Shown: in pieces, positions 1 through 64,000 of the stretch
How positions within the stretch are numbered: position 1 is the stretch's first letter
Layout of the letters: each line of letters begins with the position of its first letter
Assembly: GCF_006345805.1 (NCBI RefSeq)
Contig: NC_042998.1
Coordinates: 143,096,001-143,160,000 of the forward strand
Reading direction: 5' to 3'
DNA length: 64,000 nt
Origin: Octopus sinensis
Lineage: Eukaryota
Notes under the pieces: generated by a model
Databases searched by the model: none
What the model was told of the DNA's origin: nothing
Seen by the model: only the letters and a program-made list of their open reading frames with translations
Made by a program: the position numbers and the translations under genes

Positions 1-761
1 TTTCTTGATGAAATTAATACTAATTTTCTAAAAAAATATTTATTACCTTAAAATAAAATTAACTAAAAGAATTTCTCATTTGTATAACTCTTCCCGTAAC
101 TTCTCTGTCAGTTACTCCCTCTCCTCCTCCTCTGTCTTTGTGTCTTTTTTTCTCCACTCATCATGCACCTTCTATGTGAACTCTCTCTATATATCTCTTT
201 CTTATTCTCTCTCCCCCTCTCTCTATATGATGTAAAGCGTGACTGAAGAAATCAACCAACCAACTTATATATTGGCTATTATTGTATAGAAATATTTTGA
301 TATTTAAATTGATATCAGTGAGCTGAGTCTCCATTAATTTTTTTTTTTTTTGAGATATTAAATAAAAATTTTATTTCATTTTATTTTTTTAGTTAACTCT
401 TGTTTTAAAATTTTTAAAATGATGATTAAAACTGACATATCTTCATATACCAAACACAAGGATGGAAATAAAATTAAAAACATTTTGAACAGTTTCTTTT
501 TTTTTATTTCAAAATTTGAAAGTCTGATTTTAAATGTAAATAAAATAAAATTGAAATGATAATGGCAATTCAAATTGATTCATAAAACACAAAGAAATTA
601 TTTTATTATTGAATTCTCGATTTATCAAATTTAATTTCAGTTTTCAAAATCTAATTATGTAAAATAGCTTTCATACCTCCTCCATCACCCCTACCAATTT
701 TATTTATGTAAACATCTGTTTGTCAATTGTGAATATCAACCCTTTACACACACACACACAT

Positions 762-817
<56 letters not shown>

Positions 818-1122
818 CCATTACCCACACACATGCACCTACACACAAACCCACACATATACGCCTACGCCTACATGCACCTGCTTAATATAAGCAACAT
901 TATCTCAGAATTTTATCACTAAAAGCCTAAATTCCACAGAGATAGTAAGCTATTTCCTGAAATAAAGATGGTTGTGTGTAAAGGAAACAGTTATATGTTC
1001 AAGAATTAACAGAAAAAAGAATAAAATATTATTTTGTTTGCAAAATTGTTGATGTGAACTCATGTGTTGAATCAGATTTTGTTGTATCTGGGGAGGGTCA
1101 TTACGTCAACAATAAACACATG

Positions 1123-1351
1123 GCAGCGAGCTGGCAGAACTGTTAGCAGCCGGGCAAAATGCGTTGCCATATTTTGTCTGCTGTTATGTTCTGAGTTCAA
1201 ATTCCGCCGAGGTTGACTTTGCCTTTCATCCTTTCAGGGTCGATAAATTAAGTACCAGTTACGCACTGGGGTCGATGTAATCGACTTAATCCGTTTGTCT
1301 GTCCTTGTTTGTCCCGTCTATGTTTAGCCCCTTGTGGGTAATAAAGAAACA
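1123..1351 (+). mobile_element. tRNA-derived SINE (Meta-domain-like core), full length with TSD
   Basis: A-box-like TGGCAGAACTG, B-box GAGTTCAAATT, core GACTTTGCCTTTCATCCTTTCAGGGTCGATAAATTAAGTACCAG. 12-bp TSD AATAAACACATG at 1111-1122 and 1352-1363. Confidence 0.85.
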
Positions 1352-1952
1352 AATAAACACATGCATTGGTTCAGTTTCACTTTTTAATTATTTGTTAATA
1401 AACTAATCAACTGTTTGATCAATCATTCAATCAATCGGTTTATCAGCTAGGCTTGTCAGTGTCCTTTTGTTGCCATTCACAACCTTTTCAAGGATGATAT
1501 TCCCTCCATGTTAACTTAAGATATGTCTGTCTGAACCTTTGTTTTTTTAGGCTTTTTTTACTTTTAAGTAGTTGTATGGATATGAGTGGGATTCATTCTT
1601 AAGATATTCAGCTTATTACAGTGGTAATCCATTCTTGGCGGGTTGGTGCAGAATTAGTAGTCTGACTTCCTCTAACTTAGTTTCTATAACACCAGGTGAA
1701 GCTGTTAGTACACTAGCTTTGGCGTGTCTCGAATATCAGCATTAGTTGTGATATTCATCATCTCTCTTCGGTAACTCAAACAAACATTTTAGCTCGGTAC
1801 TGCAAGCTAACTAAACATGCATTAGATGTGCAGTGCTGCTTGTTTACAGTGATTAGCCTTAACTTCCCATGGCATCTGTTTTATTCTTAGAAGACTAAAT
1901 TATTAAAAATTAAGTGACTCTGTCAGTGACAGAATACAAATTATTCATGACC

Positions 1953-2392
1953 TTAACCCTTTTGTTACCATATTTGTTTTGAAATACACCCTTATTTCAA
2001 TTAATTTCCTTGAAATATAATGAAGAATTACCATATATATTTGTGGATAAGTTGCATCCCTAATGTAGAGTTAAGTCTTGGCACAAAATTTTTTCCCTTC
2101 CTAGTTTCAACTGTGTCCTGTGTATTAGTCGCACTGCAGTTTTTCTAGTTAAAATCAAGTACAAAATAGTGTATCTTACATGTGAGTAAATATTCTAAGT
2201 AAAATAACTTTGTTGTTATTAAGCTGATGTTTGGAACATAAGTAATTTTAATGAGGAATGATCTAAATTTAAATTTAGATCACTTAAAACAGAAAGCTTG
2301 TATCAAAGAATAAAATCAGTCTCAGGTGGATTAAAGCAGGAAGTTTGTACCATAAGGAATGGTCTCAGGTGTGTTGGTATTAAAAGGGTTAA
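1953..2392. mobile_element. TTAA-flanked MITE (piggyBac-like ends), family 2
   Basis: TTAA-CCCTTTTGTTACCA ... TGGTATTAAAAGGG-TTAA. Related copies near 15917-16172, 32995-33205, 57580-57815 and 60530-60840. Confidence 0.65.
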
Positions 2393-2587
2393 AGACTCAG
2401 CCTATTTTGGCTTTTCTTGAAATTTTCAGGAGACTAGTGAATAGCTGATTAATTCTTAAGGAAATATTTAGTATATTTTTATCACTTAGTTCTTAATTGA
2501 AACGGTGAAGTCAATGAAAATCTATATAGTCTGCTGGTTTTTATATTTATATATTCTTCTAGGTTGTCTTTCAAAATAAAGGTAGTT

Positions 2588-2795
2588 GATGCAGTGTGAA
2601 TTTATTTAGGAACACACATTCAGCAGCATGCATTCATCTGTGAACACATGATGCAGTGTGCATTCACCTAGAACCACATGATGCAATGTGCATTTATCTA
2701 TAAACACAATAAAGCAGTGTGTATGTATCTGTGAACATGTAGCATGCATTCATCTATAAACACTTGTGAAACATGGATTTATCTGTAAACACACT
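2588..2795. repeat. diverged ~30-bp minisatellite, ~7 units
   Basis: Consensus approx. GATGCAGTGTGCATTCATCTGTGAACACAT repeated head to tail. Confidence 0.75.
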
Positions 2796-3334
2796 GGAAT
2801 ATAGAGACCAAAGTATTATGACCACTGGTGATTGCAAATATGGCACAAACATGGAATACTGATTGTCTGAGTCGTGGAAGTAGTTCTATTACATATTTTG
2901 TGCAGTTGCAAAACACAAGCAGTGGTCATCTCATAGTTTTCTGAAGTTTCACATTGTTGTGGTTTCCAAGTCTACTCACCTGATGTTAATTTTGAAGTTG
3001 TTTTCAAGACATCTCCATTGGTCAGTCCTGGTTTTGGCTTCAATTGATGCACTTTGCCATAGAATTAAATTAATTTTTTTTTAAATGTGAATGACATTCA
3101 GTTACTTGTAAAACACACTCCATTATAGATTACTCTCAGTACAGATATGGTTATTCTGCATAATAGTTTGACTGCAAGGCTGAAGGATACCATTGTTCCA
3201 GGATCTTTGTTTCAAGTTATACTGCAAAGACGGTAAATATTTCAAGGACTGCAAATATTTTAATATTCTATACATTGAATTTAGTTGAAAGGTAAAAATA
3301 GGTCTCAAAATGCCTTCTTTTATCTACATATTTG

Positions 3335-3700
3335 GCATGACTATGTGGTTAAGCTTACTTTGCAACCAGAGTTTCAGATTCAGTCCCACTGCAGAGAATT
3401 TTGTACAATACTCTTTTATTGTAGCTCTAGATTAACTGATACTTTATGAGTGGATTTGATAGCCAGAAAGTATGTCAGACCCCATTGTATATACATATAT
3501 ATAATATATGTGTATGTGTCTGTGTATTTTCCCCAACAACTGGACAACAGATGTTAGCTTGTTTATGTCTCTGTAACTTAGAAGTTTGACAAAGGAGACT
3601 AATAGTATAAGTACCAGATGTAAAGCATTAGTGCTAGGGTTGATTTGTCCAACTAAACCCTTTAAGGCAGTACTCCAACATAGCCACAGATAAAAGATTA
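3335..3700 (+). mobile_element. abundant tRNA-derived SINE with internal (TA)/(TG) microsatellite (diverged copy)
   Basis: Head TGTGGTTAAG...GTTCAGTCCCACTG, body TAACTTAG...AGTACCAG...CATAGCCACAG. Same family as 28617-28980 and 61935-64000. Confidence 0.7.
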
Positions 3701-4480
3701 TTTTTCTTATTTTCTTCTAAGATTTATAAACAAGTACAATCACTTCCTTTGACTTAGTCTCCTTAATATCAAGCATTCCCATCTCACTCATCTCTCTTCC
3801 TCTCATTACCCTTGAGACCAACCCTAATTCCACCCCACCCCCAGGCTCCACACAAACAGCTACACCCTGTCCTTCTTCACCTGTATGTAATCCCTTTGGA
3901 ATTCTCTCTGTTTATATATTGCTCCCCACAGGTCTTAATTTACAAAGATTCAAAAAGAATACTAATGGCATAAATCTTATTGATCTAGGAAGGCTTGCAG
4001 AGGTCATTGGTACTTTCCTTTTGTCTAGGTCCAGCAAGTAAAACAAAAACAAAAAAACTTTTATACCTCATTTCCTAGTGTAAAGCTGTCCCTTCAGGGT
4101 TTGTTATCTGGTCAAGGACTTCAAAACTTCACTTGTGCTAGTGGCATGAAAAAAAGTGCCCACTACCTGCTGAAAAGTAGTTAGCATTAGGAAGGGCATC
4201 CAACCATAGAAACTTCATCAAAGCAGACACTGGAGCATGTTGTAGGCCTTGGACCCATTGAATACTGTCTATCCCTTTGGATGGAATATAGACATTTAAA
4301 CAGTGATGATAGTGATCAAACTATGTCTATCCCTCAGAAAGGAACTAGTAATAGTAACAGAGGAGCATAGATCTTGTTGATTTGAACAACCTTAAAGTTT
4401 AAGTCAACTTGTTGATAATCTGGGATTGTGCTGCTGCTACACACACCGAAATTCTAGACTGCATCCAGAGAATGTTAGTT

Positions 4481-4892
4481 TTAACCCTTTAGTATTTAAA
4501 CAAGTCATAGCAGGCCCAAATGTTTCACCAGTTTTATGTTAAAACTGGTCAGATCTAGCCTCTCACACCTATCCATCAATGTCAGTCAAAATAGCTAATC
4601 ACATTATTGAAACCTCAAAGCTACAAGATAATAATAATAATAATAATAATAATAATTGTGTACAGTGCTCAGGTGCACTACAACTCATCTAAAGTGTATA
4701 TATAATCAGGTGTAGTTTCGGCGGATTTCGGAAAGCATGAGGGCCTTAAAAGATGCAGTGTCATGGCAGTCAACAACTGACGCAGGCAGTTTATTCCATG
4801 CTTCAGCAACTCTGAGTGCATGATTAACTCAAAAACAATGTGAATAAAGAGACATTACATTTGACAGAGTAATCTGAATGCTAAATAGTTAA
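4481..4892. mobile_element. TTAA-flanked MITE (piggyBac-like ends), family 1, interrupted by a CR1 fragment
   Basis: TTAACCCTTTAG(C/T)ATT ... AATGCTAAA(G/T)AGTTAA. Related copies at 16386-16600, ~22860-23079, ~30575-30779 and ~59260-59540. Confidence 0.7.
4631..4818 (-). mobile_element. CR1-type LINE 3' end with (TTA)n tail
   Basis: Minus strand encodes TLRVAEAWNKLPASVVDCHDTASFK (CR1 C-terminal RV..WN.LP motif), then a short 3'UTR and (TTA)n. Degraded relative near 39110-39260 (+). Confidence 0.75.
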
Positions 4893-7171
4893 AGATAGTG
4901 CTTCAACATAGCCATGTAAACTCAACAAAAGAATATAAAGCCTGGCTTCATGAGTTATTGTGGATTAATCCCAGAGAAAATCATTGAATAAAAATTCTGT
5001 AACAAATGAATCAAGTAAAAGTTATCTAAAAATTTTGTGGATCAGGAATGAAGTGAAACCGATTCTGCAGAACTGTATTGGTTATTGTTTTATATTTCTT
5101 TTCATCATGTTCTGTCCGTGGTACATTAAAGTGCAGGATGCAGGCATGCTCTTTAAATGTTTTTTGTTTTTCAGAAACACAGCATCCTATAGTTGTCTCC
5201 CCTTTAAATTCTACAACCCCAACCAGCCAATAAGTTCTTCATACACTCTTGGTCAGATACGCTTTAGATTTACGATAATCCCTTTAAATATTGTGATATA
5301 AGTTTAGCCAGACATAATGAAGGTTTGTTGATGTCTCATTAAACTATAATTAGACAGTTCATAGCTTCGGTTTTAATATAATCTGATGTCCGTATGGTGT
5401 CAGATCAGACTAGAGCAGTGTATAATAAAGGTGCTTCAACAAACAAACATTTCAATTGTAAACCTTCTAAGTGTAGTTTTTTTGTTGTTTTGTTTTAGCA
5501 GCGCTGGTTTGTGCTACTCACTTAGAGTTGTTATAGTTTTATTTGAGTTTAACTGAATTAAATTGTTATATAACAGTTATCTTAACATATCTTTCGGTTA
5601 CTACATGTAGCTCCTTCACAGCAACAAAGCTGTTCTGTTCTAGCCCTTTCTCTCATATTTCTCATCTCCTAGCATAAAGCCATCTTTCTCAGGGTTCGTA
5701 GTTTTGCAAGCTGCATGGTAACCTCACTAGTGCTGGTGGTATGATTAAAAGCATTCAGTACATGTAATGTAAAGTGCTTGGCATTAGGAAGGCATTCATC
5801 AATAGAAACCAAGCTAAAAATGAAATATGCAAGGAAGATGTAGATCTCCAACCCATGTAGGTGATCAGTAGTCCCAAATGTGTTGTGAATTTGACTGAGA
5901 TAACCCATCCAATCCATGCCAGCATGGAAAGCAAACATAAAATAATGATGAGCTTTATCTTAATGTAATCTAGATCGGTGAGCAGGATAGAACCTGAGAT
6001 CACACCGTTTGGAAGCAAGCTTCTTAACCACACAGCTACATCTGCATCTATATATTTTCTTTTTAACATTTTACTGACATTCTGCTGATTTTTAAAAATT
6101 AAATATTCAAACTATCATGACTTTCAAGAATTTATTAATTACTTGCTCCTCCACTCCCTACCATACTGTCATGTTGCTGTTGTTGTTATTGGTTCTTAAG
6201 CATTGTTCTATATTTTGTGTCCTGGTAGTTTGACTGTCATTCATTGTTACTCTCTAACACACACACAAGTTTATAATGAGCTCTATGATTCATAAGCCAT
6301 GGCATATAAGTGACTGAGATCGCAATACTGCAACTGAACAGGATCCCACTGTACAGGATTAACTTATCTATTGCCAGCATTTTTGCTCAAGAACATAACA
6401 CACTGTCCAATTCAGAAATGAAAACCAAAACATTTTGATTGTGAATGCAACACTTTAATCACTAGGCTACCTGCCTTCACACACAAAGACACAGAGAATA
6501 TAAAATTGTAACAACAAGCATTTTATTCTTTTAATCCAGCTGATTTGGAATGATTTTTTTATGTGTTAATTTTTTAAAATATAAATATATATAAATATAA
6601 AACTATTTCAAACCTCATTTTTCTTCTGTTCTATTGTTATATTTTTGTTTTATTTTTATTTTTCTCTATTGGTCAGTTCATCCACTGTTCTTACCACTAT
6701 TGATCTCTAACCAAATTTTTGCCACTCCAATGAAAATTTAGTTAAATGATTTTCTTTGCCATTGCCAATTCTGCTACAAATGTCATGTGGTATTTACTGT
6801 TTTGTTTCAGACATTGGACTGTGGCTATGTTGGAGCACACACAGCTGTACGTGCTAATTTTTTTTCTTTTTATTTTAGACTCAATCCTGCAACGTATATT
6901 GTATAGTTTTAACTTCAATCTTGATATATATATGTATATCATCATCATCATCGTTTAATGTCCGTTTTCCATGCTAGCATGGGTTGGATGGTTCGACTGG
7001 GTCTGGGAAGCCAGGAGGATGCACCAGGCTCCAGTCTAATCTGGCAGTGTTTCTACAGCTTGATGCCCTTCTTAACACCAACCACTCCATGAGTGCTTTT
7101 TATGTGCTACCGGCACAGCTATCCAACTACAATTTCCATTTGATTTTTATTTGATGTTGATGTACTTGACT

Positions 7172-7217
<46 letters not shown>

Positions 7218-8908
7218 ACAAAATAAGTGGATATTTTTTGTTTTATATTTGTGGATTGTGGAGGAAAGGACAGTGCCTAAGACCTTTTCAGGCCTACTAA
7301 GACCAGTGAGTTTTATTGTAGTTAGTGTTGCTTTTTAAACTGTAGCTGGTCAACCCCTGCAGGAAAGACAGAAGCAAGGAGAAGATTCTGAGGAAAAAGG
7401 ATTGTGAATATTGCATAATTCTGAGTAGGTGGGTGAGATGTAGACACAACAAGAATACCAAAAGGTGGAGAGAGAAGTCAGTTGAGGATGCCTGAATGAA
7501 GGAGGTATGGGACTAGCCAGCTGATAACACTGTTTACAAAATTTTATTTCTTTTTTGTTTTTAGTCAGTATTGTTTCCTATTTGTTTCTATCTAGAAATC
7601 AAAGGTAACGACTACTATTCTCTTCAAACTTTGCATTTGTGAACTGGACATCAATGTTTTGAAACTGACTTATTTTCCATTACATTTCAGACAGATTCAA
7701 TACTGAGTAGCTGAAGCAGAAATATCATCATAACAAATATTCTGTTCAGTACCACAGATTTGCTTGTTAGATGCTTGACCTTAACCACTGGAGTGTGTCC
7801 TTTAATGGCTGATAATATGTGCATCTCTGATTATGAGCAGAAGTAGTGGGAGAGCATCATAGCCATATGTTGAGAGGGATTCTTTGGGGTTTGAATAAAT
7901 GTAACAAAAGCAAAGTTTGAAGGAAATATTAGCCATTTTTTGTACTTTCTAGCAAATAAGAGATAATAGCTGCTATCCAAGGATGAAAATCATGTTACAC
8001 AAAAAGTGTAACATGATATAGATTTAATCTAAAAGTGTAACATGATCATATAGATCCCTCTCAACATATGGCTATGATGCTCTCCCACTACTTCTGCTTG
8101 TGATCAGAGATGCACATATTATCAGCCATTAAAGGACACACTCAAGTGGTGAAGGTCAAGCATCTAACAAGCAAATATAAGGTGTGCCCTTGTTCAGAAA
8201 CATATACGTTTATCAAATGAATATTAGTGATGGAATCACTATTAATACCATCTTAACATCTTTATATCCAACTTAACATGGATAAATTGTTAGAATGATG
8301 ACTAGTGTGTCATTCACCTTGAGAGGTCCTCTCATATAGATGCATGATGCGTAAAAGCACACACATATATTACAGCAGATGAGAATTGTCTGGGATGGAT
8401 TCCAGAACTAGCAGATGTGATTTCAGCATACTGTGCTTCCTCATATGCACCATGTATCAATATAAGAGGACCTCTCTGGGCAAATAACACAGTAATCAGC
8501 ATTCTAACAATACATCCACATTAAGTTGGATATAAAGTTACACATAATAATTATAGTTATATACTGACCAACAACCTCACCTCAAACCAATTGCAGTGGA
8601 ACTGTCAGTGACTAGGTTGCATTTGGTGTGATGAAAATATTGATTTCAAATTTTTGGCACAAGGTCAGTAGTTTTGGGGGAGAGGATAAGTTGATTACAT
8701 CAACCCCAGCATTCAATGGGTACTTATTTTATTGACCCTGAAAGGATGAAAGCAAAGTCAACTGTAGCAGAATTTGAACTCAGAACATAATGATTCTGCC
8801 AGCTCGTCGCCTTATGTGATGAAAATATTGACACCAAATAATAAATGTTTATTTGAAGTTAACAGAATTTATGTGTTTTTCAGTGACTACTAGTATCTTC
8901 TACACTGT

Positions 8909-9578
8909 AATTGGTTCATCCCATAAAATAATGTAGTTTTTTTTACACTCCTTTTATTTTTCAAAATTAAGATAAACAAAGTTCTTTTTTAATCTAAAAT
9001 ATACTCTCCTTCATTTTCTACAATGCTCTTTCATCTATCTGGTAGACTTACAAGGCTTCTCTCCCAAAATTCACCTTCTCCATGATGAAAAATACTCCTC
9101 CAGTACTGTTCTGACCTTATCTACAGAATTCATATTTTTTCTGTCCAAATGATTTTGAAGAATGTGCAATAAATGAAAATCAGATGGGGCAATGTCTGGC
9201 AAATATGGTGGGTGGGGCATTGTCTCCCATTCAAACAGCTCCAGCTTTTGGAATATCATCCTCGCTGTATGTGGCTGAGCATTATCCTGATGGAAGAATA
9301 CCTTCATCTTGAAACCAAAGATAGTCGTTTTTCTTCTAGCATTGACTTAAGCCACTCAGGCTGCTTGCAGTAGATCTCCTTTGTTATTGTTTGGTTTGGG
9401 CTTAAAAGTTTAAAGTGGACTAAACTTTTCATATCCCACCAAAGAGTGTGAAGACCCTTCTTTAGCCTGGGGTGCCAATGTTTCTCCTTTCCCTACCCAC
9501 TGTCTTTGGTGCCTGACATTTTTAGAGAACCCATTTCTTGTCACCAGTCACTATTTGGTCCAAAACAGGTTCATTCGT
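8909..9578 (-). mobile_element. degenerate mariner (D,D34D) transposase fragment with one terminal repeat
   Basis: Minus strand: IVTGDKKWVL (~9530-9560), FHQDNAQPH, HPPYLPDIAPSDFHL and a WKSIVENEGEY C-terminus. TIR-like ATTGGTTCATCCCATAAAATAATG at ~8910. Confidence 0.9.
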
Positions 9579-9599
9579 GATGATGATGATGATGAACAA

Positions 9600-9990
9600 G
9601 AGAGGACTGAGATCATCCAGGCCATAACAAGAATTTAAAGGTGGCTGTCCATAGAAACTACTATATGCTGATAACTTTGGTTTTAAAGCAGAATTGGAAA
9701 ATAACTTTCAGGTATGGAAGCAAAACCTGGAATCAAAGGGCCTTAAAGTTAACCTAGTGAAGACCAAAGTTGTTAACAAGAAAATATATAAGACTGTCTT
9801 TCCCTGAGGTAAAAGGCCCTGTTCAATATGTAAGAAGGGTGTTGGAAAGAATTCTGTCTGTTGCACCCAGTTTATATTATGGACACATCAGAAGTGCAGT
9901 GGAATCATAGGTAGGTTAACAGAGAAAGTCATCTTTGTATGTGACATGCACAGAAACAATAAACACTAAGGATACATAGGAAGAGCTATG
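9600..9990 (+). mobile_element. degraded RTE LINE RT/PHD fragment
   Basis: CTATATGCTGATAA (LYAD), LESKGLKVNLVKTKV and PCSICKKGVGKNS..C..C.LWTH.KC, homologous to 13760-14130. Confidence 0.85.
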
Positions 9991-10264
9991 AATTTCACCC
10001 ACACATAACATTAATATACACACCCCACTCCTATGAACCAAACATCTCTTTTTCATGCACAATGTTTGTCTCTCCTCCCACTGTCCTCTCTCTCCTGCCC
10101 CCACCCACTACCAACTCTATCATTGCTATCTTATTCTAAATTCATCACTGTACTCATAGCCAACTCTCACCCTATTAAAGCACTCCTATATATGACTTTT
10201 ATGGCTCTAACAAGCCTTTTGTCTACTTCTAATTTATTTAGAGACCACCAGATAACAGAATAAG

Positions 10265-10720
10265 AGACTCTGTTGAAAGCTTTCTCCAGGTTGACAAAAG
10301 CCAAGTTCAATAGTTTATTTTTGGCTAGATACTTATCCTGCAGCTATCTCATAAGAAGGATGGCCTTTGTTATACTCTTCCTTGGCAGAAAGCCAAACTT
10401 GAATCTCTTCTAGTTTAATTCTATTTCTAATCAATTGGGCTTTAAATCTGTGTAACTTTAATGACCTGGTCCAGCAATTTTATACCTCTGTAATTGTTTC
10501 AACCTAAGACATCACCTTTACTTTTCTAGTAGCTAACTATAATGCTACTACACCAATCATTGGGGATGACACCTTTCTGAATAACCTGATTTACTATATA
10601 AGTGAAGTGACAATGCTGTGTCTTATTCCACCAGATATTTTAAGCATATTGGTAGTGATTCCTGATGTTCCAGGGCCATCCCATATTTTTCCATCCTTAA
10701 TCTGTTTGTTTTTTTTTGTC
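10265..10720 (-). mobile_element. degraded RTE LINE RT N-terminal fragment
   Basis: Minus strand PGTSGITTNMLKISG, NYRGIKLLDQV and FGFLPRK remnants homologous to 13130-13570. Confidence 0.8.
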
Positions 10721-12063
10721 AATGCAACATTCTCATGCAACTCGCAGAATGTAAGTAAACATTGACACACATATACATATAAATTCATACACATATAAGT
10801 ACATTTTGTGTGTACCAAATTCACTCACAAGATATTAGTCAGCCCATGACTATAGTAGAAGTCATTTGTCCAAGGTGCAGTGTAGTTGTATTGAACCTAA
10901 AACCATGTAACTGGAAAGTGAGCCTCTTAACCAAACAGAAAAACCTGTACATGGTAACAGAGTAGAAACATATTAGTTTGGGTGTTAGGCTGACTTTATC
11001 TCTCATTTGGTTTAAAAACTGGTCTCTCAGTGTTTTAGGAGAATCCATTCCTTTGCAAACATTCTTTGATTAAGGATTCCTTCCTCTTTCCCTCCCACCA
11101 ACCACTTTTGAAATCCTTTAAAACACTCATGGTCACTGCCTTCTTTCCTGACTCATCACCATCATTATTTTAATGTTCCCTTTTCCATGCTCTTACGGGT
11201 CGGATAGAATTTACTTATGCCCTTCCTGTCACCAATCCTCACCTGCTTCCAAGAAAGGTAATATTTCTCCTTGGCCAGACATGATTTTTGCAGAATATTG
11301 GAAATGAACAAACAACACTACTTGTATGACAGTGATACTCATTTACAACTATCATGCAATGTCAAGACAAGGAGATACAAAGATATAAACACATATGTAT
11401 ATGACAGACTTCTTTCAGTTTCCATTTACCATATCTACTCACAAGGTTTTGACCAGTCTGGGACTATAGTAGAAGACAGTTACTCAAGGAGCCACACAGT
11501 GGGAGTGAACCTGAAACCATGTGTTTGGGAAGCAAACTTCTTAACCAAACAGTCACACCTGTATGACACAAGTAGCACACCTTGAATATACATACAGACT
11601 TGATGCTGACTTTTCAGAGGTAAAGCTAAACCTAATTCCATTCCATATATTTCTTGAAGAGCCAAAGATTTTCACTGAATCTTTGCATCCTGTTTATAGA
11701 TGAAAATTCCAACATTTTGACTAATCCTAGTGATTAAAGTGTTGTCACTCACCATCACAATATCGTGGTTTCAATTCTCAGACTGGGTAGTGCATTGTGT
11801 TCTTGAGCAAAACACTGAATTTCATGTTGTCACAGTCCATCTGACCCTGGCATTTCATTCAGGGGTAATGTTATGAGCTCTGCCACTTATTCATCATGGA
11901 AACTGAATAACTGGCCCCATGAGTCTTAGATTGAAAGTTCAGGGGTTGTTGTTGATGATGATGAGAAATAAATGAAAAGCAATAGTTTTGTGTGTTTTCC
12001 AATGGCTTAAATGGTTCCTCAATGTTGTAATTGTTCCAATTTCAACAACGCGGTTTCCAATCA

Positions 12064-15000
12064 TGTCAGGGCTACCGGAAGGACAAAAAGACCATTCTAT
12101 GACACCCTATTGCGGACTACCTCGTTGACAAATGACAGTGGCCTTCTCTTCATGGCAGGTGATTTCAATGGACATGTTGGACGGCATGTCGGGGGCTTCC
12201 ATGGCGTTCATGGAGGCTACGGATTTGGCTCTCGTAATTAGGAGGGAACCAGGCTGCTGGAGTTCTGCAATGCAAATGATCTTATGGTCTGCAATACCAA
12301 CTTCAGGAAACCCACCTCTCACCTAGTCACCTACCGTTCTGGCAGACACACTAGCCAGATTGACTACATCCTTGCCAGAAAAAGGGAAAGAGGGCTGCTT
12401 ATAAATGCCAAAACCTTTCCAGGCGAAGAATGTACTCCTCAACATAGATTAGTAGTTAGCGACTTCAGGATCAGAGCTAAATGGTTGCCCAGAAGAAGAC
12501 CAGCCTGGAGGAGAAGGGCCTGGAAGCTTAAAGATCCTGCAAATGGACAGAGATTTAGAGACATACTACTCGAAGCCTTTGACGAAATAGAAGGGGATAT
12601 AGCTTCACTTAATGTGGAAGACAACTGGAGATTTCTATGGGACAATCTGCTGACAGCCACTGACCAGATCTGTGGATGGAGCAAAGTACCATCTCGACCC
12701 AGAGTAACGTGGTGGTGGAACACTGTGGTTGACAGGGCTATTAGACAAAAGAGACAGGCTTGGAAGGACTGGAAGAACGGTGGTAGCAGGGAATTGTATC
12801 AGACAGCCAGAAGGGAAGCTAGGAGACAGGTTTATTTAGCCAGAGGGGAAGCGGATAAGAAAAAATTTGCCAATGTTCTGAGCCGTGAGGATGAAAGACT
12901 TGAGGTATTTCGTGTTGCAAGACAGTGTGTGAGAGAGAATTGTGATGTGGTAGGAGAGAAATGTGTCCGCATGGATGATGGTTCACTTGCGCTAAATGAG
13001 GATGCAAAGAGAGAGGCTTAGAGATGTCACCATGAAAGGTTGCTGAATAAAGAAAATGAATGGGATAAAGAGAGTCTGCCGAATGTCAACCCAACAGAGG
13101 GACCAGCCATCCGAGTTGAAAATTCTTTGGTAGTTAAAGCAATTAGAAGCATGAAGACAGAGAAAGCCCCAAGCCCATCAGGAATTACTGCAGAGATGCT
13201 CAAAATATCTGGCAGTGTCAGCTATAACCTAGTCACCCGTATAGTCAACCAGGTGATACACGAAGGAGTCATACCCAATGACTGGTGTAGCAGCATACTA
13301 GTCAACTGCTACAAAGGTAAAGGTGACGCCCTAGATACAAATAATTACAGAGGTATCGAGCTGTTGGATCAGGTAATGAAGGTTACGGAGAGGGTCATAG
13401 CCCAACTAATTAGAGAGAGAGTTAGTTTAGATGAGATGCAGTTTGGGTTCGTGCCAGGGAAAAGTACCACTGATGCTATATTCTGGTAAGGCAGCTGCAG
13501 GAGAAATACCTAGCCAAAGATAAGCCCCTGTACCTGGCTTTCATTGACATGGAGAAAGCCTTTGACAGGGTCCCCCGATCCCTTATCTGGTGGTCAATGA
13601 GGAAACTAGGGATAGATGAATGGCTGGTGAGGGCTGTGCAAGCCATGTACAGAGATGCCGTAAGTAAGGTTAGGGTTGGCAACATGTACACAGAAGAATT
13701 CAAAGTAGAGGTTGGGGTTCACCAGGGTTCAGTCCTCAGCCCCCTCCTATTGTCCTCCAGGCAATTACGGAGGAATTCAAGACAGGTTGCCCCTGGGAGC
13801 TCCTCTATGCTGACGACCTTGCTCTAATTGCTGAGTCACTATCAGAACTGGAGGAGAAGTTCCAGGTGTGGAAGGAGGGTTTAGAATCGAGGGGCCTTAG
13901 AGTCAACCTAGCTAAAACCAAAGTACTAATAAGTAGGAAGGTAGACAATCCACAAATATCCTCAGGAAGATGGCCCTGCTCGATCTGTAGAAAAGGTGTA
14001 GGTAGAAACTCTATAAGATGTACCCAGTGTAAGCTATGGACACATAAGAGGTGCAGCAATGTCAAAGGTAGGCTAACTGGGAAGATAGTTTTTGTATGTG
14101 GCAGATGCTCGGGAGCATTAACCTCTGAAAATCTGCAGAAAACAACTTCCGTCACTTTCCAGGGGAAAAAACTAGAAGTAGTTGATAGCTTCCGTTATCT
14201 AGGTGACCAAGTCAGTAGTGGGGGTGGGTGCGTTGAAAGTGTAACTGCTAGAATAAGAATAGCCTGGGCAAAGTTTAGGGAGCTCTTACCTTTGCTGGTG
14301 ACTAAAGGCCTCTCGCTCAGAGTAAAAGGCAGACTGTATGATGCATGTGTACGAACAGTCATGCTACATGGCAGTGAAACATGGGCCATGACTGCTGAAG
14401 ACATGCGTAAGCTCGCGAGGAATGAAGCCAGTATGCTCCGATGGATGTGTAATGTCAGTGTACATACTCGACAGAGCGTTAGTACCTTGAGAGAAATGTT
14501 GTACCTAAGAAGCATCAGTTGTGGTGTGCAAGAAAGACGATTGCGCTGGTATGATCATGTGGCGAGAATGGATGAAGATAGGTGTGTGAAAAAGTGCCAA
14601 TCCCTAGCAGTTGAAGGAACTCGTGGAAGAGGTAGACCCAGGAAAACCTGGGACGAGGTGGTGAAGCACGACCTTCGAACTTTAGGCCTCACTGAGGAAA
14701 TGACCAGCGACCGAGACCTTTGGAAATATGCTGTACATGAGAAGACCAGGCAGGACAAGTGAGCCCAGCCCACTTATGCATGCCTTTCCTCCCTTGGACA
14801 CAAAGACCTGTTGAGGCAAGCGAAGTCGATATCGAACCTCATCCGACGACAGGCACCCATGCCAACCCCCTTTGCTTGCGAAGACATGTTGGGGCAAGTG
14901 AAATCGAAATTGAACCAATCTTATGACTGGCACCCGGCAGATGCCAGGACCCCTGGACTGGTGGTACGTAAAAAGCACTATCCGAATCGTGGCCGATGCC

Positions 15001-15279
15001 AGCGCCGCCTCAACTGGCTTCCGTGCCGGCGGCACGTAAAATGCACCAATCCGACCGTGGCCGTTGCCAGCTTCACCTGGCACCTGTGCGGGTGGCACGT
15101 AAAAAGCACCCACTACACTCGCCGAGTGGTTGGCGTTAGGAAGGGCATCCAGCTGTAGAAACATTGCCAGATAAGACTGGAGCCTGGTGCAGCCTTCTGG
15201 CTTCCCAGATCCCCGGTCGAACCGTCCAACCCATGCTAGCATGGAGAACGGACGTTAAACGATGATGATGATGATGATG
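12064..15279 (+). mobile_element. 5'-truncated RTE-clade LINE (APE endonuclease C-half, RT, PHD finger, 3'UTR, (GAT)n tail); inactivated
   Basis: APE motifs GDFNGHVG and SQIDYIL; RT motifs NYRGI.LL, QFGF, KAFD, GVHQGSVLSP and YADD at 13806-13817. ORF2 ends at 14762 and the tail is at 15261-15279. Premature TAGs at 12239 and 13019, frameshifts near 12100, 13480 and 13750. Candidate TSD ATGTCAG at 12063-12069 and 15277-15283. Confidence 0.97.
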
Positions 15280-15325
15280 TCAGTTGCCAGAAAGTCAAGT
15301 AAGACTTGGAAATAATGCTTTTTTT

Positions 15326-15331
15326 TTTATT
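15326..15331 (-). promoter_or_regulatory. candidate polyadenylation signal (AATAAA) of MRPS27
   Basis: TTTATT on + strand, ~60 nt downstream of the MRPS27 stop codon. Confidence 0.5.
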
Positions 15332-15390
15332 TGAAAAACTACTAGCAACAGATAATAAACTTCAACAGACAAATGAAAATGCCAAATATT

Positions 15391-15819
15391 TCATCGTTTC
15401 TTTTTCTTACTAGGCTCTTTGATCTTTTTAAATTGTTCATCATAATTAAGTTCATCTTCCAAGGATTTCTCCTTGGAAAGAGACGGACTAATTTGCCCCT
15501 GTTTCTTCTCGCCAATTAGAACAGCAAGTTGTAATTCATGTTTCCTTTCAAAAAATGTCAGGATTTCTTCTTTCTCTTGAATCTCGAGTAGTTTAGTTTC
15601 GATCTCTTTCCGTTTGGCTGCTCTTTGGTAAGCATCAATTTGTTCCTCTAACAAACGACTTCGTTCTTTGGTCCATAGAGAGAAGTTACTGACCTGTTGG
15701 TCAATATCTGCCTGTTCAAGGGCCGGTAACTCTGTGTTGACAATACTGTCTACTTCTTTTTCAAATTGATCGCAGTTTTCGACAACATAACCTCCAGCAG
15801 TGAGTTGTTCAAACAACGT
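15391..15819 (-). CDS. MRPS27: MRPS27 exon 10 (terminal; TLFEQLTAGG...EIQEKEEILTFFE...KKKKR*)
   Basis: cctgcag acceptor, 429 nt to TGA. Charged coiled-coil-like C-terminus. Total CDS 1488 nt = 495 aa plus stop. Confidence 0.88.
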   Translation of the reverse strand, partial: TLFEQLTAGGYVVENCDQFEKEVDSIVNTELPALEQADIDQQVSNFSLWTKERSRLLEEQIDAYQRAAKRKEIETKLLEIQEKEEILTFFERKHELQLAVLIGEKKQGQISPSLSKEKSLEDELNYDEQFKKIKEPSKKKKR

Positions 15820-16962
15820 CTGCAGGTAGAAATGAAAAGATGTTAACGTAGGGATGTAAATAATTTAATGAATAGGTGAAATATTTAACGAAATGAAATT
15901 AAAAATATCGAAGTCAATTAACGCTTTTGATAACAACCCACCACATAAAATCACTTGATACAGACTTCCAATTAATTTAAATTTAAAATCATCTAAATTA
16001 AAATCTTATCTCTAAATTCCATGTTAATTTATGTCTCAAACACCAGTTTTATAAAGGCAAAATTATTTACTGAAATAATTTTAATAATAAATTATTTATT
16101 ATTATTGTTATCAAAATTAATTGAAACAAGGGCAGTGTAGTTCAACAGAAATATGGAAACAAAAAGGTTTAAGTGATCTAAATTAAAAAACCGTCTATCA
16201 GCATTTCATAATTTATGTTCCAAATGCCATCTTTGTCATTTTCTTAATTCTTTGTTCTTTTCAATACAAAGCCAGAGTATTTCAGTTAACAAAAGGGTTT
16301 ATTCTTAAATCATCTGAGGTGCCAAATTTATATTTTTCGCTTTCAATAAACTTTAAGTGTTAAAGCAGTTGTTACTAATTTAATTTTAACCCTTTAACAT
16401 TAAGATTATTCCGTCAAATATAATGCTTATTTATTCACATTATTTTGAATTAATCATGCATTATCTCACAGCTTTGAGATGTCAACTATGTCATAGTTTA
16501 GTTTTAGAATGACATTATAGGATAAGTGGGAGAGGCTGTATTTGTCCAGTTTGAGTATTAAACAAGTAGAATATGGCTGGTTTAAAGGCTAATGGGTTAA
16601 ATATTTTCTCTTTGATTCCCTTAGTTGTAGAGTTAGTGGTATCACTTGTTTCAAGTGGACAAGTGATATTTCAAGCTAAAGATTAAATAAACCCAAGGTC
16701 AGCCATGAGCTCTATGACTCATCAGGTTTAATCCAGTTTCCATTGTGTAAGTGACTGAGATTACAACACTCTCTGCTGTATGGGATGTCATCCCAGTTAC
16801 TGCTAGAACTTATTACAGCTGTGTGGACTGGGCAATATGAAATTAAGTGTTTTGATCAAGAACACAAAACACCACTGGTCAGGGAATCAAAACTACAAAG
16901 TTAAATGCTTTTGAATAAATCCAAAGAGGGGGAAACAAAAACCTAAATAAATAAAACAAAAC

Positions 16963-17112
16963 CTTAAATTTGTCCAAATGAAGTTCCTTCTCTTCAGCTG
17001 ATAATCTTATTTCTTCCCTGCTGTCATGCTTTCGTAATAATCCAAGTTCTTTCTTGGCTAAATTTGGGTCCTTCACTTTGCAAAATTCCAAACACTCTTG
17101 AAATTTTTCTAA
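16963..17112 (-). CDS. MRPS27: MRPS27 exon 9 (LEKFQECLEFCKVKDPNLAKKELG...HLDKFK)
   Basis: aattctag acceptor, AAG|GTTTTG donor (weaker), 150 nt, phase 0->0. Overlaps ORF 16879..17091. Confidence 0.8.
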
Positions 17113-18370
17113 CTAGAATTGAAAAAGAATATGTAAGTTGGCAATTGAAACTCTAAGCATCTTATAAAACATCACAAAACTATAGACATTCAAAATATAT
17201 TACAAGATTCCACTGCTTTAATAGTAAAAAAACGGTAAATAAGTAGCAGAGTTGATATAAAAGTGGACAAATATATTGGTATGTCTTAACATTAGTTCTC
17301 ATTACTATGATCCATGGCCTGGGTACAACTTCAATCTGTATCCAGTATTGAAGCCCTGGTTTAGAACTTTCAGGATTTAGAGAAGTGTGGAACCACTTCT
17401 TAGCCACTAATATTTCCATGTCTATTCTGATCTGGAGTAGTAGCATCAGGGTTCCAGCTATGGATTAATTAGTATGTCACATAATTGCCTCTGGATGAAG
17501 GAGCCTCACAGACAACTAACACCCAATAGACCCAAGGCAAACGAGGCCCTTGAACTGCTCATCTAAGAGAAGGTAACTCCATAGAAATCCTGTATCCCAG
17601 TAACTGCTGGGCTCATGGAATTTGTTGCACCAGACTAATACAAGTTTAAGAGGACGAGAGATTAAGACTGGATCTGCACAAACCACACCCACTATAATAA
17701 AATTCATCATGCAGGCTGTGCAGCAAACCAAGACTAGCACCAATCTATGTAGCTATACCTTGTTGAACCCTCAATCATTGAAGCAACAAGTGAGTCCACC
17801 ACATGATCCAAAAGAAGGCATACTAATTATGTTTATTAACAATCAAAATAACAAAAACTTTATGAAGGCAATTTGTAACTATTGTTCATTTGTTTAACAT
17901 CTATTTTTTTCAATGCTAGCGTATATTTGATGGGATGTATTTGAGGCCGGGTTTTACAACTTGATGCTCTTCCTGTCACCAATACTTATCTTTTTTTTTT
18001 TTCAAGTAAGGAATTTATTTCACAGATCTCTTAAGGCACAGAGCAATTTGTCATAATGTCAACAAGTTTTTAAAAATTTTTTAGTCTTGAGTGAAGATAA
18101 TGCCCATGATCCTTTATAGATCCTCCAAGACTGGTAGAAAGAAGGGAGAGAAGTATTCTCAAACCAGAAATGTGGTCCAAATGCTTGCAACAGAGTGAAC
18201 TCAGCTAAAGAAACTCGATGTGCCAGGTGGTGGTGTTAAACCAAGTGATGATGGACTTTGAACTCAGAATACAAAAAGCTGGAACAAAGGCAGCAAAGCC
18301 TCCAGTCCAGAGTGTATGAGCTATGTGAGAACATCAAGTACTTGCAAGACAAGACTCACCCCGCCAGCTC

Positions 18371-18413
<43 letters not shown>

Positions 18414-18569
18414 CATGTGTGTGCATGCAAATTTATATACATATCTTTTATCTTTTACTTGCTTCAATCATTCTTCAAGGCGGTGCCTTGAAGAATTTTA
18501 GATGAACAAATCAACCCCAGGATATTTATTTAAGCTTAGTACTTATTCTATCAGTCTCTTTTGCTGAAC

Positions 18570-19862
18570 AGCGAGAGACCCTTTGTCACCAGTAGGGGTA
18601 GAAGCTTTCTAAACTTTTCTCAGGGTATTCTTATTCTAGTGGTGACACTCTCTGAGCATCCACCTCCACTACTAACTGAGTCACCTAGGTAGCAGAGGCT
18701 ATCAACTACTTCTAGTTTTTTCCCCTTGGAGTGTGATGGAATCTGTTTTCTGAGTATCTGTAACATCTATTGCCCCTGTGCATCTGCCACACCCGAAAGC
18801 TATCTTCTCGGTTAATTTTCCTTTGATGTTGCTGCACCCCTTATGCGTCCATAGATTACACTGGGTACATCTTATGGGGTTTCTACCTACACCTTTTCTA
18901 CAGATCGAGCAGGGCCACCTACCTGACAGGGTGTGTGATGAGTTTGCCTTCCTACTATAACTTTGGTCTTTGCTACATTGACTCTAAGGCGTTTTGATTC
19001 TAAACCTAGCTTCCACACCCGAAATTTCTTTTCTATTTCCGGTAGTGATTCTGCTATGAGGGCCAGGACATTAGTAAAGAGGCGATCCCAGGGGCAACCC
19101 GTCTTGAATTCCTCTGTTATTGTCTGGAGGACTATGATGAATAAAAGGGGACTGAGGGCTGAATCTTGGCGGAGCCCTACTTCTACCCGGAATTCTTCAC
19201 TATACTCATTGCCAATCCTAACTTCTCTGTATAGGGCCTGTACAGCCCTTATTAACAATTCGTAAATCTCCAGTTTCCGCATCGCCCACCAGATAAGGGA
19301 TAAGGGGACCCTGTCAAAGCCTTTCCCCAGGTCCACAAAAGCTAAGTAGAGGGGTTTATCTTTAGCTAGGTATTTCTCCTGCAGTTGTAGAACCAGGAAT
19401 ATGGCATCAGTGGTGCTTCTACCTGGCACAAAACTGAACTGCATCTCATCTAAGCAGACTCTCTCCCTAATGGGCTATGACCCTCTCCGTGACCTTCATC
19501 ACCTGATCCAGCAGTTTGATACCCCTGTAGTTATTTCTATCTAGAGCATCATCTTTACCCTTGTAGCAGTTGACTATGGTGCTGCTACGCCAGTCATTGG
19601 GTATGACTCCATCATGAACTACCTGGTTTACAATGCGGGTGACTAGGCCATAGCCCACATCACCAGATGTTTTAAGCATCTCAGCAGTGATTCCTGATGG
19701 GCCGGAGGCTTTTCCTGGCTTCATACCCTTAATTGCTTTATCTACTAGGGAGCTGTCTATTGGGATAGCTGGTCCCTCTACTGGGTCAACATTTGGCAGG
19801 CTCTCCTCTTCCCATTCATTCTCCACATTCAGCAGTCTTTCATAATGGCTTCTCCAAGCCTA
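18570..19862 (-). mobile_element. internal RTE LINE fragment (same clade as 12064-15279) in MRPS27 intron 8
   Basis: ORFs 19467..19826 and 18887..19444 closely match the RT region of the + strand copy and include the PHD finger. Both ends are missing and the catalytic YADD is degenerate. Confidence 0.95.
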
Positions 19863-20341
19863 TATATATAAATTTATATATATGTACAGAAGGGGTTATC
19901 CAAGGGTTAATCCAAGCAGTGTCCTCATGAAGCACATTTACAGTAATCAAATGTATGTATGCAAATGTTTTATTTTAAGCAAGGCATACAAAGCATTTGA
20001 ATATTCTTGTGCATTCTATTTGCAGAGTGATTATATATCAAAACATAGAGTTAAAAACATACCAAATAAATTTTTCCAGTCTTTTGTTTTGATATATATA
20101 TATGTGTGCATGTGTACAGATATACACACACACGTGTGTGTATATATCATCATCATTTAGCATCTGCTTTCCATACTAGCATGGGTTAAACGATTTGATT
20201 GGAACTGGTAAGCTGCATGAAGTTCCAGTCTGATTTGACATGGTTTCTATGGCTGGATGCCTTTCCTAATGCCAACTGATGATGATGATGATGATGATTA
20301 TGAGGGTACATGTATAACAATAAACAAAATTTCCAACTTAC

Positions 20342-20587
20342 GGCAGATTTATACAGACATGGCACCTTGGGACCAGCAAGCAGTTTCTCAAGAAATAACA
20401 GCCCTTTATTAAATTTTTCATATAGAGCAAATCCATATGTTTGTAAGGAACAGCTTAATAGGTTATGGTCAGACAATTCTTTACCAATCATTATCAGTGT
20501 TTTGCCCAATAGAAGCTGGGGTTCTGTGATATCAAAATGGTCATCATAGTAAGGCTTGTTCATGTATTTCACTTTTACCCAAATTTC
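20342..20587 (-). CDS. MRPS27: MRPS27 exon 8 (EIWVKVKYMNKPYYDDHFDITEPQLLLGKTL...LYKSA)
   Basis: attctag acceptor, GTAAGT donor, 246 nt, phase 0->0. PYYDDHFDI...L.GKTL motif typical of invertebrate mS27. Confidence 0.93.
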
Positions 20588-22055
20588 CTAGAATATATGA
20601 AATAATTGAATGGTTAGAATATAATGATGTTTAAGGTAAATTGGAAAAATATTTCAAAGGTGCGACTGTGTAATAAAAAGTTTGACTCCCATAAAAATGG
20701 TTCCAGGTTCAGTCCAGCTGCATGACACCTAGGGGTAAGTATCTTCTACTATAGCCTGGGGCTGATCAATGCCTTGGGAGTGGATTTGGTAGAAGGAAAC
20801 TGAAGCCTATTGTGTGGGTGTGTATGTGTGTGTGTACATACATATCAATCATCATCATCACCATTTAATGTTTGTTTTCCATGCAGACATGAGTTGGATG
20901 GTTTAAGAGTGCTGACAAGCCAGAGGGCTGTTCCAAGCTACTGTTGTCTGTTTTGGTGTGGTTTCTATGGCTTTGTAACACCAACCACTTAAAGTGTACC
21001 AGGTGCATGAGTGAGTGTTACTGTCTCCTTGTCTTGACATTACATGATAGTTGTAAATGGGCATCACCATCAAACAAGTGGTATTGTTTTCAGTCTGTCC
21101 ATGGAGAAATATTACCTTGCTTAGAAACAGGAAGAGCATCCAACCATAGTAAATTTGCCTCAACAAATTCCATCCAATCCATACAAGTATGGAAAAGTGA
21201 AAGTTAAAACGATGATCACATGTGCACACACACACACACTTATAGGCACAGCATAGCCAAAAGGTTAGGAAGTTCACTTTGCAAAGTCTTAGGTTCAAAC
21301 CCACCATGTGACATCTTGAGCAAATGTTATTTGCTATAGCCTTGGGTTGGCCCATACCTTGGGAATGAAATTAGGTAAACGGAAACTGTAGTGAATCCTA
21401 CTGAATGAATACACCTCAGATTCAAAGGCAGAGCATTGTTAGAAAGTCTGTTATGTTGATGTTGCTTGAGAATTATGTAAAGGGTACATGAATATGTGTC
21501 TGTGGAATACTCAGCCAATTACATCCTGACTGAACAAGTAATTCAGGTCATCAACCAACTGAATCCCCCATTGTCAAAACCAACATAGAAGCATCCAGAT
21601 AAATAAAGAAACACACACACACATACAGGTGTAGATGTGGCTGTGTGGCACCTTGGACAAGTGTCTTCTACTATAGCCCCAGGCCACCAAAGCCTTGTGA
21701 ATGGATTTGATAGATGGAAGCCTATCATATATAAATATGTATGTGTGCATGTGTGTTGACATCGTGCAATGGTTGTACATGAGCATGCAAATGCTATTGC
21801 TAATTTTTCTGTGAAAAATATATATAGTTACAGAAAGGCATTACCTTACTTGGAAACAGGTGAAGGTTGGTGACAGGAGGGGCATCTAGCTGTAGAAATT
21901 CCATCTGATCCATTCAAGCATGGAAAAATGGATGTGAAATAATGAAGATATATCAGTGTGTGTGAGTATACTTACAAACATGCACATACGTATATCATCA
22001 TCATCGTCATCATGTCCCAGTGTCTGCTTTGGCATGGTTTCTACACGTGGATACC

Positions 22056-22372
22056 ATGGCTCAGTGGTTAGAGCATCGGGCTCAAAATCATGAGGTAATG
22101 AGTTCAGTTCCTGGACCAGGATGTGTGTTTCGTTCTTGAGCAAGACAATTTATTTCATGTTGCTCCAGTTCACTCAGCTGTAGAAATGAGTTGTGATGTT
22201 ACTAGTGCCAAGCTGTATCATTCTTTGACTTTCCCTTGGTGGCACGGAGAGGGGAGGTTGGCATGCATGGGCAACTGCTAGTCTTCCCTAAACAACCTTG
22301 CCCAGACTTGTGTCACAGAGGGTAACTTTCTCGGTGCAATCCCATGGTCATTCATTTTTACCCTACCCTTCC
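22056..22372 (+). mobile_element. tRNA-derived SINE, third family
   Basis: TGGCTCAGTGGTTAGAGC A-box, GAGTTCAGTTCC B-box, central GTTCTTGAGCAAGACA...CTCCAGTTCACTCAGCTGTA domain. Diverged relatives near 6290-6480(-), 11725-11930, 16700-16900(-) and 33820-33960. Confidence 0.75.
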
Positions 22373-22733
22373 TAATGCCAACCACTTAATATGTGTTGAG
22401 TGCGTTTTTTAATGGCACGAGCTGCCTGCCAGACTATGTACCCTGAGAGAGGCAGATATATACGAGGAGATAAGGGGTTATGTACACACACAAACATACT
22501 TTATAATAATTTTAATGTCCACTTTTGCATGCTTGTATGCGTCAGACAACATTTGTTGAGACAAACTTTTATGACTGGATGCCCTTCCTGTCACCAGCCC
22601 TCACCTTTTTTCAAGCAAGGTAATAATTCTCTTTGACCAGACATGTTTTCATGGAAGATTGGAAAAGAAGGAAACCACCTGCATGATGGCGACACTTGTT
22701 TACAACTATCACCTGATGTCAAGGACAAGGAGC

Positions 22734-22779
<46 letters not shown>

Positions 22780-23208
22780 TTGGCTTTATTCAGTTTCTTT
22801 TCACAAAAACCACTCATACAGCTTTGGTCAGCCCACAGCTATAGTAGATGACACTTGCCTAATCCTTTAGCATTCAGATTATTCTGTCAAATGCAATGCT
22901 TATTTCTTCACATTGTTTTGAATTAATCATACACTAACTTATAACTTCAAGATTTCGATGTGTTTATTTTTAGAATGACATTATAGGGTAGGTATGAGAG
23001 GCCAGATCCAGCTAGTTTGAACACAAAACAGGTAAAATATTTGGGCTGGATATGGCTGGTTTAAACGCTGAAGGGTTAAAGTCCCACACAATGAAACTGA
23101 ACTAGAAACCATGTGGTTGGGAAGCAAACTTCTTAAACTACACAGCCCTAAATATACAGATACAGATATTCCTGCCAAAGAATTAAAAACAAACCACATA
23201 ATACATAC

Positions 23209-23372
23209 CTCAACTTCCACTTCAGCTTTTTCCTCTTGAACATCTTCGCAAGCCTTTGACTGTTTGGGTAAAGATAACAGAAACTTGACACATGAATAAA
23301 GGGACAACAAGAGAGTAGACCGATGGCTAAAATCTTCCTGAAGCATCATTTCATAGGCGATCTGAGCGGCAC
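23209..23372 (-). CDS. MRPS27: MRPS27 exon 7 (CAAQIAYEMMLQEDFSHRSTLLLSLYSCVKFLL...EVEVE)
   Basis: taacag acceptor, GTATGT donor, 164 nt, phase 1->0. M(L/M)QE.F....T.LLSLY motif. Overlaps ORF 22981..23349. Confidence 0.93.
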
Positions 23373-24932
23373 CTGTTATTTAAAAATCATACAGTGCAAT
23401 AATGATATAAGAATAAATAATAAATAGAAATGTCAATGTTATACTTTCGAATATGAAACAATCCTCCTCCTCCTCTTCTTTGCTTTAATATATGTTTCCA
23501 GAGTTGCATAAATGAGACAGAATTTATATTATGGCCAGATGCTCTTCCTGCTGCCAACCCTCATTTGTTTTCTAAGTAGGTTAATGTTTCTTCCTCAGTT
23601 GGGCAAGTGTCTTCTTATAGCCCCTGGTCAACGAAAGCCTTGTGAGTGGGTTTGGCCAATGGAAACTGAAGAAGCATGTCATATGTGCATGTGTATATTT
23701 GCCTGTGAGTGAGTTCAAATTTCCTCTTGGCTTCATGTGTGATTGCTATTTGTAAACAATGGCCTTACAGACAGTCATTCGCTTGCAGTCCACCATGAAA
23801 ACACATTCAGTCTTCTTAACATGTGACATGTAGCATAGTCTTTGTAAAAAAATGCTCATCCATACAGTTCCGTCTGTTTCCAGTTCTCTGCATAGAACAC
23901 GTTCAGCCTGTCTATTGTTTGATAGACTGGGAGATTATTATTACCCTGGTTGGAAACAGGTGTGAGTTGGCATTAAGAAGACTGTCTGGCCCAACATACT
24001 CTTGTCTGACCAATGCCAGTATGGAAAAGTAGATGTTAAAATGATGATAATGATCTCTCATGGACAGCAAATGTAGACAGGCATAAACTACAATAAACCC
24101 CTAAACATGGTACACAACCTCACTTTTCAACTTGTTGAAACGATGTTAATAGACAGGTTCACATAAGGCCTTATGTAGTGACTCTAGGCAAAGCACATGA
24201 CCCTGTTTACCTATCATACAACAAGTTCAAAGGTTGAATGTTTTGTAGTAGCTCTTCCCCACAACATATCTTCCTAACATCTCCTCCCACTATCTGTATC
24301 CACTAACTACATTCCCTCCCCCTCTACTTTCGCAATCTTGTAAACTTACCCACCTACCCATCCAGTACTATCCTTGGTTCCACTTCACTTGTATACACCT
24401 TCCTGTGACTTGAGTGTACACACCCCCTGTCATATCTTCATCATCTTCCCTCCTCTTTCTCTTCCCTACTGAGGTAGCCATGTATCTCCTTTACTGCAAG
24501 GCAACTATTTGTGTACCTCAATTGATACTCTAACCCCTCATTCCCTGGCACAAAACCACCTCCCTCAATACTACTCCCACCTCAGATGAGAAGTCTAGTC
24601 TTGGTGATCTCGTAAGTGATGGTGCCACATAAAAAATACCCAGTACACTTTATAAAGAAGTTGGAGTTAGGAAGGGCATCCAGCCATAGAAACCATTCCA
24701 AAACAGACAATAGAGCTAGGCAGAGTCTTCTGACCTGCCAGCTTCTGCCAAAACGTCCAAACATTGAATAACAGATGTTAAATGATGATCATGAACAATC
24801 AACTATGAAAACAACTCTTTGCTTCAACAACAGGCAGATAATCCAATTTGAAAAAACATTCCTTTTTGTTACAAGAGGATGTACAAAAATGAAAAAAATA
24901 AAGAAATAAATTTAAAAAAAAACAAAGCTTAC

Positions 24933-25011
24933 AGCCATATTTTCCAGTTTTAATGAAATGGTCCATAAGAATATTTGATGTGGGAAAATCAGGAAAGATT
25001 CCATATGCAAT
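24933..25011 (-). CDS. MRPS27: MRPS27 exon 6 (IAYGIFPDFPTSNILMDHFIKTGKYG)
   Basis: caacag acceptor, GTAAGC donor, 79 nt, phase 0->1. YGIFPD...N.LMD.FIK is the signature PPR segment of mS27. Confidence 0.95.
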
Positions 25012-26180
25012 CTGTTGGAAAGCAAATTATTACAAAAAGTCAATAAGAAGATAAATGTTTACAGATAAATCAGTGCATTTATTTGTTTATAACATGAGAA
25101 ATTCAACATCAGAAAAATCAGAGTTGAAACTGAATAATGCAGGCCAGCATTATTTGTTTGTTTATCTAACATCCAATTTTCCATGTTTGTATAGGTTGGA
25201 GAAAGGACATATTTGAAGTAGGAATTTATAAATGGATGTCCTTCCTGACACTAACATTTATCTATATTTCAAAGAAGGGATTCTTTTCTTTTATTCCATG
25301 GGTCTTCAAAAGTGTAGAATGTCAACATTGTCATAATGTCAACATTCACATACACCTACACACACCTACAATATTGGTTTCAAATTTTGGCACAAGGCCA
25401 GAAAGCACTAGGGAGGGAGCAAGTCAATTACACTGACTCCCATTCTTCAGCTGGTACTGATTTTATTGACCACAAAAGGATAAAAAGAAAGTAGACCTTG
25501 GCCGAATTTGAACTTAGAACATAAAGACAGATGAAATGCCACTAAGCATTTTGTCTGGCATGCTACTGATTCTGCCAACTCACCACCTTACACATATATA
25601 CAATATTGTCAATGTTATCATCATTACCACCCTGTTGTTAGCATCCCTCAACTCATGCACCCACCCATCTTTCAATCCTTCCTAATCTTTAGAGAGATTG
25701 CCTACCTCCCTTTCTCCCACTTCCCCTACTCCCTCCATACACTCTTGCAAATCACCTCTGCTCACTATTCCTCCTCCCTGAGGTGCCACCATTATTTGTC
25801 TCTTTGGAGATACTATCAAATCATTCTCACTTTCTCTCCTAAATGTTGATAGCTATGTACTTCTTCTACAACATAATTTGCTCAACCCCACTTTTGTTTC
25901 ATATCTCAACCACCTTACATCTAATATAAGGACGCAACACCACTCTCTTCTCAGCTGTTGTAGACTTACGAGATACAGGGTGACCTCAGTAGTGCTGGTG
26001 GCACAAAAAAAAGTACCTAGTTCACTCTGCAAAGTGGTTGGCATTAGGAAGGGCATCCAGCCATAATAACCATGTCAAAATAGACACAGGAGCACAATGA
26101 AGTCCTTGGATCCATCATATCCCTGTCAAACTGTCCAACCCATGCCAGCACGAAACAGGAAGGTTAATTGATGCTCTTGG

Positions 26181-26215
<35 letters not shown>

Positions 26216-26849
26216 GTGACTCAGTGGGTGTGCAGTGATGTAGAAACTCGTGCAACATATTGTCTGATGATGTCATTCATAATCCAGCAGTTTTTTTTTC
26301 ACACATCCTGTCAATAAGCCTTAAATCTCATGTGATTTGACAAGAAATTTCCATTCAGTCTTGATGTTATTTTGAACAAACCATTTAACATTTAAGCTAG
26401 GAAGCACAGAATACTACAGAGTAGCAACGAAGACAGTAGTGGGAGAAGGGGAGCTTGGAAAAGTGGATGCTAATGATGATGATCATCATCATACAGTCCC
26501 TGGCTAGCATTTTCACTCGCAAGGCACTGGTTAGCCTGAAGCTACAATAGAAAACACTTGTCCAAGGTGCTGTGCACTGAAGTAGAACTTGAGACCATAT
26601 AGTAGCAAGGGGATCTCCATATGCACACAACCATGCCTCCCACTACAATTATTACAAGATAAATTGGCAAAATTTTTCTGCCATACAATATTGCACTTCT
26701 GGTATATGAATACAAGAAAACAATATCACCATTCAAGTCTTCTCTCTTCATTTATGCATCTGAAACCCTAATCCATTTTTCTACACCCACACACGTATAT
26801 ATAAATAATAATAATAATAATAATCTAAAAGACTTCAATAAACACTTAC

Positions 26850-26964
26850 TTTTTTCTTCATCAAGGAGAGATAATTTTCAGCCAGTCCAAGTTTTAAGTA
26901 TCCACGAGCCAGGGATGTGGCTAAAGAGTCAGTAATGTTTGCAGCATCAACACTGTGACGGAAC
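26850..26964 (-). CDS. MRPS27: MRPS27 exon 5 (FRHSVDAANITDSLATSLARGYLKLGLAENYLSLMKKK)
   Basis: aaacag acceptor, GTAAGT donor, 115 nt, phase 2->0. FRHS motif and PPR-like helix pair. Confidence 0.92.
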
Positions 26965-28036
26965 CTGTTTGTTTAGAAACAAACGATAACATAAACAACA
27001 TTTTCTGCTGAATTTCCCATCTCCTCCTCCTCCTCACCACCTATTTGGTTGGAAAGTAAACTTCTAAGATCACACAGCCATGCCAGCATTCATTAAAATC
27101 ACTTTTATGATATTACTTTTGCTATATACGAGTACTCTTCTTAAATAAGACAAGTAAGCTATACATCAAAAACATGTGCCATAAAATTTGTCGACGACTT
27201 GTGAGAAGTGAAACCGTTTACTTTGGCTATGAGTAACGTATGAATTATCTCCCTTGCATTACAAGGGCGAAAACTGGCAATTCCTTTCTTTATAATCAGA
27301 AGCAGAGCGCAGGCGACCTGAATAGTCATGATGACAGCACCCAGTACACTGTACTGTAAAAATTAGAGCTCAACGCAGTCCATGGACCCGCTGAATCTCT
27401 TCAAACCGTCTAATCCAAGCTGGCATAGAAGAGAGGCATTAAAAATGGTGAGAGAAATTGTAACACACTATCAACTCTTTTACTCATGGGTGAATGTGTG
27501 TGTGGATGTGTGTGTGCCTTATTCTTAAACCCACTAAGTTTTAATTAGTGTATTGTCTAATCGTTTTCAGGTCCCATAATTAGCTGCATAAAAATAGTCC
27601 GATTCTTTATTACCTATAGAAGGCTAAATATAGATGCTTCACGACAATACAAAATGTAACAAAACATAAACTCGGAGAACTAAAAATACAAAAAAGAGAT
27701 GAAATAAGAAGAAAAAATAAAAGAAATGAACGATAATATGAAAGAGTGAAAAACGAGGTGCAATGCCCACTCATATTCCTCTCTTGGCATCTTCACTCTC
27801 ACCAGTTCTTTTCCATTTTGCAATTTTTCTCTCCGCATCCACACTCTTCCCATAAAAACAGTCACCAGAATAAAAGTTTGTAAGTAAAATCAATCAAGTG
27901 TGAATGCACCAAGAGAAAACTGGAAACTAAACCAACTGAGACAAGAAAATAATGAAGTTGGTAATTCCTTTAGAACTATCGTTTTCATAAAAACAGGGAG
28001 ATATTTCTGTAAAACAGCTGTAAATCTGTTGCTTAC

Positions 28037-28101
28037 CTGTACAGAAGTTTTTCAACTTTCTTTATATCGCTAGCTTCTAGTTCATCTACTTTGTTAGCCA
28101 A
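28037..28101 (-). CDS. MRPS27: MRPS27 exon 4 (LANKVDELEASDIKKVEKLLYR)
   Basis: tttatag acceptor, GTAAGC donor, 65 nt, phase 0->2. Joins the next exon to give the conserved LY(K/R)FRHS motif. Confidence 0.9.
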
Positions 28102-28616
28102 CTATAAAATAGAACACAAATATGGTACATTTCAAAAGTTGATTTCTTGTTTAAGGCAGTATTTAAGCATCTCTATAAAAAATATAAAATGTTAGATGGT
28201 TTCTCTAGTCATCGTATAGAAAGAGCAGAAGAGAAAGTGATACAGGATGAGTGCACATACAAAGCTTGGTAGCAGGCAAAGAATTATAGAGCACAACACA
28301 CACAGAGTGAGAAAAAGAATTGAAGAACATCACACACACACTGAGAGAAATAATCAGATTCAGAAGAAAAGAAGAAGGGAGAAAATTATAAGTTATGTCT
28401 TATTTAATTATATTTTAAGGGAATAAATATTTTTCTTTTGAAAATTAGTATTCATTTCATCATTACATATAAATACCAAAAAAATTCAATAAAATATATA
28501 TTATAATTATTGTATGTTATGGCCATATTTCCTGATATTACTTATGATGTGGCAAAAGTAAACTACCAAAGTTACTTGTCATAAGATGGACAACATTCTA
28601 GTCTTGTGTGAGCAAC

Positions 28617-28762
28617 AGGCACAGGTGCCGCTGTGTGGTAAGAAGCTTGCTTCAGGGTTCAGTCATACTGCGTTGAACCTGAGGCAAGTGTGTTCTACAA
28701 AAGCCTCAGGCACCAAAGCCTTGTGAGTGGATTTGGTAGATGGAAACTGAAAGAAGCCCATC

Positions 28763-28793
<31 letters not shown>

Positions 28794-28980
28794 TATGTGT
28801 GTGTCTTTGTGTCTGTGTTTACCTCCCGCCACCACTTGACAAGTGGTGTTGGTGTGTTTGTCCCCGCCGTAACTTAGCTGCTTGGCAAAAGATATCAACT
28901 GAATAAGTACTGGAATCAATTCATTCGACTATAAATTCTTCAAGGCAGTGTCCCAGCATGGCCACAGTCTAATGACTATT
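28617..28980 (+). mobile_element. abundant tRNA-derived SINE with internal microsatellite, near full length
   Basis: GGCACAGGTG...TGTGTGGTAAGAAGCTTGCTT...GGGTTCAGTC head, (TA)n(CA)n hub, body ending CAGCATGGCCACAGTC. Confidence 0.85.
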
Positions 28981-29461
28981 TCCTATTCTCATTTCACTTG
29001 TGAGAGTTCTTTTAGTCTTGCAAGTTACAAGGTGACACTGCTAGTGCCATAAAAAAAAAAGCATCCAGCACACTCTGTAAAGTGGTTGGTACCAGGAAGG
29101 ACACCCAACATAGAAACCATGCCAAAAACTGAAATATTGGAGCAAAGTGTGATCCTCCAGCTTGTTGGATCCTGCTGAAATGTCCAATCCATGCCAGTAT
29201 GGAAAACAACTGGCCAGATGCCTTTCTTGTCACCAACTCCTGCCTGTTTCCAAGTTATGTAATACTCTCTCACCTGTCAAACAAATATAGCTCAGACATG
29301 TTTCAATTTTCATTCACAATATTGACTCACAAGACTTTGATCAGTTCAGGGACTATAGTAGGGGGTACTTGTTCAAGGATCCATGTAGTGGGACTGAATC
29401 CAAAACTACACAGCTTCATACCTTCAACAATAATCTATAAAGCATCATTACATTAACTTAC

Positions 29462-29532
29462 AATATCAATGTCAACAAATGAAATATTCTTTTCTTTTTC
29501 AGCTTTTTCAGCTAATTTGTAGAGGAAATCAT
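29462..29532 (-). CDS. MRPS27: MRPS27 exon 3 (NDFLYKLAEKAEKEKNISFVDIDI)
   Basis: ttgcag acceptor, GTAAGT donor, 71 nt, phase 1->0, open frame. Confidence 0.85.
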
Positions 29533-30837
29533 CTGCAATGAAAACAAAGATAATTGATAAAATATAAGAACCTGGATAATTAAATGAAATAAATTATTGC
29601 TGAAACAACTTCACATCACTATGTCTTTTCTCCCCAGAATGTAACCTCACTCTGGAATTCCTTCCCTTCTCATGCCTTTCCCACAAGTGTTGAATTACAA
29701 AGGTCTAAGAGGAACATTGATGACACCATTCTCACTGGACTAGGAGGGTCTGTAGAGGCTATAGGTACAGCCCTATCTTCCAGACTAGGCAAGTAAGAAA
29801 AATCACATAATAACAGTGAAGTGCAGACATGGTTGTGTGGTTAAGAAGTTTCTTCCTAACCAAATGGTCCTGGGTTCACTCCTGCTGCATGCCACTTAGG
29901 GCAAGTGTATCTTTCTATAGCAACCAGACAAATAAAGGCCTTGTGAATGAATTTGATAGACAGAAACTAAAAGAAAGCCTGTAGTACATACATACATATG
30001 TGTGTAGTGGTTGGACTCTGTAAAGTGGTTGGTGTTAGGAAAGGCATCCAGTTGTAGAAACCATGCCAAAGCAGACACTGAAGTTTGGTGCAGTCCTCTG
30101 GTTTGCCTGTTCCTGTTGAATTGTCTAACCTATGCCAGCATGGAAAGTGGATGTTGAACGATGATGATGATGATGTGTGTGTGAGTGAGTTTGAATCTCC
30201 TTGCCTCAATGTTGTGTGATAATTGTAAATGAGTCCCAAGCAGTGTCATTCATCTCCAATATTTTGTGAAAATCGTATTTGACCATGGGGAACTATTACC
30301 TTACTTAGAAATAGGTGAGGGTTAGCAACAGCAAGGGCAATAACTCTATCCGATTCATGCAAGCATGGAAAAGTGGATATTAAAATGATGAGGATGATGA
30401 TGACGAAAGGTAGAATTTGTCAGCCAGGCAAACTGAGGTAAACACGGGGACACAAAACTGACTATATTAAGAGGTTACTTTATGACCAAAGATCAGCCTA
30501 GCATCATGACCTTCCAATTATAGGCTCCCTTCCACATTAAATATAAACCACATCCTGCCCTCTTTCTCTTTACATCAACCCTTCAGCATTCTGTGTATTT
30601 ATTCATTGTTTTGAATTAATCATGCATTATCTTGCAGCTTCAAAATTTCAATGGAGTGTTTGAATATTCTGAGAATGACATTGTAGGGTAGGTGTGAGAG
30701 GTTAGATCTAGTCAGTTTTAACATAAAACAGGTAGAATATTTGGGCTGGATATAGCCAGATTAAATGCTAAAGGGTTAAATGTATTATATTCCCTAACCC
30801 CATTTGTTTAGTACTCAGGGAAAAAACATATACTTAC

Positions 30838-30924
30838 TACAAGGGACTTGAAGTTCCTGAGAATTCATTCTTTCTTCCCATTTTGTTTGGCATTGATATG
30901 CATCACTGAGCAGATGACGACAGA
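30838..30924 (-). CDS. MRPS27: MRPS27 exon 2 (VCRHLLSDAYQCQTKWEERMNSQELQVPC)
   Basis: tttcattgcag acceptor, GTAAGT donor, 87 nt, phase 1->1. Resembles the mS27 N-terminal R.LLS.AY....WE.R motif. Confidence 0.9.
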
Positions 30925-31734
30925 CTGCAATGAAAGAAACAAATTAAATTGTAACAATGAGGATTCTGTTTGTTTGATGAATTGAATTACCAACCCCTGA
31001 ATTAATGTGTAAGTGGCTGAGTATTTCACAGAAATGTGCACCTTTAATGCAAGTCTCAGGCAGAATCAATATGACACAGCATGTGACAAGGATATACCTT
31101 TTGAATTATAGGAATAATCCACCAAATGTGCTTCATTAAAGTCTCCATCTACTTAATCTCAATAGTAAGTTATGGGTTGACATAATGCTATAGAAAATGA
31201 CATTTGACCACAGTGACATGCAGTGAGATTGAACCTGAGACTTCATGGTTGTGAAACGAACTACTAAACCATTTGGCTGTACTGTGCATACAACAAATTG
31301 TATAGAGAGAAGGGAAGAGAGAGTAAAAATGGGATGCGGAGAGAGTTATCGTAAGAGGTACAGAATGTACACACACTTGGCTTGATTGTAGGCAATAAGT
31401 GAAAGATAATTTTTTACACACACACACTGTGAGAGAAAGAATCACAGAAGCAAAGGAGGAAGACACAGGGGGAGTAAATGATACAGAAGTTATGGAAAAA
31501 GTTTAAATATTTTTCTTTTGAAAATTAATATACATTATTTCATTATTTTGAATAAGCAATAAGAAATTTGATAAAAGTTAAATTATAATTATTGCCTGTA
31601 CAACATATTTCTTGATATTACCTAAAGTGGAAAAAGTTTATTTCTAAAGGTACCTGTCAATATGAGGGGTAACACTAGTCTTTTTATATTCAAAAACTTT
31701 ATTTAAAGTTATTTAAAGATACAGGGTTTGTGCG

Positions 31735-31995
31735 CAGCTCCCGTGCAGGTAGCACGTAAAAACACCTTTTGAGCATGGTCATTGCCAGAACCACCTGACT
31801 GGCCCTCGTGCCGGTGGCACATTAAAGCACCCACTACACTCCCAGAGTGGTTGGCATTAGGAAGGGCATCCAGTTATAGAAACATTGCCAGATCAGATTG
31901 AGTCTGGTGCAGCCTCTGGCTCACCAGTCCTCAGCCAAACTGTCCAACCCATGCCAGCATGGAAAGGGGACATTAAACGACAACGATGATAATGA
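31735..31995 (+). mobile_element. RTE 3'UTR-only copy (representative of many 150-300 bp RTE-tail copies in both orientations)
   Basis: Matches 15020-15279. Similar copies at ~4130-4315, 5720-5950, 6940-7120(-), 24620-24790, 25990-26170, 29040-29205, 30020-30175, 40205-40460(-) and 53000-53190. Confidence 0.85.
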
Positions 31996-32179
31996 TATAT
32001 ATATATATATATATATATCATCATCATTTAACGTCTATTGTCAATGCTGGCATGGGTTGGATGGTGTGATCAGAGCTACCAAGCTGGGGGGGGGGATGCA
32101 CCAGACTTCAGTCTGATTTCACATGGTTTCTATGGCTGGATGCCCTTCTTAACACCAACCACTTTACAGAGTGTGCTAG

Positions 32180-32483
32180 GTGCTTTTATGTGGCACCACA
32201 TTGGTGCTTTTACATGGAACTACATGGGTGGTTTTATATGGCACCACATGGGCACTTTTACGTGGCACTTCACAGGTGTTTTTTTATGACACTGCATGGG
32301 CACTTTTATGAGATGCTGCATTTTATGTTGCATCATACAGGTGCTTTTACGTGGCATCACACAGGCGCTTTTCTGTGGTACTTTGATGTGACATCACATG
32401 GGCGCTTTTATGTGGCATCGCATGGGCACTTTTATGTGTCATTACATGGGCGCTTTTACATGGGATCGTATGGGTACTTTTAC
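32180..32483. repeat. ~24-bp minisatellite (~12 units) derived from the RTE 3'UTR motif
   Basis: Units like GTGCTTTTACGTGGCACCACATGG, contiguous with a minus-strand RTE tail at 32018-32180. Confidence 0.85.
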
Positions 32484-35400
32484 TTTACACAACCAGAAGG
32501 ATCAGTCTTAACACTTCTGCTGCAACATATATATATATATATATATGTTCCTTTAATCACACTTTACCCTCTCACATCACTCTTTTCCCTCTCTTTCTCG
32601 TACACATATCATACTTCCTGATATTAACCCATGGTAGCAAAAATATACTTCCTAAGCTACATGCCTTATGAAGAGGAACATTCTACTATCTGTGTAAAGC
32701 GTTCTTTCTTTTATTTGTTTTAGTCATTAGACTGTGGCCATGCTGGGGTGCCACCTCGAAGAATTTTAGTTGAACTAATCGACCCCAGTACTTATTATCT
32801 TTTTAAGCACGGCACTTATTTTATTGGTCTCACTTTGGCTACATTATAATTATAACAGCCTACTATATTATAACTATAAAAAGCAATATTTGCCAACCTC
32901 ACTATAATAGCTTTGGGTTTCAAATATATTGATTTGAACCTTATGAATGAAATGGAGATTTGAAATGAAAAGTAGGGTAGTTATCAACAAATATTAACAC
33001 TTTTGTTACAATAATTCTGTTGACTTTGTTGAAATTGATTTTAAAATAAAGAATTTAATAGAATAACTTTGCTGTTATTAAAAGGGTCTTTAAAACAGAT
33101 TAATGAGAAATTTTAATGGAAAGTTTTAACTTAGATCACTTTAAACATGAAGTTTATATTACTGAATCAGGGGCAGTCTTAGGCAAGTTGGTATCAAAAG
33201 GATTGAATTAAAGAAGCCAAAATGGATCCAGCCAGAAATCAAATATTGGTTTCTCAAGAAATTAAAGTTCTAAAAAACTTGACAAAAGGATTGATTATCG
33301 TAGTGGAAGACGAACAACTGTAGTTTTTTGTTATTTTCACTTGTGAGTAGTTCTGTAGCTCCTCTATAACAAGAAACCTGTACTATTCTGGACCTCTTTC
33401 TCTCACTTTAACCCTTCAGCCTATAGCATAAAGCCATCTCCCTCACTACTGTAACCGTATTCAGTCGAAAAAAATCTTAGTTTTGCAGGCTCCATGGCAA
33501 CCTAGCTTGTGCTGGGACCATGAAAAGAAGCACCCAGTATATGCTGTCAAGTGGTTTGTGTTAGGGAGGGCATCCAGCCACAGAAATCATACAAATCATT
33601 CAAGCATGATGCAGTGTTGGATTCAGTCAAACCGTTCAACTCATACCAGCATTAGTTGGTCACATGCACACGTACGCACACACACACACACGACAAATTT
33701 TTTGTTTCCTTTTACCAAATTCACTCACCAGACTTTGGTTGGCGCGAGATTATAATAGAGGACACTTGCCTAAGGCGCCACTCAGTGGGGCTGAACCTGA
33801 AGCCAGATGTGTGTATGTGTGTGTCCGGCTCACGATCATAAAATTGTGAGTTCAATTCCTGGACTGGTCAGCATGTTGTGCCATTGAACAAGGCATTTCA
33901 TTTCATGTCGCTTCAATCCATTCAACTGAATATGAACATCAGCTCTGTGCTGATGCAGTTCTCGCTCCTAGTTACCCCATTCTGGATGTTCTACTGGGTT
34001 ATGATTGGGTGGGGTGTAGAAGGCGAAAGAATGGTACATGTAACCAAGTTATATTTGCTGGCGATTGACGACTGTCTGGCTATAACTATACATTATACTG
34101 GCCTCATGAAATCGGATCACCAGAAGCTTTTACAGTATTTATATAAAAGTTGCATATGTATCTCTACAAGATTTTATTCATTAAATACGTTTAGAAAATC
34201 CGAATATTCTGTAGATACTGAAAAAAAAATATCTCGTTTTCTTGTGGAGGACGAGTCCCATTAAAAAGCAAGGTAAACTTTTATTACACCAGTCTCCACA
34301 TTCTGCTGAGGGCTTTCGAAATAGCTATCACCATCACATGAAGAAGAAAAGGGCAAGAAATCGGGAAGTTGTTCCCGTCTATGAAAGAATTTATATGCAA
34401 AAAATTGTATTTTTTACATTCCTAACCCTTCAATTCCGTGCCCTATAACGGTAAATTTCTACTTTTCGTCTTACGAGATGAGTGTAATTGTAAATTAATA
34501 CCAAAAGAAAGGTGGCTTTACTGTGACCTTGAAATGAATTGTCCCAAACAGTTCAATTTTCAAAATAACACATCAGCCCAGTCAATGACATTTCTTCACA
34601 AGAATACAATAATTTAGATTTTTATAGAAGAGAAATAAGAAACCGACTTCAAGATTTAGTTATAAAACATAAAAAGCACAAGGATACTTCATAACACTGG
34701 AATGATTGAGTTTCTTTTTTATATATATATAATTAAAATTAACAATTGATGTAAAATAACTAGACAGAAATATAAAACTGTATTTCTATCAACGTATTTT
34801 TTAACAGTGAGTTGACTGATTCTGCTAACTGCGATTCTGTGATATTCCTACTTTCGTCAAGGGCATTAACGGTTTAGTTGGAATGGTCACACCTCTGAAT
34901 GAAAACTGGATTCGACGTCGGTGCAAAGAATTAAGTGAACTTGAGTCTTAACAAAGTTTATAACCGATAAAAATAAAAGGGGGGGGGGATATGACGGGAC
35001 ATGTGTACCATATCTAGTAGTATTTCGACAAGGTTTCTACTATGAGATTTTTTTTCTTTTTCATAACCAAACGGTTTATAATTTGGACCTAAGATTAGTA
35101 ATTTTGAAGGAAGCAGGTTAGACAATACCATTCACCTCAGAGCTTAACTGTCACTTTATTTTTATCGACCTCAGGAAGATGAAAGGCAAAATCGATCTAG
35201 GCGTGATTTGAACCAAGAACGTAAAGAGCCGGTATAAATACCACCGCTCTAACAATTTTACCAATGCATCACCCTAGTTAAATTACATTACGTAAAGTAA
35301 GTCCTTTATGCTCACATTACTGAATGATCAAGCTGTCTTTTAAGTAAAAAATAAATAACTAACACTTTAAGAACTGTCAAAATACAAGATATTTGCTAAA

Positions 35401-35566
35401 TTACCGATGTGAGAGACTTTAATATTGAAAAGTTAAACCGCTGCCACAAAGGGGGAGGAAGGGCCGATGAGAATATTTAAGACATAACAGAATAACATTG
35501 TAAATTAAATAAATATCAAACAGAATGAATAAAGCATTATATGTGTGGAATACGAATCATTTTTAC

Positions 35567-35648
35567 CTGAGAAGTTTAATCCAGGAAATATTTGACTACT
35601 CCGTTTTATAGATCGATACAGAGACCGAAGAACACATGGTTGAGCCAT
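35567..35648 (-). CDS. MRPS27: MRPS27 exon 1 (start codon; putative mitochondrial presequence MAQPCVLRSLYRSIKRSSQIFPGLNFS)
   Basis: ATG at 35648-35646; 82 nt; donor GTAAAA at 35566. Arg/Ser/Leu-rich with no acidic residues. Phase 1 joins exon 2 in frame. Confidence 0.8.
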
Positions 35649-35697
35649 GACTGAGAGAGAACAGAACATACAAAGCGTGTGCTGTTTGTTGCTTTAT

Positions 35698-35714
35698 TCA
35701 CTTCCGTCGGAAAT
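35698..35714. promoter_or_regulatory. candidate MRPS27 core promoter element: inverted ETS-like sites (ACTTCCG-T-CGGAAAT)
   Basis: TTCCG/CGGAA cores ~55 nt upstream of the ATG in otherwise CpG-poor DNA. ETS/GABP sites are common in promoters of nuclear-encoded mitochondrial genes. Confidence 0.4.
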
Positions 35715-36504
35715 AGATAACAGTTGCTCTACTTGATTTGGAGCCTGAACAGTTTTTGTTGTTTTAATAAATACCATCGACTGCTTTAATGTTAATATTT
35801 TTGTGCGGTTATTTTAAATTGAAGAGAATTGCTTGTGATCTTTTGAAAGAGTATCTGAGACTTGTAGGTGAAGATATCATATCTCGTGAACTGCTGGAAT
35901 AGGAAACAACACATCAGGATGGGTTTATATTAGAGGGCATAACTACACAAATATGACTCACTGACATTTGTTTCCTCATAAAATTCTGACAAATGGATAT
36001 TTTTAAATGAAATTTTCTACAAATTCTTTTTAGGTGGTGTAGATTGCGTTTATATTGGAATTTACCGTGGAAGATTTTTCATAGGAAGGGAGGAATTTTG
36101 GATAATCCTCATGTCCTGATATGGATGTTATTTCTTCTCAACAAAATTGTAATCTACATCATCGGAACATGTAAGGAAACGAAGTCGGGGGCATATAATG
36201 CCTACTCCCAACCCATTTTTTTCTTTCCACATTAAATTCCGATATAATCGTTATCTATACCATCTGAAAAGCATTTGTAGAAAATTTCAACAAATACTAA
36301 TTTCTCAGAAAGTTATGAGGAAACGAAGTCAGGGTGAGGTGCATTTCTGTAGTTACGCCAGAAGATCTGGTCCAACTTTTTGCATCTGAACGGACTATGA
36401 TGAAGGCACTGAAAAGGCAGGTGCAGGGTTGACTCAAGGCAGCGGCAACTCGGGCAGTCGCCCGAGGTGCCAACTGCATTTCTGACACAAAGTCAGTAGA
36501 CTTG

Positions 36505-37630
36505 AGAGAAGGGGAAGTCAATTACATCAACCCCAATGCCCAACTGGTACTTATTCTATTGATCCCAAAAGGATGAAAGGCAAAGTCACCCTTGAGGAAA
36601 TTTTAACTCAGAACCTAAAGAGCTGGAACAAATATCACATGACACTTTGTCAACATTTAAATGATTCTAGCCAGCCATCACCCTTAATAGGGATTCTTTC
36701 TAAGTTTGGCACAAGGCCAGTAATTTTGAGGGGAGTAGAATCAATTACATTGACCTCAGTAATTGACTAGTACTTTATTTCATCAACTCCAAAAGGATGA
36801 AAGGTAAAGTTGAGATTTTGGCAGGATTTGAACTCAGAATGAAAAGTGCTGGAAAAATGCTGCTAAGCATTTTGTCAGATGCACTAATGATTCTATCAGC
36901 TTGCTACCTTAATAATACAGTAATGATGTTGATGATATTGATGACCTTAATTATAAATTTTGGTGCAAGGTCAGCAATTTGTGGGGAGGGAGTAAGTCAG
37001 TTACCTCAACCCCAGTATTCAGCTGATACTTATTTTATCTACCCTGAAAAGGTGAAAGCAAAGTTGACCCTGGCAGAATTTGAACTCAGAACATAGAAAC
37101 AGATGAAATGCCACTAAGCATTTTGCCCAGTGTGCTAATGATTCTGCCATCTTGCCACCTTAATAATAATAATAATAATCCTTTCTACTAAAGGCACAAG
37201 GCCTGAAATTTTGTGGGAGGGGGCAAGCTGATTATATTGACCTCAATTGGTACTTAATTCATCAACTCTGAAAGGATGAAAGGCAAAGTTGACCTCAGCA
37301 GAATTTGAACTCAGAATGCAAAGTAGGACGAAATGCTGCTAAGCATTTTGTCCAGTGTGCTAATGATTCTGCCAGCTTGTCACCTTGATAATGATAATAA
37401 CAATAATAATAATAATCTTTTCTACAATAGGTACAAGGGCTGAAATTTGGGCGGAGTAGGATAGTTGATTACATCGACCCCCAGTACTCCACTGGTACTT
37501 ATTTTATCGACCCTGAAAGGATGATAGGTGAAGTTGATGTTGGAGGAAATTGAACTCAAAACACAAAGACAGATGAAATACTGCTAAGCATATTGTCGTG
37601 TGCTAACGATTCTGCCAGCTCACCACCTTA
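36505..37630 (-). mobile_element. array of five head-to-tail Meta-domain-like SINE copies separated by (AAT)n-rich spacers
   Basis: Five repeats of ..GGTACTTATTTTATCGACCCTGAAAGGATGAAAGGCAAAGTTGACC..GAATTTGAACTCAG..GATTCTGCCAGCT, each ~190-215 bp. Confidence 0.9.
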
Positions 37631-37695
37631 AATAAGAATAATAAAAAAAAGAAAATAATAATAATAATAACAACAACAACAACAACAACAACAAC

Positions 37696-37745
<50 letters not shown>

Positions 37746-40003
37746 TAAGTAACAATTGAAGGAGGAGGAGTAGCAATATCCAAGGAAATATTATCTAACT
37801 TTTTTTAACAAAATATTAAAAAATGTTAATAAAACTGTCATTACACAAATAGTTTCTCAAATTTGTAAAGAATTCTTTAAATTGTAATTTACCAAAGAAA
37901 ATATCCAAACGGAATCATAAACAATAGAATAACAACAAAAGCTACAAAGAATTGGTAATATTATTAACCACTATAGAAGGCATTCCTTTTTGTTTGTCTC
38001 TAATGCTCTCAGAACAAATAGTATATTTTTTTATCAATTCTTCCATTAATATTTTTTGTTTTGTTTTTAATATTGATTATTATTTTTTTTGTTTTGTCTC
38101 TTCATTATTTAAAAAAATAATTAGTTTTGTTTTTTTAACGAAATGACATCATCTAAATCCAATTCATACATATAATATGGAGGCAGTGGTGATGGTGGTG
38201 ACGGTGGCTCATATTTCAGAATAGGAGTAAAAATAATAAAATAAATAAAATAAAATTCCAGAAATTTCTTTTTGAATATGTCATGTCTTTTTATTTATTT
38301 TTTAATCTTTTATTTAGGAAAGAACACAATGCTCTTGACTCTTTGCAGAGCCTCCAAGAGTTGTTAGGGGTAAGGTGGGGAGGCAGAGAGTGAAGAATGT
38401 ATCCTTAAACTTCTCAGGGCATCAACTGACATAAGTTTCAATGTCTAGCAGCTGACTTGGTAGAAGCACAGAAGATTATCCACCATCTTTCCAACAAGAA
38501 TTTTGGCCACCATTTTTTGTTTTTAATTCATTATCTCGGTCATTTGTGAGGTTGTGGGTTTGCAGAGCTCTTAGTATGCCAGACAAAATTCTTAGTGTCA
38601 TTTTTGTCTGTCTTTACATTTTAAGTTCAAATTCCTTTTACATAGTCTATAAAATAAGTACCAGTTGAGCACTAGTGTTGATGAAATCAACTAATCCCCT
38701 CCCCTGAAATTGCTGGCCTTGTGTCAAAATCTGAAACCAATATCTTTACCATTTGTGAGATGGCGAGCTGGCAGAAGTATTAGCATGCTCAGCCGCCTTT
38801 TGCCCATCCTCTCTGATAGGGGCACAAGAACTTACACACACGATAGTAAATTCTACCTACCAAATTCAATCACAAGGCTCCAGTCGGCTGCACCTGAAGC
38901 CAGTGGCTGGGAAGTAAATTTCCTAACCACACAGCCATGAGTTCAAATTCTGCCAAAGTCAACTTTGCCTTTTATCCTTTCAGGGTCAATAAAATAAGTA
39001 CCAGTTTGAGTACTGGGGTTGATGTAATTAACTTTAATCCTTCTCCAAAACTATTAGCCTTGTGCTGAAATTTGAAACCAATATCTCTACTATTCATGAA
39101 CATGCTTATAAATTCAAAAAACAGGAAAGCACTCATAATTTTCAGAAACATTTTTTTACTCTCAGAATTGTCAAAACATGGAATATTCTTGTAAGCTGTT
39201 AGAACACTGAATCTTTCAAAGAAATTCCATATTCTCTGAAATTCACCAATTCTACTCCTGATGTGCTTATGTAGCCTTTCCTTTTTATGATTCCCATAAC
39301 ATCCCCTTTTCTGTCTTTTTGTATTCTATTCTGTGCACTATGCATGTACTTTTAGCTTTCATTGCTGTCTTTCTTTAGTTGACATATATCTCTGCTCTCT
39401 GTCCCCTCTTTTACTCTTTTTTGATATATGATAGTACACCTCAGCACTATGCTGTATGCAGTGGTGTTCAATTCAGTCCCAAAGCTAGGTGCTAAACCCT
39501 CCAAAATCTTACAGACAGACACACACACACACACACAGGTGTATATACATCATCATCGTTTTAACATCCACTTTTCCATACTTGTATGATCTGGAGTTTA
39601 TTTAGGCAGATTTTCTATGGCCAGTTGCCCCTCATGTTACTAACCTCTGCCTGTTTCCAAGGTAATATTTCTGTGTGGGCATACATGCTTTTACAGTATA
39701 TTGGAAATCAAATGAGATTGCTTGTATGAGTTGTATGAGTTGTATTTACAACTATCATGCAATGGTAAGAGGAAACACACACACACATACACACACACAC
39801 ACATACAAAAATACATACATACATACATACATACATAAAAACGATAGGCTTCTTTCTGTTCCCCTCCACCAAATCAAGGCTTTGGTTGGCTTGGAGTAGA
39901 AGACACTTGTCCAAGGTGCTACACAATGGGATTGAACTTTAAACAATGCAGTTGGGAAGCAAACTTCTTAGCCACACATCTATATATACATATATATGTA
40001 TAT

Positions 40004-40175
40004 ATATTATTAATACACAACTATGAGAGAGAATCCACATAGTGGATTCTCTCTCATAGTTGTGTATTAATAATATTTACTGAATCTCAGTTTTTTATAT
40101 GCTAGGCCACTGGTGTTTAAACTGATGTTATTAAATTAATATCCAATTTTTTCACCCTCTTTTTGACTTTAATTA
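40004..40175. repeat. fold-back element A: perfect 35-bp inverted repeat plus tail in (TA)n
   Basis: 40004-40038 is the exact reverse complement of 40042-40076 (3-nt loop). Confidence 0.9.
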
Positions 40176-40475
40176 TATGTATGTATATATATATATATAT
40201 ATATCATCATCATCATCATCGTTTAACGTCCGCTTTCCATTCTAGCATGCGTTGGACAATTTGACTGAGGACTGGTGAACCAGATTGCTGCACCAGGCTC
40301 CAATCTGATCTGACAGAGTTTCTACAGCTGGATGCCCTTTCTAATGCCAACCACTCCGAGAGTGTAGTGGGTGCTTTTACATGCCACCAGCATGGAAGCC
40401 AGTCAGCTATTCTGGCAGTGATGGTGCTCTTAGCGCTCCACTGGCACGGATGCCAGTCATCGAATTTGCGAATTT

Positions 40476-40853
40476 GTATCAGTTAAAGTAGTGAGGAAGG
40501 CAAGCGATTAGTCAAAGCAGGACTAGGGCGTTTAAATTCATTTAATTCAATCTAAAAATAGTAAAATAATACAAAACTGGTGAAGATAGTAGAGACTATC
40601 TATACTATCTTTACCAGTTTTGTATTATTTTACTGATTTTAGATTGAATAAAATGAATTGAAATGCCATAGTCCTGCCTTGGCTAATTGCTTCCCTTCCT
40701 CACTACTTTAACTGATACGTACTGGTTCAAAAGTAAATTACCAACTGCCTGCTGCTGGTCTAACTGGAATTTTGGAGCGTTACCCATTGGAGCGAGCACT
40801 CAGAAGACATACCTATTTGTTTGGGTTACCTTGACCTAAACTCCTCATATCTT
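40476..40853. repeat. fold-back element B: ~120-bp diverged inverted repeat plus tail
   Basis: GTATCAGTTAAAGTAGTGAGGAAGG... (40476) pairs with ...CCTTCCTCACTACTTTAACTGATAC (40718); centre ~40597. Confidence 0.9.
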
Positions 40854-40854
40854 G

Positions 40855-40858
40855 TATG

Positions 40859-40889
<31 letters not shown>

Positions 40890-41865
40890 TATGTTTCTGC
40901 ATGTGTTTTTGTGTTAGTATTTGTTCTCCTTACCGTTTGACAACTGGAGTTGGTTTGTTTATGTACCCGTAACCTAGCGGTTCAGTAAAAGAACCAAACT
41001 TTTAAAATAATTTACTAGTGTCGATTTGTTCGACTAAACCTCCGTAAGACGATGCCCCTGCATAGCCGCAATCCAATGACTGAAACAAATAAAAAGCAAA
41101 TAAAAAAGCCTGAAACTTTGGAGGAAGGGACTAGTCGATTACATCGAACCCACTGCTCAAGTTGCACTTATTTTAACGACCCCGAAAGGATGAAAGTCAA
41201 AGTCGACCTCGGCCGAATTAGAACACTGAACGGAATGCTGCTAAGTATTTCGTCCTGCAAAAAGAAATTAGTTGCCAACTTGTAGTTGCCATTTTGTTAT
41301 CTCCCTTGCATCGAGAGATGTCAGAACAAAAAAATAGAAAACGACAGGAAAAATATTTCTGAGTAAATTCTTTTATTCGGACTAGATACAAAATTAATTT
41401 TTAAAAAATCAACTCTTATAAAAGTTTATTAACTCAACCTAAGCTAGTTATTTTGGGAGGATTTGGGGATAGCTATCCTTCGAAGTTCCACATTTCATGG
41501 GAAAGGAACGGGGTAGATTTTTTTTTTCTGTTTTATACTATGAAACTTATGGTTTATCATATATCCCTTTTACTTGTTTCAGGCATTGGTTTTCAGCCAT
41601 GCTGGAGCACCGCTTTGAACGGTTTCAGTCGAACAAATCGAGCCCAGTACTTATGTTTTAAGTCAGTAACTTACTTTGTCGAAGTTTTTTGACGAACCAC
41701 AAAGTTACGGGAAAGTAGGCGTGGCTGTATGGTAAGGAGCTTGATTACCAATCACATGGTTTCTGGTTCAGTTTCACTGCGTGGCAAGCATCTTCTACTA
41801 TAGCCTCGGGCCGACTAAAGCTTTGTGCGTGGATTTGGTTGACGGAAACTGAAAGAAGCACGTCG

Positions 41866-41896
<31 letters not shown>

Positions 41897-43350
41897 AAAG
41901 GGCTTAGTAAAATAAATTACTTTGCCGCATTATATATAATTACTTTGCGGCAAAGTAATTTATTTTACTAAGCCCTTTTATATAATGTAATAATTTGAAT
42001 TCGCCTTGAATGGTCCCTTTGCATACTGAACACTTGGTGAAATGATTAATAATTAATTAATTTTGCCCTCAATTGTTGGAATATATATATATATATATAT
42101 TATGTATGTATGTATATGTATATATGTGTGTGTGTGTGTGTTATGTTTCTGCATGTGTTTTTGTGTTAGTATTTGTTCTCCTTACCGTTTGACAACTGGA
42201 GTTGGTTTGTTTATGTACCCGTAACCTAGCGGTTCAGTAAAAGAACCAAACTTTTAAAATAATTTACTAGTGTCGATTTGTTCGACTAAACCTCCGTAAG
42301 ACGATGCCCCTGCATAGCCGCAATCCAATGACTGAAACAAATAAAAAGCAAATAAAAAAGCCTGAAACTTTGGAGGAAGGGACTAGTCGATTACATCGAA
42401 CCCACTGCTCAAGTTGCACTTATTTTAACGACCCCGAAAGGATGAAAGTCAAAGTCGACCTCGGCCGAATTAGAACACTGAACGGAATGCTGCTAAGTAT
42501 TTCGTCCTGCAAAAAGAAATTAGTTGCCAACTTGTAGTTGCCATTTTGTTATCTCCCTTGCATCGAGAGATGTCAGAACAAAAAAATAGAAAACGACAGG
42601 AAAAATATTCTGAGTAAATTCTTTTATTCGGACTAGATACAAAATTAATTTTAAAAAATCAACTCTTATAAAAGTTTAGTAACTCAACCTAAGCTAGTTA
42701 TTTTGGGAGGATTTGGGGATAGCTATCCTTCGAAGTTCCACATTTCATGGGAAAGGAACGGGGTAGATTTTTTTTCTGTTTTATACTATGAAACTTATGG
42801 TTTATCATATATCCCTTTTACTTGTTTCAGGCATTGGTTTTCAGCCATGCTGGAGCACCGCTTTGAACGGTTTCAGTCGAACAAATCGAGCCCAGTACTT
42901 ATGTTTTAAGTCAGTAACTTACTTTGTCGAAGTTTTTTGACGAACCACAAAGTTACGGGAAAGTAGGCGTGGCTGTATGGTAAGGAGCTTGATTACCAAT
43001 CACATGGTTTCTGGTTCAGTTTCACTGCGTGGCAAGCATCTTCTACTATAGCCTCGGGCCGACTAAAGTCTTGTGCGTGGATTTGGTTGACGGAAACTGA
43101 AAGAAGCACGTCGTATATATATATATATATATATTATATAAAAGGGCTTAGTAAAATAAATTACTTTGCCGCATTATATATAATTACTTTGCGGCAAAGT
43201 AATTTATTTTACTAAGCCCTTTTATATAATGTAATAATTTGAATTCGCCTTGAATGGTCCCTTTGCATACTGAACACTTGGTGAAATTGATTAATAATTA
43301 ATTAATTTTGCCCTCAATTGTTGGAATATATATATATATATATTATGTAT
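40855..43350. repeat. near-identical tandem duplication, unit ~1252 bp
   Basis: Identical 77-aa spurious ORFs at 41052 and 42304 (offset 1252). The units differ by a handful of indels and substitutions. Confidence 0.95.
41889..42082. repeat. fold-back element C: perfect 41-bp inverted repeat plus tail in (TA)n (second copy ~43132-43327)
   Basis: 41889-41929 is the reverse complement of 41946-41986. Confidence 0.9.
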
Positions 43351-43848
43351 GTATGTATATGTATATATGTGTGTGTGTTTGTGTGTGTGTGTCTTTGTGC
43401 CTGTGTTTGTCCCCCACCATCGCTTGATAACCGATGTAGGTGTGTTTACGTTTCCGCAACTTAGCGGTTGACAAAACAACCGATAGAATAAGAACCAGAC
43501 TTACAAAGAATAAGTCCTGGGGTCAAATGACTGAAAAGAATAAAAGAAAAAAAAGAATAAACTGATACCGGTTGGCAAGTGGTGGTGGAAAACAAATATA
43601 ACACACACACAGGGAAATCAGCTGCCCTCTGGACACAGATTTGGTTAGAAAATACAAGAGAAAGAGTTTGCAAATCCAGTACACGAGACAAACTTTCAGC
43701 TTCATATCTTTTATTATTGGAGCAACAGGATACATTCCAATCCGTCTAGAATAGTATATGACTGAACTTGGAATTTTGGGGAAGGATGTGTAAATCCTTA
43801 GCTCATATGTTACAAATGATCATGATAACTGAAACTATAAAAATTTGT

Positions 43849-44039
43849 TGTGTCTGGGAGAGTCATTTTCTTTTTGTGCCTTATAATTTAACACACTCAC
43901 CGGTAAAATTTCCACTTCTTTCTTTTTTTTTTTTCCTAAAATTTTCGTTGCGTCTTGCAACCTTTTCAATAGTGGAAATTTTACCGGTGAGTGTGTTAAA
44001 ATATAAGGCACAAAAAGAAAATGACTCTCCCCAAACACA
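43849..44039. mobile_element. MITE-like inverted repeat (~68-bp arms)
   Basis: 43849-43916 pairs with 43971-44039. The outer arm sequence resembles dispersed repeats at ~1030-1110, 50278-50620 and 51205-51300. Confidence 0.7.
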
Positions 44040-44213
44040 TCAGAATATGCTTCAACACACGAACTCACATAAAGAATCTTGCAAACCAAATCCAAAAACG
44101 AAATATAAAAATCTGGAAGACCTTCTTAAGATTTAAAGGATGATGGTTAAAACAAGATACATCCCTTCACAACACACACAAACACACACGCGCGCGCGTG
44201 CATGCATATATAC

Positions 44214-44244
<31 letters not shown>

Positions 44245-45168
44245 TGTATGTTGTATGTATGTATGTATGTATGTATGTATGCATGCATGCATATATGTAT
44301 GTATGTGTGTATATGCATGCATGTATGTATGTATGTATGTATGTATGTATGTATGTATGTATGTGTGTGTGTGTGTATGTATGTACATACTTATATGCAT
44401 ACACGATAAGCTTCTTTCATTTCCTGTCTACCAGATCTATTCACAAAGTTTTGGTCAATTAAGGTCTCTAGTAGAAGATACTGCTATGCAGTGGATATGA
44501 ACACAGGACCACTTGGATATGAACACAGGACCACGCCCGCACCAATACAAAAAAAGAAATTTAAATTTTTACGTTTTGCACCTGCGTCCCTCACTTTTTT
44601 GTAAATAGGCTTTTAGAGCAGAGATAGAAAAGACAAGAGAGACACAGAATTGCTCTGCTGCAAATCAGATACTGGAGTGTGTCCGTTAATGATGCAATGC
44701 CAATCAGTTTGGAGGAAAGGCTTTTGGAGTCTTATAGTCAATTGATCTGGAACATGTTACAAACCTTAACAACCACACTGTCAGGGTTGACTGTACACAC
44801 ACACACAAACACACACACACACACACACACCACACACACACACAGAGAAAAGGCACACGACTTAACTCTTTGAATAGAGGGATAAAACACTTATCAGTTT
44901 TGTTGTTTATATTAAATAGTCGATGACGTGAGTCAGAGCTTGTGGCATTGAACTACGTTTATCAGTCAACAATATCAGTGAATACAGTTCATTGAGTACA
45001 TGGAAGGTACATTTTGTATGTCTGTGAACGCATATAGGTGTATGTGTGTATATGTGTGTATGTATGTACGTGTGTATATGTGTATGTATGTGTGTGTGTA
45101 TGTATATATATATTTTGCCAACTTTGGACATACGACAGTTTAACATAATAACAACGATATATATATAT

Positions 45169-45644
<476 letters not shown>

Positions 45645-46838
45645 AGGGGTGTGGCAAAATGAAGTGTTTTTACTGTATTTTTGACTTTGAGACAAAATAT
45701 ATATTTTTACAAATGTTTCACTACCTTACAAAAACTATATCAGCTAAGCAAATGTTTTTTTTTCCCTAAATGTAATCAAATGCATTATGATATAATCTGA
45801 TTAGTATTTCAGAAAATTATTGCCGTTCTCTTTGAGCATATAAAAGACAAATTTGGCTGGGGCAAAATGAGTAAGCCAAGATAGGTAAATTTACCGCTTC
45901 AGTTCTCCAGAAAACAAACTGATACACATTAATATCCATCCCTAAACATCACAGAGATCAGAAATGTCAAAAAAGAATTTGAAGTATCTAGTTAAAATTT
46001 TCAGTATCTAGAAACAGGATCAGGAGCGAATGGCAAATGGTATGAAATCAACGAATCTCGACTAAATAAAAAGAAAAAAACTCAACATAAAATATTCTGT
46101 ATAGCTTCTTCACGATCTGCTGGAGTGGCTTTCTTCCTCACATATTTATGCACCATACAGTTAAAGAGAAGAAATTATTGAAATTAGACATTACCCATTT
46201 TAGTCCATTTTAGATTTAATTTTTCGAAACTTAAAAATTATCAAATTAGACATTAGTGTGGGGGAAAATTGACTTGGAATCCAACAGAGAAAAGAATGTT
46301 GATACTTAAGCACCAAAAATTATCCAGATATTTTATTAACAATTTCAATTACAATCAGGTCAGAGTTGAGGAAAAATTTCTTGAAAAAAGATTTGCCGCC
46401 TGACTATGTTTCGAACTCTTTCAACTTCAACAACAACTGTACTGACCAATTTTTACTCTTGAAGATGGTGCAACAGTACATAATAATCCTTTTTACTCTA
46501 GGAAGAGTGCCAGAGATTGGGGGGGGGGCAGTGGATTAGATCGACCCCAGTACGCAATTGGTACTTAATTTATCGACCCTGAAAGGATGAAAAGCAAAGT
46601 CGACATCGAAACAGTACAAAATAATAATACAATACTTGCAAAGTAATGATTTCAAACAGGTAGGGAGAAAATAAAGAGAAATCAAAAGTAACTCATTTTG
46701 CCCCTTTTACTAATTTTGTCCCCACTACACAAAGAGATATTATATACATATATATGTTTCTGTGTGTATATGGGTGTGTGTATACATGCATATATAATAT
46801 ACATATATGCGTATGTATACATGTACACACACACATAT

Positions 46839-46888
<50 letters not shown>

Positions 46889-46916
46889 ATAATATATATA
46901 TATATATATACATACA

Positions 46917-46953
<37 letters not shown>

Positions 46954-47020
46954 GCATATATATATATATATCTATATATATATATATATATATAATATAT
47001 ATATATATATATTATATATA

Positions 47021-47476
47021 GAGGGCATTATACATACATGCCAGATGGCATTATACATACATGCCACACGCTAAGAGGGACAATTAGTCATTTCTACCAA
47101 AAATATTACTAATCCCACCGAATGCAATTTTTCAAAGTAAGACATTTAAAAAATATAGACCTGTATCACAGTGATTTCATACTTACGTATTCCACTGTGA
47201 TACAGGTCTATATTTTTTAAATGTCTTACTTTGAAAAATTGCATTCGGTGGGATTAGTAATATTTTTGGTAGAAATGACTAATTGTCCCTCTTAGCGTGT
47301 GGCATGTATGTATAATGCCCTCTGGCATGTATGTATAATGCCCTCTATATATAAATTAATATGTTCAATAAGAAATAATTATTTTCGAAATTTATTCTCT
47401 TATGAGGTTTTCACGCTTTCTACCTGACAATTTCTTGTTAAGTTTTCCTTATTAAGTAGTTGTCCTTAATTGCTAA
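47021..47476. repeat. fold-back element D: 153-bp near-perfect inverted repeat plus tail in (TA)n
   Basis: 47021-47173 pairs with 47193-47345 with one mismatch seen. Long (TA)n on both sides. Confidence 0.93.
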
Positions 47477-47599
47477 ATATATATATATATATATACACAC
47501 ATATATATATATATATTATATATATATATATATAATATATATATATATATATAATATATATATATATATGCACACAAAAATGGCAATATGATAAGGGTT

Positions 47600-48459
47600 A
47601 GAACGAGTAACCGTACAGAATAGTCCGTCGCGCGAGTCAACAAGGGATGCGTTTAGACATTGAGAAGAGGGGTCCATACGAAAAATATATTTCAGATTCC
47701 ACCTACTGCCGGTTCCACCAGCAATAAAGCCTGCGACTTATTCTGGGAGGCGTGTAGTGGAAGTACAAAAACGATCCCTGTTTCAGGGCCCGAAAGCGGA
47801 ACAAGGAGGAGACAACGGTTAAAGATTATGGAATTGGAATGTCATAACTCACGAGCAAAGAGCAAGAACAAGTGGAGGAGGCCAAACACTTTCGCCTAGA
47901 TATAATTGGTGCCTCCTCTACAAAGTTCCACGGTCTTGGTATTGAAGATCCGAGTGGAGGGTGGAAACTCCACTTATTCAGTTGTGGTACTAACTATGTC
48001 TGCACAAGTGGTAGTGGGGATTCTCACAAACCTCCGGCTGTCAGATTGTGTTATGAAGTGGATCCTACTAGATGGAGGGGTTTGCCTCCTAAAGTTTAAG
48101 CTGAAGGAAGGACCAGGCAGAAAGAAAAAAAAGAAGGAGAAGTGGGGAAAGCTACATCCGAACATAATAGACTAGAAAAGAATAAATCCATCTGGCTTCA
48201 CGTCCAGGTTGGGACAATTTGATTCCAGCAAGCTCCGACCCAAACAATAACATGTCCACTTTAACTACATTGTAATGCAACTTTGTACTGTGTTTGTGCG
48301 TATATCCTTGGACCGCCACCCACTAGCCAAACTGTCTGAACGACTTCTTTTTTTCCTTCCTTTATTTTTTTCTTTTAAACATATTCACGTATGGCACATT
48401 CATATCTTTATTCCTATTTTGGGCGCGCACGCACACACAGACACACACACAGACACACA

Positions 48460-48522
<63 letters not shown>

Positions 48523-48930
48523 ATATATGGACGGGTTCCACGATGCGATTGTCTAAGAGACAAAAGGGTAAAATTGGGGAGGATTTCGTGTTGTCCCTCT
48601 CTCTTCATTGATCCCTCACTTTTTTTTCTTTTTCGCACATTTTCATTTTTTCTTTTTTTTTCTTCTTTTCACCTATTTCTGCACCAAACAGTGAGGTCAA
48701 AATCAAATCCTTCCTTGATGATGTCACTGCAGCTTTAGATGTAGCTAAGACGAGTCATTTGTTCTACAAAGCGACTTCAAAGCTTTTGTTGGCTGTGATC
48801 TTTTGACTTGGAATGAAATGATTGTGAGGAATGGAAACTCTGAACGAAGTGGCTTTACTAGATTTTTGTGCTGGAAATATGCTTTTTATTACGAATACTT
48901 TTTCCAACATAGGGATATCCATAAGTATAC
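47600..48930 (+). mobile_element. degenerate 5' end of a second RTE family (Expander/Rex3-like APE endonuclease), split in two
   Basis: 47830-48110: WNV..., EEAKHFRLDIIGASSTK, GGWKL, AQVVVGILT..RL..CV..WI.LDG.VC.LK. 48730-48930: LLDFCAGN.L.ITNTFFQHRDIHKYT. Unrelated DNA lies between the two parts. Confidence 0.8.
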
Positions 48931-48962
48931 CACCACCACCACCACCACCGCCGCCGCTGCTG

Positions 48963-49026
<64 letters not shown>

Positions 49027-49964
49027 CATCACTTGACAATCGATGTTGGTCTGTAACTTACCGGTTTGGTTAAGAGAATGATAGCTTAAGTACCACATTA
49101 AAAAACAAAGTAGTAGTGTCGATTTGTTCAAAACCCTTCTAGGCAGTACCCCTGCATGGTCGCAGTCTTATAAGTGAAACAAGTAAAAGATAAAATATGA
49201 AAGAAATTTATTTTATTGGTTATCAAAAGAAAGGCGATGACAAAGTAAAATTTCAAACTTGATAATGAAAAGAACATGATGTTTTACTTTCCGTCTGTTT
49301 GATAACAGGAATGACATGTCTGATCCAGTGTCGCTGAAAAGGTTGAATTTTTTAAGAATCGGAGCTAAAAGAATGGGAAAGATGAAAAGTTGGCATTCTT
49401 TGGTTTTATGGATATATAACTGCGCGTTGGATAACGAAATCAAAACGATGAGGACAATACAAAAATAGTCTTGATTACCCCGAGTAAGTAAAATGAATCA
49501 GTAAATGCTTAAAAGACATTCTCACAGCTCCGCCAATCCATCGCTTTGGATTTGGTACTTTTTTTTATCGGCCCCGAAATGATGAAAGGCAAATTTGACC
49601 TTGGCAAGATTTGAACTTGGAGCGCAGAGAGATGGAACAGATACCTCAAGGCATTATATCCGACGCACTAACACTTCTGCCAATTCCTTTATAAAGCTGT
49701 GACTGACATAGAATGTTGCACCTCTCTTTAGAACTTTCTGCATCTCTCTGGAAATCTCTGCATCTCTCATAGAACTTCATCTTTCTGCATTTGCTTGGAA
49801 CTCTTTGCATCTTTCAAAGAGCTGTTTCCAGGTATCACCAAGAGGAATTTAGCAAAGTACAATCCCTCGACTTATAAGCTTTGGATATATCTCTCTCGAA
49901 CTTTCTGCACACGCAACCGCCCATCATGCAACAATTAAAACAAGAAAGGCTGCACTAATCTTGT

Positions 49965-50162
49965 TTTCAAATTTTGGTACAAGGCCAGCAATTTCGAAGG
50001 AGGGGGTCTAGTCGATTACATTGACTCCAGTGTTCAACTGGTACTTATTTTATCGACCCCGAAAGGATGAAAGGCCAAGTCGAACTCGACAGAATTCGAA
50101 CCCAGAAATGCCGCTAAGCATTTTGCCCGATGTGCTAACGATTCTGCCGGCTCACCGCCTTA
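49965..50162 (-). mobile_element. Meta-domain-like SINE, well-preserved copy
   Basis: Same family as 1123-1351 and the 36.5-kb array. Other copies near 8645-8812, 25375-25590, 38545-39080 and 58575-58770. Confidence 0.85.
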
Positions 50163-51659
50163 AAAGTCTGCATTAATCTTAACCAGTGTTTTTTCTGTAT
50201 CCCTCACATAAAAAAATATATATGTGAAAAAATTATGGACACTATGCTTCTTTTTTCACACTAACGAATAAACATTCGGTTGTATCTCGGGAGGGTTATT
50301 ATGCTAACAGTAAACACATGCATTTGTATATTATCGTTGGTGTCAAAATGTCCTAATTTCCATTTAATCTGAGTGACTTTTTTTTTTTTTACAATTTCAG
50401 ACAGACAATTAATGTTACTGATCTTAAATATGGCTTAGTGGCATATTTTGGTGGTAAATTAAGGACAGATATTTCGTTTGTATCTAATTGTACTGCACCA
50501 TCTTTCCTGGAGGTGTTGTTCGTCTGTGCATCTGTGTTAATGGCCCTCCCGAGATACAACAAACTACGTTTCAACACACGAGTTCGTATCAAGAATCTTG
50601 CAAACCAAATACAAAAATTAATGCATATTCTCTTGCTATGAATTAACAAACTAATCAGAAAATTCAATTTAATTTATAATTATACTGCTTTACATGCCTT
50701 GCAAGTTAATTGTGAAGCAAGATATGAGGAATATGGATAGTTTAAAACCTTATCGATTCGGCCATTTACGTCACTTCATGACAACTTCTAATTCATTTTC
50801 CACAGGAGGAATTGTTTCTAGTGTAATCATAAGGCTTCAAGTTTTGGTGAGAGGATGGGGTTAATCGATACCACCGGTCCCTGTATTTGACTGGTAATTT
50901 ATTTTATTGATCTTGAAAGGGAGAGTTGACCTCGGCGAAGTTTTCCACAACATCATTGATATTTGAGGAAAGTAGTTCCAATTTGGAATTGGAATCAAGA
51001 TGGAAAGAATATTAGATAGACGAGCAGATTTAGAAAAAAAAAAAAAATGAAGGGAAGTGGGAGAGAGAAAGAGAGTAAAGTACGAGAAAAATGATGGGGG
51101 AGAACATGGAATATATAAAAACAAAGAGAAAGAAGAAAAAAATTGGGATAGATATAAAGAAAAGAGACAAACATAAGAGGTAAAATAACTAAACAAGAAA
51201 ACTTGTTTCGTTTTTGTATTTGCAAGATTCTTGATTTGAACTGGTAGGTTGAAACATATTTTTTTTGTATCTCGGGAGCGTCATTATGTCAATAACAAAC
51301 AAAAAGATTTGAAGCAGATCTGGGTTAGAACAGGTGTGACATTGATGGGGCCGTGAATGGCAACGAGAGGACTTTGACAAACAGATGATTGATTGATTGA
51401 CCGAATGATTGATAAAACAATCGATTAGTTAATTGGCTAAATGTTTGACCAATTGACTAATATAAAAAAATATAAAGAAGTGACATAGAACGAGTGCGTG
51501 TGTTTACTATTGACATAAAGACCCTTCCAATATACAACAAAAAAAACTTGTTACGAACGAGAAAAATCCTTAGAGAAAAGTTAGCTTGACAGAAAAAAAG
51601 TGAAAAAGAGAGTGTGTTTGTGTTAGAGAGAAGGAGAAAAACAGATACATAGAGAGATA

Positions 51660-51690
<31 letters not shown>

Positions 51691-52182
51691 GGGAGAGACG
51701 GGAAGAGAGAAAGATAGTTTGTGAGAGGTATATAGAGTAGAAGGGATTGTGAGTATATGGGCAAGAAATATTGGAAGAGAGGAAACAGAAAAATGAAATT
51801 GAAAGAAAATTCAATTGAAATGATAAGCAAAATGCTGGATGAATTGAAGGTCTTTAATGGTCATATTTTTATTTTTAGAGAAAAACAGTTTTAATGTAAT
51901 TGATGTGAATTTGTTGCGACCAAATTCATGTCATTGGCGCCTGCATGAATATACGGTTAAGAAGTTCGGTCGCAACCACCTGGTTTCGGGTTTAGTCCCA
52001 TAGCCGGACACCTTGGGTAAGTTTATTTTGCTATAGATTCGAGCCAACCAAAGCCTTGTGTGTGAATTTGGTGGACGGAAACTGCCTGGAAGCTTCTCAT
52101 ATCTATATAATATATATATATATAATATATATATATATAATATATATATATTATATATATATATATCTATATATATACTATA

Positions 52183-52215
<33 letters not shown>

Positions 52216-52217
<2 letters not shown>

Positions 52218-52772
52218 AGATAATGGTGTCTTTGAGATCCAAAGGTGTCAGGTAATGCTGAATAAGTGCTATAGACAGACCATAGTTAAGTTCCAGATTT
52301 GTTAATTTTGCGAATAAGGGGTTCAACGCTGGTTCTATGTCAGCGTGTGTATATAAGAATTTTTTGCGTAATACGATAAAAGAAACCAAGACTGTGTAGA
52401 TATTAGAGCATTTATAGATAGAAGGTCTTACAGCTGTTTCTGGGATATTTATTAATTATATCTCTTCATCGGAGGCGGTGTGAGAGGATGGTTAAGTCAT
52501 AGTTTAGATGTGATACAAAATAGAGAGTGAGGTGGAGGAAAGAAAATAGATGCATACATATCTTGTATCTATTTTCTTTCCCCCACCTCACTCTCTATTT
52601 TGTATCACATCTAAACTAACTATGACTTAACCATCCTCTCACACCATCTCCGATGAAGGGATATAATTAATAAGTATCCTAGAAACAGCTGTAAGACTTT
52701 CTATCTATAAATGCTCTAATATCTACACAGCCTTGGTTTTTTTTAATCTTATTACGCAAATAATTCTTATAT
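52216..52772. mobile_element. fold-back element E with hammerhead-like motifs (putative Penelope-like/retrozyme-type non-autonomous element)
   Basis: ~205-bp diverged inverted arms 52351-52772, a 135-bp tail on the left and (TA)n on both flanks. Confidence 0.7.
52646..52697 (+). ncRNA. minimal type-I hammerhead ribozyme-like motif (mirror copy on - strand at 52425-52476)
   Basis: atct-CCGATGA-a-gggatat..loop..gtatcct-a-GAAA-CAGCTG-TA-agac. Core is a CUGAUGA variant (U4C) with stem II, GAAA, palindromic stem III ACAGCTGT, GUA cleavage triplet and stem I tct/aga. Confidence 0.65.
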
Positions 52773-53629
52773 ATATATATATAATATATTATATTATATA
52801 TATATATATTATATATATATATATATAATATATATATATATATTTTATATATATATAATTCTTATACATGAATGTTGTTGAGTGTGACTTCGAATAATAA
52901 ATTTGTACTCTATAAAGGCATAAAGTAGCCCACCAGATCAATGTAAAATTGTTTTTATTGTAAATTAGCATAAAAACAAACATTAATGTATATATATAGT
53001 TGGTGCCGGTTACACGTAAAAAAAAATCTAGTGCATTCTGTAAAATGGTTGGCATTAGGGAGGACATCCAGCCGTAAACACTATACCAAAGCAGACAGTC
53101 GAGCTTGGAACACTCTTTCGGCTCTTATCAAACCATCCAGCCCATACCAGTCCTGAAGACGGATGTTAAATGATAATGATGATGATGATGATGTGTACGT
53201 TTGGGTCTTTGATAACCGGAACCGGTGTAGGTTTGTTTACGTCCCCATGATCTAGCTCTTCGGTAAATATGAGCAGTAAAAGAAGTATGAACTAAGGTCG
53301 ATAAATTCGACTGAAAAAAAGAGAAAACTTGCAAGGTGGTGCCCCAGCGTGGTCGCACCCCAGTGACTGAGTCAAGTAAAAGATAAAAGGTTAAAAGAAT
53401 TACTTAGGTCGCTGAGAGATTTACTCCCTGTTCAACGGTATTCATCCGATCAGGTCCATTGATTAACGTTAGGTAGGTAGCAAAGTCCTTTTCGTCTATT
53501 ATATGTTCCTGGGGGACGGTATGCTCTTTAACTCTTTCTCTCTTTCCCTATCTCTGTCAGTCTATATATCTGTCTCTCTCTCTGTCTCTCTCTGTGTCTT
53601 TGTCTCTCCCTGTTACATCTCGATCTTCT

Positions 53630-53729
53630 NNNNNNNNNNNNNNNNNNNNNNNNNNNNNNNNNNNNNNNNNNNNNNNNNNNNNNNNNNNNNNNNNNNNNNN
53701 NNNNNNNNNNNNNNNNNNNNNNNNNNNNN
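53630..53729. other. assembly gap (100 N)
   Basis: Run of exactly 100 N, i.e. a placeholder of unknown size. Adjacency across it is not proven. Confidence 1.
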
Positions 53730-54069
53730 ACATACATATATGCATGCATGCATCCCTACATACCCACAAAGCTATAATAAAAGACACTTGACTAAGGTGC
53801 CATGTGGTGAAACTGAAATCAAGACTACGTGGTCGCCATGTGAGCGTCTTCACAACACAGCTGCGCCTGCATTTATCGAGGATGATCGATTTCGGAGACG
53901 TTTTGCCTGTATGAATTGGAATTGAGACTCCAATATTTGACTGGTAGTTTATTTTGAAGACCCTACAAGGATAAACTGGGGGTGAAAAAAAAGAAGGGCA
54001 AACTATCAAGGGAGATAACTATAGACAAAATATTCTTTTCCCATTTTATTATCTATTGTATGCATTACT

Positions 54070-54460
54070 CGTGGAGGCGCAATGGCCCAGTGGTTAGGGC
54101 AGCGGACTCACGGTCATAGGATCGCGGTTTCGATTCCCAGACCGGGCGTTGTGAGTGTTTATTGAGCGAAAACACCTAAAGCTCCACGTGGCTCCGGCAG
54201 GGGATGGTGGTGATCCCTGCTGTACTCTTTCACCACAACTTTCTGTCACTCTTACTTCCTGTTTCTGTTGTATCTGTATTTCAAAGGGCCGGCCTTGTCA
54301 CTCTCTGTGTCACGCTGAATATCCCCGAGAACTACGTTAAGGGTACACGTGTCTGTGGAGTGCTCAGCCACTGACACGTTAATTTCACGAGCAGGCTGTT
54401 CCGTTGATTCGGATCAACCGGAACCCTCGTCGTCGTAACCGACGGAGTGCTTCCATTCCA
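54070..54460 (+). mobile_element. young full-length tRNA-derived SINE with 13-bp TSD
   Basis: A-box TGGCCCAGTGG, B-box GGTTTCGATTCCC, CpG-rich body and (TTCCA) tail. TSD TGTATGCATTACT at 54057-54069 and 54461-54473. Confidence 0.92.
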
Positions 54461-57400
54461 TGTATGCATTACTAATTCACTAAAAAATATTTTTAGCTTC
54501 ATCTTTGTCATGTTTCTGAAAACATCCAGTGTTTCATTGAAATTCACAAGAGGATAATGGCTCTGAATCCTAAAAGCCCCACTCTTACCCGAATTTTTTT
54601 TTTTAATCAGGACTGTCCGAATTTCTTGCTTATGATCTAACCCTTGAATGCATCCTTATTCCATTAAATGTGTTTATCGGGTGGGGTGGAAGATATTGAA
54701 AAACATCAGTGCATGTCAGAGTGACAATGAAACGAGGAAGGTATCAGGCCGACGGGAGTTGAGCTAAAAATGACAGGTAAATCGCCCTTAAATAACACAT
54801 ACACACACACAAAATCCATTGTTTTTTTTCATAATCATTCCTGTGTGCAGATCACAAATTCGCAAAAATTTCCTGAAAAGTCCAAAAAATAAATGTTATG
54901 ACGGGTTATATTGGGAGCTAAAGCCAAGATTCAGCTGGCATAAAATGTTTATATCTTATTTATAAGCATAAAAGCTACATTCAACAGAGAGTAAATAATA
55001 ACTAATTGGCGATAAATTAAAGAGCAGACGGTCTTTTTCAATGACCAGTAAACCGAGATAAGTATTATTAAAATGTTATCTTTCCGAACTAATTGACTGT
55101 TTAACGTTACAAGATTTCAGGATATTGTGAACAAATGGTGCCGAGTCATTGAATCATAACTTATTCTCATGTTTTCAGAAAGCCCCATACTTACCTTCAT
55201 TTTCCTTCTATCCAAAAGGAGACGGCCAATAACTTCATTTATATTCATGAAGTTGGAATGAGACTTTCTATAATTATAATGCTTCCCTAAACTGTCCTAT
55301 CTTGAGTTTACTTAACTTGAAATCAAGCTTTCATCATTGCGAGTCGAGTTAATGAAGGAGACACTAACAAACAATTGAGTGTTACATACAAAATAAGAAC
55401 TGCAATGAAGATTTCAAGGGTTGTCTACCCTTAAGTCATCGGAACGAAGGGAAGTAACTTCAACATTTCACGATTTTCTGTTTTGCAGAAAAATAAAAAA
55501 TAAAAAGATTTCATTTAAAAATAAAACTGATTCGGCGACAGTACAAGTAAATATGGAAACTATTAAATATGAAATTGCTTTTAACGTCTGACTCGAAGAA
55601 AAAGCATTAAATAATGCGCAAATATTGTTTATAAAGAAAAAAGCCTTAGGATATAAATGTAAGGTGATTACATAAGAATTTAAAACTTTCAAGAGAAACG
55701 GTAGTTTTTTTCTTTTTTTTTTTGCGGTGAAATTTGAAGTAGATAAAGCTATAAATAATAGCATGTAAGAATACTGAGATTAGTAAAAAAAAAAAAAACA
55801 AAAAAAACTTTGGACTTAAGAAAGCTGAAGGCTACTCGTGGGACACCAAGTTCATCTGTCAACATGACAGATGGGTAGCCCGTGACTTTTCCCCATTCAA
55901 AGGGGTTTTAACCCGATATTTCACACACTATAATTTATACTTTTATCTACTTCGAGTTCCACGTAGAATTATTTTAATTCTAATTGTCTAAATCTTTGTA
56001 ATGTAAACAAAGCATCCAAAATGGAGTGAGACCATTCGAAGAGTTGCTTTCATGTACTTCTTAGCACGTCTGTCATGTTCACAGACGATTACTATTCGAC
56101 GCCCTCGAGCAGTTTTCAACGTTTTTTTTTTTTTTTTACGCAACAATCTAAACATCATTATTCATAACTTTATCTACAGTTCAAGTTTTGTCCCATTTCT
56201 TCCTTACCTTTTACTAGTGAAGCATTGGAATCGCTAACGTCAAATATAACAGGAACTTCACTGACGCTCTCCCCTCCCCCGGTAACATGGATGCAATAGT
56301 AAGATAACCAGTGAAAGAAACACAATCAACACACATTTGTAACAGTGACAATTTGGTTTATTAACTATTTTTAAAAAAACGAGTTTCTTGTGGTCTGTGG
56401 CACATAAAAGTGATGATTATTTACAAATGTTCCACCGCTGCAACAACAGCTGTTGCAGATGGTGGTGGTGGTAGTGGTGGTGGTAGTAGTAGTGGTGGTG
56501 GTGATCGTCGACAGTTTTAAAGGCGACACCTGCGACACAGAATGTCGTGGACAGCAGCAGAGTAACGGTTTTATCTTTATTTTTAAAAAAAATTTTATGT
56601 TTTCTTTCGTTTGTTGTTTTGTTATTGAAGTTACTGGCAGTCCCCGCTTATACAGTGGAGAGAGAGAAGGACAAAGAGAGAGATGAGATAGGTAGAAAGA
56701 AAGGTAGGTGGAAAAAAGGACTGATTTCTCTCCCTTTCACACTTCATACAATGTGAAAGGGAGAGAATGTTGGTTAGAGAGAAATTGTGTGCAAGAGAAA
56801 GAAGGGAGGGGGTTAAAGAGAGTATGTACAAAAGAGGGAGAAATTGAAAGCAGAGAGAAAATGATGAAAACAGAATGGAAAAGGGAAGAAAAAATACTTT
56901 TACAATAAAGGAAACTAAGAGAGAGGTACACCTCCTGCATATAAATTATATTTTCCTATATTTAGAGAAAGAGGAGGGGACTTTTTTTTAAATAAGAAAA
57001 AATGAAATATAAGCAAGAAAAAAGGGAAAGGCAATGTCATCAAATTAGGTAAAAAAGAGATATAGTGATTGTGGTGTTTTTTTTCCTTTGTTTGGGACTG
57101 TGATGATGATTAAGGATCAACAGATACAAGAGACAAAAACAAAAAACAATAAGCAAACAATGCAAAGATCTGTAAATATGTGGTAGAAGTTGTATATGTG
57201 TGTGGAGTAATATTAATTAGAACATCCAAACACACACACAGACATACATACGTACACAACTGCACTATGTAAAGAGAAAAACAAAAGTTCAGTCTCTAAC
57301 TTGACTCTCTCACATTCCATACGTTCTCAAACCTCACCACTCCCCAAATAGTAAATAATAATTACATATAGTTAACCTCAAACATGCATACTTTCTTCTT

Positions 57401-60400
57401 GGGCTACCACATGAACAGAGTGGACATGCACACATGGAATGAGAGCACAGTTGAAATATACACACAGGCATACATGTATGTAAGAGGAACAATGAAAATA
57501 AAATCTAAAAGAGGGAGAGGAGAGTAAACAAACAGGGGTAAGGGGGGGTTGCAGGGATAGAGGTTAAGTTTTTCTTTTAACTTTAGCCCATTTGATACCA
57601 ACCCACCTGAGGCTGCCCCTGATTCGTAACACAAATCTCTTGTTTTTGAAATATTCTAAACAAAAAAAATCTTCCATCAAAATTTCATGTTGATTTATGA
57701 TTCTAATAATGGATTAATAAAGACAGTTTTCTTTTTATTAAATTCTTCACAATTTTCCAAATTAATTAACACAAAAGCAATGTATTTCAACAGAAATATG
57801 GTAACAAAAGGGTTAAAGTAATCTACATTAAGATCTTCCATGAACACTTAATTTACATTACAAACAACAGCTTAATAATGACATTTTCTTTTTACTAAGT
57901 TCTTCATTAGATTTAAAATTAACTAATAATCCTACACCCTAACCTTAAGCCTTTAATTTTAAACCTAGACCACAACTCTAATCCTAACACTAAATCCCAA
58001 CCCTAAAGTAATTTGTTTTGAGATATTTCACAAAAAAATTTCATGGAGAATTTTTTTCATTTTAAAATTATCTACATATTTGTTTAGCTGTTTCATGTGA
58101 CTATTAAAACCTCAAAACTTCTTACAACTTTTGTTGTAATGTTTTGCTTTCATTTTGTGATAGACAGCTACCACACAGAAAATGCCAGCTTCCAAATCTG
58201 GTTTTAAACCTTTCTAGAAGTTGTCTGGAACAAGTGAATATGAAAATGAGACTCAACATGAAAAATCACATCAATATACCAAATATGAAAATTTCAAAAA
58301 CTGTGACTGCAACAGAAAAGACCCCCAAAAAAGTCTGGTTAAGTGGAGGGAGAGAGGGAGTTATGGCACTTGTGTAAGCAAGTGAGAGGAGAAAGGAGAG
58401 AGAGACACTTTAGTGTTAACAGTTATCACAGATAAGTTCACTTACCATTTATTTGACATAGATACACACTCACCCATTCTTTCTTCTAAATATCTTTTTT
58501 TTGTTTTGTTTTGTTTTTTTGCAAGAAAGAATGCACAGCATTATCCTCCTATCTTCATAAATAATACTACAATAAGCACAAGGCCAGCAATTTCCAGGGG
58601 AGGAGGAAGTTAATTACATTGACCCCCCCCCCAGTACTTGACTGGTACTTAATTTATCAACCATATAAGGATGAAAAGTAAAGATGACCTCTGAACATTA
58701 AGAGAAGGGGAAAAAAATGGTGCTAAGCATTCTGTTCACCATGCTAATGATTTTGCCAGCTTGCGATCTTAATAATAATAAACATTGATAACAAAACCAT
58801 ACCAATGCTATAAAAAATACCCCACACAAAACGATTACCAATTAAGGGTACCAAATATAACCATAAAACAATGAATAATTCATCTGATACAAGAACATCA
58901 TAGCCAAGTGGATGCACCAGTACCATCTAATGGACATATGGAACTGGACATTTCATGCTTGGCTTGGCTCCGCTCTATGGTTAGAAACAGGCTAGCATGT
59001 GTGTATGTACACACACACACACACACACACACAGTTGACCACTATGTCAGAAAGACAGTTTTTTTATTAATTACTGGACAACTTGCTGTGTCTATGTCCT
59101 TAAAGTAGGGCTCAGATACAATACTGGTATGTTTTCAAATAATGAAGATGAAAGATGTTTTCCAAGACTGGGTCACTTGTTTCATGTTCCTAGCAGTAAT
59201 ATCTGTTGATTCTTTCCAAGTTTTTCCAAAAAAAAAACCAAGGATACAAACAAGCTGTTTGCTTTAAATGCCAAAACATGAAGATATTCATTGCAAGTGA
59301 TGAGAGATGTTAACAGTCCTGTCTGACTGGACAACAACAAAGCCTCTGGCCATAGCTGGCTCAAATATTCTACCTGTTTTATGTTCAAAGTGGGAAAACC
59401 CTAACCCTCACACCTGCCCTACAATGTCATTCTAAAAATAAACAAACACATCATTGAAATCTCAAAGCTACAAGATATTGCATGATTAATTCAAAATAAT
59501 ATGAATAAATAAGACAGTAATCTGAATGCTAAAGGGTTAATTTATGCCAAACAACCTTGCCTCTCAAACAAAGCAGAACACTGCAGAAGCATTGATTGGC
59601 AGAAATGACATAAACAAAAGGATTCCAGATACCAATACCATCATCATCAGACAATAGTGGACATTTTTCCATTCCACCAGAAATGGTAACAGATTTCTCA
59701 GAGAAAATAAACATTACAAGGCATCTACCAACTGCACAGAAATCCAACAAAACAAACAAACCAGGGAGGAATGGGGTTGCAGAAAAAGAATTAAAAATTA
59801 AGTTAAACTGCCCAGTGAAGGCGACTGACCCTAATTACTAAGGGCACAGCTGACACCAACAGAACTGAAGACATCAACTTCAACAGTAACAACCCACACA
59901 TATAATTTCTTAATTCAATTTAATGACTTAACACCATCACTTGGCCGTTGGGTGTCCTTAGTGAAGTCCACCTGGCTGAAAAGATTTGCAGCAGATGTCC
60001 AAGATGAAGTTTCTTTCTCCTTTCCATTAGTCTCAGACACTCGGCAACAGAATATATAAAAGGTGTTGTCCTTCCTACTTTTAGGTCACTAAAAATCAAT
60101 CAATGCAGCAATAAGTGAAGCTAAGAAATAAAAATCAAACACAGCCATCAGAAAATAAATTAAGTAAAATGGTTAAGAAGAGAAAAAAAGGGAGAGAGAG
60201 GGGAAATGTGTGTGTGTGTAAGAGACAGAAAGAGAATTTGTATGTGCATGATGTTATTGAAAAGTTACCATAAAAAGTTATTATTGACAATAAGTGAGAG
60301 AAAAGGAGTATGAGAAACTGAGAGTGAGAGAGAGACCGTATGAAAATAGACTTTTATAAACACAAGAAAAGAACCATTATTTGTCATTAAGGTTTAAAAC

Positions 60401-61934
60401 AGAATAGTATGAGGTGTTTCAGACAGACAGATTGCAGATGGGTCATGTTACACTCTGTAGCCAGGGAGCAAACAAATCTGGCTTTGTATTGTGGACATAT
60501 TCTAGCAAGTCAAAAGACCTTAAGTATACACCTTAACTATAATTATTCTGATATAAACCTGCCTCAGATCATCCACTGGTTCTATGATACAAACTCCAAG
60601 TTATAAAATTATTTAAATTAAAACCTTCCACCAAAATTCCATGTTAGTTTTATTTCTATATTTATTAAAAACGTTATTTAAAATAATTATATTCAAATAC
60701 CAGCTTAATAATGACAATGCTATTTTACTAAATTCTTTAGCATTTTCAAAATTAATTACAACGAAAGCAGTGTATTTCAAAAGAGATACAGTAGCAAAAG
60801 GATTACAGTGATCTAAATTAAAACCTTCCTTCAGCAATTCTCTTTAGTTAAATTGCCAAATAGATAAACATTAAACAACAAATACTGAGAAGGGAAGCAG
60901 TAGTAAAACACTGAATCATACTGTTCAATCATCAACCTCCACTACAGCTCAGCCCTACTCTAACATCTCAAATTGTTCTGTGCCTTTTCAATTGCTTTTG
61001 CTTGTATCTCAAAGCAGACGGGGTTGAGAAAATGAAAGAGAGAGCGAATGTAAGTGTATATTGTGTGCTTACTAAAATATTGTTTGTTCATCATTATTTA
61101 TTTAAATTAATTACAGCTATTATTATTATATTTTTTTTTGGCTATATCACAGTATCGCACTTTAACGATAATAACCTTCTAACCTCTCATTCACACTTGC
61201 TCCACCTCTACTCATTTTCCCTCCTTTTCTCCCCCTCTATATAGAACACAATCTTATCTCATTCTCACAGCACTGCACTGTTCTACTATAGAACTTAATG
61301 ATGGCATGCACCAGTGTGCATGGCAATCAACTTCTGCTGCAACTGCAGCTGTACTGAATATAAAGAGTAACAGCACTACCAGCTGGATGCAGACTGCCTA
61401 CTCATGAAGTATGTTGCAAACTAAAACACAAATGTGTGTCCAAACACAGAGAGTGTACTCTGTTGACAGTAAATGTATAAACAAATCATGCAAACACACA
61501 ACAATGGTAGAAACTAATAGATATGATGAGGGAAGGGAGTACGAGAGACAGAGTTTTAAAAAGATGCTTTATATATATATACACACATGCACAGACATCG
61601 TTTCGTTTTTACATCCATTTTTCCATGCTAACATGGGTTAGAGGAATATGCAACTGGGGCACTGTTTTACAGTCAAGATGCCCATCCTGTTCCGAACCTT
61701 TATTTGCTTTTCAAAATTAGGAATCTCTAATTTGACAGGTCTTCAAAGGAACAAATCCAGTGGAAGATTTATTGACAGGAGAAATGATAATCAACAGTAA
61801 TTGTAGCTCATGATTTTCAGAAGCAACATACAGCATAAGTACGTGCACTATATATATATATATATATATACATATACATACATACACATACATACATACA
61901 TACATACATACATACATACATAAATATACATGTA

Positions 61935-63664
61935 TATTCTTTTACTTGTTTCAGTCATTTGACTGTGGTCATGCTGGAGAACTGCCTTTAGTTGAACAAA
62001 CTGACCCAAAGACTTACTCTTTGTAAGTCTAGTACTTATTCTATTGGTCACTTTTGCCAAACTGCTAAGTTACAGGGACATAAACACACCAACATGTCAA
62101 ACGATGGTGAAGGGACAAACACAAACACAAAATTATATATACACATATATATACATATACACACAGATATATATATACACAAATATAGATATATATACAC
62201 ATATGATGATGATGATGATATATACGCACATATATACATACATATATAACACATACACACACATTATATACATGTGCACATGCACACACACATGCATACG
62301 CATACATATAGGGCTTCCTTCAGCCTCTGTCTATCAAATCCATCTGTAAGGCTTTGATCTGCCTGGGGATATAATACAAAAACACTTGCCCAAGGTGCCG
62401 TGCAGTGGAACCAAGCCCAAAACCATGTAGTGAAAAAAAAATGTAACATATTCACATACATAAGTACATGCATATGTAAAACAAATGTTGGTAATAGTAA
62501 TGGAGTGTAACAGATGATGATGATGAAGATGATGATATGATGGTGGTGGTGGTGGTGTACACAGGAGAGAAGACAGGCAGAGAGCAGGAAAAGGAGGCAG
62601 GAAGTAGGAGGAAGGAAGGAAGATAGAAGAGAGAGATAAAGTAGAAACTTTTACTTATTTTGTAGTCACCCCCTCCCTCCCCACCCTCTTCTTTTCTGCT
62701 TTTCTTTGTCTCTTCTCTGTTTTCACTCCAGGACCATTAAATATCTCCATCACCCCTATTATTTCTTTTTTAAACCTGCACACCACTGCATCATAACATG
62801 CAGCAATGCAGGTCAGTTAGGTATTCATTTGATCAGCTGCACAGCCAGTTGGTTAAAACAACAGATGGGAGGGAAGGTTCACCTGCATCTTCTCACAAAA
62901 TGCTACTGGACACCTCTGATGACAGGTGGAAAGGACACGGACCATCGGTCCACTGAAAACAAAGAAGAAAAAAAGAAAATCAATATAAATAAAACACAAA
63001 CATCGAAGAAATAATATTAGTTTACATGAAACATTGACATATTTTACTTGTTTCAATCTTGAGACTGGTCATGCTGCAGCACTGCCTCTTTTTGCTTCTG
63101 GTTTTTTTTTTTTGTAGTCAAAGAAATCAAGACCAGTACATTTTTTTTTAAAGTACTGGTTACTAGCATTTATTCTATCGGTGTCTTTTACCAAAATGCT
63201 AAGTTACAGGGACATAAACACACTCCAATCAGTTGTCAAGCAATGGTGGGGGACAAACACAAACACTTCACATATATACTCTTACTTGTTTCAGTCATTT
63301 GACTGCAGCCATGTTCGAGTACCGCCTTCAGTTGAGCAAATCGACCCCAGGACTTATTCTTTGTAAGCCCAGTACTTATTTCTATCAGTCTCTTTTGCTG
63401 AACTGTTAAGTTACGGGGCACGCAAACACACCACCATCGGCTGTCAAGCGATGTTGGGGGGACAAGCACAGACACACAAACACATACATATATATATATA
63501 TATATACGACAGGCTTCTTTCAGTTTCTATCTACCAAATCCACTCACAAGGCTTTCGTCGGCCGAGGCTAAAGTAGAAGGCACTTGTCCAAGGTGCCATG
63601 CAGTAGGAATGAACCTGGAACCATGTGGTTGGGAAGCAAGCTACTTACCACACAGCCACTCCTG

Positions 63665-63701
<37 letters not shown>

Positions 63702-64000
63702 TTTTTTCACTTGTTTTAGTCATTTGACTGTGGCCATGCTGGAGCACTGCCTTTAGTTGAACAAATTAACCCCAGGACTTATTCTTTGCAAACCTAGTAC
63801 TTATTCTATTGGTCACTTTGGTGGAAAACACTAAGTTACGAGGACATAAACACACCAACATAGATTGTCAAGCAATGGTGGGGGAACAAACACAGACACA
63901 TACACAATGGGCTTCTTTCAGTTTCAGCCTACCAAATCCACTCACAAGGCTTCGGCTGGTCCAAGGTTTTAGTAGAAGACACTTGCCCAAGGTACCACAG
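61935..64000 (-). mobile_element. cluster of microsatellite-containing SINE copies (61935-62430, 63040-63270, 63275-63665, 63700-64000)
   Basis: Reverse complements of the 28617-28980 family, several arranged head to tail. Confidence 0.85.

Follow-up and report, generated by a model that had tools for sequence, protein, structure and literature searches.

A palindromic, tailed insertion with two opposed hammerhead-like motifs in an octopus (TA)n array, probably derived from a Penelope-like element

Results

Organization of the locus

We analyzed a stretch of 64 kb of Octopus sinensis DNA, hereafter the window, and all positions refer to it. The only host gene discussed here is MRPS27, whose exons lie on the reverse strand at 15391–15864 and 20186–20587; the exon region 15490–15822 is 98% identical to the Octopus vulgaris MRPS27 protein and 63% identical to that of Argonauta, and it matches the Pfam family MRP-S27. 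Broken LINE-type reverse transcriptase (RT) copies, which we take to be RTE, surround these exons at 12242–14762 (forward strand, with RVT_1 matches) and 18887–19859 (reverse strand).

The element under study is a palindrome embedded in a (TA)n microsatellite. Upstream lies a SINE head on the forward strand (51931–52098, BLAST), presumably of a tRNA-derived octopus SINE, which hosts the TA array. This head, noticed earlier at the entrance to the TA-rich region, is real: it has 15 further matches in the window at 67–89% identity, most of them followed by AAGAAGC-type ends and then TA, TG or CA microsatellites. The left (TA)n array, the target site, spans 52099–52215 (TRF) and is followed by five segments: a one-sided 135-bp tail at 52216–52350, on the reverse strand and 3′ of the sense arm, beginning with TATATA at the arm boundary; arm 1 at 52351–52556 (reverse strand), which bears the tail and reads as the pLTR-like 3′ end of a 5′-truncated element; a head-to-head junction at 52557–52561, the inversion point of this copy; arm 2 at 52562–52772 (forward strand), an inverted 5′-truncated copy with no tail; and the right (TA)n array at 52773–52857 (the TRF call spans 52768–52857). 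TATA is present at both arm ends. The two arms share 192 identities in 211 aligned columns, with 14 substitutions and 5 gap columns, and BLAST gives 390/428 (91%), in agreement with the earlier note, which had put the arms at about 205 bp and 90% identity. The tail has no right-hand counterpart by BLAST and TRF calls arrays on both sides, so the one-sided tail and the flanking (TA)n described there hold as well.

BLAST finds no second copy of the element in the 64-kb window. No direct tandem repeat of the unit occurs at this locus, no partial-tandem pLTR copy occurs in the window, and the 557 bp of the element hold no open reading frame (ORF). An 80-amino-acid frame runs through the tail; none of the 47 candidates for it among longer proteins passed, which is weak evidence, and it matches no Pfam family. 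The lack of an RT/GIY-YIG ORF at the locus is expected for a truncated copy. Two minor features lie to the right: a 12-bp stretch at the right end of the element (52760–52771) recurs directly after the right TA array (52856–52867), as a short duplication or by chance, and a 100-base assembly gap (53630–53729) begins about 860 bp further on.

Hammerhead-like motifs in the two arms

Each arm contains a minimal type I hammerhead-like motif with a U4C core and a loop-less palindromic stem III, at 52646–52697 on the forward strand and, mirrored, at 52425–52476 on the reverse strand (read 52476–52425). The forward motif is parsed as follows: stem I 5′ strand, 52646–52649; core CCGATGA, 52650–52656; an extra A, 52657; stem II of 7 bp, 52658–52664/52674–52680; a second extra A, 52681, before GAA, 52682–52684; the stem III palindrome ACAGCTGT, 52685–52692; A17, 52693; and the stem I 3′ strand of 4 bp, 52694–52697. 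Cleavage is predicted between 52693 and 52694, and at the mirror position 52429/52428 on the reverse strand. Both copies are damaged: the forward motif has a stem I mismatch at 52646 and a G at 52674, and the reverse motif is mismatched in stem I at 52475 and in stem II at 52463. Both also depart from the canonical CUGANGA / GAAA / UH core, reading CCGATGA in either arm with an extra purine before GAAA.

A relaxed descriptor requiring C-N-GA-N-GA, 6 or more of the 7 stem II pairs, GAAA, the palindrome, UH and 3 or more stem I pairs recovered the two motifs as the sole matches in the 64-kb window, at the places where the earlier note had put them. A single match arose across 300 locally shuffled windows, a null that flatters the motif since the descriptor was shaped on that same motif. 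Rfam does not recognize the motif as the hammerhead proposed before: there was no hammerhead match up to E 10 (24 matches for 3 kb and 1 for the bare motif, all below the gathering score), and the miRNA-family matches reflect only the long hairpin. Pattern scans elsewhere returned 18 loci in viral contigs and 16 in metagenome contigs, which we rejected as relatives; these 34 loci are put down to chance because stems I and II never occurred together in them, as judged by eye, and a BLAST search with the element found nothing at E 0.01. Further pattern scans gave 1 and 0 loci in viral contigs and 0 and 0 in genome contigs.

As single molecules, neither native copy is predicted to adopt the hammerhead fold (z −0.09 and 0.04; stem I pair probabilities 0.0). 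When two molecules were folded together, the palindrome paired between them in 3/3 cases, and the catalytic stem I was not formed in the native copies. In a transcript of either direction, predicted pairing with the opposite arm takes up 48–51 of the 52 ribozyme bases. Because the motifs lie on opposite strands, each transcript would carry one ribozyme together with its antisense, leaving no dimer in cis; of the dimeric action suggested before, the pairing of the palindrome is thus retained and a cis dimer at this locus is not. The damaged stems and a transcript hairpin of roughly 200 bp that buries the motif lead us to predict that the window copies are inactive, and this locus is probably inert, an ordinary decayed insertion.

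An abundant repeat family with variable fold-back points

Part of the element stretch is contained in 20 of 24 listed sequencing runs, under 4 organism labels. In all four runs analyzed further (3 organism labels), 6418, 7582, 3312 and 249 contigs matched the element, so the other genomic copies anticipated in the earlier note exist, and the locus is a single degraded member of a highly abundant octopus repeat family, which may already be catalogued. Contigs were aligned to 52190–52800 at 80% likeness; 52190–52225, which includes the outer end of the tail, was left out, as was summed depth as a measure of copy number. The details given below come from the best-supported rows of longer tables, in which copies are unphased.

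First, the family extends beyond the part present at this locus: a common loose end behind 52552 continues upstream, past the centre of the window copy, in 35, 24, 19 and 5 contigs of the four runs. Possible PLE (Penelope-like element) protein motifs in the letters of these loose ends were dropped as chance, by eye. Second, two 3′ end states occur. In one, as in the right arm, the element stops into TA at 52350 (27 and 17 contigs in two runs); in the other, the tail is joined to the arm, with at least 31 letters on each side, in 10 of the 32 records shown. Third, fold-back points vary among copies, as seen in 18 joints with 34 mapped arm ends spanning 52567 to 52729. Twelve of these joints were kept from the best 15 of 101, the three others being "opposite strand" joints dropped as products of the palindromic reference, and 6 came from the best 12 of 58 bridging rows; two joint ends in or at the tail were dropped and 7 were shifted by eye for bridging letters. 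The 12 kept joints skip the centre, leading from the left arm or tail to the right arm. This variability indicates that the palindrome is a by-product of each insertion and not a fixed derived element.

These results bear on two other origins of the palindrome. The near-perfect palindrome with TATA at both arm ends, and the several other palindromes in the window, would suit a DNA transposon of the MITE or foldback type that duplicates a TA target, the hammerhead motif being captured or incidental and the tail a separate insertion; the joint 52425 to 52704 moreover recurs at high depth in 3/4 runs, as an amplified short palindrome would. Fixed terminal inverted repeats with a constant interior were not seen among the copies, however: fold-back points are spread over about 160 bp, the family continues past the centre of the window copy, the tail–arm junction is found in 10/32 contigs shown, and the full motif is rare in shuffled sequence. 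We regard a MITE origin as very unlikely. Still less credible is an artefactual palindrome, made from one arm by fold-back in the library or the assembly. None of the contigs shown spans the whole stretch, and short-read assemblies are known to mis-handle such structures (PMC8557442, cited here and below from excerpts, as are all PMC sources); yet the arms differ by the 14 substitutions and 5 gap columns given above, and each carries private departures from the family majority (52374, 52463 and 52475 in the left arm; 52582, 52646 and 52674 in the right arm).

Family majority of the motif

At the stem sites, the family majority is G at 52646 (73–92%), A at 52475 (94–100%), A at 52674 (95–100%) and C at 52463 (68–93%). 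A hand reading of these base shares restores 4/4 stem I and 7/7 stem II pairs, and with them the layout of a minimal type I hammerhead, with stems I and II around the core and a palindromic stem III.

Position 4 was assessed in two ways. The best 40 of 85 variant rows include no C>T at 52651 and no G>A at 52471, and a T4 majority is unlikely, as T4 would then carry more depth than most of the variant rows shown. Among the best 24 of 908 loose-end consensus rows, two (20 and 7 contigs) read C4 and one, of 2 contigs, has T4 within a core degraded at other sites. Judged from these reads, C4 is very likely the majority state of the family, with a minority of T4 copies possible. The core change had been left between a family-level variant and an inactivating mutation; C4 appears to be the family majority and not a lesion of this copy.

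Polymorphisms among the best 40 of the 85 rows fall in loop II (52665, 52672 and a 4-base deletion) and at the extra purine (52681), with a further G-C/G-U switch at 52680, observed at 52442. The 19 positions of the core and stem III show no polymorphism in the same rows (p 0.22, not significant), nor do these rows, from unphased copies, contain a compensatory two-sided change in a stem. The A>T changes at 52665 and 52672 have parallel shares of 38/33%, 38/26% and 4/2% in three runs, which suggests subfamilies that differ between organism labels; if linked, the two changes would add two pairs to stem II.

Discussion

A Penelope-like insertion as the preferred explanation

We propose that the locus is a dead insertion of a TA-targeting PLE, most like the Hydra clade, composed of the element's 3′ end, a tail and an inverted 5′-truncated second copy; we consider this reading probable. 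PLE insertions are reported to be 5′-truncated; many have a truncated copy in inverted orientation at the 5′ end, and a tail of 30–40 bp at one end (PMC8557442). The inverted, 5′-truncated copy with a variable junction is seen both at this locus and in the 18 joints shown, and an optional one-sided tail is present as well, though at 135 bp against the usual 30–40 bp. Hydra-clade families, which are known from Octopus too, insert into (TA)n and have a hammerhead close to the 3′ end; in one of them, Penelope-13_HM, an inverted copy places a hammerhead on each strand (PMC8557442). The octopus element shares the (TA)n preference, with arrays on both flanks and TA loose ends at 52350 in two runs, a trait that is not Hydra-specific since Naiads likewise insert in (TA)n (PMC8557442). 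The earlier description of a ribozyme-bearing PLE derivative that targets TA thus keeps its architecture and target, both of which match published PLEs (PMC8557442), and loses the notion of a fixed derived element, given that fold-back points vary.

The insertion may be pictured as follows. An RT/GIY-YIG protein would have nicked the (TA)n array behind the SINE, and reverse transcription primed inside the element RNA would yield copies with or without a tail. Here the tail and 3′ end would have been copied, with synthesis ending after some 205 nt of the arm; another truncated cDNA would have been joined head-to-head. The two opposed motifs then follow from each arm containing the element's 3′ hammerhead. 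The founder would already have carried CCGAUGA and the A–purine mismatch at the base of stem II, and any cutting would be the work of a dimer, formed by tandem or separate RNAs that pair through the ACAGCUGU palindrome. With the rate given in PMC13282606, the 6.8% difference between the arms translates to some 9 million years, a rough estimate.

Much of this signature is shared by a non-autonomous short retroelement, retrozyme- or SINE-like, that has a PLE-type hammerhead, borrows PLE enzymes and never had an ORF of its own: it would leave the same truncation, inversion and tail, it is in keeping with the very high abundance, and the 557 bp yielded neither an ORF nor a protein relative. However, the family extends upstream of the arm. 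As to the retrozyme version, metazoan retrozymes are direct tandems of 150–450 bp, in coral with canonical hammerheads (PMC7229834; direct tandems also in PMC6765202), and a direct tandem copy is absent at this locus. Metazoan non-LTR retrozymes do resemble the octopus element in being short and non-coding with a type I hammerhead, but they are direct tandem repeats, whereas the element here is an inverted, truncated and tailed single insertion (PMC7229834). We therefore hold a non-autonomous origin to be unlikely.

Comparison with known hammerhead-bearing elements

Reading the locus as a PLE insertion, we compared it with described families. Named Hydra-clade relatives are Hydra-1_Obim, Hydra-1_Amil, Penelope-1_NV, Penelope-1/2_SK and Penelope-13_HM (PMC8557442). 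The hammerhead lies about 100–170 nt from the 3′ end in three families compared and 146 nt from it in the octopus element. By our own count from the table of PMC8557442, an ACAG-nn-CTGT stem III occurs in 4/25 families, and a 1×1 mismatch under stem II, as in the octopus motif, is U-U in 14/25. The differences are that the pair under stem II is U-U or G-C in those families and A–purine here, and that the octopus element lacks a stem III loop and has a 135-bp tail. It is also distinct from Hydra-1_Obim, which has another sequence and another hammerhead (PMC8557442). Short motifs of the element were unmatched in the octopus Naiad and Hydra consensus sequences of the PMC8557442 supplement, where line breaks and divergence can hide matches, and in the 5,371 characters of methods and table text of the PMC13282606 supplement. 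In O. vulgaris, 190 PLE families account for 6.83% of the genome (PMC13282606); PMC8967140, in its excerpts, only counts Penelope copies.

Minimal hammerheads of metazoan PLEs have a stem I of 4–5 bp, a stem II of 7–8 bp, an extra base after A9 and a palindromic stem III, show low activity as dimers, and occur in S. mansoni as opposed pairs 100–700 bp apart (PMC4209133). The octopus motif is likewise of type I, with a 4-bp stem I, a 7-bp stem II, an extra base after A9 and a palindromic stem III suited to dimers. It differs in U4C and in the extra purine before GAAA, the core variant reported there being U3-A8. The core change sets it apart from all families tabulated: U4 is found in 25/25 listed families of PMC8557442 and in 44/44 table rows compared from PMC4209133, numbers of limited weight since the descriptors behind these tables largely require U4.

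A further comparison is with PAc, a Poseidon element of Anolis carolinensis, for which AT-rich nicking and an internal priming that explains the tail are described; its hammerhead is protein-assisted, mutants insert unimpaired in vitro, and RNA ends at the cut site were not found (PMC11167929). The octopus element resembles PAc in its AT-rich target and in the two 3′ end states that define the tail. The PAc ORF starts at stem II, whereas the ATG inside the octopus CCGATGA core meets a stop after 5 codons.

The U4C core

An identical core change is known from a viroid hammerhead that is much slower in vitro and yet allows infection (Ambros and Flores 1998, as cited in PMC3088659). In the viroid it is a sequence variant, whereas in the octopus it appears to prevail among the copies of an abundant animal retroelement. 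By analogy with the slow viroid ribozyme, and with a founder that likely had both CCGAUGA and the A–purine mismatch at the base of stem II, the ribozyme of the octopus family is probably weak or dispensable.

The architecture described here is already known, and apart from a missing ORF link, a longer tail and a changed core the locus fits the published PLE picture. U4C as the core found in most copies of a PLE family would be a modestly new ribozyme variant. Our literature search found no prior report of such a majority state; Lunse 2017, Ambros and Flores 1998 and Arkhipova 2017 were outside its reach and may already report U4C or cleavage-site junctions in PLEs. Because published searches use CUGANGA-type descriptors, to which hammerheads with U4C as a likely family trait are invisible, U4C-type families would be undercounted. 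PAc can insert in vitro without an intact hammerhead (PMC11167929), and Naiads have none (PMC8557442). A successful family with a core change known to slow cleavage offers a natural test of the hammerhead's role in PLEs: a dead ribozyme would support a passenger, and a cutting one with 5′ junctions at the cut would point to a role in vivo.

Junction ends near the predicted cut

Finally, we analyzed where the mapped junction ends fall relative to the predicted cut. Eighteen of the 34 ends lie in 52685–52707, within about 14 nt of it, and 11 of the 18 joints have an end there; the neighbouring bins hold 1 end in 24 nt upstream and 7 in 28 nt downstream. The deepest joint, 52425 to 52704, has 3 letters of microhomology, recurs in 3/4 runs and could have its end exactly at the cut. 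For the pile-up, both nominal p values (3e-5 and 0.006) are inflated: (i) the bins were picked post hoc and the rows are a best-supported subset, (ii) each joint contributes two ends that depend on each other, and (iii) alignment edges near the variable site 52698 may pull ends to 52701. Much the same pile-up would be expected from RT stalling at the ribozyme, from fold-back at the palindrome or from TCT microhomology. We accordingly treat it as a lead and not a result, a weak hint that sets the octopus family, with junction ends clustered near the cleavage site, apart from PAc, for which no RNA ends at that site are reported in the excerpts of PMC11167929.

A stronger proposal is that a high-copy octopus PLE family multiplied with a U4C hammerhead still active in vivo as a dimer, and that this cleavage fixes the 5′ end of many copies; in our judgement this is rather doubtful. 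If it were true, the pile-up at 52685–52707 would be a genomic footprint of PLE ribozyme cleavage, of the kind sought without success in Anolis, and whole ribozyme families would escape CUGANGA descriptors.

Other palindromes in the window

A second TA-flanked palindrome lies at 47020–47476, with 96% identical arms (47020–47346), each ending in a 23-bp tandem pair, and a one-sided tail of 130 bp. It contains no match to the hammerhead core and has no similarity to the first element, and its short motifs have no match in the Craig 2021 supplement (PMC8557442), with the same limit from line breaks and divergence. A 9-mer common to the tails of both palindromes was discarded (E 1.3). The second palindrome is possibly a hammerhead-less remnant of a TA-targeting PLE. 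Six more palindromes of 79–400 bp with 72–98% arm identity occur at 40476–40718, 45112–45215, 40001–40079, 43846–44042, 8260–8537 and 31813–32197; the region is rich in fold-back insertions. In addition, an inverted pair of 123 bp is found at 7758–7880 and 8054–8176, with 96% identity and 173 bp between its members.
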